A DNA stretch of 64,000 nucleotides from Eledone cirrhosa (Eukaryota), in NCBI GenBank assembly GCA_964016885.1, contig OZ024740.1:268522001-268586000 (forward strand), written 5' to 3'. The position numbers and the translations under genes were made by a program. Below, one piece after another: positions 1-64,000 of the stretch (position 1 is the first letter of the stretch; the number at the start of each line of letters is the position of its first letter). The notes under the pieces were generated by a model. That model did not search any database, was not told the DNA's origin, and saw only the letters and a program-made list of their open reading frames with translations.

Positions 1-201
1 CTGAGAAGTGTGGAAAAACAGACATAAAAATGATGATGATGATGATGTGTCTGATTCCTTTTTAATTGAGAGAAGTGGTACTCTGGCTGTAATCATATAT
101 TCTTGGTAGAAGTAGATTTATGTTCAACAGAATCCTTTCTCTGACATGATTCTCCTCTCCTTTACAACTTGAATATTTGAATTGTGTACATCACAAAGAT
201 G

Positions 202-481
202 TGGAGGCTCATGGCCTAGTGGTAAGGGTGTTGGACTTCCAATCATAATGCTGTGGGTTCGATTCCTGGGTTGGCTGGCATGTTGTGTTCTTGAGAAAAA
301 CACTTCATTTCATTGCTCTAGTATGGAAGTGAGTACCAGCAATAGCTGGGGGTTTAACCCTGTGATGGACTGGCGTCCTGACCAGGGGAAAGTCTTGTAC
401 TTTCAGTCACTTCATGCTATGAAACCAGGATAAGCCACTGGCCTAATGAGCCCTCTAGCTTAAACAGACTTTAGAATTCGG
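202..481 (+). mobile_element. tRNA-derived SINE (family B-like) with target-site duplication
   Basis: A-box TGGCCTAGTGG and B-box GGTTCGATTCC; flanked by a 14-bp direct repeat ACATCACAAAGATG (188-201 and 482-495). Confidence 0.85.
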
Positions 482-1019
482 ACATCACAAAGATGGTCAT
501 GTCAGCCTAAGCAAAATTAAAATTCAGAATTCTGAGCTGTTAAACAGACTCTTGCATCCGACTGATTGGTAAAGAGTCAGTTATCAATAAACTAAAAACA
601 ATACGTTACTTCATCTGTGCCTTTTCTACAGCCATGACAACAGTTATTGTTTTGCTGATATTAAATCTGCCCAAGATTAGGTATCTCTCTAAAATTTTGT
701 ACTAAATACTTTTCCCAAATATTTTTTCTCTCATAACTGCAACCCCCTTGGCCATCATTCTTTTATGTTATCAACTTATAACTGAACTGCATTCACATCA
801 ATGTCACTAAATTTGGAGAGACTTTTACAAAGCTTATGTTTGGGTAGTGATCTTTCTACTCTGACAAAATTAAAACAGAATTTTAGAAGCCACATGAATA
901 TGTAGATAAAGAGATAGTATCTGGGTATTAAAGTTATCAAAGAAAACTGGTGTCAATGAAAAATAAATGAAATCAATTAGAATTAATATAAGATATATAA
1001 TGGTCAGTGATCCTGAAAT

Positions 1020-1225
1020 AATGGTTTCTGATTTAGGCACAAGGTCAACAATTTTGGGGAAGGGGTAAGTCGATTAAATCGACTGCAGTGTATAAATAGT
1101 ACTTTATTTTATCGACCCCGTAAGGATGAAAGGCAAAGCTAACCTTGGCGGGATTTAAACTCAAATCGTAAAGGGTAGTAACTTTATGCCGCAAAACATG
1201 GTGCAGATACTTTACCGATGCTGGT
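1020..1225 (-). mobile_element. tRNA-derived SINE, family A
   Basis: Shares the core TTTATCGACCCCGTAAGGATGAAAGGCAAAG with about 20 other copies in the window. Confidence 0.8.
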
Positions 1226-1359
1226 ATTCCATCATGAAATAATACTGTCTGGTCACTAAAAGATATACAAGTCTTTTAAACTACATCTATCCCAATCTTC
1301 TGATAATTACTTCATTGGATCAGAAATGTTCAGAAGTTCACATTGGCCTATTTACCATC

Positions 1360-1580
1360 ATCAACATTGGATCGAGCGAATTGTCCGAGCCAACTTCACT
1401 GTCCCTGTCTTCCATTGGTTTTCAGGTCTTCGAATGTTAAACCAGCATCTTTGATCAGTTGGTCGACATAAGTCATCCGAGGACACCTGATGCGAAAGTG
1501 TCAGTGGGTTGGCATCCACAAAAGAAGCCTGCTAACAAGCTTATTTTTGCTTTGGAAGCAGTGCCCAGTGTATCTTATCT
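1360..1580 (-). mobile_element. RTE LINE 3' fragment, degenerate
   Basis: Minus-strand translation RYTGHCFQSKNKLVSRLLLWMPTH*...TYVDQLIKDAG...MEDRD matches the RTE C-terminal GH...W.P...T..D pattern; contains a stop and a frameshift. Confidence 0.65.
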
Positions 1581-1946
1581 TTCTTTCCCTAACTATTTAT
1601 AAAACAATAAATTAAACATTTATGATATATCATCGCAAACCATTCGTACCAGCAGTTTTAAATATGACTGTTATATCTGTTCAGTTATTGTTTTGTCCCA
1701 GGTAAGCTTTGACATAGTAAACCTATGATTAGAGAAATTCTAGTTGCGACAACCCCGACTTTCTAGACAGTTCAACTCAAACTAGATTTGGCACTTCTAA
1801 ACTCATTTTTCAAAGCTATTTGCATGAGTTTTTTAGACACAACCTAATCAAAAAATCCCTTCTCTGATATTTACGTGATATTTTCCCTTCTCTGATATTT
1901 ACGTGTATTTAATACTTTTCATTTGCTGGTAAAGTAAAAACGTTGA

Positions 1947-2024
1947 TTTGAGAAAGCAATTGAAATCTAACTCAATTTAAGGCTGTAGCCTTAAAATGAG
2001 TTAGATTTCAATTGCTTTCTCAAA
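1947..2024. repeat. Near-perfect palindrome (38-bp arms, 2-nt loop, 1 mismatch)
   Basis: TTTGAGAAAGCAATTGAAATCTAACTCAATTTAAGGCT-GT-AGCCTTAAAATGAGTTAGATTTCAATTGCTTTCTCAAA. Confidence 0.9.
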
Positions 2025-2895
2025 CACTCAAATCAACAGAGAACCTTTGCGTGGTCGTTAAAAAGCTACAAATATTAGTAAAATCTTCCTAAAATTACAC
2101 CCTATGTCTTGAAAAGAGAAAGACACATTAGATGATGTAATCCTATACATACAATGTCAGAGAAAACCGATGGAATCGTCATGGCTGGAAGGATTAAGCT
2201 CATGTCTGTTCAGATCTGTATAAACGTTTACACACACATTTTAGGGAGATAACTCCTAAATTAGAAATGAAGTCAATAAGTTAAGACACTTATCTCCCCT
2301 GTATCTGCGTATTTCGTAGGAGGATATTCTAAATCAAACTCATACACCTCTGTGTAGAATATTTAAGAAAACAATCTTTTAAAAGTAAAATTCTAGATAC
2401 ATTAGTTAAATTTGTTTTGGTACATTTTATAATTATTATAATTCAATGAAAATGAAAATAAAGACACATTTAAAAAAAATATCAAATAGCATTGTTTTAT
2501 AATATGATGTTACTATCGCTAGCAACTTATATAATCGCAATTTTTTCGCATGAGTTATGCGAAAGAAAAACTGAATTTCAAATAGACATGATGAACTAGT
2601 AAAGTCAGACGTCCTGTTGACTTTTGAGGTAACGTTTTTGATTGAGAAGACGAACTTCTTTTTCAAGATTATTTTCCTTGAACGTAGAATACACACTATA
2701 CGACAAGTAAGCAAAGGGAATGGACACTATAGCCAGAGAGGCAAAACGAAAACGTCGGAAAATCTTTGGATCCATTTCTGAGTCAGGGAATAGTCAGATT
2801 TAAAAACTAGAGAAATTCGGAACAAAAGCACCGATAGAATTTTGAATGATAACCTTGAGTTGTTATTGTTTTTCAACAGAGTTGTTTCGGACAAA

Positions 2896-3063
2896 TTATT
2901 CGTCCTCCGACTTCAATTCCTCAGTAGTCATTTGCTTCTTTTTCAGTTCTTCGTTATACTTTTGAATAGATGGTTTCCAAATGTATATTCCACTTACAAT
3001 ACCAACAACGGCAGCTAATATTATTTGGTCCCAACTAAGTCGGCGACGAGGTAGAAGCCGCAT
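2896..3063 (-). CDS. PIGBOS1: PIGBOS1-like single-pass microprotein, 55 aa
   Basis: Intact ATG..TAA ORF MRLLPRRRLSWDQIILAAVVGIVSGIYIWKPSIQKYNEELKKKQMTTEELKSEDE. Aligns without gaps to human PIGBOS1 as I recall it (RRLTFAQLLFATVLGIAGGVYIFQP), with similar length, one TM helix and a charged tail. It sits in unique sequence. Confidence 0.85.
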   Translation of the reverse strand: MRLLPRRRLSWDQIILAAVVGIVSGIYIWKPSIQKYNEELKKKQMTTEELKSEDE

Positions 3064-3720
3064 AGTCAACAATTCTAAGCGAATTGAAGTGATCTCCCTT
3101 CGTATAACCTCTTCACTTTTGAGTTATACCCGTTTTATTTTTGCTCTTCAGCAAGTACTAAGCGAATCTTCAATAACCAAGTCAACCGGGTATCTACAGA
3201 TACAAGTATTGATATTTCCTTATCTTTTTTTTTTTTAAGACACCCTACTTTAGTATTGCTAAATGTAGTTGCGAGTTAAATTTTAGTGGTACGATAAAAA
3301 TCATGATGTTTGGTGACAATTATAAAGGTTTATAATTTAGAATTTGTTCCATATCTACTGTTTGGGATAAGGCAGTAGGGTGCAGTTTTCAGACGAAAGG
3401 GTTAATAATGCTCTCTCTCACACACACATACACACACAACAATATAATTATTTTGTTAATAATTATATGTACTTTAAATGTTCTTTAAATGTACTTTAAA
3501 AATAATAGTATAGATCTGATGGGGAGCCTGTGTTCTTTGAGGCAATTAAATGTGGCCTTTTCTAAGAAGTCTTGATTATACAAAAAATTTACGCTTTTGT
3601 TGTATATAATTATTATATATTAAGTGAATTATTATTTTATATATATTTCAAACATAGATATTCCATTATCACAATGGTTGTAATTACATTTTATCAAATA
3701 TATATATATATGTGTCTACT

Positions 3721-3864
3721 CTGGGATTTTACATAACATTACCTATTGAGTACACTGAGATGCAACTTATTATATATATAATAAGTTGACGAGACTAGCA
3801 TGGGTTTCACTGCTAGTACCGGTTGCATCTCGGCCTCCTCAATAGGTAATATGTAAAATCCCAG
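3721..3864. repeat. Short fold-back, probably PLE terminal-repeat derived
   Basis: 3721-3766 is an imperfect inverted copy of 3821-3864. The loop holds a degenerate hammerhead (TTGACGA-GACTAGCA..TGCTAGT-[CGAA missing]-ACCGGT). Confidence 0.6.
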
Positions 3865-4362
3865 ATTAGATGCATAGTTATTCGCTTCAATACAATACAC
3901 GTAAATGGGTACCTTCAATCTATACCCATACTTTAGTTTCAGCCACACTTAATGCAAGAATACACAGCATTATGCAACAGTGCACAATCGGTGCATGTGG
4001 CTTCATCAGCGGGTTTCGCCTAATCAATAACCAATCGATCGACAGAATTCGATTCTAGTTCATGTCGGCTATGACAGTGAATGTGATGGCCAACACAGTA
4101 AAACATTAGCAACTGAAATCTCTACATATCATCACAATGCCATCAAAAGATTGGCTACTGGTTCAGAAATTTACGTGACGGTAGGAGACGAAATTCAATT
4201 AGTTCTGCTCCTGCCATAAGCACTCAGCCAACGTATCGCAAACACAAATTAACAAGTGAGTGAAAAATCGGTTATTAGAGAAAATCAGTCTCCAATCATT
4301 GTACAATAGAATGGTAGCATTCGGCTCCAGTCTCGAAGTACCATGGCAAGAAATAGTTCACT

Positions 4363-4399
<37 letters not shown>

Positions 4400-4402
4400 T
4401 AC

Positions 4403-4900
4403 CATCGGTACTCTGAAATAGCGATGTATGAATGAATGTATGTATAGTATATTTGATAATATACTGTATGTTTATTTTAAAACATTTTGAAGACCATTAG
4501 CTATGAGTTTTAAAGTAGTGACTACGTCACTTACTTGGTCTCGGAAAACGCAAAGGGAAACAACCGACGGCCGTTTCTCACAAATTAGCGATTGTCAAGA
4601 TTACATATCCTTTCGCTTCTGCCGAGATTTAGAGAAACTGAATTTTTATAGAATTCCAGTGATGTTTAAGAGTTGATTAAACAGTGCGGTTGCCATTCCA
4701 GCAAAAATTTGGTATTAGTATCGGTGCTCTGAAATAACAATGTATGTATGTATATTTGATAATATACTGTATGTTTATTGCTTTTGCCAAGACCAAGTAA
4801 GTGACGTAGTCACTACTTTAAAACTCATAACGAATGGTCTTCTAAATGTTTAAAAATAAACATACAGTATATTATCAAATATACTATACATACATTCATA
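4403..4900. repeat. Element with direct plus inverted internal repeats, flanked by (TA)n
   Basis: About 4405-4475 recurs directly at 4720-4779; about 4430-4548 recurs inverted at 4782-4900. Confidence 0.75.
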
Positions 4901-5018
4901 TACACACACACACATATATATTCAATTGAAGAAAGTTGGTTGATTGAAAATCTGCCAACATTTTCTTAACAGATGTAAAGTACACCACGGTTTTTGTTTT
5001 GTCCGGAGTTTTATTATA

Positions 5019-5140
5019 ATAATAAACAAGAAAGACGGTTTCATTTGTACATCCCTATTTATTTTGTTATATGTCTTTGAAATGCATATAACAAAATAAA
5101 TAGGGAGATACAAATGAAACCGTCTTTCTTGTTTATTATA
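5019..5140. repeat. Fold-back hairpin (about 55-bp arms)
   Basis: ATAAACAAGAAAGACGGTTTCATTTGTAC... is inverted to ...TACAAATGAAACCGTCTTTCTTGTTTAT; ends in (TA)n. Confidence 0.8.
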
Positions 5141-5147
5141 TATATAT

Positions 5148-5445
5148 ATCATCATCATCATCATCGTCGTCGATTAACGTCTATCTTCCATGCTAGCATC
5201 GGTTAGACGGGTTTGTCTCAATTAGAGGCAAGTTGGGTCAGATGACCATGTCTTGCTCATCTATGAGAGTTTCTGGCTGGTTTTTTACGGCTGGATGCCC
5301 TTCCTAATGCCAACCACATTGACAGTGTGTGCTGGGTGCTTTTTGCCGTGTCTTTCACATGTCCACTTTACGGTGTGGGTTGGGTGTTTTGGGGCTAGTT
5401 TTCTACAGCTGGACGCCCTTCCTAACGCCAACCTCATTTACAGTA
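5148..5445 (-). mobile_element. RTE 3'UTR / RTE-tailed SINE fragment
   Basis: (CAT)n tail and GGATGCCCTTCCTAA motif shared with the RTE 3'UTR at 21187-21560. Confidence 0.75.
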
Positions 5446-5585
5446 GTGGGGCTGATACCGTTGTTAGAACTCAATGTGTCCTTGGAAGTATGGTTGCAGC
5501 GAGATTCGGCAGTAGTTTTTGTGGTAGGTGATCACCACTTATGGTATCCTTAAAGAAAATCCGTCCAGGTTACTGAGTCATTTAC

Positions 5586-5899
5586 ATATATGTTTGAGAA
5601 TAGAACATTAAAAAAACAGAAGTCAGGTGTAGGTAGATAGTTCATTGTTTTACGATCATTTCAGAGGGTCAATTGATCGATGGAGATTGATGTACTGACT
5701 AGAATTGTTGTAATTAAGTTACTACTTATTTCTAGTCTTGAAATCTTTTGAGACTAGAAATAGGTAGCAACTTCATCATTACCATACTAGTCGGTACTTT
5801 GCTTTCCATCGATCAATCGACACTCTGAAACAACTGTAAAACAATGAACTATCTACCTACACCTGACTTCTGTTTTTTTTTATTGCTCTATGCTCAAAC

Positions 5900-5905
<6 letters not shown>
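5586..5905. repeat. Diverged fold-back (about 150-bp arms), PLE terminal-repeat-like
   Basis: ACAGAAGTCAGGTGTAGGTAGATAGTTCATTGTTTTAC is inverted to GTAAAACAATGAACTATCTACCTACACCTGACTTCTGT; centre near 5745. Confidence 0.75.
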
Positions 5906-5935
<30 letters not shown>

Positions 5936-5976
5936 GTATATATATATATATATACATATACACACACACATATATA

Positions 5977-6276
5977 TCATCATCATCATCTTCGTTTAAC
6001 GTCTACTTTCCATGCTAGCATGGGTTAGACAGGAGTTGTCCCACTTGAGGCAAGGTTTGGTCGGGTGATCGTGTCTCGCTCATATAGGACTATCTGGCAG
6101 GTTTTCTATGGCTGGATGCCCTTCCTAACACCAACCACATTTACAGTGTGGAACTGGGAACTTTTTACCGTGTTACCTACACGGCCACATTACAGCGTGG
6201 ACTGTGTGTTTTTTTCTCATGACACCTACACGATCTCGATCTCATTTATCTCATTTATTTGGACTGGATGTTGTGG

Positions 6277-6280
<4 letters not shown>
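5977..6280 (-). mobile_element. RTE 3'UTR fragment
   Basis: Homologous to 10371-10650 and to the reverse complement of 21290-21560; (CAT)n tail. Confidence 0.8.
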
Positions 6281-6333
<53 letters not shown>

Positions 6334-6336
<3 letters not shown>

Positions 6337-6592
6337 AGTAAGAATATTTTCAAAACAGCGAGCGGGTTTGAAATTATTATAAATGTAAGCTATCGCCGTA
6401 TTTTGACTGAAGAAATTAAAGAAATTATTTAGCCTGATAGTGGGGTTAAGAACCCTCGGAGAAATGGAAAAAGGTGAGTATTGACATACAGTGGGGTTAA
6501 GAACCCTCGGAGAAATGGAAAAAGGTGAGTATTGACATACATGTATGTCACTACTCATCTTTTTCCATTTCTCCGAGGGTTCTTAACCCCAC
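6334..6592. repeat. (TA)n-flanked element with a 51-bp tandem duplication and a terminal inverted copy
   Basis: GTGGGGTTAAGAACCCTCGGAGAAATGGAAAAAGGTGAGTATTGACATACA occurs twice, then inverted at 6543-6592. A related copy is at 59341-59485. Confidence 0.8.
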
Positions 6593-6610
6593 ATATATAT
6601 ATATATACAT

Positions 6611-6945
6611 GGAGGCACATGGCTTAGTGGTTAGAGCATTGGCCTTGCAATCGAAAGGTTGTGAGTTCAATTCTCAGGCCGGGTGATGTGTTGTTTCCTT
6701 GAGCAAGACACTTTATTTCACATTGCTCCAGTTTACTCAGCTGTAGAAATGAGATTATAGGGACTGGTGTCCATATCATTCCACTGCAAAGTGGTCATAG
6801 AGGTGCCACGGCAAAAAAGCACCCAGCACTCACTGTAAATGAGGTTGGTGGTAGGAAGGGCATCCAGCTGTAGAAATCAAGCCAGCATCAGTTCCCGTCA
6901 CACCCTTGAAAGCAGAGAAAAGCGGGCGTAAAATGATGATGATGA
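6611..6945 (+). mobile_element. tRNA-derived SINE family B with RTE-type (GAT)n tail
   Basis: A-box TGGCTTAGTGG and B-box GAGTTCAATTC; the 3' part matches the RTE 3'UTR; near-identical inverted copy at 15910-16235. Confidence 0.85.
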
Positions 6946-7191
6946 TATATAGGTGTATGGGTGCAAGAAAAATTATGTCCGTAGGCACATACGGAGGCAT
7001 ATCTGAGGATCTTTCGATTCCAGAGTCAGGTTTGATCAGCAATAGGTCTTTCCTCAAGCTGATCGATAGTGAACCATATGTAATATGTTATTAAACATGT
7101 TATGATGCAACACTGAATCTTTGTTCCTTTATTCTTATAGGATATATATGTATATATATGTATACATATATATGTGTCTATATATATATAT

Positions 7192-9199
7192 TAGGGTGGC
7201 CCTTATTTTCAATTTTCTTGTTCTAATTAACAAAAAAAAATCAATCTATTCGAAATTTCAAATCAAGCGGACAACTGCAAGACGACCCTCATCGACCATG
7301 AAATTTTGAAGTTTTCACCCGGAAAGTTATTTTTTCAGATAAAGATTTTTTTTCTCTTATATAATTTTTTCTTAAATAAAAAAACTTGTTCAGACTTATT
7401 CTTGGTATTAGAAGGATAAGTGACAATAAATATAATGGGGAGGGGCAGCTTGCAAAGCTGGGGACAGAGTGCAGGTATAGGGAAAATACCTATTTTTTGC
7501 CGTCATCCAGTCGGCGACCAGCCATGAGCGAGTAAGGTTGGAGTTGCTTTCGTCCATTGAAAGAATTCTATTGCACCTAATGGTAGTGTAGAGAAATAAA
7601 ATATTAAGAATTTATACGTTAGTGATAAACAGTGAACTAATATGTCTTGTCTGTGTTTGTAAATATAAGTTAATTTATTTGTAATAACTTGTAAGCACTC
7701 GTTCATTTTGTTGTGGGGCATTATGATATAGATCTTCCCCTGTTGTGTTGGTAGCCCTGACAAAGTTATAATGCCATGTTTATAACCTCTCCATTTTTAT
7801 AATGTTATGTGGTTTGTATACTTATTTTGTGACCAAATATGATACCTTTGATGACTAATTCTTCCCTTTTTCTTTCAGAACTGTTTGTGCAGGTGTGAAA
7901 TGGCTTCTGTGACGTGTTCTTCCTAGACCTGTGAAATGGCATCATCTTCTTCAGGTAGTTCATCACACAAGTTAAGAAAAGATTTTCATGTGACTCTTAT
8001 TGGCTCCATTTCCAATCATATCATGGGTGCCAAACTTCCCTCGAATCGGCAAGTTTTAAGCTTTTTTTTCTACAATGTAAGAGTTGTAAATCTGACAACG
8101 AAGGAAAGTGCAGCATTAGTGATTCAAGAAGTTTCCATGTTTTGGCAAAAAGCACGAATTCCTACCAGAAGAACTGATCACTGCGTTGATAAAGTACTCA
8201 AACTCTATGACGAATGGAAAGGATTACAGAAAAATTTGACTAGAACTGCAGGCAAGGAAAAAGAAAAAAGAGAACTTTTTGTGGAAATGATGGACGATCT
8301 CTTTGACATTGCTCATTCAAATGCTTTGGGACAGATAAAAATTGAAGAGTATAAGAATTTCTTAATGCTTCAGTGCCAAAAAAGACAACCGGGCTTCATG
8401 GTTGGTGTAGATCAAAAACTAAAATACAAGGAAAAAAATGCACTGAAGCGCACTTCAATGGAAACTTTCAGAAAAAAAAGATTTTATGAAGAAATGCAAC
8501 AAGATTTTGTTACTCATCAGTTTGCAACATCAGAAACTGATGATTCAACATCAAACAGGTGGTGACAACAGTGAAAATTCCTCTGTCATTATTCAGCAAT
8601 AATTGTTTCTACTTTTGGCACAAAGCCAGCAATTATTCCAGTTCATTAGTGGTACTTTATTTTATTGACCCTGTAAGGATGAAAGGCAAAGTTAACCTCG
8701 GCGGGATTTGAACTCAGACCATAAAGGGGCATAATTATGCTGGAAAGAATGGTGTCCAATCCTCTACCGATACATGCCAATCCATGTTCAATATTCAATG
8801 TTCACATTATGTTTTTCATTATATAAAAATTATTGTTGTAAATAAAAATGTGTTTCTCTTATAGAAGTTGTGTGGATAATTAGGAAAACCTAATATTTCT
8901 TAACTTTTTCATGTTATTTCAGGAATCTTTCAAATTAACTATTGGTAAATTTGATTCAGATTGGGGGTTGCCTGGATGTGTGCACATAAATTTCTCTAAG
9001 AAGAAAAAAGAAAATGGTCTTTTGAAAAGAATTAATTGTTGCATATACTATGTTCCAACTTCAAGGAGTTTGAGGGTCGCGTAACAGTTGTTCAATTGAA
9101 ATTTTGCACACCCCATTTTTTTTGTTGATAGAAAGAGGATTAGTGGGTGGCAACAAAATTTTAACTTTTGGAAAATTATCTATTGCTAAAGGCCACCCT

Positions 9200-9200
<1 letters not shown>
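7192..9200 (+). mobile_element. Internally deleted hATm-like DNA transposon
   Basis: TIRs TAGGGTGGCC / GGCCACCCTA; flanks ATATATAT / ACATATAT (7/8 match, but low complexity); encodes a transposase N-terminus; a SINE A copy is nested at about 8600-8785. Confidence 0.75.
7936..8565 (+). pseudogene. Truncated hATm-like transposase N-terminal region (209 aa)
   Basis: Motifs KLPSNRQVL, FWQKARIPT and DDLFDIAH; lies between TIRs; no catalytic C-terminal part seen. Confidence 0.65.
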
Positions 9201-9240
<40 letters not shown>

Positions 9241-9244
<4 letters not shown>

Positions 9245-9853
9245 CAGAATCAGTAGAGGAGCTAGAGAATAAATTCTGGCTATGGAAACAGTAGTTGGAA
9301 TCAAGAGGACTGAGAGTGAACATAGCTAAGACAAAAGTGTTGATAAGTAGAAGAGAGAACAATACTCTGATTCCATAAGGGAAATGGCCATGTTCGATAT
9401 GTAGAAAAGGAACTGGCATAAATTCCATAAAATGTACGCAATGCAGATCTTGTGTACACAAGAGATGTAGTGGGATAGCAGGCAAACTAACAGGTAAGGA
9501 AAACTACGTATGCAGTAGATGTACAGGGAAAGTTGGCAGTAGTAATCGCAGTGATAGACACAATTTTCGAATGCAGGTAGGTTCTATAGAAGCGGTTGAT
9601 AGCTTCCGGTACCTAGGTGATGAGATTAGCATGGGAGGGGGGATGTTCCGAGGCCATTGTATCTGGAATAAGGACGGGTTGGAAGAAGTTTAGGGAGCTG
9701 CTTCTTCTGTTGACAAAGAAGGGTTTCTCCCTGCATACAAAAGGACAGTTATATGATGCCTGTGTGAGATGCGCGATGTTGAATGGTAGTGAGACATGGG
9801 CAGCTACTGCAGAGGATATGCGATGGTTGGAGAGAAGTGATACTAATATCATG
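9241..9853 (+). mobile_element. RTE LINE internal fragment (PHD-like finger and post-RT region)
   Basis: WPCSICRKG..., GGGCSEAIVSGIRTGWKKFRELL, SETWA; contains stops. Confidence 0.85.
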
Positions 9854-9889
9854 TTCCCTCCTATTGCGTGAACAATACAACATAATAGG

Positions 9890-10187
9890 ACAGAATATGA
9901 TAATAGTACCACTGATGATGTTGCAGGTGTGCAATGAAAGAACATATGTAGATTATATAGATATATTTATATCTGTATTTTTAACCGATGGTCAGTCAAT
10001 GATAAACATTGACTGCCAAATAAATTAACTATGGAGATGTAAAAGATACAGAAGCAAAAACCAGCCAAACAGTGAGTGTGTTCTGTTATTATTTCTGGCA
10101 ATATTATTACAACAATAAGACTCTCCCCAAGTATAACAATATTTGTTTTGACACACAATTTCATATCAAAAAACCTTGCAAAACAAA

Positions 10188-10188
<1 letters not shown>
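9890..10188 (+). mobile_element. Solo PLE terminal repeat with degenerate hammerhead
   Basis: Homologous to 59056-59317; CTGATGA-T-GTTGCA..TGCAAT-GAAAGAAC; ends in (TA)n. Confidence 0.7.
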
Positions 10189-10220
<32 letters not shown>

Positions 10221-10333
10221 TTATATATACATATATATATATACATATATATATATATTTATATATACATATATATATATACATATATATATATGTGTGT
10301 GTGTGTATATATATATATACATATATATATATA

Positions 10334-10370
<37 letters not shown>

Positions 10371-10371
<1 letters not shown>

Positions 10372-11681
10372 ATCATCATCATCATCATCGTTTAACGTCC
10401 ATGTTCCACGCTTGCATGGGTTTGGACGGGAGTTTTCCCACTTGAGGCAAGAGTGGTTGTCATTGCTCGCATAGGACTGTCTTGCGGGTTTTCTACGGCT
10501 GGATGCCCTTCCTAACACCAACCACATTTACAGTGCGGGACTGGGAGGTTTTTACCGTGTTGCCTACACGGCCACATTACAGCGTGAACTGTGTTTTTTT
10601 GTCGTGACACCTACACGATCTCGTTTGTTTCGGCCTGGATGTTGTGGCACCAACATAACTTTACATTGAAAGGGGCGGCGTGGATGGGGTGGGGGTTGTG
10701 GGACGGGGTGTATTTTGTTAGAGATGCCTACTGACTGTAGTAGGTTTTACTTTGTATTTAGGTAAGGTGGTTCTTCTCTATTACTGAGTACCGCCAAAGA
10801 TCTCGGTCCAGTGACATTGTCTTGGAGAGGTGTAAGTGTGTGAGGTTGGAATTTATCAGGTCATCCCAGGTTTTTCTGGGTCTGCCTACTCCGTGGCTAC
10901 CGTCTATCTTTATTGCCCTGCACTTTTTTATACAGCTGTCGTCTTTCATGCGCATCACGTGACCATACCAACGTAGCCTTCTCTCGAGTAAACAACATCT
11001 GATCCCTCTTATTTCTAATTTTTCCATTAGTTCATTTATGCTTTACCGTTCACGTATATTACTATTACACATCCAGCGGAGCATGCAAGCTTCGTTCCTC
11101 TCTAGTCTGCGTATATCCTCTGCACACAATGCCCAGGTCTCACTGCCATGCAACATTGCTGTTCGTATGCAGGCATCATACAGCCTGCCTTTCATTTTTA
11201 GGGAGAACCCTTTAGCGGCTAATAGTGGTATAAGCTCTCTGAACTTTTTCCATCCAGTTCTGACTCTAGCTACTGTACTTTCCGAGCACCCTCCCCCACT
11301 GCTGATTTTGTCACCCAGGTAGCGGAAGCTGTCCACTATTTCTATAGAACCATCTGTGCAGTGGAATGAGTTAGTATTCTGTGGGCACTTGCTGCTACTT
11401 ATTGCACCAGAGCACCGGCCACATGTAAAATCTATGTTCTTAGTTAGCTTACCTGTGATCCCACAACATCTTTTATGCACCCATACTTTGCATTTGGGAC
11501 ATAAAATGGAGTTTCTACCTACGCCTTTCCTACACACTGAGCATGGCCATTTCCTGGAAGGGACCGGCGCCTTATTTTCTTTCCTACAAACTAGAACTTT
11601 AGTCTTAGCCAGGTTAATTTTAAGGCCTTTTGATTCTAGGCCGTGTTTCCATGTTTGGAATTTCTTCTCTAGCTCGGCCAT
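10371..11681 (-). mobile_element. 5'-truncated RTE LINE, same subfamily as 18136-21560
   Basis: ORFs 11043-11681 and 10758-11027 are nearly identical to the C-terminus of the 655-aa ORF; 3'UTR and (GAT)n tail present. Confidence 0.95.
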
Positions 11682-12015
11682 TGCTCCAGTTTACTCAGCT
11701 CTAGAAATGAGATGATAGGACTGGGGTCCATATCATTCTACTGCAAAGTGGTCGTGTAGGTGCCATGGCAAAAAAAAGGACTCAGCCCACACTGTAAAGT
11801 CGATGTGTAGGCGCCACGGAAAAAAAACACCCAGTACTCACTGTAAATGAGGTTGGTGTTAGGAAGGGCATCCAGCTGTAGAAATCAAGCCAGAATCAGT
11901 TCCCGTATGAGCAAGACTAGGTCAGCAGACTGGACAGTGCCCACAATAGGACAACCCGTCTAACCCATGCTAGCATGGAAGAACGGACGTAAAACGGTGA
12001 TGATGATGATGATGA
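11682..12015 (+). mobile_element. 5'-truncated SINE B-like element with RTE tail
   Basis: CTCCAGTTTACTCAGCT..GAAATGAG as in 6611-6945; (GAT)n tail. Confidence 0.8.
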
Positions 12016-12142
12016 TATATATATGTGTGTGTATATATTCTTGCTCTTGTGCAAGATTGATGTAGTTATTCTACTGACAAGGCTTTAAAGAGTCTGTTTG
12101 CATAATTGCAAGCAAATCGAATATTATTATTAATATTCGGAA

Positions 12143-12332
12143 AGGGCGGTGGATTGGCAGTATCGGTAGAGGGTCGGACGCCATGCTTTCCAGTATAGTT
12201 ACGTCCCTTTACCATCTGAGTTCAAATCCCGCCGAGGTTGACTTTGCCTTTCATCCTTACGGGGTCGATAAAATAAAGTACCAGTAATGCACTGGTAATT
12301 GCTGGCCTTGTGCCTAAAGTAGAAACAATTAT
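12143..12332 (+). mobile_element. SINE family A, full length with TSD
   Basis: TGGCAGTATCGG A-box and GAGTTCAAATCC B-box; flanking direct repeat ATTATTAATATTCGGAAA. Confidence 0.85.
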
Positions 12333-12452
12333 TAATATTCGGAAAACTCAGATTATATTTATTGCATTCAGCTATGTAGAGCGATAAGCTTTATTAAATT
12401 ATACTTAATCCAATGTGGCCATACAATATAAAAAAATATATAAGAATTTTGA

Positions 12453-12950
12453 ATGTTTTTCTTTTTTTTCTGTTTTATTGAAAATGTCTTCGCCATTTCC
12501 ACATTTGAAGATTACAATTCTGCAAATAAAAAATTATTTCAAAATTCCAAATTTTTCCCCCTGAAAGTATTTGTTTCTATATATCTATATTTCAAAGATT
12601 TCTTCAGATTCTTATATTTGAAACGTAGGACACTACGTTTTTGAGAAGAAAAAAATCAAATCAAATTAAATATAAATTAGGGTTAGGTGTTAGAGTGAGG
12701 GTTATTGTTAGGGTAGGGCTGGAGTTGGGGTTAGGTATTGAATTAGGATAAGGACTAGGTTTGGGGTTAATTCCTATACCTAGGAATCCAAAGAAGTATT
12801 TCAAAGGCAAAACAAATTATAGAAACCCAAAAAAATATTGGGAGGGCTGTTGAAAAATTGAAATTTTAAAAGAATTTTTTTTTTTCAGAATTGTAACCTT
12901 CAGTGTTCCAAGTATAGGTTTCCAAAAAATTGTTTCAAAAAGCAAAACAT
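12453..12950. repeat. Diverged fold-back element with central degenerate TTAGGG-like repeats
   Basis: 12505-12558 is an imperfect inverted copy of 12852-12902; the centre 12678-12770 is TTAGGG/TTGGGG-like. Confidence 0.6.
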
Positions 12951-13069
12951 CATTACTACCAACGACAACAAGAAAACTCTAGATACACCTAAAATCCATG
13001 TGGTGTTGGTGCAGTGTTTAGAGATCAGAAACTATGCCAAAATAGGTTTCCTAGCCTTCATATACATCA

Positions 13070-13480
13070 GTGGTTGGCAGTATTAGTAGAGCGTCGAACA
13101 TCATACTTTGCAGCATATAGTGATGGCTCTTTTCATTCTTATTTCAAATCACACTTTGTCCTTCATTGTTATCTAGTCAATAAAATAGTGTAACTATAAT
13201 AAACGGGTCGATTTAATCGATTTCCCCTTTGGTGGCCTTCTGCCAAATATAGAAACAATTATTTTAGGGTGGTAGATTAGCAGTATTGGTAGAGCATTGG
13301 AAAACATTTTGTGGCACAGAGTTACGGCCCTTTACATTCAGAATTCAAATCCTGCTGAATTTAGCTTTGCCTTTCAGCTTTACAGGATTGATAAAATAAA
13401 TTACTAGCAATGCACTGGGGTTTAATCAATTTTCCCTTTCTCGTTAGAATTGCTGGCCTTGTGCCATATGTAGAACCAAC
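13070..13480 (+). mobile_element. Two tandem diverged SINE A copies
   Basis: Family A head and core motifs occur twice. Confidence 0.7.
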
Positions 13481-14083
13481 TTTTTTTTTTTTGTTATTAT
13501 AAGCTAACAGAAAAACCACCCTTTGGGTGGTTTTCCGCTAGCATGTGTAGTATGCATATTTGATATTATGCGCAAATATATATGCATGTATGTATGCGAT
13601 GTCAAATAAAATCATAATTGACAATAAGCACAGAAATTGAAAAGAGACTGTGTTACACTCTCTTCTGTAATCAGTAACGTAATCCATGATACATTTAAAA
13701 AAGACGATATATATAAACTGCATTAGGAGAAAATTAGCGACGGAAATATAAGCGATGTAATAAATGTTAAAATATAATGGGCGCTAACCGGAAGTGTTGA
13801 CATTTGAAAATTTTAAAGAAGTGAATCTTTTATTAAGCAATAAAATTATATTTAATCAAGAGTTACGAGATTTAGTACATAAATTATGTAATATTCATTC
13901 ATTATTTATTCAAATTAATCCAACTTATTTTACAAACGGGATAAAAGAATATATTCTGGACGCAGTCCCGTATTCCTCCCTTTATTATAGTTTAGATTGT
14001 TTAATATTGTTTTGTTGGAAGAGAGGTTAGTATATCTCAGGTTCTTTAAGACTGAGAAATAGTTTGATGTGTTTACATTGAAG

Positions 14084-14285
14084 TACGAAGGCAGGGTGAA
14101 AGGTTCATACGCTGACTATGAAGGAATGATGCCAAATTTGTGAAATCTTGCATGCATTAATTTCAACTCTTAATATTAATAATTGCATTGTTTGTTTTTT
14201 TCCAGAGACTATTTGAAAAAATATACCTCATTTGGTCATTGTATGAGAGTCTCTTGGTCAACCTATGAACTTTTCAGCCAACAGC
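14084..14285 (+). mobile_element. Tc1/mariner-type MITE (diverged)
   Basis: Homologous to 49991-50159 and 50240-50437. Confidence 0.65.
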
Positions 14286-15114
14286 ATGGGTATTGGGTGA
14301 GTTCTAGTAGGCTGCAGTTATAAGGAAGGATAAGGTCTGGAGGAAGAAATACAGTAAAGTTGACGAGAGGAGCAAGTGCAGGTGCATCGAGCAATGAGGG
14401 TAGAGTATTGAAAAATTCAACCCTTTCATGACTGTTGGCTGACAAGATTTTTTCAACTTTAGGGGTCTTTACCCCAAATGTATAAGCTATTTCATAGCAA
14501 CAGACTCCAATTGCAATTATTTTCTGCATCTGAGCTTTTTCCATCTTATAAATTTACATCCTTGGCACTTAGTAAGTTTGAAATTTGACCTTCATACATG
14601 ATATTTGTTTATATTCTACTTCATTTAATTAATGAACCCATGCTAGTGTGGAAAAATGGATGTTCAATGGTGATGATGATGATGATGATGTTAATGAAGT
14701 GGAATTTACTAAAAATAATAATTATTTCATTACTAAGATTGTACTTTATCATATGATTTTTATATAAAATTATGGTAGAACATTTTGATTTAAATAGGAA
14801 ACTTTTAAAATGTGTGGCTTTGTTTAACAGAACCAGAAGCAATTTTGGTTGGAGTTGTATCAAAAGAGTTAAAAGAAAAGGCCTATTTAGTCCCAGTAAA
14901 ACAGATAAAGGGAAGACACAGGTCCTCAGAGGGTTCAAAATCAGTATTAGATATGAAGGTTAGTGGTGGAGTGGAAGTTAATTTTATAGGTACTCAATTT
15001 TGAGTAGGAATGATTGAGTACTTTGATACTAGACCTAAGAAATAATATTTGTAACTAAATGATGTAATGGTATGGTATGGTCCCGTAACTCTTGATGGAG
15101 TCGTAGAAGCACTG

Positions 15115-15365
15115 TAGTGGCATGCATTATTTCTAGGGTATTTTTAAACCTTCCAGAGAACATCTACTTTCCAGCTCTGAACATAGCAGATTTCTTCCAG
15201 AAAAAGATAGAAAATGAGATATAGAGGAAGAATTGACCCAGTATTAGACTGGTACATTTTTTTTATCAATCTTGAAAGAATGAGAGTTGACGTCGGTGAG
15301 ATTTGAACTCAGAGAGCAGAGATCCAGAATGTATACTGTGAAGCATTGTATCCAATGCTCTAACT
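15115..15365 (-). mobile_element. SINE A long-tail variant
   Basis: Homologous to 51785-52098 and 61665-61976. Confidence 0.6.
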
Positions 15366-15557
15366 GTTTCTACATTGTATCCAATGCTCTGATAACTTTT
15401 CCAATTTGTTACCTATGATGTATCATCAGTGATTAATTCTGAGCAGCAGTATGAGATAAAAAAAAAAAACAGTTACTTTACTGAAAAGGGTTGTTAGGGT
15501 TATTTATTACACACACAAAAACATACACTCACAGACACACACACATATATATATATA

Positions 15558-16235
15558 TCATCATCATCATCGTTTAACATCCATCTTCCCCACTAGCATG
15601 GGTTAGACGGTTTTGTTCCATTTGATGCAGGATTGGTTGGGAGACCGTGTCTCAATTGTACGGAAGTGTCTCTGGCAGGTTTTCTATGGCTTGGATGCCC
15701 TTCCTAACACCAACCACCTTTACAGTGTGAACTGGGAGCCCTTTTACTGTGTTTCCTACACGGCTACTTTACAGTGTCGACTGGGTGATGTTTGCTGTGT
15801 CACCGACAGAGTGGACGGAAATGGGAGGATGGTGTAGAGTGTGTGTGGTGGGGTTAAGAGGTGCTTACTTGACTATAGGTTTGTATATTTTATTTTTTTT
15901 TATTTTTTTTTTTTTTACGTCCACTTTTCCCTGCTTGCAAGGGTGGGACGGGAACTGATTCTGGCTTGATTTCTACAGCTGGATGCCCTTCCTAACACCA
16001 ACCTCATTTACAGTGAGTGCTGGGTGCTATTTTGCCGTGGCACCTACACGTCCACTTTACAGTGGAATGATATGGACCCCAGTCCCTATCATCTCATTTC
16101 TACAGCTGAGTAAACTGGAGCAATGTGAAATAAAGTGTCTTGCTCAAGGAAACAACACATCACCCGGTTTGAGAATTGAACTCACAACCTTTCGATTGCA
16201 AGGCCAATGCTCTAACCACTAAGCCATGTGGCTCC
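15558..16235 (-). mobile_element. RTE 3'UTR fragment (15558-15870) followed by SINE B (15910-16235)
   Basis: (CAT)n tail; the second part is the reverse complement of 6611-6930. Confidence 0.8.
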
Positions 16236-16488
<253 letters not shown>

Positions 16489-16707
16489 CCCATGTTAGTC
16501 TGGAAGATGGACGTTAAATGAAGATGATGACATATATGTGCGTGTATGTATGTAAAAGGCAAACAGATATAACAAAACCTTTCGGACACTAGCGCTTCAT
16601 CAAAAAATAGAACGAGAAATTAAAGAAGAAATAGAAACAGAGGATGACTATTGGCAGAAATGAAAAAGATTTCTATGAGGAAAATCAGGTCTATTCAGAT
16701 CACTATA

Positions 16708-16802
<95 letters not shown>

Positions 16803-17213
16803 GATATTAAACAAATGGAAACTACATTTATAAAACCATATTTATTTCATTATATATATTTCAGGGATATCATATTAAAAATATGGTATGCCCTCTTCAG
16901 ACAAAATACAATATATAAACAGTTTTATAAATAAATTTGACATACCTTAACACTTTACAACTTCCATTTAAAAAGTTGTTTTGGTAGTGAAAATGTTAAG
17001 GACAGTTAGAAAGAAAGACGAAGAGAAAAAAGAAAGAAAGTGTATAGTGCTAAGGACAGTTAGAGAGGAAGGCGAAGAAAATGAAGAAATGTATGTAAAG
17101 AAAACAACAGAGCGAGATAGAGAGAGAGAGAGAGATATGGGAGAGAGAAATATTGAGGAGGTGAAAAATGAATAACGTACAAATGAGAGATTTAGGAGGG
17201 AAGGGGGTACTGT

Positions 17214-17250
<37 letters not shown>

Positions 17251-17275
17251 GTTATAGTGTTAAGGATACGGAGAG

Positions 17276-17392
17276 AAATAAAAATAAAAATAAAAATAAA
17301 AATAAAAATAAAAATAAAAATAAAAATAAAAATAAAAATAAAAATAAAAATAAAAATAAAAATAAAAATAAAAATAAAAATAAAAATAAATA
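17276..17392. repeat. (AAAATA)n hexamer repeat
   Basis: About 19 perfect units. Confidence 0.95.
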
Positions 17393-17752
17393 AAGAGAGG
17401 TAGAAAGAGATATAGGTGGTGGGAGAAAAGAGGTAGATCGAGTAATATCTATTATACGAGGTGGGAGAGATAGGGGAGGGGTGAGATACAGGAGGTAGAG
17501 TTAAATCAGCCGATACATAAGTCCCGTCAAGTGTAGAGGGAGGAGGAGAAGAGATATATTCAGAAATAAAGATGATAGTGTTAAAATATTGTGTTTCATC
17601 AGTCTATCAATTCTTATGAATTAGGTATTATAATGTAAATATCAATATTCATGAATGAGACACATCAATAATGTGTGAAAAAATAATGACTATATGTTTA
17701 GTTTAAAAATTTAAGGTATGTCAAATTTATTTATAAAACTGTTTATATATTG

Positions 17753-17818
17753 TATTTTGTCTGAAGAGGGCATACCATATTTTTAATATGATATCCCTGA
17801 AATATATATAATGAAATA
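17753..17818 (+). ncRNA. Minimal type I hammerhead ribozyme motif (mirror copy 16843-16908 on -)
   Basis: Stem I TATTTTGT/ATGAAATA, CTGAAGA, stem II GGG..CATAT/ATATG..CCC, GAAA, palindromic stem III ATATATAT, cleavage triplet AUA. Confidence 0.6.
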
Positions 17819-17970
17819 AATATGGTTTTATAAATGTAGTTTCCATTTGTTTAATATCGTAAAATACTCCAAAACTTGTTGAGTGCTTTTATATCAGTTA
17901 TAAAATATTTACTCGTTGTAACCCAACAATTTTAAATAAAACTTTTGCATATATATATATATATATATAT

Positions 17971-18092
17971 ATTTCGTTTCTGAATTTGTTTAGCAAGATT
18001 CTTTATCTGAAATCGTGTGTTGAAACCGATATTGTTATACTTTGGGAGGGTCATGTTGCCAATAAGACATGACCCTCCCAAAGTATAACAAT
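17971..18092 (-). mobile_element. PLE terminus with short terminal hairpin
   Basis: 17971-18066 is close to the reverse complement of 30268-30363; 18067-18092 folds back onto 18031-18056. Confidence 0.8.
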
Positions 18093-18134
18093 ATATATAT
18101 ATATATTATTTAATTACATAATAAACAACACTAT

Positions 18135-21100
18135 AACGCAATCCAAAACTTCAGAGTTGGTACCATAAATGTAGGCACCTTAAAAGGTCGCTCTAACGAG
18201 GTTGTAGAAATGCTTGAACGTAAGGAGGTCGATGTTTGTTGTATTCAAGAGACCAGGTGGAGGGGTGGGTCTGCTAGATTCATTGTGGGTAAAGAACGAT
18301 GCTATAAGCTTTTCTGGGTGGGAAAGGACAATGGGCTGGGTGGAGTAGGAATCACGGTAGCAGAAAAGTGGGCAGATAAGATAATAGATGTAAATAGAGT
18401 GAACAAACAGAATAATTAAAATAAGACTTGTCCTCAATAGAACTACTGTGACAGTAATATCTGCGTATGCACCCCAATCCGGACTGCCCGGCACTATAAA
18501 AGACAGATTCTATGAGACACTGATGCTCACTACCTCCCAAATAACCGACAGTGACTATATAATTATTGCTGGCGACCTAAATGGTCACGTTGGACAACAT
18601 TGTGATGGCTATTATGGAATCCATGGAGGCTATGGGTTTGGTACTAGAAATGAGGAAGGCTCCAGAATCCTGGAATTCTGTGACGCAAATAACCTAACTA
18701 TCTGTAACACTAACTTCAAAAAACGAGACAATCACTTGATCACCTATAGATCGGGGGAACACACAAGCCAGGTAGATTATATCCTTACCAGGAGACGTGA
18801 CAGAGTGTCTGTTGTAAACACTAAATCCCTCCCCCATGAAGAATGCACGTCTCAACATAGACTCATAATTAGCGACCTCATAGTCAGGACGAGACGTATT
18901 CGACAACAGAAGAGGACTATCCTCAGGAGAAAAATATGGAAATTAAAGGACCCCACAGCCAGTAATAAATTTAAAAGCATATTACTTGATGCTTTTGATA
19001 GTAAGGAAGAGCAATTAGAGTCGTACAATATAGAGGAACAGTGGGAATTCCTGAAAGCTAACCTGCTGAAGGCGACAGATGAAACCTGTGGCTGGAGCAG
19101 GCCTATAGGCAGGAGGAGAGTAACTTGGTGGTGGAACAGTAAGGTGGAGAGGCCAATCAAGGCCAAAAAGCAGGCTTGGAAAGCATGACGGGATGGGGGA
19201 AGTAGAGAAGACTATCAAGTGGCCAGGAGGGAAGCTAGGAGACAAGTGTACTTCGCAAGAAGGGAAGCAGAGGAAAGAAAGTTCAAGCATGTTCTACAAC
19301 GCGAGGACCAAAAACGTGAGGTGTTCAGGATTGCTAGGCAATGTGTCAAGGAAAACAGTGATATTGTTGGGGAGAAGTGTGTCCTTAATGATGATGGTGT
19401 ACTTGCCATCAATGACGCTGATAAGAAGGTAGCTTGGAAGTGTCACTATGAAAGGCTACTAAATGAGGAGAATAATTGGGAGAAAGACAGTCTCCCCCAC
19501 ATCGACCCAATAGAGGGACCAGCAGTGTTAGTTGAAGGTAGTATAATAAGTAAGGCGATGAAAGACATGAAGATGGGCAAGGCGGCCGGGCCTTCGGAAA
19601 TAGTTGCCGAAATGCTGAAAGCATCTGGAACGGTGGGACACACTATGGTCACCCGGATAGTAAACCAAGTCATACAGAATGGGGTCGTTCCGAAGGACTG
19701 GCACAGCAGCATCATCATTAACTGCTACAAGGGTAAAGGTGATGCCCTAGATAGGGGAAACTATAGAGGCATTAAATTAATTGACCAGGTCATGAAGGTC
19801 ACAAAAAAAGTAATAGCACAACTAATCAGAGAGCGAATCGTTCTAGACGAAATGCAGTTCGGGTTTGTGTCAGGTAAAAGTACAACAGACGCTCTTTTCA
19901 TTGTACGACAACTACAGGAGAAGTACCTAGCTAAAAGTAAACCCCTATACTTAGCTTTTGTTGAGTTGGAGAAAGCCTTTGACAGAGTACCCCACTCGAT
20001 TATCTGGTGGGCCCCGAGAAAACTAGGTGTTGATGAATGGCTTGCGAGAGCTATACAAGCCATGTATAAAGAAACAGTCAGCAAGGTTAGAATTAACAAC
20101 GAATATAGTGAAGAGTTTAGCGTAAAAGTTGGTGTTCATCAGGGCTCCGTCCTTAGCCCCCTACTATTTATTATTGCCCTTCAGGCTATAACAGAGGAGT
20201 TCAAGACCGGCTGCCCATGGGAACTCCTATATGCAGATGATCTAACGCTCATAGCTAAATCAATGGCTGAACTAGAGAAGAAATTCCAAACATGGAAGCA
20301 TGGCCTAGAATCAAAAGGCCTTAAAGTTAACTTGTCTAAGACTAAAGTTCTAGTTTGTAGGAAGGAAAATATGGCACCGGTCCCATCTGGGAAATGGCCA
20401 TGCTCAGTGTGTAGGAAAGGAGTAGGTAGAAACTCCATTTTATGTCCCAAATGCAAAGTATGGGTACATAAAAGATGTAGTGGGATCACAGGTAAGCTAA
20501 CTAAGAATATAGATTTTATATGTGGCCGGTGCTCTGGTGCAATAAGTAGCAGCAAGTGCCCACAGAATACTAACTCATTCCATTGCACAGATGGTTCTAT
20601 AGAAATAGCGGACAGCTTCCGTTACCTGGGTGACAAAATCAGCAGTGGGGGAGGGTGCTCTGAAAGTACAGTAGCTAGAGTCAGAAAGGGATGGAAAAAG
20701 TTCAGAGAGCTTATACCACTATTGGCCGCTAAAGGGTTCTCTCTAAAAATGAAAGGCAGGCTGTATGATACCTGCATACGAACAGCAATGTTACATGGCA
20801 GTGAGACCTGGGCATTGTGTGCAGAGGATATACGCAGATTGGAGAGAAACGAAGCTTGCATGCTCCGCTGGATGTGTAATAGTAATATACGTGAACGGCA
20901 AAGCATAAACGAACTAAGGGAGAAATTAGGAATAAGAGGGATCAGATGTTGTTTACTTGAGAGAAGACTACGTTGGTATGGTCACGTGATGCGCATGAAA
21001 GACGACAGCTGTATAAAAAAGTGCAGGGCAATAAAAATAGACGGTAGCCACGGAGTAGGCAGACCCAGAAAAACCTGGGACGACTTGATAAATTCCGACC

Positions 21101-21186
21101 TCATACACTTACACCTCTCCAAGACAATGTCACTGGACCGAGATCTTTGGCGCTACACAGTAATAGAGAAGAACCACCTTACCTAA
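18135..21186 (+). pseudogene. RTE polyprotein ORF with one frameshift (about 18405) and one in-frame TGA (19186-19188)
   Basis: ORFs 18448-19188 and 19219-21186 are in the same frame, separated by a single TGA; 18210-18419 is shifted by one base; no start ATG upstream of the APE domain. Confidence 0.9.
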
Positions 21187-21560
21187 GTGCAAAGTGAAAC
21201 CTACTACAGTGAGTAGGCACCTCTAACAAAATATACCCCCATCCCACTACCCCCACCCCATCACACCACCCCTTTCAATGTAAAGTCTGAAACAAATGAG
21301 GTCGTGTAGGTGTCACGACAAAAAAAAACACACAGTCCACGCTGTAATGTGGCCGTGTAGGTAACACGGTAAAAACCTCCCAGTTCCACACTGTAAATGT
21401 GGCAGGTGTTAGGAAGGGCATCCAGCCATAGAAAACCCGCCAGACAGTCCTATACGAGCAAGACAACCATTCTTGCTTCAAGTGGGAAAACTCCCGTCCA
21501 AACCCATGCAAGCATGGAATATGAACGTTAAACGATGATGATGATGATGATGATGATGAT
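18136..21560 (+). mobile_element. Near-complete RTE-clade LINE (APE + RT + PHD-like finger)
   Basis: APE motifs TINVGTL, IQETRW, YAPQ, GDLNGH, VDYIL, SQH; RT motifs NYRGI, QFGF, KAFD, GVHQGSVLSPLLF, YADD; RTE C-terminus GHVMR..GRPRKTW; 3'UTR with (GAT)n tail. Confidence 0.95.
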
Positions 21561-21639
21561 ATTATTATTCCATTACCAGAGGTTTCAAGAAACTAGATGA
21601 TTCTTACAGAAAACGTGCAGCCCATTTATCAGATAAAAT

Positions 21640-21720
21640 AATTATTTTATCTGATGAATGGGCTGCACGTTTTCCGTAAGAATCGTCTAGTTTCTTGAAA
21701 CCTTTGGTAATGGAATAATT
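21640..21720 (+). ncRNA. Type I hammerhead ribozyme motif in a PLE terminal repeat
   Basis: 11-bp stem I AATTATTTTAT/ATGGAATAATT, CTGATGA, long irregular stem II, GAAA, stem III ACC-TTT-GGT, GUA cleavage triplet. The mirror copy at 21562-21641 (-) has CTGATAA. Confidence 0.7.
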
Positions 21721-21871
21721 ATAGTGTTGTTTATTATGTAATTAAATACCTCTGCACTATACATAGAGCACTCTTCTTTCATTTACCTTTTATATATATA
21801 TATATATATCGGTATGTGGTTGTTGGCTGAGAGAAGGGATTACCCAGTACTGAAGTAAAGCTTTAATATTA

Positions 21872-21978
21872 ATTTATTAAGGCTGAATAGTGTGTCTTGT
21901 TACTCTGAAATTTCACATGCCTGCGATAAACAGGTGAAACTCCAGAGTAACAAGAGTCACTATTCAGCCTTAATAAAT
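21872..21978. repeat. Fold-back hairpin (about 45-bp arms)
   Basis: ATTTATTAAGGCTGAATAGTG..TCTTGTTACTCTG is inverted to CAGAGTAACAAGA..CACTATTCAGCCTTAATAAAT; contains the hammerhead 3' half GAAACTCCAGAGTA. Confidence 0.8.
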
Positions 21979-21988
21979 GAATATGTAT

Positions 21989-22056
<68 letters not shown>

Positions 22057-22589
22057 TATAATTAGGTTTAATCTATACATATAAAATATATATTGATTAT
22101 GTTACGCAGCAAAGAAAGCACCAATTATACAAATTTAAACAACATATAAAAAAACATCATATATCAAATTGAGAAACTACTAGCATTATGTGCATTCATA
22201 TAGAAAAGAAATAATAAATGTACACACTTAAAGATAGAATTAAGCCAACTTGATGAAAAAGATTTTGTTTGTCGTTTAAATTTGTATATATATATAGGAT
22301 ATACAAGGATAAACTTTCAAACTCTATGTTAAGATGGACTTATTTATACTTAAGCATATATGACTTTCTCCCCTCTATTCAAATATGCAGTGCTTTTTCT
22401 GATTATAGCACTTATTCTATATCAGATTTTTACTTTACTGATTTTATTTACTCAACATTAATTCCTTTGAATGGTTTGATTAATAATAATAACACTTCAA
22501 CCTATATTTGATCTTTATTTTGCTGGTATACTTGAATGGTTTGAAAAATAATAGTTTATTTTTATGACTGAATTACACTGTCAAATATT

Positions 22590-23050
22590 TTATATTGATT
22601 ATTAAAAATATTCTTTGGAGATGTATTTTTATATTTTAAATTTATATTCGAACTGCACGCCTGTTCTTATTAACTTTATAAATTTTTGTAATGCATATGA
22701 TATATGTTTATTTACTGATTATGATATATGTCTTGCACTATAGTTACCTTTCTATTTTAGAAATTAAAAAAAGATTTTAATGTTTTTAGCTGCTCCTAAT
22801 CTTATTACATTTGTATGCTCATATTTTTCATATGCTTCTTCTGCCTTTGCTATCTTTTCTTATATATATGTTGATATTTATGCTTACTTCCCATATTATG
22901 TATCCTCAAAATGTTCTTATGACACACTTCTTATATTATATTAGTGTTTCAACCTTTATTATATACTCTGATGATTCCAGCCTTGTGCTAGGATGAAATG
23001 ATCGTAAGTGATTAAATGTTTTAAACACTCTTTGATTGTTATTTATAAAG
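22590..23050 (+). mobile_element. PLE 3'UTR/terminal repeat with hammerhead motif at 22964-23010
   Basis: Homologous to the reverse complement of 34640-35090; TACT-CTGATGA-TTCCAGC..GCTAGGAT-GAAA-TGATC-GTA-AGTG. Confidence 0.65.
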
Positions 23051-23076
23051 TATATATATATATATATATATATATA

Positions 23077-23785
23077 CATAAGAGATGTAGTGAGATAATG
23101 GTTAGACTAACAGAAAGGGAAGACTTTGTATGTAGATGCACAGGGGTAACCGAGGGGAAGAGGGCCAGTGATGTAAACCTATTCCAGTCACAGGAAGGGT
23201 CCATAGAAGTGGTTGATACCTTTGGCTATCTAGGCGACACAATCAGCAATTGAGGAGGATGCTCTGTGAGCATAATAGCTGGAATAAAGATAGGATGGAA
23301 AAAGTTTAGAGAGTTACTCCTACTGTTGAATACAACATTTTCTCCCTGCGTACAAAAGGATGTCTGTATGACACCCGTGTGTGAAGTGCAATGCTGCATT
23401 GGTAGTGAAACATGGGCTTTGACTGCAGAGGGCATGTATAGACTGGAGAGAAAAAATGTAGCAACCATGCTTTGTTGGATGTGTAATGTAAGTGTGAGAG
23501 AGCAGATGAGGAATTCAAAGTGGTATGCAGGAGAGAAGACTGCAATGGTATGGGACATGTGATATGCAAGGACAAATGATTACTGGGTAAAGAAGTGTCA
23601 GGAAATCCCAAATGGAAGGAAGCTGCGGTAGAAGTAGACGAAGAAAAACCTGGCAAGTGGTTATGAGAGCTGACCTCAAATCACTAAAACTCACAGAAGA
23701 GATGATGAAGAAACATGAGTGGAGAGATGTTATACTGAGAAGAACCCATCCAACCCTTGCAAATGATGATGATGATGATGATGAT
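23077..23785 (+). mobile_element. Degenerate RTE LINE 3' fragment
   Basis: HKRCS, FVCRCTG, YLGD, GWKKFRELL, SETWA, RRKTW motifs; (GAT)n tail. Confidence 0.85.
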
Positions 23786-24409
23786 ATATATATTTTTTTG
23801 TTAGATGTAATATTTCACAAAATGAAGTTATTGCAATTATATCTTTTTTTTTTAGGCAACAACTTTCAGTGTTATTTTGGGGACATGACTGAAGCTTTCA
23901 AAACTTTGGATTTTTATTTATTTGTGAAGTGACTTCTTCTAAGATCAAATGTTGTAACTGAGACAATTGTATTATGGATGAATTATGATAAATATCACAA
24001 TATTCAATTTTGTTATAGCATTTTATACTAAAATTTTGTATAACAAGATGTGTGTTGTGTCTATGATGCAATTATTTTTTTAACACACTTTCACAAATCA
24101 TTAAGGGTTTGCTGAATATTCTAATTTTTTTTAGTATGAGGGGCCCTCCAAACCTGAAGTGCCCAACCCCCCTAAGGTCTAAATTCAGCCAACTCCAACA
24201 TTATTTTGTTTTCTGCATATCACTCAGTAAAATGGAAACATCATTGCCATTGATGTTTACCCTGATCAAGTAGTCCATGGACAAAAGTATCCCAGCCATG
24301 ATTGTTTTATCCCCCACCCCACCCAAGATATAATGATACTCAGAGCAGTAAGTACAAGAGTTGACTGACCAATTTGAAAGGCACTTCATCGGTTAGGACA
24401 GCAAGCGTT

Positions 24410-24690
24410 CAGGTTGATCTGATCAACGGTTAGCCTGCTCATGAAATTAATGTGAAAGTGGCTGAGCATTCCACAGACATGCGTACCCTTAACGTAGTTC
24501 TAAGGGGGGTTCCTTGACACAGAATGTGACAAGGCTGGCCTTTCGAATTACAGGTTCAACTCATTTTTGCCAGCTAAGTGAACTGGAGCAACATGAAATA
24601 AAGTGTCTTGTTCAAGGACACATCGTGCCACCGGGAATCAAACTCACAATCGTGAGTCAAATTCCCTAACCAGAAAGCCACGCACTTTCA
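24410..24690 (-). mobile_element. tRNA-derived SINE (family B-related head)
   Basis: GAAATAAAGTGTCTTG.TCAAGGACAC shared with 16130-16150. Confidence 0.7.
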
Positions 24691-24699
24691 CTGAATGAA

Positions 24700-24875
24700 A
24701 AGTGGCTAATATACTCTCATGGAATGACCAAGTGAGGTTTATTTTTCAACATAGTCCCTGGAAAGAAACAATACAGTTATTAATAAAAAGTTATAAAATG
24801 AATGCATCTAGATTTCACAAATTTAGCATCAAACCTTCATAGTCAGCCTATGAACTTTTCAACAAACTCTTGTAG
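24700..24875 (-). mobile_element. Tc1/mariner-type MITE fragment
   Basis: Reverse-complement homology to 14084-14285. Confidence 0.55.
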
Positions 24876-26608
24876 ACATTAGATCATTGTGAACAAATGG
24901 TATTGTCAGTATGAAACTATGTGCAACCAATTTCTCATGTTTACCAAATTTCAAAATTTCATTCTTACTGAAACACTTTCATTAGATTCAGAAAATAAGA
25001 AAAAGTATGAGAAACAAGACTATCAACAATCTAGCAACCCAACACTGAATACTCTATTGGCTTAGTTACGACTGATTGATTTGAATATTGAATATGTAAT
25101 TTACCTGATTACATTGTATTATTCCAGACAACTATAGCAGTCTTTTCATTATTTAATTACATAAGTAATTAGATAATAAATTAAAGACAAGAATTAATTA
25201 ATTAATTAATTAATTCCCACATGAGATGATATGATTTTAGCTTTCTGAAATCATCAAATTACAAATTGTTATTTCGGTGCTGCTATATAACTGATTACTA
25301 TTGTCTGTCGTCTTATTCTTTTGTCTAGTTAGTGAGAGGCATGAGGAGGTTGATGGTAGAACACACTCAACTATTGGTGTAATTGATTGATTCATTTGAC
25401 ATATTTCTTATAACACCTAGAAGCATTGCTGAGATGCTGCTCATTTTGGCACATATTGCACACAACCACGCGCTCTATCAACAATAACAACAATGACAAT
25501 GATGAACTAATGAAAACATCTCAGACTGGTCACACCACATGATAGAAATATAAGCCATACAACCACCAAATCAAATCCCACCTTAACCTTTTAGTATTTA
25601 AACTGGCCATATCCAGCCAGAATTCTCTCACCCCCTTCTATTCAAATCGGCCATAACTGGCCCCTCACTCTGATGTTAAGGTATTGTTCTCAAAATAAAT
25701 AATATCATAATCTCATAGATTCGATATTATGTGAGATAAAGCCTTTACCATGAATATACAATAGTAAATATAGAGTAATGTAAATGTTGAAGGGTTAAAT
25801 AAAGAACACATGAGATAATGTAGGCCTATATATCACTAAAATGACAGGATGGTCATAGCTGGAATGTTTCTGATCATAAGTCAAGCTTGACCTTCGGTTA
25901 AACAAGTGGTAAGAAACTCTCAGGAAAGCTAGACAGTAGAAGGTCTTCAGAGATGACCCCCCCCCCCCCACCTCATGCAAGTGTTTTTGCTCTAGTCTCT
26001 TATGTCACTGCTCAGTCTGTTAGAAATATCATCCAATACAGTTAAATCAACTCAAAGCTGCAAATAACATAAAACCACTCCCGTTGAGGTACAGTTTCTC
26101 TTAAACACATTAAATTCTAAACTGGAAAAATATAAACAGAAAAAAACCCACCCTGGCAATGCGAAATGTTGTTATAAGCTGATTTAAGAGAATTTATACA
26201 AATTAAAGAAAATTAAATCTTTAATTAGGGGTGTTGAATACTGGTTTTAAAATATTTATTTTCATTTAGTATTTAATTAGTTATTACATTAGTATTAACA
26301 TTAGTATTAACATTATTTAATGAAAATAAAAATTTTAAATAATGAAATAATTAATCATGCGGTGAAGAAAAAAAAGCAATAGAAATTGATTACTAAAATT
26401 ATCTAAAATATATCAACCAGTATTGGGGAGACTCCTCTGTTCACGTTTTGGTACTATTATGACTTCATCAGGGAAGTTTATAACTTCACCACAATTGCCC
26501 ATGTAGTGATATAAGAGCTGCTAAGTAAATATATAAGATTGAACACTTCATACACACACAATTGCACCCATACACTGATACATTCATTTAGTGTCATGAA
26601 TCAGATAA

Positions 26609-27369
26609 TTGGTTATAGTGCCAAGAAACTACCCACCATTGGTTATAATGCCAAGAAACTACCCACCATCCCTAATGAACAATGGATTCCAATATACCCT
26701 AAAACTCGACATCCAGGAACTCAGACACCCCAAACCCAGGAATGAACCGCAACAGAAAACTCTACAATACATCTCCACGCACAACCCCCTCAACAATGAG
26801 GCATTCAACACCATCCTCCAGAACATTCCTTTACTAAAAAGAGACCCAAGTATGAACAAAATCCTCCAAACACACAACATCATAAAGAGCAAAAGAAACC
26901 TAAATCCATAAAAACATCCTCACACAAGCCAAAATTCAATAAACCCTCACAATAAACGCTACAGTAACAAAATGCGGAAGGCCCAACTGTGGTATATGCA
27001 TAAATCTAATAGAAGGTTCAACGTTCCATTTTAAACAAGGACAACATTTCACAGTTAAACACAACTTTACATGTGCATCTGAAAACCTAATATATGTTTT
27101 GACCTGCTCAGGTCATAAGACAGACAAAAAACAGCCTCCGACAACGTATGACCGTCCATAAATCACAATTCAAAATACAGGAATACAGAAAGATTTCATT
27201 TAGTGAACATATCGCCAATTGTACACCCAACCAACATCCAAACTTTAAAATTTTCCCCATTTACAAATTCATAGACAACGCTACTTTCATCCATCGTACC
27301 AATAAGGAAACGTATTTCATTAACAAATTCCAACCTCTACTTAATGGACTAAACTTTGGACTAAACTAA
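26609..27369 (+). mobile_element. PLE 3' fragment: thumb/linker, Zn-finger and GIY-YIG endonuclease (Neptune-like)
   Basis: YISTHNP...; KCGRPNCGIC; FTCASENLIYVLTC; QTKNSLRQRMTVH; KETYFINKFQPLLN; frameshifted. Confidence 0.8.
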
Positions 27370-27595
27370 AACTGGAACGAACAATCAAACATTTACAAAT
27401 ACCTATGTCACTCTAATCCTTTTTCTTAAATAAATTAAATATCATCCAGCATGAATTACCCCCCCCCCCGCCCCGCATATTAATTCTCTAAAAAGGGAAA
27501 TCATATCAAACCCCAGTCCACCATTTGCCTCCATCATGGATCAACTAAGTACTCTTGCTATATTAACACATTTTGATCTGCTTATCTTCAAGAAC

Positions 27596-30363
<2,768 letters not shown>

Positions 30364-31074
30364 TATATATATATAAATAAATAAATACAATATCGGAGAA
30401 AGCTTTTTAGCGATACTCCGGCCAAATTCCAACTCACACAACAAACATTAGGAAATAAGTGATTATATTCCCAATTATGCGTTCGGGGTGCTAACTAAAA
30501 GTATTGCGTGGAAAATTGGCTGTATTATTTCAAATGAGACATATCTAATATATCTCTTCCCAGATGGACGTCTCGTTTCATTATAGGATTCCTACAATTT
30601 GAGTGAAATTATACCAATTTATGTAGGAGTTTGTATACCATCAATAGATATATATTCAAGTGGGCTCCTATAATTCATCAGTGGGTGCCCCAATAATACT
30701 AATAGTGATAATCTAACCAACATCAGCATTTAGCGATAATCACTTTCTGTGCCTGAGGTATCTGTCAGGTAGCCAGTCCAGCAGTTCTGAAAGAAGTGCT
30801 CGAACTGATTAAAAAAATGAGGAAGTGAATTACCGCCCCCCAAAAAAACAATACATGCGCGTGACAATGAACTCTGAAAGGAATTCAGGCCACGTGCTAA
30901 GAACTCAATTGGAAATTGAAAAAATATCTATGTGTGTACAACATTTGATGACACACACAGATATTTTCTCGGGCAAAAATATATAAATAAATACATACAC
31001 ACATATACATATATACATATATATATAAACATACACATACACATATATACACATACATATATATATATATATAT

Positions 31075-31162
31075 ATAAATCAGGAAAGAAGAGTGACACG
31101 GTTTGCTATACAAAAAAGGTTTTTTGTATAGCAAACCGTGTCACTCTTCTTTCCTGATTTAT
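31075..31162. repeat. Perfect palindrome, 43-bp arms, 2-nt loop
   Basis: ATAAATCAGGAAAGAAGAGTGACACGGTTTGCTATACAAAAAA-GG-exact reverse complement. Confidence 0.95.
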
Positions 31163-31172
31163 TATTACTCCA

Positions 31173-31360
31173 AGGGCAGTGGATTAGCAGTATCGGTAGA
31201 GGGTCGGACGCCATGCTTTCCAGCATAGTTACGTCCCTTTACGATCTGAGTTAAAATCCCGCCGAGGTTGATTTTGCCTTTCATCCTTACGGGGTCAATA
31301 AAATAAAGTACCAGTAATGCACTGGGTAATTGCTGGCCTTGTGCCTAAAGTAGAAACAAT
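31173..31360 (+). mobile_element. SINE family A with TSD
   Basis: Near-identical to 12143-12332; flanking repeat ATTATTACTCCAAG. Confidence 0.88.
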
Positions 31361-31501
31361 TATTACTCCAAGTGTTTACAACATAGGAATTACAGCGTAC
31401 TCGCAGCATCACTATGCCAAGCGTTGATATCATCCACTACCCGGAGTACCATAACTGGACTGCACCTAAGTGGACTACCTATAACAATAATTTGTTACCC
31501 C

Positions 31502-31588
<87 letters not shown>

Positions 31589-31699
31589 CATACATATATA
31601 TATACAAATAAGTACTCATAAATATATGCATATTACACAGACACATAAAAAACAGTTCTACAAGCAGAAAATGCAGATAAGTAAGAGGTACTCACATAA

Positions 31700-34557
31700 C
31701 CATAGTGGCCGTATTTCAGGTTGAGGAGGGTGGGGGTGGGGTGGGAAGGAGGTAGAGGGGCTAAAAAGGGGAAGTCATTTTTAGTCATCGGGCATTAACA
31801 CTGGCTTAAGGTATTTGAAATTTGCAAAGTTCTTGTGCATGCTGTTCGGGGAGTGTTCAGAGAGTTTGTTCATTAGAGGGCCCTTGGCGAATAAAATTTC
31901 GTAGCTCTCTGAGTTACAAAGATTCACAGCCCTTGTGTCCTCCGTTGTAAGAGCGCGCTCTCTGGAGTATTTTCCATTTAAGCGTGAAGTGGGTGGATTT
32001 CCATTAGAGGTCCCAAACAGGAGGCGAGTGTTGTCTGGTTTGATTTGTCCGGTCTTCTGAAGGAGTGGGTATGGGCATACCAACGGATCTTAAAGTTATT
32101 GAAAGTCATGCCGATGTAAGTCTTTTTGTTATTGCAATCATCGGTGCCTGAGATGACATCGCATTTGTATACGATATCATTTGTCAGGCATTTGTTTTCA
32201 AGTGGGCAGGCTTCCTTATTTAGGCAATTATACAAGGCCCCAGTCCGGGATTAGGTTCGGAGGTGGTTGGCTTATTTAATTTTTTAGAATTGTGTTTGGC
32301 TATATTCCTAGCTAGGTTATGTGTGGTGGAGTAGGAGAGTCTTATTGTGTTCTTATTAAAGATGGTGTAGTACCTTTGTTGTGTGGGGGAGTGTGTTTTC
32401 AGCAAAGTGAAGAAAATCCTAGCTATCGGTGTAGAGACCTCTCTATTGAAGGGAGGGTTGTACCAGCTAATCTGCCCATGCCTATTCCTCCTCTGCAATC
32501 TTGCGGTGGTTACTAGGTAGGTTATCCGCTGCGGGCGAGGGCGTCATTGTAGTAGGAGGCAGAGGCGTTAAAAATATCTTCGTTGGCAGAGAGGCCAGAG
32601 ATTCTAATAGAGACGCTTTTTACTAAGTTATCAGTGATGTTTTTGGGGTGGTTAGAATTAACATTAATATATCTAAGGGACTCGTTAGGTTTATGGTACG
32701 GGTAATAGAGGGAAGTATCTAGGTCGAGAGTGACATCTAAGAAGTTGGCCCTAGTCATATTAGATTCTATAGTTATACTAAATCCTAGATTAGAGAAGAA
32801 CGAGCTTAAGTTTCTCCGAAACCCATCGGTGGTTCTGGGGTTAACCGTGTGCTGGGCGAAGAGGCCGTCGTCTCGGTATAAACCTCCGGTTAGGCCAGTA
32901 AAGAGGTTCTTCAGGTGATGTAAAATGTACAAGCCCACAAGGTCGCTAATTTCAGCCGAGTCACTCGCTCTCATGCTGACGTCAAATGGGGTCTGAGACT
33001 TCTTGTTGATCCAGTAAGATCCATCGTGGTATAGAAAGGTCTTACGGGCGTGGAGGATAACAACTTGCTCAGCATCGGTAATGGTGGTAAAATTCCTGGC
33101 AAAGGTAATTGCATCCTTCAGGAGGGGCTCCGAGATAGAAGCATAGTAGTTTTCTATGTTGAGTTCCAGGAAGCGAGTGTGGCGTTTGTCGGGTAATTCT
33201 TGGAACCAGGATATTGCCTCAGATGTTCTGCTCCAGAGTGGGAGTGGTGAGGCAACCTGCAATGATGGTAGAACTCTATCTAGGATCTTCTTACTGATAG
33301 AGCCGATGTCTGAACGAGTGGGGTTGATAAGTCTGACTGATGTTTTGTTGAGGAAGTTTCCCTTAAGGTCCTTCAGGGTAAAGTGCGGGGTCTTTACCCT
33401 TAAAGGTTCGGTTCGGTCATGTAATTTAAGGGACTTGGCGATTTCTTTTCCGGCCGCGTTTGTCTCAGTCAATGCCATCTCTATTACCTTTTTGTAGGTG
33501 CTCGTGATGGCCTTTTTTGACAGCTTATTGTAGGTCTGTGGGTCTACCTCATAAACGTTTTTGGTTTTATCGGAGGAGACATGGAGATTAGGGGATTTAT
33601 TTATATTCCGCAATTCAGTATTTAAGTAGGCCTGGAATGGTGTGGTGGCTCTACGGAATTTGATATCTTTGATCATCTTGAAGAGGTCTTCTTCAAATGG
33701 CTCAAGTATGCTGTTGGTGGGTGGTGCCTTATTCGTTTTGAAGCCGAACTTCTCATCATTGGTAAATGCTACATCAGGGTTGTCGAGGAAGAAGGCTCTC
33801 CATCTAATTCGCTTGATGAATTCGTCGGTACGTCTGATGAGTGTTTTTAGGTATAGTTTCCTTGGAGGAATAGAGATGTTCTTCATGGAGACATCAAGGT
33901 CGAGTTTGGTCAGCATAGTTTCTTGGTGATGGTTATAAGGGGCACAGAGAGTGCTAAAAGGTACGTTATTCCGGGTTGAATCGGAGGTAACCACAGTAAG
34001 TAAGTTACTCAATACATAGCAGAGTATAACAGTTTTAATATAGATGAGATTCTACAGGACTAGAACTGTTTCATTCTTTAGAAATCATCAGGAATCAGGG
34101 TATCAACAAATAAATATGGTATTTATAGGTCTCTTCAGGTGGTAGGAGAGGGTGGGGAGTGGGATGGGTAGAGGTCATTGGTTGATAGAAAAGGGAATTC
34201 ATTAAAAGCTAATTCTTTAAAGCTATAATTTATATTTAGAGTAACAAAGGCAGAAAGAATTCTATATACATATATTAACAGGCGTTTACAGAAATTTATT
34301 AAGTTCTTATAAATAACAATCGAAGAGTGTTTAAAACATTTAATTTGTTACTCTAAATATAAATTATAGCTTTAAAGAATTAGCTTTTAATGAATTCCCT
34401 TTTCTATCAACCAATGACCTCTACCTATCCCACTCCCCACCCTCTCCTACCACCTGAAGAGACCTATAAATACCATATTTATTTTTTGATACCCAGATTC
34501 CTGATGATTTCTAGAGAATGAAACAGTTCTAGTCCTGTAGAATCTCATCTATATTAA

Positions 34558-34561
<4 letters not shown>
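31700..34561 (-). mobile_element. Nearly full-length Penelope-like retroelement (RT + C-terminal GIY-YIG), frameshifted
   Basis: 496-aa ORF 32522-34012 (RLINP, NIENYYASI, YRDDG, NFLDVTLDL, SNHP); then WYNPPFN (32220-32498) and CPLENKCLTNDIVY..YIGMT..FKIRW..H (31978-32235). 218-bp inverted repeat 34031-34248/34344-34561 at the 5' end; a diverged partial copy of that repeat at the 3' end (31715-31785). Confidence 0.92.
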
Positions 34562-34614
<53 letters not shown>

Positions 34615-34626
<12 letters not shown>

Positions 34627-35090
34627 TTAACAGGCGTTTACAGAAATTTATTAAGTTCTTATAAATAACAATCGAAGAGTGTTTAAAACATTTAACCACT
34701 TACGATCGTTTCATCCTAGCACAAGGCCGATATAATCGGAGTATATAATAAAGATTAAAACACAAATTTAATATCAGAAGTTTGTCATAAGAACATTAGG
34801 AGGATAGATAATATGAGAAGTAAGCATAAGTATCAACATTTATATAAGAAGCATATGAAAAATATGAGCATATAGATGCAATAAAATTAGGAGCAGCTAA
34901 AAGCATTAAAAGTTTTTAAAAATTTAAAATAAATGCTGCTATAGAAAGATTAAGTATAGTGCAAGACATGATAAAACATATATCATAAGCATTACAAACA
35001 TTTATAAATTTAATAAGAGCAGGTGTGCAGTTCAAATATAAATTTAAAATATAAAGATACATTTTCAAAACATATTTTTAATAATGTTTA
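34615..35090 (-). mobile_element. PLE 3'UTR/terminal repeat, same family as 22590-23050
   Basis: Extended reverse-complement homology; hammerhead core mutated (CCGATTA). Confidence 0.7.
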
Positions 35091-35663
35091 TTAAATTCTA
35101 CACGTCAACTTGACGCTCTAGTAAAATACACTTACCACGTTGAAGAATTGAACACCGGGTAATGTGATTTCTTAACGAACTTCTTAACCATACGGTCATA
35201 CCTACCTCTATTCTTATATTTGGGAATAGCGTTATCTTAACCTATTAATTCACAGATTTTCAAAAACAAGACAGTCAGAACATTATGCGATAGGAAGTAA
35301 TTATTGGTTGTAATTAATTGTAGAATGAAAATTAAATTTGATCAATTAATGAGTTAAATTGATTCAGAAGAGACAATCTAAATTAATCAATTGTTGGATT
35401 AATTAATTCACTTCTTCTCTACATAATACTGTTCAACACAATATCTAATATAAAGAGTAACATTTAGGACCCAGATATAGTTGGATTACCCCTCTAATTT
35501 AAAATGTGACGATGTAATTTATTTTTTATCGCAATTAGGGAACAAAAGCGTTATTGTTTACAAGTTTCCAACGGGCTAATTACTGCTTCTATGCACTTTT
35601 GACAGCAGGAATGAGAAAGATATATATTTTTTAATTTGGTGCATAGCCGAACATTTATAAGCG

Positions 35664-35820
35664 TGGCTTCGTGGTAAGTGTACGATAATAATGTTATTGG
35701 TTCAATTCCTAGGCTGCGACGGATTAGCGTCCTGTCCTGGGGGGAATCTTGTACTTCTAATCGCTTCACGCCACGGAACCGGGATAAGCACCGGACTGAC
35801 AAGCATCCTGGCTTAAGACA
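35664..35820 (+). mobile_element. tRNA-derived SINE, diverged
   Basis: TGGCTTCGTGGTAAG A-box and GGTTCAATTCC B-box; tail similar to 370-440. Confidence 0.6.
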
Positions 35821-35832
35821 CTTTAAACACCA

Positions 35833-36152
35833 AAGGGGCGTGCAACAGGCGGCCCGCGGCCCACAATTTGGCCCACCAGGCCCGTCAGAGTGGCCCACGA
35901 TGACCGTTTTTAATTTTCACCTTGTAGGCTTATTTAGAATTTTTTTCGTAACCGTGATATAATTTTCTGTTAGTTGACTTTTACTAAAGGGCTTCACTGA
36001 TAGGGTTATGTGTGTTATAGTTTCCCAGTCCCATGTTATGGAAAGAAGTTGTGGGGGAATCTTTGGAATAGTGCTTAATTAATATTAATGGCCCTAATAG
36101 TTGTTCCAATGTTCAAAAGTGGCCCGCTAATAGGATATGTTGCACACCCCTG
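35833..36152. mobile_element. hAT (Charlie-like) MITE
   Basis: TIRs (A)AGGGGCGTGCAAC / GTTGCACACCCCTG; subterminal GGCCC repeats; TSD not evident. Confidence 0.7.
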
Positions 36153-36474
36153 CTGTAGAGCATAAACAACGTTCGAAAAGCACAGCATTGTTTTATTTCT
36201 AGAAATATAGTTATTAATACATTGGAGGTCATGTTTGATGGTTTCTTGTGTAGCTGTACCTAATGTTTACTTTGTTTCTGTTAAATATCTTGAGATATCT
36301 ACAATCGGTTGGAATTCGTTTGGTGATTAATGTTAGGAAGATTTGTTTTCCACATTTGTCACTAGATTGAAGTGGGAGAATGGGTTGAAACAAATGGTGT
36401 TTTTATTTCTTTTATTTTGTCTGATTTATGGTTCAGTTATGTATTCTAATTTTTCTATGAACAAACCCTTAGAG

Positions 36475-37142
36475 AGCGGTGGATTGGCAATATCGGTAGA
36501 GCGTCGGATACTAAACTTTGCGGAATAGAGTTACGGCTCTTTGCGTTCTGATTTCAAATCATCCTTACGGGGTTGATAAAATAAAGAATAAAGTACCAGT
36601 AACACACTGGATCGATTTATCAAATTCCCTCTCTTCCAATATGGTTAGCCTCATGTCTAAATCAGAAACCATTACAGAGCGGTGATGATTAGAGGACAGA
36701 TATCCTCTATATACCAGTCAAGTTCGCTAAATATTGGCAACAAAACTGATATTTCAACTTTATTTAAAATCTGTTATATTCGTTGCCTACTCCATCTTTG
36801 TTCACAACAACTTTGTATGATACATTTTCCTCACTACCTAACCGCCTGTAGTACTTGTGTAGAACAGAGGAGATTTTGAAGGTTTATAATATCAGAAACA
36901 ATCCACTTGCTTCTAGTTATGAGTGTGAGGATTATTAAATATGTTTCAGGGCAGTAGATTGGTAGTATCGTTAGAGCATCGGAAAAATGCTTCGCGATAG
37001 AGTTATGACCCTTTACGTCCTGAATTCAAATCCCGTCGAGGTTAGCTTTACGGGGTCGATAAAATAAAATACCAGTAAAGCACTGGAGTCGATTTAATTG
37101 ACTTTCCCCTCCCACAAAATCGTTAACTTTGTGCCTAAATCA
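36475..37142 (+). mobile_element. Two SINE A copies (36475-36672, 36949-37142)
   Basis: Family A head, core and tail motifs. Confidence 0.75.
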
Positions 37143-38389
37143 TCATTAAATAGGTCTTTGTGAGCATTTCAATGTCAGCATCTAGGACAGCAGTTACTTT
37201 GGCCAAGTGCAATGCCTCACACAACCATAAATGGGAAATAAAATTCTACCCTTTTCTCTTATAAAGCTATATTGTCGCAATCTATATGCGGAGTTTTATT
37301 TATCGAAATTGTTCGGATTATCGCTTACCCCTTCTTTACATTTTTTTTTTTTTCGTTAGTTACTTTCTTGGAGAAATTACTTGAGACAGTGTTTGAAATG
37401 TTTACGCGAACTTTCTGCTAAGTCAGTGTTTTATACTTGGTTACTGGATTTGTCTGTTCCATAGCAAGCCAATTAGTTATGTCAATATGGCTTTCCATTA
37501 TTCTTTTAAATAAGCATTTGGGTATCGTAATATCGACCGTCAATGTCTCGTATCCAATTATTAAGTTTCTTACTAGTGGTGCCTTTTCATTATGCAACTT
37601 TCCACAGAATTTGATGTTGATATAATATTCTTAATAATTGTTGTTAGCCAAGACGAATAGAGATTGGAATTATTGTCTTCATTTCAGATCGCAGACAAAA
37701 TAATTTAAGAGAAATGCTAATTTTACAAATGTTATTTTTTCATCCCCCTGGTATACAGTTTGTGTTTTGAAAGCAAACTTGTCGTTAATGTTATTTCATT
37801 AAAGTATTTTTTGTTTTCGATAAAGACATTTTTCACTTGAAGTCTTCATTCATTCATTTTCCCTCAAGAGATTGGAGCGTACATTCACCGTACACATTAC
37901 TCACTTTTTATAGTTGTAGTTCGGTGTACTACAAACTTTACACATGATAGTATCTAAATATCTGATTCAACGGTGAAGGTTTTGATGTTTTCTTCTAGTT
38001 TTGTTATGCACCTGATGTTTATGTCGAGCTATTTCATTACCAGGTTTCCAGAAGGTATCTCCACCATGTTCTTTAAATGATAGAAACAGCATACAAGCAA
38101 GTATTGATTGCCCAATATGTTGTTATAACATGTTTTCGGTTTCTTCTCGTTTGAAATCGTCAATAAGTTTTAAATGAGTGGTTGTTGTTTTTTATCGACT
38201 TTCGTCAAAGATGGTACGTTGTCTAATGAGAGTTTTGAGAGATAGGGAAATTCTTTTAAAAATTTAAATTATTTTAAAGTTGTATATATTCTAGAATATC
38301 TCTGCCGGATAAGTTTGGTATGGAGATATATGAGTAGCTGTTATGTAACCTAAGATTACCCCTAATCAAGTAGTCCTGTGGCATGCACG

Positions 38390-39930
38390 TAGTCAGTAGA
38401 ACGATGAGAAATGACTGGCAGATTCATTGTCAGAGTTATATACGTCTACATCTAATCATGGACCTTAGCATACTCCAATATACAATAATAAATCATATGG
38501 AATGCAGTGTGGCACTCTCGATATAATACACTCTTCCATGTCTAGTCTATTTCTGTAGTCTTGTAGATTGTGGAGATGGCTACAGTGGAAATGCACAAAA
38601 TAGACCCATCAGAGCATTCCAGTTACTGTTCCAAGCATTTACATTTGGTAGTCCCCATCCTAGAGATAGTGAGGCTTTTGATGTTACATATGTTACATTG
38701 TGTATCCGGACTGAGTGGGGGAAATTATGATTTTAGGATGTTGTAGTAGTGTTCTAAGGGTTGTATAAGTGTTTGGTTGTTTGGAGGGGACTATCATGCA
38801 GTGACACTATATTTGAAGCTTGCTGTGGCAACAAACTGTGCCCCTTGCATATTCAAGCGGTCTTTCATTCATTTTTGGTATTTTTGTGAGTGTCGTTTGT
38901 GTACTACCTGACATGATGTGTAGTGCGTTGATTGGTGCTGTTTGTAGTCTGCTGTCATTTGTTATGGAGAGTTTGGTTTTAGAAATAGAACGAACGTATT
39001 GTTTGCACAGCAATTTTGTTTCTTTATTGGCCAACAGATATTTGTGATTGCTCGAAGTATATTCGTATATCTTTTCATTTACTTTACTATATTTCTAGGT
39101 CTGCTGTAAATGTTACAGAGAAGTTGTCTTCTGTGCAGGGGATATGCTTATATTGTTGAGTATGATGGTAATGTGTTTCCATTTTTGTTATCTGTACTAT
39201 TAGAAAAGGCGGCGAGTTGACAGTCTTTAGAACGTCGGATATAATGTTTTGTAGTATTAGTTCCAACTCTCTGCTCTCTGAGTTCAAATCCCGCCGAGTT
39301 CAACTTTACCTTTCATCCATTGGAGGTTGTATGTATGTATTTATGTATTATGTATGTATATTAAACCACTGGGAGTGAAGGACCCCAAGCCTTTGTCAGG
39401 GCATTCTTCTAGGAGAAGGCAACTCAGGAAACTGAGATAACTCTGACATAAAACCTTCTGCTCAGTAGTTACCGATGATATTGATCTTTTCTTCTTTTAG
39501 AGTTATAGCTACTGTCGCTCAGAAAGTGGGACTGGTTCAGTGCACAGTCTTTCTCACTTTAAATAAAACCTCCACGCACAGTCAACCTGAAATTGTTTAA
39601 AGCATTGAAGTCTTCCACAATAATATCATATCTAATATAATGTTGTTATATACGAATGACATTTGTGATATCTATATGTTGAACACAAGGTTTTGTGTAT
39701 GTTATGTAATAAAAGGGTTCTTTCTAGTCTGATTTGTGCATTATTTCGAATGATTGGTGTTCTGTGTTCTTGTAGTGAATGTTTCATGTATTATTGCTGC
39801 ATGAATGTCATGAGCAATGATAACATCGTTTAGTTCCATAAAGATGGATTTAATGCTGTTAGTATTGTATTGCAGGCTATTTCCATTTTGGTTTTTACAA
39901 AGAGTAATCTTTATGTGAAGCATTTATGTT
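38390..39930 (-). mobile_element. Highly degenerate I/Jockey-group LINE with nested SINE A (39205-39330)
   Basis: APE start LQYNTNSIK..ELN..IHAAIIHET (39741-39923); post-RT LCKQYVRSI..RLQ..NALHIMSG (38807-39034). Confidence 0.55.
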
Positions 39931-40976
39931 TAATTGTATTTTGTGCAACGATGTAAAGATAGGGGCAAATGATAACAATGGTTTTTCATGAACTATCATT
40001 GTTGTTACTGTAAGTGCTGGTTATTTTCTGTATTAATTGCAAATGTTGTTTAGTTAGATAGCTACCTTTATAGGTATTCAGAATACACTTTCAATTCATA
40101 CGTAATTATTGATATCTTTTTTCTCTCCCCGAGGACACATCGTCATAACCGTTACTTTTTTTTCTTTATTTTTCTACCATATTATATTCAAAATTATTCT
40201 GAATAATATAAACCTTTTTATGACTGATGTTTAGTATTTGAGGAATAGGTAAAGCTTTTGCCATTATGTCCGTAGGGCGCGGCTGTGCCACTGTCCAGAC
40301 TTGAGTGTAGTGACTGTCCCCCTCTCCTTCTCCATTTCTTTCGTTTTCGATCCTTCTTTCCTTTTTCTCCTTTCCATTTTCTCTTTTCCTCCCCCAGTAT
40401 CGATTGTATATAATTCTTGAAGAAATATATATATATTTTTTCTAAATGTAAATAAGGTATATTATCAGTACTTTATTTTATCAACAGTGAAATGATTAAA
40501 TTAGCTATGATTTCATGCAGGTCGAGTGACTGCGTAGAAGCGTCCTCGCTGTAGTGAGTGATTGAGATATGCTAGTGAAGATAAAATTAGCAATAGTTTT
40601 ATACATTTATCTCTCTTTTCTATGGAAGTTTTTAGTTGCATTTCAGTATCTTCAGAACATCGCCTAACAACTTAGAATATTGAATTCAACCATTTTTCGG
40701 GAAACGAGAAAAGCCTGCCTGTCGTCTAAACTGTCACGTTGTTTACGTTTAGATGGACTACGTCTTAATAATTCATAAACCGCTGTGTATAGCCGACAGG
40801 AGGATTTTCCTAAGAGTTAAAACTTGATTTAAATGTAATGACTAAGTAAACTGAGAGTAACATTTACGCCACCTTAGATTTTGTAATACGATAGAGTTGT
40901 TATCAAAGTCAGCCAGAGGTGTTGTTATCAAAAGTGAAATCGTAAACGGAGGAAAACATTTTTTCACCCAGTCTGA

Positions 40977-41165
40977 ATAATTGTTTCTACTTTTGGCACA
41001 AGGCCAGCAATTACCCAGTACATTACTGGTACTTTATTTTATCGACCCCGTAAGGATGAAAGACAAAGTTAACCTCGACGGGATTTGAACTGAAACGGTA
41101 AAGGGACGTAACTATGCTAGAAAGCATGGCGTCCAACCCTCTACTGATACTGCCAATTCAGCGCT
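40977..41165 (-). mobile_element. SINE family A
   Basis: Reverse complement of 12143-12332. Confidence 0.85.
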
Positions 41166-41273
41166 CCAATTAAAAGCTGTTTCTTTTATTTATACTAGAA
41201 CAGAAGATAGTAACGGATTTAAGGTAAATTTGGTTAGCATAATTGTAGAGGAAGACCTTCAAACACATATTAA

Positions 41274-41470
41274 ATGGTCCTGGAGACTTCTGGTGTCCTT
41301 GGCACTAGGGCTACCTACCTACTTACTACCATAGGCGCAGGCGCTGAGCTGGTGAGCTGCAAGTGTGAGCCTCGCGAGATGGATTGGCTCTTACCATCCT
41401 CCGGGGAAAAAACGCATTCTCCATTCTGTTCGCAGGGGGGGGGGGGCAGCACGTGGCAACCCATTTGCTC
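41274..41470 (+). mobile_element. CRE-like non-LTR element, restriction-like endonuclease (RLE) C-terminal remnant
   Basis: VLETSGVLG..EPREMDWL..RGN; similar to 62689-63009. Confidence 0.5.
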
Positions 41471-41804
41471 ATAATAGTGAAAGATGGGGAGGGATAGAGA
41501 TAGAGCTAAATATTTCTAATGGTGACACAGATCTCCTCAGATATTGAACAGACATCGCTTTGGAAGTCTGTATAAAACTGCGAACACCCTAAATAGTTTC
41601 ACCTCAGAAGGAAAAAAAAATCAACAAAAACAAAAAAACAAAAGAAAAACGGGACCAGCTATTATTTATGGTAGCAAAATAATATTTTGAGGGACCCTTT
41701 AAATATGTGAAGCCCCTGGCTATAGGTCAGTCACCACCCCCTTCCCACCCAGACTACACGTCTATTCTTCACGGTACCATCTTGTATGTATGTATTATGT
41801 ATGT

Positions 41805-42725
41805 ATGCTAAAGGTTGTTGACAGTTTTGTGTATTTGGAGAGTACTCTGAGTGTGACCTGCTCTCTGGATGCAGAAGTTGGTTTACGTGTTAGTAAGGCA
41901 AGTGAGTCATTTATAAGGCTCAGCGACCGCCTTTGGTGTAGGCAAGGAATCACAATGAAGACCAAGGTGAGAGTGTATGCTGCATGTGTACTGTCAGCTT
42001 TGCTGTATGCGTGCGAGACATGGGTTGCCTATAAACGACATATCCAAATACTGGAATGATTTCACCAGCAGTGTCTCAGAAAGATGCTCGGTATTAGGTG
42101 GCAGATGCATGTGAGAGATGTTGAGGTCCTTGAGAGAAGTGAGTGTCGGAGCATTGCGGGTATCATCCACCAACAGCGTTTGCAATGGACCGGACACCTC
42201 TGCAGAATGGAGGATGATCGAATCCCAAAACAACTTTTGTATGGCGAACTTTGTAAGAGTAAGGGACCACCTCTCAAGCCAAGGCTCCGATTCAAGGATT
42301 GTGTAAAGGACTCATTGAAAAAAACTGCTGGCTGACTGGGAGATAGAGGCTCTTGAAAGAGAAACTTGGCGTGGAATGGTGAATGATGGGGTTCATAATT
42401 TTGAGGACAGACGCATATAGCACGAAAAGGTCAAACGGGATGTGCGTAAGCAATGCTCTGTTGTATCTTTCGAAGTGATCGGTGTCTCCATTGAATTGAA
42501 GTGCCATGAATGTGGAAAAATTTGCTTGAAAAAAATCTGGTCTCACAGCCACAGCCATGTTCAAAGAGAACCAGTGAACTATGATCTCCACGGTATTGTG
42601 AAGGTTCACAGGCAACCTGATTCAAGACCTGAAGCTAGAGAGATACATAGTTGTTGTCAATGTGAGAAGGAGTGCAAGTCTCCAGAAGGCTTGAAAAGCC
42701 ATATCCGAGCGTCACACATCTGAAC
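41805..42725 (+). mobile_element. RTE (BovB-like) 3' fragment with C2H2 Zn-finger C-terminus
   Basis: VDSFVYLES, LLYACETW, FHQQCLRKMLGIRW, QWTGHLCRMEDDRIPKQLLYGEL..RFKD, CCQCEKECKSPEGLKSHIRASH. Confidence 0.85.
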
Positions 42726-42768
42726 CTGACAAGTGATTGCAATACTCTTAGCAGAATTTGCAGCCAGC

Positions 42769-43122
42769 ATGTATGTATGTATGTATGTATGTATGTATGT
42801 ATGTATGTATGTATGTATGTATGTATGTATGTATGTATGTATGTATGTATGTATGTATGTATGTATGTATGCATGCATGCTTGTATGTATATATACATGT
42901 GTATGAAAATATGAATGTATGTATGCGTATATGCATGTATGTGTGTATATATGTATGTATATATGTATGTATGTATGCATGTATATATGTATGTATGTAT
43001 GCATATATATATGTATGTATGCATATATATATATGCATGTGTGCATATATGTATGTATAAATATAATTATATGTATGTACGTAAGTTTGTATGTATCTCT
43101 CTCAGTTTCTCTCTCTCTGTCT

Positions 43123-43159
<37 letters not shown>

Positions 43160-43206
43160 GAGAGAGAGAGAGATACATACAAACCTACGTACATACATAC
43201 ATACAT

Positions 43207-43253
<47 letters not shown>

Positions 43254-43415
43254 TGTATGTATGTGTGTATGTAAGTATTATGTATGTATGTGCGTGTGTA
43301 TGCATGTATGTTTGTATGTATATATGTATGTACGTATGTGTATGTATGTATATATACATGTACTCACACACACACATACACACACACATTCACACACACA
43401 CATATATATATATAT
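42769..43415. repeat. (TATG)n and compound TA/CA/GA microsatellites
   Basis: Seen directly. Confidence 0.95.
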
Positions 43416-43644
43416 CAAAACTCGAAAAGCGCAGAGAATTTCCAGCGCCGACACGAAACAAGATAATACCAAAATATAACTTCTTTGTAAGATTATAAGT
43501 TGGGTTTATATTGCACGTTCGTTGCTATGGGCACTCTTGTGAATAGTTACAGATTCAAACACATTACATCTCATTCATAATAAAGTCGGTAACGGATTAT
43601 GAAACTTTATCCAATGAAGTAATATCATCTTTTTCACCACACAT

Positions 43645-43661
43645 ATATAAATATATACAAC

Positions 43662-43733
<72 letters not shown>

Positions 43734-43738
43734 GTATA

Positions 43739-43804
<66 letters not shown>

Positions 43805-43848
43805 CATATATATATATTCTATATAAGTATATATATATATATATATAA

Positions 43849-43893
<45 letters not shown>

Positions 43894-43955
43894 TAGAATA
43901 TATATATATGTATACATATATATATTCTATATATGTATATATATATAAATATATT

Positions 43956-44020
<65 letters not shown>

Positions 44021-44190
44021 TCTATATATGTATATATATTTAAATATATGTGTATATATATATATATATATATGTATACATATATATATATTCTATATAT
44101 GTATATATATATATATAAATATATGTGTATATATATATATATGTATACATATATATATATATATATTCTATATATGTATATATATATAAA

Positions 44191-44261
<71 letters not shown>

Positions 44262-44350
44262 TTATATTCTATATATGTATATATATATAAATATATGTGT
44301 ATATATATATATATATTTATGTATGTATATTTATATATATAAATATATAT

Positions 44351-44420
<70 letters not shown>

Positions 44421-44511
44421 ATGTGTGTGTATAAATATACACACAACACACACATACACACATATATATATATATATATATACATACACACACATATACA
44501 TATATGTATAA

Positions 44512-44543
<32 letters not shown>

Positions 44544-44555
44544 GTGTGTGTATAT
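43645..44555. repeat. About 900-bp TA-rich compound satellite
   Basis: (TA)n with recurring TATTCTATATATGTATA..AAATATATG units. Confidence 0.95.
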
Positions 44556-45227
44556 TTCTCTGTGTGTATGTCATACATATGTGACACAGATAAAACACAG
44601 AAAACATCTAAAGGATTTCTTGAACAATACATTGAAGTAACAACAACAACAATAGGTATACTATTTTCTTTTTGTTTAATAATGAATGTAAGAAAAAGAA
44701 AACGAAATGTCTTCAAGTGGAAATAAGTAGGAAAGTAAAGTCATTATCAATAATTCTCGGGATAATAGATTCCGCAATGAACGTGAACAAAAACACGAAA
44801 CCATATTAGCGCTCACATCTTCGGACATAGTTCAACAGATATCCTTGCTAGACATAACCCTCATCCTACGCAAGACTTTTTTCATTCAATAGCACACACA
44901 CACACATATTCTGCTCAATAGCGCCCGGTACTATTACAAACCTCACACAACCTATACGAAACATTATCACCAACAGAGACTAAAACACATGATACAGCTC
45001 ACAGAAATTATTGGCACCAACCACCATACTATACAGTAACACCAGTTACATAGTATATAGTTTTGCACAACAAACGCACATGACACTTAAGTTATCAGCA
45101 ACAACACACACACACACACATTTAGACCCATAACAATCTAACCACAACACTACACGCTGCTCAGTAATATGATGATGAACTCGATAGTGCATTAAAAGCT
45201 AGCATGAAACTATTGAAAGCATCATAG

Positions 45228-45440
45228 TGATTTCTGATTTAGGCACAAGGCTAACAATTTTGGAAAAAGAGAAATTTGTTTAAATCAACCCAAGTGCGTT
45301 ACTGGTACTTTATTTTACCTACCCGGTAAGGATGAAAGGCAAAGCTAACTTCGGCGAGATTTGAACTTAGAACTTAAAGGGACATATCTATATGCCTACA
45401 AAGCATGTTGTCCGATGCTCCACCGAAACTGCTAATCAGC
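45228..45440 (-). mobile_element. SINE family A, diverged
   Basis: Core GGTAAGGATGAAAGGCAAAGCTAAC. Confidence 0.75.
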
Positions 45441-45451
45441 AGTTTTTAATG

Positions 45452-45540
<89 letters not shown>

Positions 45541-45734
45541 TCGCGCGCGCGCGCACACAGGAGATCGTCTGTAAAAACATTATCTACAATGTAACACCAT
45601 ACTCTATCCATGTACAAATTAGAGTAAGTGTGGTGTCCGTGCGAGCTAATGTACTTGTTCTCCCAGCGGAACAGATGATAAATGTACAAACTTGACTGTT
45701 AGTCCCCGTGGACTAAGTGAACATTGGAATACAC

Positions 45735-47065
45735 GAACATTGTTACATCAGTACAGTATAGACGTTGATTGCCATTCAGAAATGAGCCTATCCACACATT
45801 AAATCGATTACCTCTTGTATTATAGTGGTCTTAATGATGATTCTGGACTTCACGGTGTGGCGTCTGCTCTCAGCAAAAGGATTAACACGTCTCTGTTGTG
45901 CTGAGATCCCACATCCTTCCGTTTAGTTTGGATCCATCTAAAGTGTACTTTGCATAACATTTCTGCTGTAGTAATTTATGCGCCAGCCTTGGATGACGAT
46001 TATTGTGTGAAAGATCAGTTCTACAACAAAAATTTACGTGAGTAATTGATAGATTGGGATAGAAAAATGTCTCAAAGCGATGTTTAAAAACTCATAGAAA
46101 GAAAATATTTACCATGAATGCAAAAGGGTACAGATGTTTTCCAAGAAAATTATTATAAAATGTCCCTACTGTTAGATTATAAAAATATCTACTAAATAAT
46201 ACAAGGAAAACAAATAAGAGAGCAACTAAACATAAGCAAAACAACAAAAACCCAGCTATATTCTTTCCCAAAGGAAACCATAAACAAAAGCTGACGGATT
46301 CTTTCCTGAGACATTCTAACCGAAATATCAGGAAAGAAATTAACAAGGGTAAACAGATGAATCAAACAGTTGTAGTGTCGACTGAAGACTGCATGACTCA
46401 TAGCTAAGATCGAAGGAATTTTGAATGTGACACAGAATTAACATTCTCCACCAGAAATACTAAAATTGTGTAATGAAACTGAATAAATACAGAATATTCC
46501 ACGGTTAAGAAAAAACAATTAAATATATTGTTTTTGGCTGTGAAGTCTTAACTATGAAAACATACATTGACAGATAGGTAAAGGTGAACTTACACCATAA
46601 AAGGTCTCAGTAATGATAAATCAATCATATTCTGGGATATACCAATCTACAGACAGAGAGATCAAATATTAATCGTCCAGTTATTGATGACAAAGCCCAT
46701 CGGAATAGGAAGGGCCTCATGATCAAAGTATCTGTCCTAGCAGCCGTTAATCTATCGCAGATAATGAAATGCAGAAAATCATCAAATATAAAGATCTGGA
46801 AATACAAACTGGACCAAAAGCCCACGAGTTAAGATATTTTTCCATTTGTCGGAATGAGCGAACATTGTTACATCAGTACAGTATAGACGTTGATTGTCTT
46901 TCAGAAATGAGTTTATCTACAATCTAAATCGACTACCACTTCTATTATAGTGGTCTTAATGACGATTCTTGACGGCATAGTGTGGCGTTTGCTCTCAGCA
47001 AAAAGACCAACGCGTCTCTGTTTTGCTGAGAGCTCCCCCCCCCGCTTAATTTGTATCCATCTAAA
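45735..47065. repeat. Diverged direct repeat pair (45735-45942, 46860-47065), probably LINE remnants
   Basis: Both start GAACATTGTTACATCAGTACAGTATAGACGTTGATTG. Confidence 0.6.
46380..46825 (+). mobile_element. R4/Dong-like RLE retrotransposon remnant
   Basis: Fragments KIEGIL..TQ, TDREIK..NRP..DK, MIKVSV and KIIKYKDLEI match the ETEG..AQ / TDR..NRPD..D.SVP..EK..KY.DL pattern. A further remnant is near 50700-50900 (ARNYQ..KCR). Confidence 0.5.
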
Positions 47066-48644
47066 GAAATGTATATTCTAACGTGGAGATTAAGAACACA
47101 ATGATAGTCGATAATTGGTGTTTTGGAATTAATTAAAAACTTAACCAAATAAACAATTAGAATATCAGGACTTACACATACACAAAATACAGAAAATAGC
47201 GCTATGAAGTACTGCACACATTATGTAGATTACATTCAATATAATAGAACACATAAAAAACAAAATATAACACTGCATACACCCAAGGCAGATAGAGCTG
47301 CGATCGATTGAGCTGTGACATCACGCAATAAAAATATGACTACTGAAAAAGAAAAGAAAAGAATAAGAGGCGCCATGCTGAATAACAACAGACATCATTT
47401 ACGTCACTACAAAAATCTCCATTAACATCAATGAAATAACAACGAAAAAATCGAAATCATATAAAGAAATGTATTTGAGATACCTATGTAAATCAAGCAT
47501 TAACTTATTATTGAAATTTCATTGCTTTTGTGTAATATAAGTAATGCATTAAAATGTTTGCACTAATCGCTGATAATTCACCACGTGTAAACATTATAAA
47601 AGAATATAAGTCAAATCAGTACCAAATAAATTTAATCCCAAATAAAAACAAAGAAATTATAAAAATGAAAACTCTATTGTTAAAAGAAGAATGTGTACTT
47701 TGAATTTAATGCTAGAAATAAAAGTTTATACATAAAAATACATAAAGGAGAATGTGCACAATTCTGTATTGCCAGAAACAAATAAGACGATATCTGATAA
47801 AATATTGACTTTTAACCCGTAAGTTGCATAAATAAAATGAAGAAATGCATATATGAACATGAGGCGAATATGTTTTTGTACATGATGTATATCTTACAGC
47901 TGTACTTTGCTACTAAAATAAAATCAAGCTATGGAGAGAAAATAGCTGTAACCTAAACGTAATATCAAATCAAATCTAACTATCGAATAAAAGAAGATGG
48001 ATTATCAAAACTAAAACAATATCAGACTCAAAACACGTAAAAGGAAGAATCCAAAAATACAAACAAAGAACAACAGATAAATAAAAAAAGACAAGAATAT
48101 AACCGGCTATGATTATGTTGTTAAAACAGGTACAGTGGAAATTAAAAATACAAGAACGAAAACTAGAATTGTTCGTTACCAGCATCACACGCCATTTCTT
48201 TTCTTTTGAAAAAAGGGATATAACATCCAAATATAATAAAATATATGGTAAAATTGTGAACTATGGTTTCTTACTATGTCTTTCTTACTTTACTCCATGC
48301 TAGGTTTTTCTCCTGTACTTTTAGTGTATATTGTACCGGCGTTATCAAAACATTCGTATCCACATATCACACAAAGATTCATATAAACTAAACTGGAAAA
48401 AAAAAAAAAATGAAATTATTAATTTTCAGAACCAAAATCCCGAAGATAGACGAAATCATACCCTAACATATTTGCTGAACATTGACCAACAAAATCCGAA
48501 GCAGAGTTACACAATCAAGATTATGAATGCAAGTAAAAATAAGAAAAATATGAAAATATAGATGAGTAAGCCTCAATATTTTAAGTGTGAAAATAATTTA
48601 AAAGTGAAAAACGTTTTGGGACCTATTAACTCTGGTAACAACAA

Positions 48645-49003
48645 TAACTGTTTCTATTTTTGGCACAAGGCCAGCAATTACCCAGTGCATTACTGGTACT
48701 TTATTTTATCAACCCCGTAAGGATGAAAGGCAAAGTCAACCTCGGCGGGATTTGAACTCAGATCATATCCCGGCGATGTTAACTTTGCCTTTCATCCTTA
48801 CGGCGTCGATGTTAAAATAATTGTTTCTACTTTTGGCACAAGGCCAGCAATTCTTCCAGTGTATTACTGGTACTTTATTTTATCGATCACGTAACGATGA
48901 AAAGCAAAGTTAGCCTCGGCGGGATTTGAACTCAGACCATAAAGGGCCGTAACTCTTTGTTGCAAAGCATGACGTCCGACCCTCTACCGAAACTGCCAAT
49001 CCA
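48645..49003 (-). mobile_element. Cluster of SINE A copies with a short internal inversion
   Basis: 48645-48762 (-), 48768-48810 (+), 48815-49003 (-). Confidence 0.8.
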
Positions 49004-49990
49004 AATAATGGACTAAATGTAGACATGCAGGTCCTTTGACATTAAAATACGAAACCGAATAGAACACGAAGACAAGAGCCTCTGGATACACCCTATTTGT
49101 GCGTCCATCCGATGCCTCCCTGGACAGGCCTCAGGCCCATCACCAGTCTTTACAGCAAGATATGAAGACTAATATATTTTTCGAACAGGCCTCTTTAAGT
49201 AAGACATGGACGCGTCCCTTGTTAACCCGCGCAAAGGACGATGTGGTATGATTGCCTTTTTTGTATCTCGCCATGTTCCAGGTAATTTTGGTGGTCTTAC
49301 TCGCATCAGTCACCAATCTGGTACTTTTGCAATCCCGCGAAGATGTTTAGGAAGGAAAATTATAGACTCAGTAGAGCAATTAAATGCAAGAATAAGGTAA
49401 TAGGTACAAACATTCTATCTGTTTCAATTATAATAGCGTCACATGTAATATAATCAGCAAGATTAGACAACACACCACCCAAGATCTGACACAAACAAAA
49501 TATATTTACCATGCATTACAGGGATATATGGTTCTCCCGTAACTACAAAACTATTATAGAATATCTATTGTAGGTATACAAACATGTCTAGTTAAAGAAA
49601 TAAAGGAATACTAGTGCAAAACACGAACAGAAAAAAATGTTTTCTGTTTTAAAATGAAGTCAACACATATAAAACTTATGATCTTCTTCCTGTCGTATGA
49701 CACATAGACAATATTTCGAGACAGATCGAGATTGGTGAGGCAGACTAAGGCTCCATTTGTAGTATTATGGATTGCCTCCAAGCTGCCAGGAAAACATCTA
49801 ATGGGGCAATCCCGAACAACATGCAGCATTCTCTGGTTAGGGTCCCCACAGTTACATTCTGGGCTGTCTTTTATTTCCTATCGATGGAGATAATGGGCTG
49901 CTCTGGCATGTATTATGCCAATCCGATCAAGGATCCGATTAGGATGAGGTACCAGCTATAAGAAAGATGGAGACACAATGGCAAAAACTA

Positions 49991-50159
49991 CGAGGGTCGG
50001 CTGAATGCCAGAGCTGCGAAATCATGCACGCATTAATTTCAACTAGTCTTATTGATAACTGCATTGTTTCTTTTCAGGGACTACTTTGAAAAATAAACCC
50101 CATTTGATCACTCCATGAGAATATCTTGGTCAGCCTATGAAATTTTCAGCCGACCCTCG
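49991..50159. mobile_element. Tc1/mariner-type MITE
   Basis: Perfect TIRs CGAGGGTCGGCTGAA / TTCAGCCGACCCTCG with TA on both sides; a related copy is at 50240-50437. Confidence 0.88.
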
Positions 50160-51784
50160 TACCTACTACTCTGAGATTGCAGGAGTTTATATAAACTGCA
50201 GAAATTGTATAATAATGATAATGCGCTATCTAATCAGACGATGGTAGGCTAAAAAGTTTATTGGCTGACTATAAAGGAGTAATACTAGAGCTGTGAAATC
50301 TTGCATGCATTAATTTCAGCTCTTCATATCAATAACTGCATTGTTTCTTTCCAGGGTCTATGTTGAAAAATAAACCTCATTTGGTCATTCCATGAGGGTA
50401 TCTTGGTCAGCCTATAACTTTAAAGCCGATTCTTGTATTCATGTTATAGATTTTCATGTGACCAACTACTACTTCACTGCTTTAATAAACTAAAAATCTA
50501 AATTGAAAAGTGGAATCATATTATGTCCTAATAAAACATTTGCAAGAAAGCTGGATAAAGCAGATTTTTTTTTATCATCTATCCGCCTACACCCGTGTTG
50601 CAGAAGAAAGAACCACTGTTCTGTAATGAGATGGAAGGCCTGCTCAAGCGTGATACTTCGTGACAGGGTTTCCTTGAAGTCAGCATTCCATTTCTTCTTA
50701 GCGGATGTAGATAACAATAAATATGGAAGTGTTGAGAAACGCAGATATCAAAACTGGCACCAAAATATTGAGGATTACGGCATACAACCAAGCTTTTCAG
50801 CCAGAAACTATCAAAACGCAATGAAGGTGAATACAATCATGAAATGCAGAGTATTTAGAAATTGTGAACAAATAATCAATAGTCTTAGCCAGAAGAAAAT
50901 ATATACCCTGACATGGAAACTTCTTTGTCTGAAAACTATACTACCATTGGCAAATACACTTCCGCACCCGCCAAATAAAAAGCTCACACCTACACATTAC
51001 CAAATAGTCCCACAAAATGACAAAATGGACTTGGTCTATGACATACAAGACGGTACATTTAAGATGATTAAGACAAATCGTTCAAATATTAATGTAAAAG
51101 ATATCCATATAAAGAGATGTCATTTCATTGATGCACAATCAAGAAACGGTAATATGTTGGCAGTCTTCAGACTTAAATACTAATAATGCTAACATACATA
51201 CGCACACTCACACAGTATAGCAGCCATTTTCCATTTATGCTTTTACTAAAAACTTTAAACTGACAGCAATTTATCTAAATAGAGAAATACACTTTATACT
51301 ATCATATGCGCTGTCGGAATGATTAAAAAGAATGCAGACAAATAAATATCGAAAACCTTAGGATGTACTCATATGTCTTACACACATTAAGTAGAAGAGA
51401 TTCAATACAATAGAAAATACTACATTAAACAAACACTGTACACATACTCTGCGCTCAGTACTATAGTTGAAGTGCACAATATTAATTAGGCCTACTGAAA
51501 ACTAATGATTTAAAATTACTTTAGAGAAAAAATTAGGTAATGTATAAATTAGAATATAAGTAGAAGCTACGGCGTGAGAGTTGAATATATGTATGTGTGC
51601 CATTATATGCGTATGTGTGTGAATGTGATTGCACACACACATATATAGGTACCCGTGTGCGCACACACATACGCATATATGTACTCGCACTCACGCGCGC
51701 ATAAACAAATACATGCACACACACACCGCATATATACGAACACCACTCTGCACACATACATGCATGGCCCTGTAACACTTGAGG

Positions 51785-52098
51785 GAACCGGATGGCCACC
51801 GTATTAACATACGACGTTTCTAGGGCATTTTAAAACCTGGCGGAGCCCATCTCCTCTCCAGGGCAACATTTTTATAGCAAATTTTTTCCAGAGAAGGATA
51901 GAGAGAGTGAGAGAAAGAAAGTGAGAGAGATATATAGAGGAAAAATCAACCCCAGTACTGAATTGGTACTTTTTTATCGACCTCGAAAAGATGAAAGGCA
52001 AAGGTGACCTCGGCGGTATTTGAACTCAGATTTCAGAGATCCGAAACTAATACTGCAAAGCATTCTATCCGACGCTCTATCGATTCTATCCATCCACC
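51785..52098 (-). mobile_element. SINE A long-tail variant
   Basis: Family A head and core plus a tail shared with 61665-61976. Confidence 0.7.
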
Positions 52099-52563
52099 AC
52101 TACACTACACACATATATTCTCTAATACTTGATCTGGTTACAACCAAGCTCTTGCAGTCATGCTGGGGATAATATATTGTAAATACAGACATCTTTTAGA
52201 ATATATTTATTACAAAATGCTTCGAATTTACTAACAATGAGAAATTGTCGTAATGGCAATGTCGTCAACACCGTTTTCTTGAAGTGAATTTCTATAAATA
52301 TTCTTGTGAATAATTGAATATTTATGAACACTTCATATTTCTTTTGAACTCTTTTACTGGTGTTAGTCATTGGACTACGAGAATGATGGAGTGCTCCATT
52401 CAAAGTTCGAATTTATTATGCGATTTGCAGTCTGCCATTTCTTTAATCGATCTCTATATGACGCCGCTAAGTTACGCTATATAATAATTGAAACAAAAAC
52501 ACGCACGCACACCCATACACGCGCATATATTCATTCATACATACATATATATACATTTTCCCA

Positions 52564-52653
<90 letters not shown>

Positions 52654-52944
52654 TATAAAATATATATATATATATATATATAGATATAAAATATATATAT
52701 ATATATATATATATATAGATATAAAATATATATGAGTGTATATATATATATATATGAAATATATATGAAATATATATGAGTGTATATATATATATATATA
52801 TATATGAAATATATATGAAATATATATGTTAAATTATTAAGTTAAATTAAGGGTGTCATATCAGATAGACATGCGCCATATCACCCGTAAAATATGCTCC
52901 AAGATTCCAATGAATAGATCCGTATATTCCAATGAATATATAAG

Positions 52945-53033
<89 letters not shown>

Positions 53034-53077
53034 TGACGAAACATAAGTCAATTGCATGAACTCATAATCCTTTATTT

Positions 53078-53133
53078 ACTGCTATAAATATTTCGATGAT
53101 AGCCATTGAATGGCTATGACCTCATCAGGCAGT
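53078..53133 (-). ncRNA. Minimal type I hammerhead ribozyme
   Basis: Minus strand ACUGC CUGAUGA GGU-C-AUAGCCA UUCAA UGGCUAU-C-AUC GAAA UAUUUA UA GCAGU: all core nucleotides present, G10.1-C11.1, 5-bp stem I; predicted cleavage between 53083 and 53082. Confidence 0.8.
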
Positions 53134-53234
53134 TAGTCAGTTCTTAGATATGCCAGCTCTGTGTTTATAGTGTTGATGGTATCAGAGCCTTGGGACAAGT
53201 TTTGTTATTTTTGTTATTTATGTTTACCTTTTAT

Positions 53235-53292
<58 letters not shown>

Positions 53293-53994
53293 ATGTAAAA
53301 GGTAAACATAAATAACAAAAATAACAAAACAAACAGCACAGTACATGGAAGGAATATATTAGTTTAGCGCTTGAAATACTGTGGCAGGAAGAGACTCTTA
53401 ACGTTTCAGACTTGAGTGTGTGTGGGTACATATATGGCAGACACTACACAATTTCCTTCTACTAATTTCCATTCACAGCGTATTGACCAGCCTGGGGGGA
53501 TTCAGTAGAAACACAAGCCCTAGGCATTGCTTGTTGTGACAGAATTTCCACGTAGCTATTATCAATTTTGATGCAAATCTATCCCCTATCGACATTTTAG
53601 TAGTGAGTTGTTTAAGCAATGATCATGCGTTTAATTTACATATACACATATTTTCAGATGTATAGATTTACTCAAACACACATACACGCTATATATATAT
53701 ATATATATATATGTGTGTTAATTATTTTGATTTATTCTCTACATCATTAACAGAAGCTACATCCAGCAAAAATGAACGTTGGTCTTTGTATTACGTCATA
53801 GTCTAGAACGGAGAAAAATAAATGCCGTATGCCTCGCTAGCTAAATGCATCGGTAATTGCTGTCATTGGTTTTATAATGAGAAAATATTAATGAAAAACA
53901 AAACATAAAACAACACATGCGGGTAAAAAGTAATAGATTTAAACGTTTTAGTTTTATAGTGGTCACAACGATGACGACGATCTCACCAACGGTA

Positions 53995-54020
53995 ATGATG
54001 TTGATGATGATGGTGATGAC

Positions 54021-54080
<60 letters not shown>
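53995..54080. repeat. (ATG)n trinucleotide microsatellite
   Basis: Seen directly; explains the poly-M and poly-I ORFs. Confidence 0.95.
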
Positions 54081-54081
<1 letters not shown>

Positions 54082-54426
54082 AGCCCCCCCTCTCCCCTGA
54101 AAAAGAAAAGAAAGAAAATCAACAAATAATGCATCCTCATAAAAACGCATCTAACGTATTTATTAAAAGAATCAGATCAATTTACTCTCCTCTGGCCAGT
54201 ATGGACCTAAACAAAAGCAAAGAATCGCAATTGTTGGTTATTACTAAAGAAACGTGAAATATGTCAGGAGGTTTCTATAAGTCGATCATCTGCGTTTTAT
54301 ACCTTTCTACTATCATTTTAATACACAAAGAAACATTTTTTCTTAGTTATCTGTAATGGGCATGTAGGAACTATTCTTTGTTGCTCTACCTAGTCCAGCG
54401 AAGACACAATGGTTATGGGATTCGTG

Positions 54427-54511
54427 CAGCTGTGCTGAACATTTATTTAAAAGCTCTACATATACATTAGTTTGCTCGTTGTTTGTTAAGTTAACACTTG
54501 TCCATATCACC
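54427..54511 (+). promoter_or_regulatory. Putative core promoter and 5'UTR of a secreted-protein gene
   Basis: E-box CAGCTG 54427-54432, TATTTAAA 54444-54451, Inr-like TTAGTT 54467-54472, Kozak-like CACCATG. Confidence 0.35.
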
Positions 54512-54566
54512 ATGAAGAATCCACGAGTGTTAATCGTTTTTCTAGGAATGTTATATTTTATAGCAG
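54512..54566 (+). CDS. Putative first coding exon encoding a signal peptide (MKNPRVLIVFLGMLYFIA, phase-1 donor)
   Basis: Good Kozak context, basic n-region, hydrophobic h-region, donor CAG|GTACGT, unique sequence. Confidence 0.55.
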
Positions 54567-55236
54567 GTACGTTAAAACATTTGGTAACACACCATTTTCT
54601 CTTGCTTAGAAATTTATAATACCCATCTAACATTGCTGAATTTTATTGAGAACATTCTATTCTGAGAACAATTCATTTTATTTTACAAAGCCTTATCTCA
54701 TTTCAAACATATCGAAATCGGTTTTCATCGATAAAATATTTACCTGCAATACGTATAAATTTTCATTCGATTTATTGTTTTTTTAACATCAAATGTTAGA
54801 AGTAATCGATGAGTAATTGGTTAAAGGTAATCAAATTAAACAATTTTATAAACAGAAATTAAAAACAAATTCCAAACCCAATATAATTCAATAAAACAAC
54901 TGGAATAGGTTTACTACCAAATGAGAAAATATCAATTTCCGATCTCCCTTCTACATTTCAGTTAATCAAAACTCACCAGTTTTATTCAGATAAAACGTTT
55001 TAAAGAAAAAAAACTGAAATAATTAAAAAAAAAATTCTATAGATCGAATCTCCCACCTCAAAATGTAATTTATTAAGAGGAGAAATTCTCTTTCCTGCAA
55101 TCCTAAAAACTCCGCAATTTAGAGACAATTATATATTCACTCCCAACTATATATACTTTACAACTATAAAATATTGCGTTCGTGGCTTCACTTTTTTTCC
55201 ATAAAATATAAAACTACTTATTTAGAACCAACTTAA

Positions 55237-55615
55237 CGGCGGTGGATTGGCAGCAAAGAGTTCAAATCCTACCGTGGTTAGCTTTGCCTTTCATCCTTAC
55301 GGGGTCGATAAAATAAAGCACCAGTAATGTACTGGAGTCGATTTAATGGACTTTCCCCTCTCCCTAAATCGCTGGCCTTGTGCCTAAAGTAGAATTATTA
55401 CTATTATTATTATGGGGTGACTGTATCTGTAGAGCGTCAGACAACATGCTTTGCAGCATATAGTTACACCCTTTTATGTTCTCTCACCAAGGTTAGCTCT
55501 GCCTTTCTTCCTTATAGGGTCGATATAATAAAGTTCCAGTAACGCATTGGCACCGATTTAATCGACATTCCCCTTCCCTTGAAATTGCTGGCCTTCTACC
55601 AAATCTGTCTAGAAA
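55237..55615 (+). mobile_element. Two SINE A copies
   Basis: Family A core and tail motifs. Confidence 0.75.
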
Positions 55616-56569
55616 CAACAATGAAACGTATAAACAATTAATTAGAATCCACTTAAAAACTTCTTTTGTAACATTGCTCAGTAGCCATATAGTTGTTGTA
55701 AACCACAACTTTATACTATACAGTTCGATGCCTATTCTACTGGATTTAACTGGCATCTTGTTTTTATTTATCTCATATGGATAAATGAAATAAGTGCTCG
55801 TAGTATACAGGTAAAAAGTTAATAGGCTTCCATCTTTAAAAAAATAAAATGAAAAAATGTGACTTGAACCTTGTATGAATTCCTAAAGTTTGAAAATGAA
55901 CGTTTATTGATTCCATATTGGATTTCATTAGAAAAAAATAAAATATTTGAACGTGTCGTAGCGAGGACCATATGGTACATAATAAGCTCTTACGTAAACA
56001 ACTCTGTGACTGGTCAGATTTCTAGGAATTTGCTATTTTCCTTAACTAGAATGTTTTTCAGCATGCTGACGCGTATGTGTATATGTGTGTACGTGTGTGT
56101 ATGTACATATACATACATTTATATGTATGAGTATATAAATATATACGCGCACACATAAAACACAAAAGTATATGCTCACAGGCATACATTCACACAAACA
56201 CACACATACATTCACACAAACACACACACGCATACATTCACACAAACACACACATACATGCACACACACATACAAATGAAACGCCAGCCACTGTTTTGCT
56301 ATAGTTTTTTCAACATCCCCTTCCTTCCTTTTACACACACATACACACAGATTATGTGACGGATGTATTGATATCATTGAAAAAAAGCATAAATACTACA
56401 ACATCCATTCCCTTATTTCGGAAGTCTATAATGACCAACCAACGATAAGTAATTGACTGTATCACATTAGTGCGTTGGAGAAATAAATATAGATTCGTTA
56501 TATTTATTCATACGGCTACATTAATGGCTTAATCAAAGGAAGAAGAGCAGCGCTGATTACCTTTTACAG

Positions 56570-56616
56570 ACCTCCCGTGTCTGGTATCAGGAAGGTGGGA
56601 AAGTACACTGGGACAG
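56570..56616 (+). CDS. Putative exon 2 ((D)LPCLVSGRWESTLGQ), phase 1 to 0
   Basis: Branch-like GCTGAT, acceptor CCTTTTACAG, donor CAG|GTGATT; open and in phase with 54512-54566. Confidence 0.45.
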
Positions 56617-56884
56617 GTGATTTGTCCGAATGCTTGCAACAGTATTTCGATATATACACCGAATAAGAAGTTGGTAGTGTTACACAGGGGGACGAATTAA
56701 GCATACCGACTAAGATCAGAAACAACCATTTTGACTAGCTTCCACGTAGTAGTCGCCTACCAAGTTTCACACACAAGGCTAGGGTAAATTCAAAGTTTTG
56801 GTAGAATACCAAAGTTTTCACTCATTTGCATCGAATTCGAGTTTTCTTCCTCATACAGCCATATATAAAACTGTTTCAGGAGCG

Positions 56885-57180
56885 TTGGGGTCGATAAAAT
56901 AAAGTACCAGTAATGCACTGGGTAATTGCTGGCCTTGTGCCTAAAGTAGAAACAGTTACATGCATTTGGCAGTGTCGGTAGAGATTTGGATAACATGCAT
57001 TGTGGCCTATAGTTACGTCCTTTTAAGTCCTGAATTCAAATCCCGTCGAGATTGGCTTTGCCTTTCATCCTCGACAGGGTCGATAAATTAAAGTACCAGT
57101 AACGTAGTGGGGTCGATTTTATCAACTTCTCCCTCTCCCACCAAATTGTTGGCCTTGTGCCTAAATCAGAAACCATTATT
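56885..57180 (+). mobile_element. SINE A fragment plus SINE A copy
   Basis: Family A core twice. Confidence 0.75.
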
Positions 57181-57561
57181 GTATGATAAAACTCATCCCG
57201 TTATCACTCCAATTTGAATAGTGAACTAGTTTTCTTAATTCTCCATGTTACTTGAAATTAAAACAGAAGTTAAGGACAATTATTCGTCGGAATAAAATTG
57301 TCTAATCACATTAGGGTTACAGTATTGGACGCTTTAACAATGTTATGGTTATTACGAATATATTTTCCTCCGTTAATTCTGATTGAGAGTATTGTATAAT
57401 TCGGACACTATTGATTTATAGTTTCATAGCTTGGACCGTCTGGAAATAGAACCCAAATCCAGCTAAAAAAAAAACATCGTTGTAAAAAGGTAGGTTGACA
57501 ATATAGTCAAACGATGGAATAAACATGTCAGGATGGTCATGTCTGGAATGTCAGTGATCAT

Positions 57562-57613
<52 letters not shown>

Positions 57614-57754
57614 GAAAAAATAAAGGTTACGGGCGAAATAGAGAATTATCCGTCATCAGTTGTCTACTAGGAATCATAGGTATTTCTTCGCGCTAGCGAC
57701 AATATACCTCAGCCTAGGGCGAAACAATAACTAAAATAAGTTATTGGGATAAAA

Positions 57755-57857
<103 letters not shown>

Positions 57858-57888
57858 CTCTCCTCCCCATAGTAATTTTCTGTGTTAG

Positions 57889-58140
57889 GTTATGGATGAA
57901 AAAGAACATATTTTTAATTTCAATCATGAAAAATATCTTTTTGACCGTTCAACGGACTTCATACTGTATCTTAAGTAATTCATATTAAAAAAGTTCCAAA
58001 CAAATATTTTATATATATATATATTTGCTGGTATTTTTTTTTAGTAGCGTGATAGACAACAAATCTATAATATTCGCGCTTTTACTAACGGCCTGTTTAT
58101 GTGTGGGTCACTTTAACGGCCTGACCTCATACATCGGGCA
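57889..58140 (+). CDS. Tentative exons 3 (57889-57974) and 4 (58045-58140)
   Basis: AG/GT-bounded and phase-compatible (0-2, 2-2): [29 protein letters not shown] / [31 protein letters not shown]; strong GTAAG donor after 58140. Confidence 0.25.
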
Positions 58141-58455
58141 GTAAGCGATATATTTACAAACTGTACAGCTTTATGCCCTATAGAATGGAAATAGCTGCTT
58201 GAAGAACTGATCTTTCCATTGGAAATTCTCTGAATTTCCAATTTTTGTGAAGTGAAACCGTCGGTAACAGCATTGTAAACAGGTGATTATTTAAATCGTA
58301 TTTTAATTTATTTAAAAGATTGTTTAATGCTTGCTTGTTCCGCTCATCTCATTTTTATAGTTCTGGTATCTCAAATTAGTACCATTGAACAACCATTGTA
58401 TTATAGACACCCTATATATTTTCGTAGGTACTTAGTACCTGTGGGTATATTAATC

Positions 58456-58487
<32 letters not shown>

Positions 58488-58542
58488 ACGGCGATGAATT
58501 AGTTTTGCGAGGTATTTTATATGTAATCGTCTGTCGAAACAA

Positions 58543-59317
58543 ATATTGATATACTTGGGGAGGGTCATATTTGTATAATATTGCCAGAATTAATAACAGA
58601 ACACACTCACTGTTTGGTTGGTTTTCGCTTTTCGCTTCTGTGTCTTTTATATCGGTAATCTAATTTATTCGGTCCTCAATGTTGCCATTGACTGATCAAC
58701 GGTCAAAAATAATACAGATACAATATAGACACAAACACATATATAGTTTATCAAAGTTCTTTCGTTGCACATCTGCAACATCGTCAGTGGTGCTATTGTT
58801 TCCTCTAAATAAATAAATAAATAAATACATACACAAGCACAATAACAACAAACACATATAAACACACACTAGTAAACATAGAATACATTAACCAATACAC
58901 AGTCACCCAATCACGAACACACATAAAACAAAACACGATACACACACGCAAACGCATGCGAAAGAAGACAAAATAAAATAAACAAACAAACAAATAAATA
59001 AATAAATATATAAACAGACTAAATAAAGATGGCGTAGACATACAATGTAACGGGAGGAAACAATAGCACCACTGACGATGTTGCAGATGTGCAACGAAAG
59101 AACTTTGATAAACTATATATATGTGTTTGTGTCTATATTGTATCTGTATTATTTTTGACCGTTGGTCAGTCAATGGCAACATTGAGGACCGAGTAAATTA
59201 GATTACCGATATAAAAGACACAGAAGCGAAAAGCGAAAACCAACCAAACAGTGAGTGTGTTCTGTTATTAATTCTGGCAATATTACACAAATATGCCCCT
59301 CCCCAAGTATAACAATA
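58543..59317. mobile_element. Non-coding PLE-derived fold-back, about 263-bp inverted arms, each with a hammerhead motif
   Basis: 58543-58805 is inverted to 59054-59317; the spacer resembles the PLE 3'UTR at 29930-30070; CTGACGA-T-GTTGCA-GATG-TGCAAC-GAAAGAACTT at 59072-59105. Confidence 0.85.
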
Positions 59318-59482
59318 TATATATATATATATATATATAATAGCTTGCACCGTATTTTTGACTAAAGAAATTTTAGCCTGATAATGGGGTTTAGAACCGT
59401 CAGATAAATGGAAAAAATACGGTGCAAGCTATTCTATTTTCTAATTTCCAACCTGCTCACTGTTTCAAAACATACTTACTTG

Positions 59483-59553
<71 letters not shown>

Positions 59554-59554
59554 T

Positions 59555-59740
59555 AAGTGAACAACACAATATATAACTACTCCATTACCAAAAGTTCATC
59601 TGTCTGATGAACGATCTAGGCGTATGTTAATATTGTCTAGGGTCCTAAAACCTTTGGTGATGGAGTAGTTATATATTGTGTTCACTTTCTAATTAATTAG
59701 CTCTGTTCTATACATAGAGCATTCTTTATTCCTTTGCTTT
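59555..59740 (+). mobile_element. PLE terminal repeat with short inverted copy; decayed hammerhead
   Basis: Related to 21640-21787; CTGATGA intact but GAAA>AAAA and GTA>GTG. Confidence 0.65.
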
Positions 59741-59821
59741 TTCTCCGAAAACACTTAACACACACACACGCGCACACACACGCGCACACACACGCGCACA
59801 CACACACACACACGCCCCCCC

Positions 59822-59870
<49 letters not shown>

Positions 59871-60754
59871 ATAGTCTAAAGAAATGTGACGAGAACGAAA
59901 TATAAATCATTAGTTAATGTAGGCGAATGATAGATTTTAAAAAGGAAGCCGAGAACACCGATAATTATGGGATGAGAATAATCAGTTGTCATATAAGGGT
60001 AATTCTTCATATTACCACAGGTTAGGTATAGCTAAGAAAACCTATAAAGATGTTTATTTAAAGAGATTATCAATAATTATCAGCCTATAATATATATGTG
60101 GAGGATTTCAAAAATCATCTGTAATACTTTTTATCTATTGTTTTCAGACAGAGCCAAGTATCAATAATATATAATCATCAATCAGTATATAAGCCTCTAT
60201 ATCATTTTGGTAAAGTTCCAATACTAATATAGGGATTATTATTAATCCAACCATACCATACCATTTAGAAGATATTTTAAATTTGCCATAAGGAAATTTT
60301 ATTGACAGGATTAGTCTTCTTAAACTTCTTATACTAATATTTGTAAAGAACTTGCATATTCGCCTACTAATTACAATAACTAAACAGAGAGTGAGTGTGT
60401 GTGTGTGTATATGCTTGAGAGATAGAGAGAGAGCGAGAGAGAGAATGAGAGTGAAAGAAGCGAGAGAAAGAGAGGGAGGGAGATACACACATACATATAC
60501 ATTCAAGTATAAATATATATATATTCATAAGTAAACGGATATATATCTTAAACACTATCACGATAAATAAAATCATTGTTTGAACTTATCTTGACCAGCG
60601 TTATCAATCAACAGGTGATCAGGCCCTATTGATTCAAGGTGAAGCAGAACTACCTCGTTTGAAGTATCATTTACCAAAACGAAGCACACACACAAACACA
60701 CAAACACATACACATATATGAGTGTGTGCGCGTGTGTGTGTGTGTGTTTAGTAA

Positions 60755-60865
60755 AGGCGCGTGGCTGAGTAGTTAGAGAATTGAATTCGCAATCATGAGG
60801 CTGTGAGTTCGATTCCCGTACCCGGCGATGCGTTATGTCCTTGAGCAAGATACTTTATTTTGTTG
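60755..60865 (+). mobile_element. tRNA-derived SINE head
   Basis: TGGCTGAGTAG, GAGTTCGATTCC, TCCTTGAGCAAGATACTTTATT. Confidence 0.7.
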
Positions 60866-60963
60866 TTCCTTCTGCCTTGATTTGCGACCGATGGACAGTA
60901 TCAGCAAATGTTTCCTCAGTCCGATTTGACGAAATTCAATCGATTGTCAATATGTATATATAC

Positions 60964-61021
<58 letters not shown>

Positions 61022-61296
61022 ATGGACACACAAACACACACAGACATCAATGTATACATATATACAAGCATACACACTTAATTATTACCCAGAATATCAT
61101 ATTTATTAGCCTACGAACTTACATATTTATTAATTGTAAAACTCGAGATTAATTTATCTGCTTTCAATAAATGACTTGTTATAGACTCGGTGACAATGAT
61201 ATTTAACATACATTTTCGGCGAAAGAAAGAATGTCTACGTGGCTTCTAGGGATGTTAGCCATGGCTGCCAAATCTATTTCAAAATATACTCTAATA

Positions 61297-61584
61297 CAGG
61301 CATGGGCAACCTTTTTCGAGAAGCGGGCCGCATGAGATATGACTCATCATCAGGCAGGCCGCAAACGCTAATTTACATTCGTGCCCACATTAAAAAAAGG
61401 GTGGTAAATCAGGTTGTTTTGATTTGTTTCTTTAGAGTTCATACACGTTGTTTTTCTCGATCGTAAAATGATAGAAAGATGAATAACGACTGAAAAGTTG
61501 GGTTAAAAAAACCAGAAAGATTTCATTTAGGTGATTTAGGCGAGCCATTCAGAAAGCTGTGCGGGCCGCAGGTTGCCATGACTG
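61297..61584. mobile_element. hAT (Charlie-like) MITE with intact 8-bp TSD
   Basis: TIRs CAGGCATGGGCAAC / GTTGCCATGACTG; TSD CTCTAATA at 61289-61296 and 61585-61592. Confidence 0.9.
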
Positions 61585-61664
61585 CTCTAATACTTTGAAA
61601 AATGAAGACAACTTGAATAATGTAGTGCAACATGCATGTATGGTCCTATAAATACTGTGGAGAT

Positions 61665-61976
61665 TGTAGTGGCGCTGTATTAGTATACGGCGTTTCTTGG
61701 GACTTTAGAACCTGGCAGGGCCCCTATCCTCCTCAGGTCTGAATGCAGCAGCTTTCCTCCAGAAAAGGATAGACGGACTGAGAGAAAGGAAGAGAGAAAG
61801 AGATATATAGGAAGAATCGACCTAGATATATATTTTTGATTGATATATGTTTTTATCGACTTCGAAAGGATAAATGGTAAAGTTGACCTCAGCGTGATTT
61901 GAACTCATAGTGTTCAGAGAGCCGAAACGAATACTGCAAAGCATTCTGTACGACGTTCTCTGCTAATTCGCCGCCT
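61665..61976 (-). mobile_element. SINE A long-tail variant
   Basis: Homologous to 51785-52098. Confidence 0.7.
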
Positions 61977-62689
61977 TAGTGCAACATGCATTATATCTAA
62001 AAAAAGAAAAGGCGACGTGATGGTTATCGTTGGAATGGCTGTGATCACATGTGTGTTCGGTCAAAATGAGTATTCAATAATCTAATATAAAACCAATGAT
62101 TATATTTCGTATTCTATTTTAACACATAGAGTATTTGATGTAAATAGTTCCATCCACTGCTTCTGAGTTGATTGTCAAAGTGAAGTCTTACAAAAACCTA
62201 GATATCAATTAAAAGTACAGGTAACTGTAAAGTTCGAATATAATTATCGTCTTTTATTCAATATACAAAAATTGCTGTCATGAAAGGCAATTGACATCGT
62301 ATGAAAATAATCTAATAAATTATATGAAAATAATCTAATAAAAAAAAAACTTCTAAAAGGTAAAAGAAACAGAAAAGGAAGAAAAGTAAAGAAAATGAAA
62401 GAAGGATCAACTGGCAAAAGAAAGGCAGCGGGAGGGACAATCACTATATCCCAATCTACGTGGTGCCTCAGCCGCGCCCCGCAGATAAAACTGCAAAAGC
62501 TTTACCACGGAGAATGGCCAGAGACTCCAACTGTAGTTATCTGCCTAGATAAATCTAAAAATCCTGAAGCTTTAAAATTGAGCTTCAATTTATAAGTAGA
62601 AATGTTTAATTAATAAGAATCAGAAAAATGATAAACATATCTATTACAAATAACAACAACACTACAGGTATTTAAAAATGGAAAAGGGT

Positions 62690-63015
62690 CACAGAAGAAT
62701 GGGAAGGGGAAGGTGATGGGCTCTAGGCATTGGGCCCGGTGGTGTTGAAGCTGCACCCCGCAGGACAAGACCGCAAAAGAATTTTCGTGGACAATGACCA
62801 GCTGCACCCGCAACAACAGTCACCTCATGGGACTCCTTCTTCAGACGGGCTGTTGACGTTTCGATCTTGCGGAGAAACTCGGCAGTATGGGTTCCAAGTA
62901 CGCCTGAGGTCTCAACCGATGCGAAGAGGAAGTGGCCGCACAATCCCCAATATTTGTTTGTTTTCCCTTCTTCTGCATTTTGGGCTGCAGTACCGGGGTT
63001 TGTAGTCAAAGCTGT
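62690..63015 (-). mobile_element. CRE-like non-LTR retrotransposon 3' remnant (RLE)
   Basis: PGTAAQNAEEGKTNKY..L..F..VETSGVLG..FLRKI matches the AA..AE..K..KY..F.P..VET.G pattern of CRE-clade RLE C-termini. Confidence 0.65.
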
Positions 63016-63175
63016 CTAGTTGATGTTGTGTAAATTCCAATGAGAGAGTCATGTGTCTATGTTAGAAACCGACTCTCTCTCTATTGGAAAAAATCTGTGA
63101 AATTATTAAACCAGAAGAACATACATACATACATACATACATAAATATATACATACATTTTTATTATTATATTCC

Positions 63176-63338
63176 AGGGCGGTGGATTGGCAGTATCGGT
63201 AGAGGGTCGGACGCCACCATGCTTTGACGCATAGAGTTACGGCCCTTGCCTTACATCCTTATGGGGTCGATAAAATAAAGTACCAGTAATACACTGGTTA
63301 ATTGCTGGTCTTGTGCAAAAAGTAGAAACAATTATTAT
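63176..63338 (+). mobile_element. SINE family A with internal deletion
   Basis: Family A head and tail; flanking repeat ATTATTATATTC. Confidence 0.8.
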
Positions 63339-63430
63339 ATTCACTCTGCCTAGGCGTCGAGTGCTCATATTGATGCAACTAACAGTAATTCTCTGAATCA
63401 CCAACAATACATCTATCTATCTATCTCTCT

Positions 63431-64000
63431 CGGGTCAATGCGGCCGGACTTCTTCCATCGTCTGGAGACTTTTCTGGGGACGTCCCGCTCCTTGCTATTA
63501 GTGGGGGACTGGAATGGTATCCTAGATGCACGCTGGGACTACGTAGGGGCCTGCCCCGATAGAGAGGGGTGTAATAGCCTCAAAGGGTTAATCGGTCGAT
63601 TTGACCTGGCCGATAGATATCGACTAGATTTTCCGACTGCGCCAACCTGGACTTGGGCAAATCGTAGCGGATCATCTAGGTCGTACCTAGATAGGTTCTT
63701 AGTTAGAATTAAGGATAAGGACATTTTAAGTTGTCCAAAAATGCGCATGGTTGGCTATTCAGACCACAAATTAGTGACCTGCATGGTCAACCTTGACAGA
63801 ACTCATAGACAGGGCCCCGGTTACTGGAAGCTCAACTTGTCCTTGCCGGCAAGTAGAGCCTACAGGAATCGGATTAGTACGTTAGTTAAGGAACGGTTGA
63901 CTGGAGCGATCGTCAACAACAGGTGGTGGGTATCTCTAAAGAGAGAGATTAGAGTAGTCTCGATAGAATTTAGTAAGGTTCTAGCTGCGGATAGGAATAG
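63431..64000 (+). mobile_element. Tx1/L1-clade LINE ORF2, APE domain, open to the window end
   Basis: Uninterrupted frame from 63438 with LVGDWNGILD, TWTW, SYLDRFLV, YSDHKLV, GPGYWKLN. Absent from the ORF track because no stop occurs within the window. Confidence 0.88.

What the first reader, a model, noticed from the sequence alone, without database searches (positions are those of the whole stretch)
2896..3063. Hidden PIGBOS1-like microprotein gene (55 aa), below the ORF-track cutoff
Seen: intact minus-strand ORF MRLLPRRRLSWDQIILAAVVGIVSGIYIWKPSIQKYNEELKKKQMTTEELKSEDE in non-repetitive DNA, with a candidate 5'UTR splice acceptor (TTGTATCTGTAG, exon starting at 3193). Established: human PIGBOS1 is a 54-aa mitochondrial outer-membrane microprotein that binds ER CLCC1 and tunes the unfolded-protein response. 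The pattern RRL-[ST]-aromatic-x-Q...V-x-GI-x-x-G-[IV]-YI-aromatic-x-P plus a charged tail matches without gaps (human sequence recalled from memory). Inference: an invertebrate, probably mollusc, orthologue that gene predictors would easily miss, implying deep conservation of this ER-mitochondria contact module. No PIGB exons were recognised in the window.
Basis: partly seen in the sequence, partly recalled or inferred. Interest (0 to 1): 0.85.

Follow-up and report, generated by a model that had tools for sequence, protein, structure and literature searches.

The report
PIGBOS1 gene with hidden second microprotein
A 55-residue reading frame here belongs to the PIGBOS1 family of small mitochondrial membrane proteins, and 120 bases behind it lies an overlooked 56-residue frame that likely makes a second membrane protein from the same messenger and faintly resembles the extra half fused to PIGBOS in fruit flies.

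Summary
ORF1 (3063-2896, minus strand) is real and is a PIGBOS1-family member: Pfam PF23670, 54.5 bits against a cut-off of 27. That alone is ordinary. The family has fungal and plant members, the fly orthologue is already studied (PMC12740097), and this scan noted a placozoan PIGBOS1 before. CLCC1 binding and the 3193 splice site are untested.

Only one weak AUG and no poly(A) hexamer lie between the two starts and stops. One contig of a run of unrecorded type spans both ORFs. Fly PIGBOS is 129 aa with a second membrane helix. By eye ORF2 matches that half at 11 of 56 positions without gaps, helices in register (chance about 1-10%; suggestive only). No ORF2 homologue was found in any database.

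Best reading: a bicistronic microprotein gene read by leaky scanning (about 0.6). Side result: a metagenome contig keeps the human-like head-to-head PIGB/PIGBOS1 layout, which was not found in this window.

The parts
2896..3063 (-). ORF1, 55 aa, PIGBOS1-family single-pass membrane microprotein; start context A at -3, C at +4 (medium)
2965..3021 (-). Most hydrophobic 19 codons of ORF1 (residues 15-33, KD 1.71), holding the G21-x-x-x-G25 motif; V20-G25, Y27 and I28 are invariant in 4 of 4 aligned family members
2929..2931 (-). The only AUG between the two starts: in frame inside ORF1 (Met45), weak context (C at -3, A at +4)
2776..2895 (-). 120-nt spacer: no AUG, three further in-frame stops (2865, 2802, 2796), none of 12 poly(A) hexamer variants; acceptor-like AG before 2777
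2605..2775 (-). ORF2, 56 aa, same frame as ORF1, strong start context (A at -3, G at +4), basic N-terminus, one predicted membrane helix, charged tail; no family found
2689..2745 (-). Predicted transmembrane segment of ORF2 (residues 11-29, KD 1.44)
2536..3062 (.). One unbroken 527-base contig of run X4 (second sample, library type not on record), 0 differences, covering ORF1, spacer and ORF2
   Evidence: table 8, record 26
2536..3193 (.). CpG-rich island over the whole unit (observed/expected 1.20, against 0.71 and 0.42 in the flanks and 0.67 in the window)
2496..2501 (-). First poly(A)-signal-like hexamer (TATAAA) downstream of ORF1; it lies beyond ORF2. Candidate only
3064..3193 (-).

Best explanation
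A compact gene holds a PIGBOS1-family reading frame followed 120 bases later by a second 56-codon frame, and both are likely translated from one messenger into single-pass membrane microproteins that are predicted to act together on mitochondria. Shown: ORF1's family, ORF2's anatomy, the near absence of AUGs and of poly(A) hexamers between them, and that neither readthrough nor canonical splicing can fuse them in frame. Inferred from human and fly work: ORF1 is a signal-anchored outer-membrane protein with a cytosolic tail that self-associates through its membrane helix. Inferred from the sequence: ribosomes that scan past ORF1's medium start meet only one weak AUG before ORF2's strong start (leaky scanning as in sloth1-sloth2; re-initiation is not excluded). 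Weakest step: ORF2 is the free-standing counterpart of the second membrane module fused to PIGBOS in Drosophila, and so a PIGBOS partner.
For: ORF1: PF23670, 54.5 bits against 27. ORF2 against chance: in 5000 dinucleotide shuffles of 2536-2895, a complete ATG ORF of 56 aa or more arose in 7.2%, with an equally hydrophobic stretch in 2.0%, and also with purine at -3 and G at +4 in 0.14% (criteria chosen after seeing ORF2). AUGs between the starts: 1 against 4.6 expected, P=0.022. GC by codon position 0.47/0.32/0.37 in ORF2 and 0.50/0.32/0.36 in ORF1. Of 84 ORFs of 50-70 aa in the window, only these 2 pass a helix + purine -3 + charged-tail filter (post hoc). Atlas recognition 2431, a level reached by 91 in 100 known proteins and 9 in 100 shuffled ones. 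No poly(A) hexamer from the ORF1 stop to 2502. One X4 contig covers both ORFs without a break. Fly PIGBOS has 129 aa and two membrane helices, and both truncated forms reach mitochondria. Against the fly sequence printed, by eye and without gaps, ORF2 residue i equals fly residue i+59 at 11 of 56 positions, with hydrophobic segments in register; the best of 763 registers on an unrelated protein reaches 10, and the binomial chance over 26-74 registers is 0.01-0.11 at match rates of 0.06-0.07. Precedent: 32 of 298 conserved fly smORFs are polycistronic; sloth1-sloth2 is read by leaky scanning.
Against: ORF2 has no homologue anywhere searched: Pfam 0 families at E<=10, word-index search no candidate, phmmer over 1.84 billion representatives 0 hits at E<=0.001, PDB 0, viral contigs 0 of 23 candidates; best Atlas scores 0.89 and 0.88 are leads only. 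These searches are weak here: ORF1 itself got no hit as a single sequence. The fly likeness was counted by eye, is about 20% identity, and its chance rises to 0.28 at a match rate of 0.08 over 74 registers. The only other PIGBOS1 locus seen (L001, 1 of 1) has no second ORF (longest downstream ATG frame 17 aa). X4's library type and strand are unknown, it is one study, and a contig across two ORFs does not show one transcript. An acceptor-like site 2 nt before ORF2's ATG would allow a separate ORF2 isoform. No cross-species conservation, Ribo-seq or peptide evidence.
Confidence: 0.6

Rival explanations
1. Ordinary monocistronic PIGBOS1 gene: ORF2 is a chance frame in the 3' untranslated region and makes no stable protein.
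For: No homologue of ORF2 in any search; a 56-codon ORF arises in 7% of shuffles; L001 has no second ORF, and none is mentioned for human PIGBOS1 in the passages read.
Against: Membrane helix, strong start context, AUG depletion, ORF1-like codon-position GC, Atlas recognition above 2300 and the fly register would all have to be coincidence.
Confidence: 0.22
2. ORF2 is a real gene with its own messenger, made by splicing into the acceptor before 2777 or from a start inside the CpG island; the two are neighbours rather than one bicistronic unit.
For: Pyrimidine-rich AG 2 nt before ORF2's ATG (0.71); human and L001 PIGBOS1 ORFs sit in or look like terminal exons behind an acceptor; the CpG island covers both ORFs.
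Against: The X4 contig is unbroken across 2777 (rare forms are dropped from contigs); no poly(A) hexamer to end an ORF1-only messenger; AUG depletion upstream of ORF2 is not needed under this model.
Confidence: 0.13
3. The two frames are the remains, or a recoded form, of one two-helix protein like fly CG34310, joined by readthrough, RNA editing or splicing.
For: ORF1 and ORF2 are in one frame, 40 codons apart; the fly protein has the same order of modules.
Against: Four in-frame stops (2898, 2865, 2802, 2796). The only listed GT-purine donor inside ORF1 after the membrane helix is phase 2, whereas the acceptor before 2777 needs phase 1. The X4 contig has 0 differences from the DNA. A shared frame has a 1 in 3 chance.
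Confidence: 0.03
4. As to function: the conserved job of ORF1 is in respiratory-chain assembly or mitochondrial clustering, not CLCC1-linked ER stress signalling (compatible with either gene structure).
For: Human PIGBOS1 co-purifies HIGD2A and complex III/IV subunits; fly PIGBOS forms mitochondria-associated bodies and promotes clumping, with no mention of CLCC1; family conservation sits in the membrane helix, and tails diverge at once in 2 of 4 aligned members.
Against: Human residues 30-36 are needed for CLCC1 binding; the tyrosine at ORF1 position 36, in the matching stretch by profile offset, is shared with P0004 and the fly; CLCC1 homologues are reported throughout animals.
Confidence: 0.45

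Closest known systems
Human PIGBOS1 (Chu et al. 2019, PMC6814811; Pfam PF23670)
   Same: Family profile above cut-off; 55 against 54 aa; short basic N-terminus, one membrane helix, charged tail; whole ORF in one exon.
   Different: No PIGB exon found in this 64-kb window, whereas the human first exons overlap; a second ORF follows here; localisation and CLCC1 binding untested.
Drosophila PIGBOS / CG34310 (Koh et al. 2025, PMC12740097)
   Same: N-terminal half is clearly of the same family (shared G-I-Y-I-W-x-P and K-Y, by eye); a second hydrophobic module follows the first, and ORF2 lines up with it at 11 of 56 positions (by eye).
   Different: Fly: one 129-aa chain from two exons inside the cup locus. 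Here: two ORFs separated by four stops. Homology of the second modules is not established.
Drosophila sloth1-sloth2 bicistronic gene (Bosch et al. 2022, PMC9681215)
   Same: Two single-helix microprotein ORFs in tandem, weaker first start and stronger second start; leaky scanning shown there.
   Different: Other protein families; spacer 5 nt there, 120 nt here; Sloth1 and Sloth2 are called paralogues, while ORF1 and ORF2 give no BLASTP alignment at E<=100; translation and interaction are shown there, not here.
L001 (contig WLWD01000611.1, an unidentified intron-bearing eukaryote)
   Same: 52-aa PF23670 gene (40.5 bits), 45% identical to ORF1.
   Different: Head to head with a Glyco_transf_22 (PIGB-like) gene, ATGs 254 nt apart, tail to tail with DDX46, and no second ORF.

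Membership tests
PIGBOS1 (PF23670) | Profile score above Pfam's gathering cut-off over most of the model | tested here: met
   54.5 bits against 27; profile 2-47 of 54
PIGBOS1 (PF23670) | About 54 aa, one membrane helix near the N-terminus, charged C-terminal tail | tested here: met
   55 aa; KD 1.71 at residues 15-33; 11 charged residues in the last 20
PIGBOS1 (PF23670) | Reciprocal recovery of other family members | tested here: met
   ORF1 retrieves L001, which scores 40.5 bits on PF23670; the two-sequence profile retrieves 2 of 46 candidates, both PF23670
PIGBOS1 (PF23670) | Opposite-strand position next to PIGB (origin of the name; not shared by the fly gene) | tested here: not met
   No match to three PIGB-like exons in the window, best E=0.19; only 2.6 kb lies on the gene's 3' side within the window, and no genome is held
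PIGBOS1 (PF23670) | CLCC1-binding residues 30-36 (human numbering) | tested here: inconclusive
   By profile offset these match ORF1 34-40 (assumes profile numbering equals human numbering); Tyr36 is shared with 1 of 3 aligned relatives and the fly; the human letters came from no call
PIGBOS1 (PF23670) | Mitochondrial outer-membrane location, CLCC1 binding, effect on the unfolded-protein response | not testable with these tools
   Needs cell work
Bicistronic smORF messenger (sloth type) | One transcript holding both ORFs | tested here: inconclusive
   One contig spans both but run type and strand are unknown; no poly(A) hexamer between them
Bicistronic smORF messenger (sloth type) | Leaky-scanning layout: weaker first start, few AUGs in between, strong second start | tested here: met
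   1 AUG against 4.6 expected, P=0.022; contexts A-3/C+4 and A-3/G+4
Bicistronic smORF messenger (sloth type) | Both ORFs translated and conserved | not testable with these tools
   No related animal genome, Ribo-seq or proteome is held; ORF2 searches blank
DUF4748 (PF15932), for ORF2 | Profile match | tested here: not met
   No Pfam family at E<=10; Atlas 0.88 to a 56-aa arthropod cluster with PF15932 on 57% of members is a lead only, and ORF1 also reaches that cluster at 0.80
C-terminal module of fly CG34310, for ORF2 | Significant sequence or profile similarity | tested here: inconclusive
   11 of 56 identical by eye, chance 0.005-0.28 depending on assumptions; no alignment program was run on the fly sequence

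The most novel reading that the evidence does not exclude
PIGBOS has an unrecognised partner microprotein: it is the second ORF of a bicistronic PIGBOS messenger in this animal and the fused second membrane module of PIGBOS in Drosophila, which would make the pair an old protostome two-helix mitochondrial unit and show that the fly's 'unique' half is not unique.
Probability: 0.3. Interest if true: 0.72.

Novelty: new variant of a known kind. Interest (0 to 1): 0.48.

Why it matters
PIGBOS1 has three unreconciled reported roles: CLCC1-linked ER stress signalling, association with respiratory-chain assembly factors, and mitochondrial clumping in fly oocytes. A partner that is co-encoded in one lineage and fused in another would name a concrete interactor and explain the second helix of the fly protein. 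It can be tested at once in flies and cultured cells. If ORF2 is noise, what remains is one more annotation of a known microprotein family, plus the note that the PIGB/PIGBOS1 head-to-head layout is found outside the human genome.

Tried and rejected
No RNA holder listed: none of the 4 runs is on record as RNA. X1-X3 (about 1,400 million letters, one sample) behave like genomic DNA. X4 (88 million letters, second sample, 0.54 of the words) may be RNA, or a chromatin-enrichment library over a CpG island; this cannot be told. In X4 the depth of bin 2671-3204 (41.2) is explained by the single contig 2536-3062 (41.0), so next to nothing was laid on 3063-3204. A hole proves nothing, so the 3193 acceptor is neither supported nor refuted. 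Joints in that region may be among 4303 rows not shown; the call cannot be repeated.

ORF2 homologue searches were all blank; neither ORF is in the 15-billion exact look-up. The family alignment found nothing in viral contigs (0 of 16). Recalled likenesses of ORF2 to COA3, COX14, SMIM8 or PET100 (names from memory) got no Pfam support. ORF1/ORF2 paralogy rejected. A PIGB-like motif at 63982 is the antisense of a LINE-endonuclease-like frame. No stable RNA structure over 3193-2770 (z=-0.37); no Rfam family at its gathering score in 1500-4500 (5 sub-threshold matches). The PDB hit of the family profile to a GIY-YIG protein (E=0.00095) is taken as chance on a hydrophobic stretch. The ORF2 model is one helix (residues 3-55, pLDDT 89.7, single sequence), so no fold search was run. 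No genome or relatives are held.

Literature: no paper holds PIGBOS with 'mollus'; 5 hold PIGBOS with 'bicistronic' (4 listed, titles and abstract starts only); 1 holds CG34310; 0 hold DUF4748. The supplement of the fly smORFome preprint, which lists its 32 polycistronic smORFs, is closed and may bear on the fly locus.

Full report
1. Observation. The minus strand of 2896-3063 gives the quoted 55-aa peptide, intact. The surrounding DNA is single-copy in three genomic-looking runs. The rest of the window is mostly microsatellites and retroelement remains: of 24 longer ORFs that I chose from the 146 listed, 5 hit Pfam, as reverse transcriptase, endonuclease, PHD or a weak zinc domain, and 19 hit nothing. 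The organism is coded in the tools; an octopus-like animal is my recalled impression only.

2. ORF1 is a PIGBOS1. Pfam PF23670 scores 54.5 bits against a cut-off of 27. The three best Atlas clusters are PF23670 (0.91, 0.90, 0.90), two mostly chordate and one mostly Streptophyta. A metagenome scan gave one relative, L001, itself above the cut-off. A profile of both found two more, one from the fungus Cystobasidium. In these four sequences the invariant core is V-G-I-V-S-G-x-Y-I in the membrane helix, and the tails diverge.

3. What ORF1 probably does. Human PIGBOS is a signal-anchored outer-membrane protein with a cytosolic tail; it oligomerises, binds CLCC1 through residues 30-36, and is not a tether (PMC6814811: passages and one section). 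A 2026 preprint adds calcium signalling (10.64898/2026.01.08.697870: abstract start and one passage). A mitochondrial proteome study co-purified HIGD2A and complex III/IV subunits (PMC8664129: passages). The fly protein self-associates and clumps mitochondria. CLCC1 homologues are reported across animals (10.1101/2025.11.07.687155: passages), so the human mechanism is possible here. What is conserved, however, is the helix with its G-x-x-x-G motif. Mitochondrial location and self-association are fair inferences; CLCC1 binding is open.

4. The missed feature. On the same strand and in the same frame, 120 nt after the ORF1 stop, lies ORF2 (2775-2605): 56 aa, net +3 before a 19-residue hydrophobic stretch, then a charged tail, modelled as one helix. 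Its start has A at -3 and G at +4; ORF1's has A at -3 and C at +4. Between the starts there is one AUG, in weak context, against 4.6 expected (P=0.022). Shuffles give such an ORF with a helix in 2.0%, and with the strong context too in 0.14% (5000 shuffles; criteria set after the fact). Codon-position GC mirrors ORF1. None of 12 poly(A) hexamers occurs between the ORF1 stop and 2502, so an ORF1 messenger would be expected to run through ORF2. A CpG-rich island covers the unit. One 527-base contig of run X4 covers 2536-3062 with no difference; its library type and strand are unknown, and it is one study, so this is a hint, not proof of a transcript. Four in-frame stops and mismatched splice phases exclude a fused product by ordinary means.

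5. The fly link. The fly paper describes a second membrane helix 'unique to Drosophila' and prints the 129-aa sequence. Laid by eye without gaps, ORF2 residue i against fly residue i+59, 11 of 56 are identical, among them L-E-K and Q-Q-x-V at the same spacing, and the hydrophobic segments coincide. No alignment program was run on the fly sequence. With match rates of 0.055-0.08 and 26 or 74 registers, the chance is 0.005-0.28, and 0.01-0.11 for rates of 0.06-0.07; the rates measured against four stored proteins were 0.057-0.064. An unrelated 818-aa protein reached at most 10 in 763 registers. This is suggestive; I put homology at a little under one half if ORF2 is real.

6. Against. ORF2 has no relative in Pfam, the clustered protein set, 1.84 billion representatives, the PDB or viral contigs. 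The Atlas offers only leads under 0.9. These blanks are weak, since ORF1 alone also found none and neither ORF is in the collection. L001 has no second ORF. An acceptor-like AG just before ORF2's ATG allows a separate isoform. Nothing here shows translation or conservation.

7. Mechanism. Shown: family of ORF1; anatomy of ORF2; layout of starts, stops and hexamers. Inferred: one messenger of roughly 0.6 kb; leaky scanning, as shown for sloth1-sloth2 (PMC9681215: passages); two single-pass microproteins on mitochondria. Most speculative: that they bind, as their fusion in the fly would suggest. Bicistronic microprotein genes are not rare in invertebrates: 32 of 298 conserved fly smORFs, rarely with a conserved layout (10.1101/2022.04.24.489283: passages, no mention of PIGBOS in the main text, supplement closed). 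So the layout alone is a variant of a known kind. I found no paper on a mollusc PIGBOS and none whose title or abstract start describes a bicistronic PIGBOS (listings only; the library lacks most subscription papers).

8. Gene neighbourhood. In L001 the PIGBOS1 ATG sits 3 nt behind a strong acceptor-like site and 254 nt from the first ATG of a divergent, multi-exon Glyco_transf_22 gene (3 of 3 tested pieces hit PF03901; the name PIGB rests on recalled motifs). This matches the human layout. The same exons find nothing in this window, and the fly gene lies in cup, so the link to PIGB appears to have been lost here.

9. Verdict. Observation confirmed; interpretation partly supported. ORF1: new member of a known family (about 0.97). 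Bicistronic gene with a second microprotein: about 0.6. Partner equal to the fly's fused half: about 0.3. Interest 0.48.

Noticed in passing
L001:792-3129: PIGBOS1 gene head to head with a multi-exon Glyco_transf_22 (PIGB-like) gene, ATGs 254 nt apart: the human layout in an unidentified eukaryote. This PIGBOS1 protein is not in the exact look-up, so it is probably unannotated.
   Followed up: partly
L001:3239-5695 (-): An 818-aa DDX46 reading frame without introns, tail to tail with PIGBOS1, 109 nt between the stops.
   Followed up: partly
window 3062-3063: The X4 contig ends on the second base of ORF1's ATG, where the DNA-like runs go on. The cause is unknown: a 5' end close to the ATG, a graph branch at that base, or a filtered record.
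   Followed up: partly
window 2992-2997 (-): A consensus-like splice donor (GTAAGT) lies inside the conserved membrane-helix codons of ORF1; no sign of use in the unbroken X4 contig.
   Followed up: no
window 1947-2024: Near-perfect 38-nt inverted repeat about 0.6 kb downstream of ORF2; only sub-threshold microRNA-family matches. Probably a small palindromic element.
   Followed up: partly
window 3638-5911: Cluster of inverted repeats upstream of the gene, with arms of up to 134 nt (4425-4553/4778-4906; 5610-5743/5746-5879; 5019-5078/5080-5139).
   Followed up: no
window 18403-21186 (+): Nearly whole LINE with endonuclease, reverse transcriptase and an inserted PHD finger, broken by one stop; a second partial copy at 10758-11690 (-).
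   Followed up: no
window 7927-8565 (+): 212-aa frame without a Pfam hit, transposase-like by impression; partly covered by an X4 contig, 8101-8627.
   Followed up: no
window 28205-29532 (+) and 31978-34051 (-): Degraded retroelements that look Penelope-like (recalled); only a sub-threshold RVT_1 match for the first.
   Followed up: no
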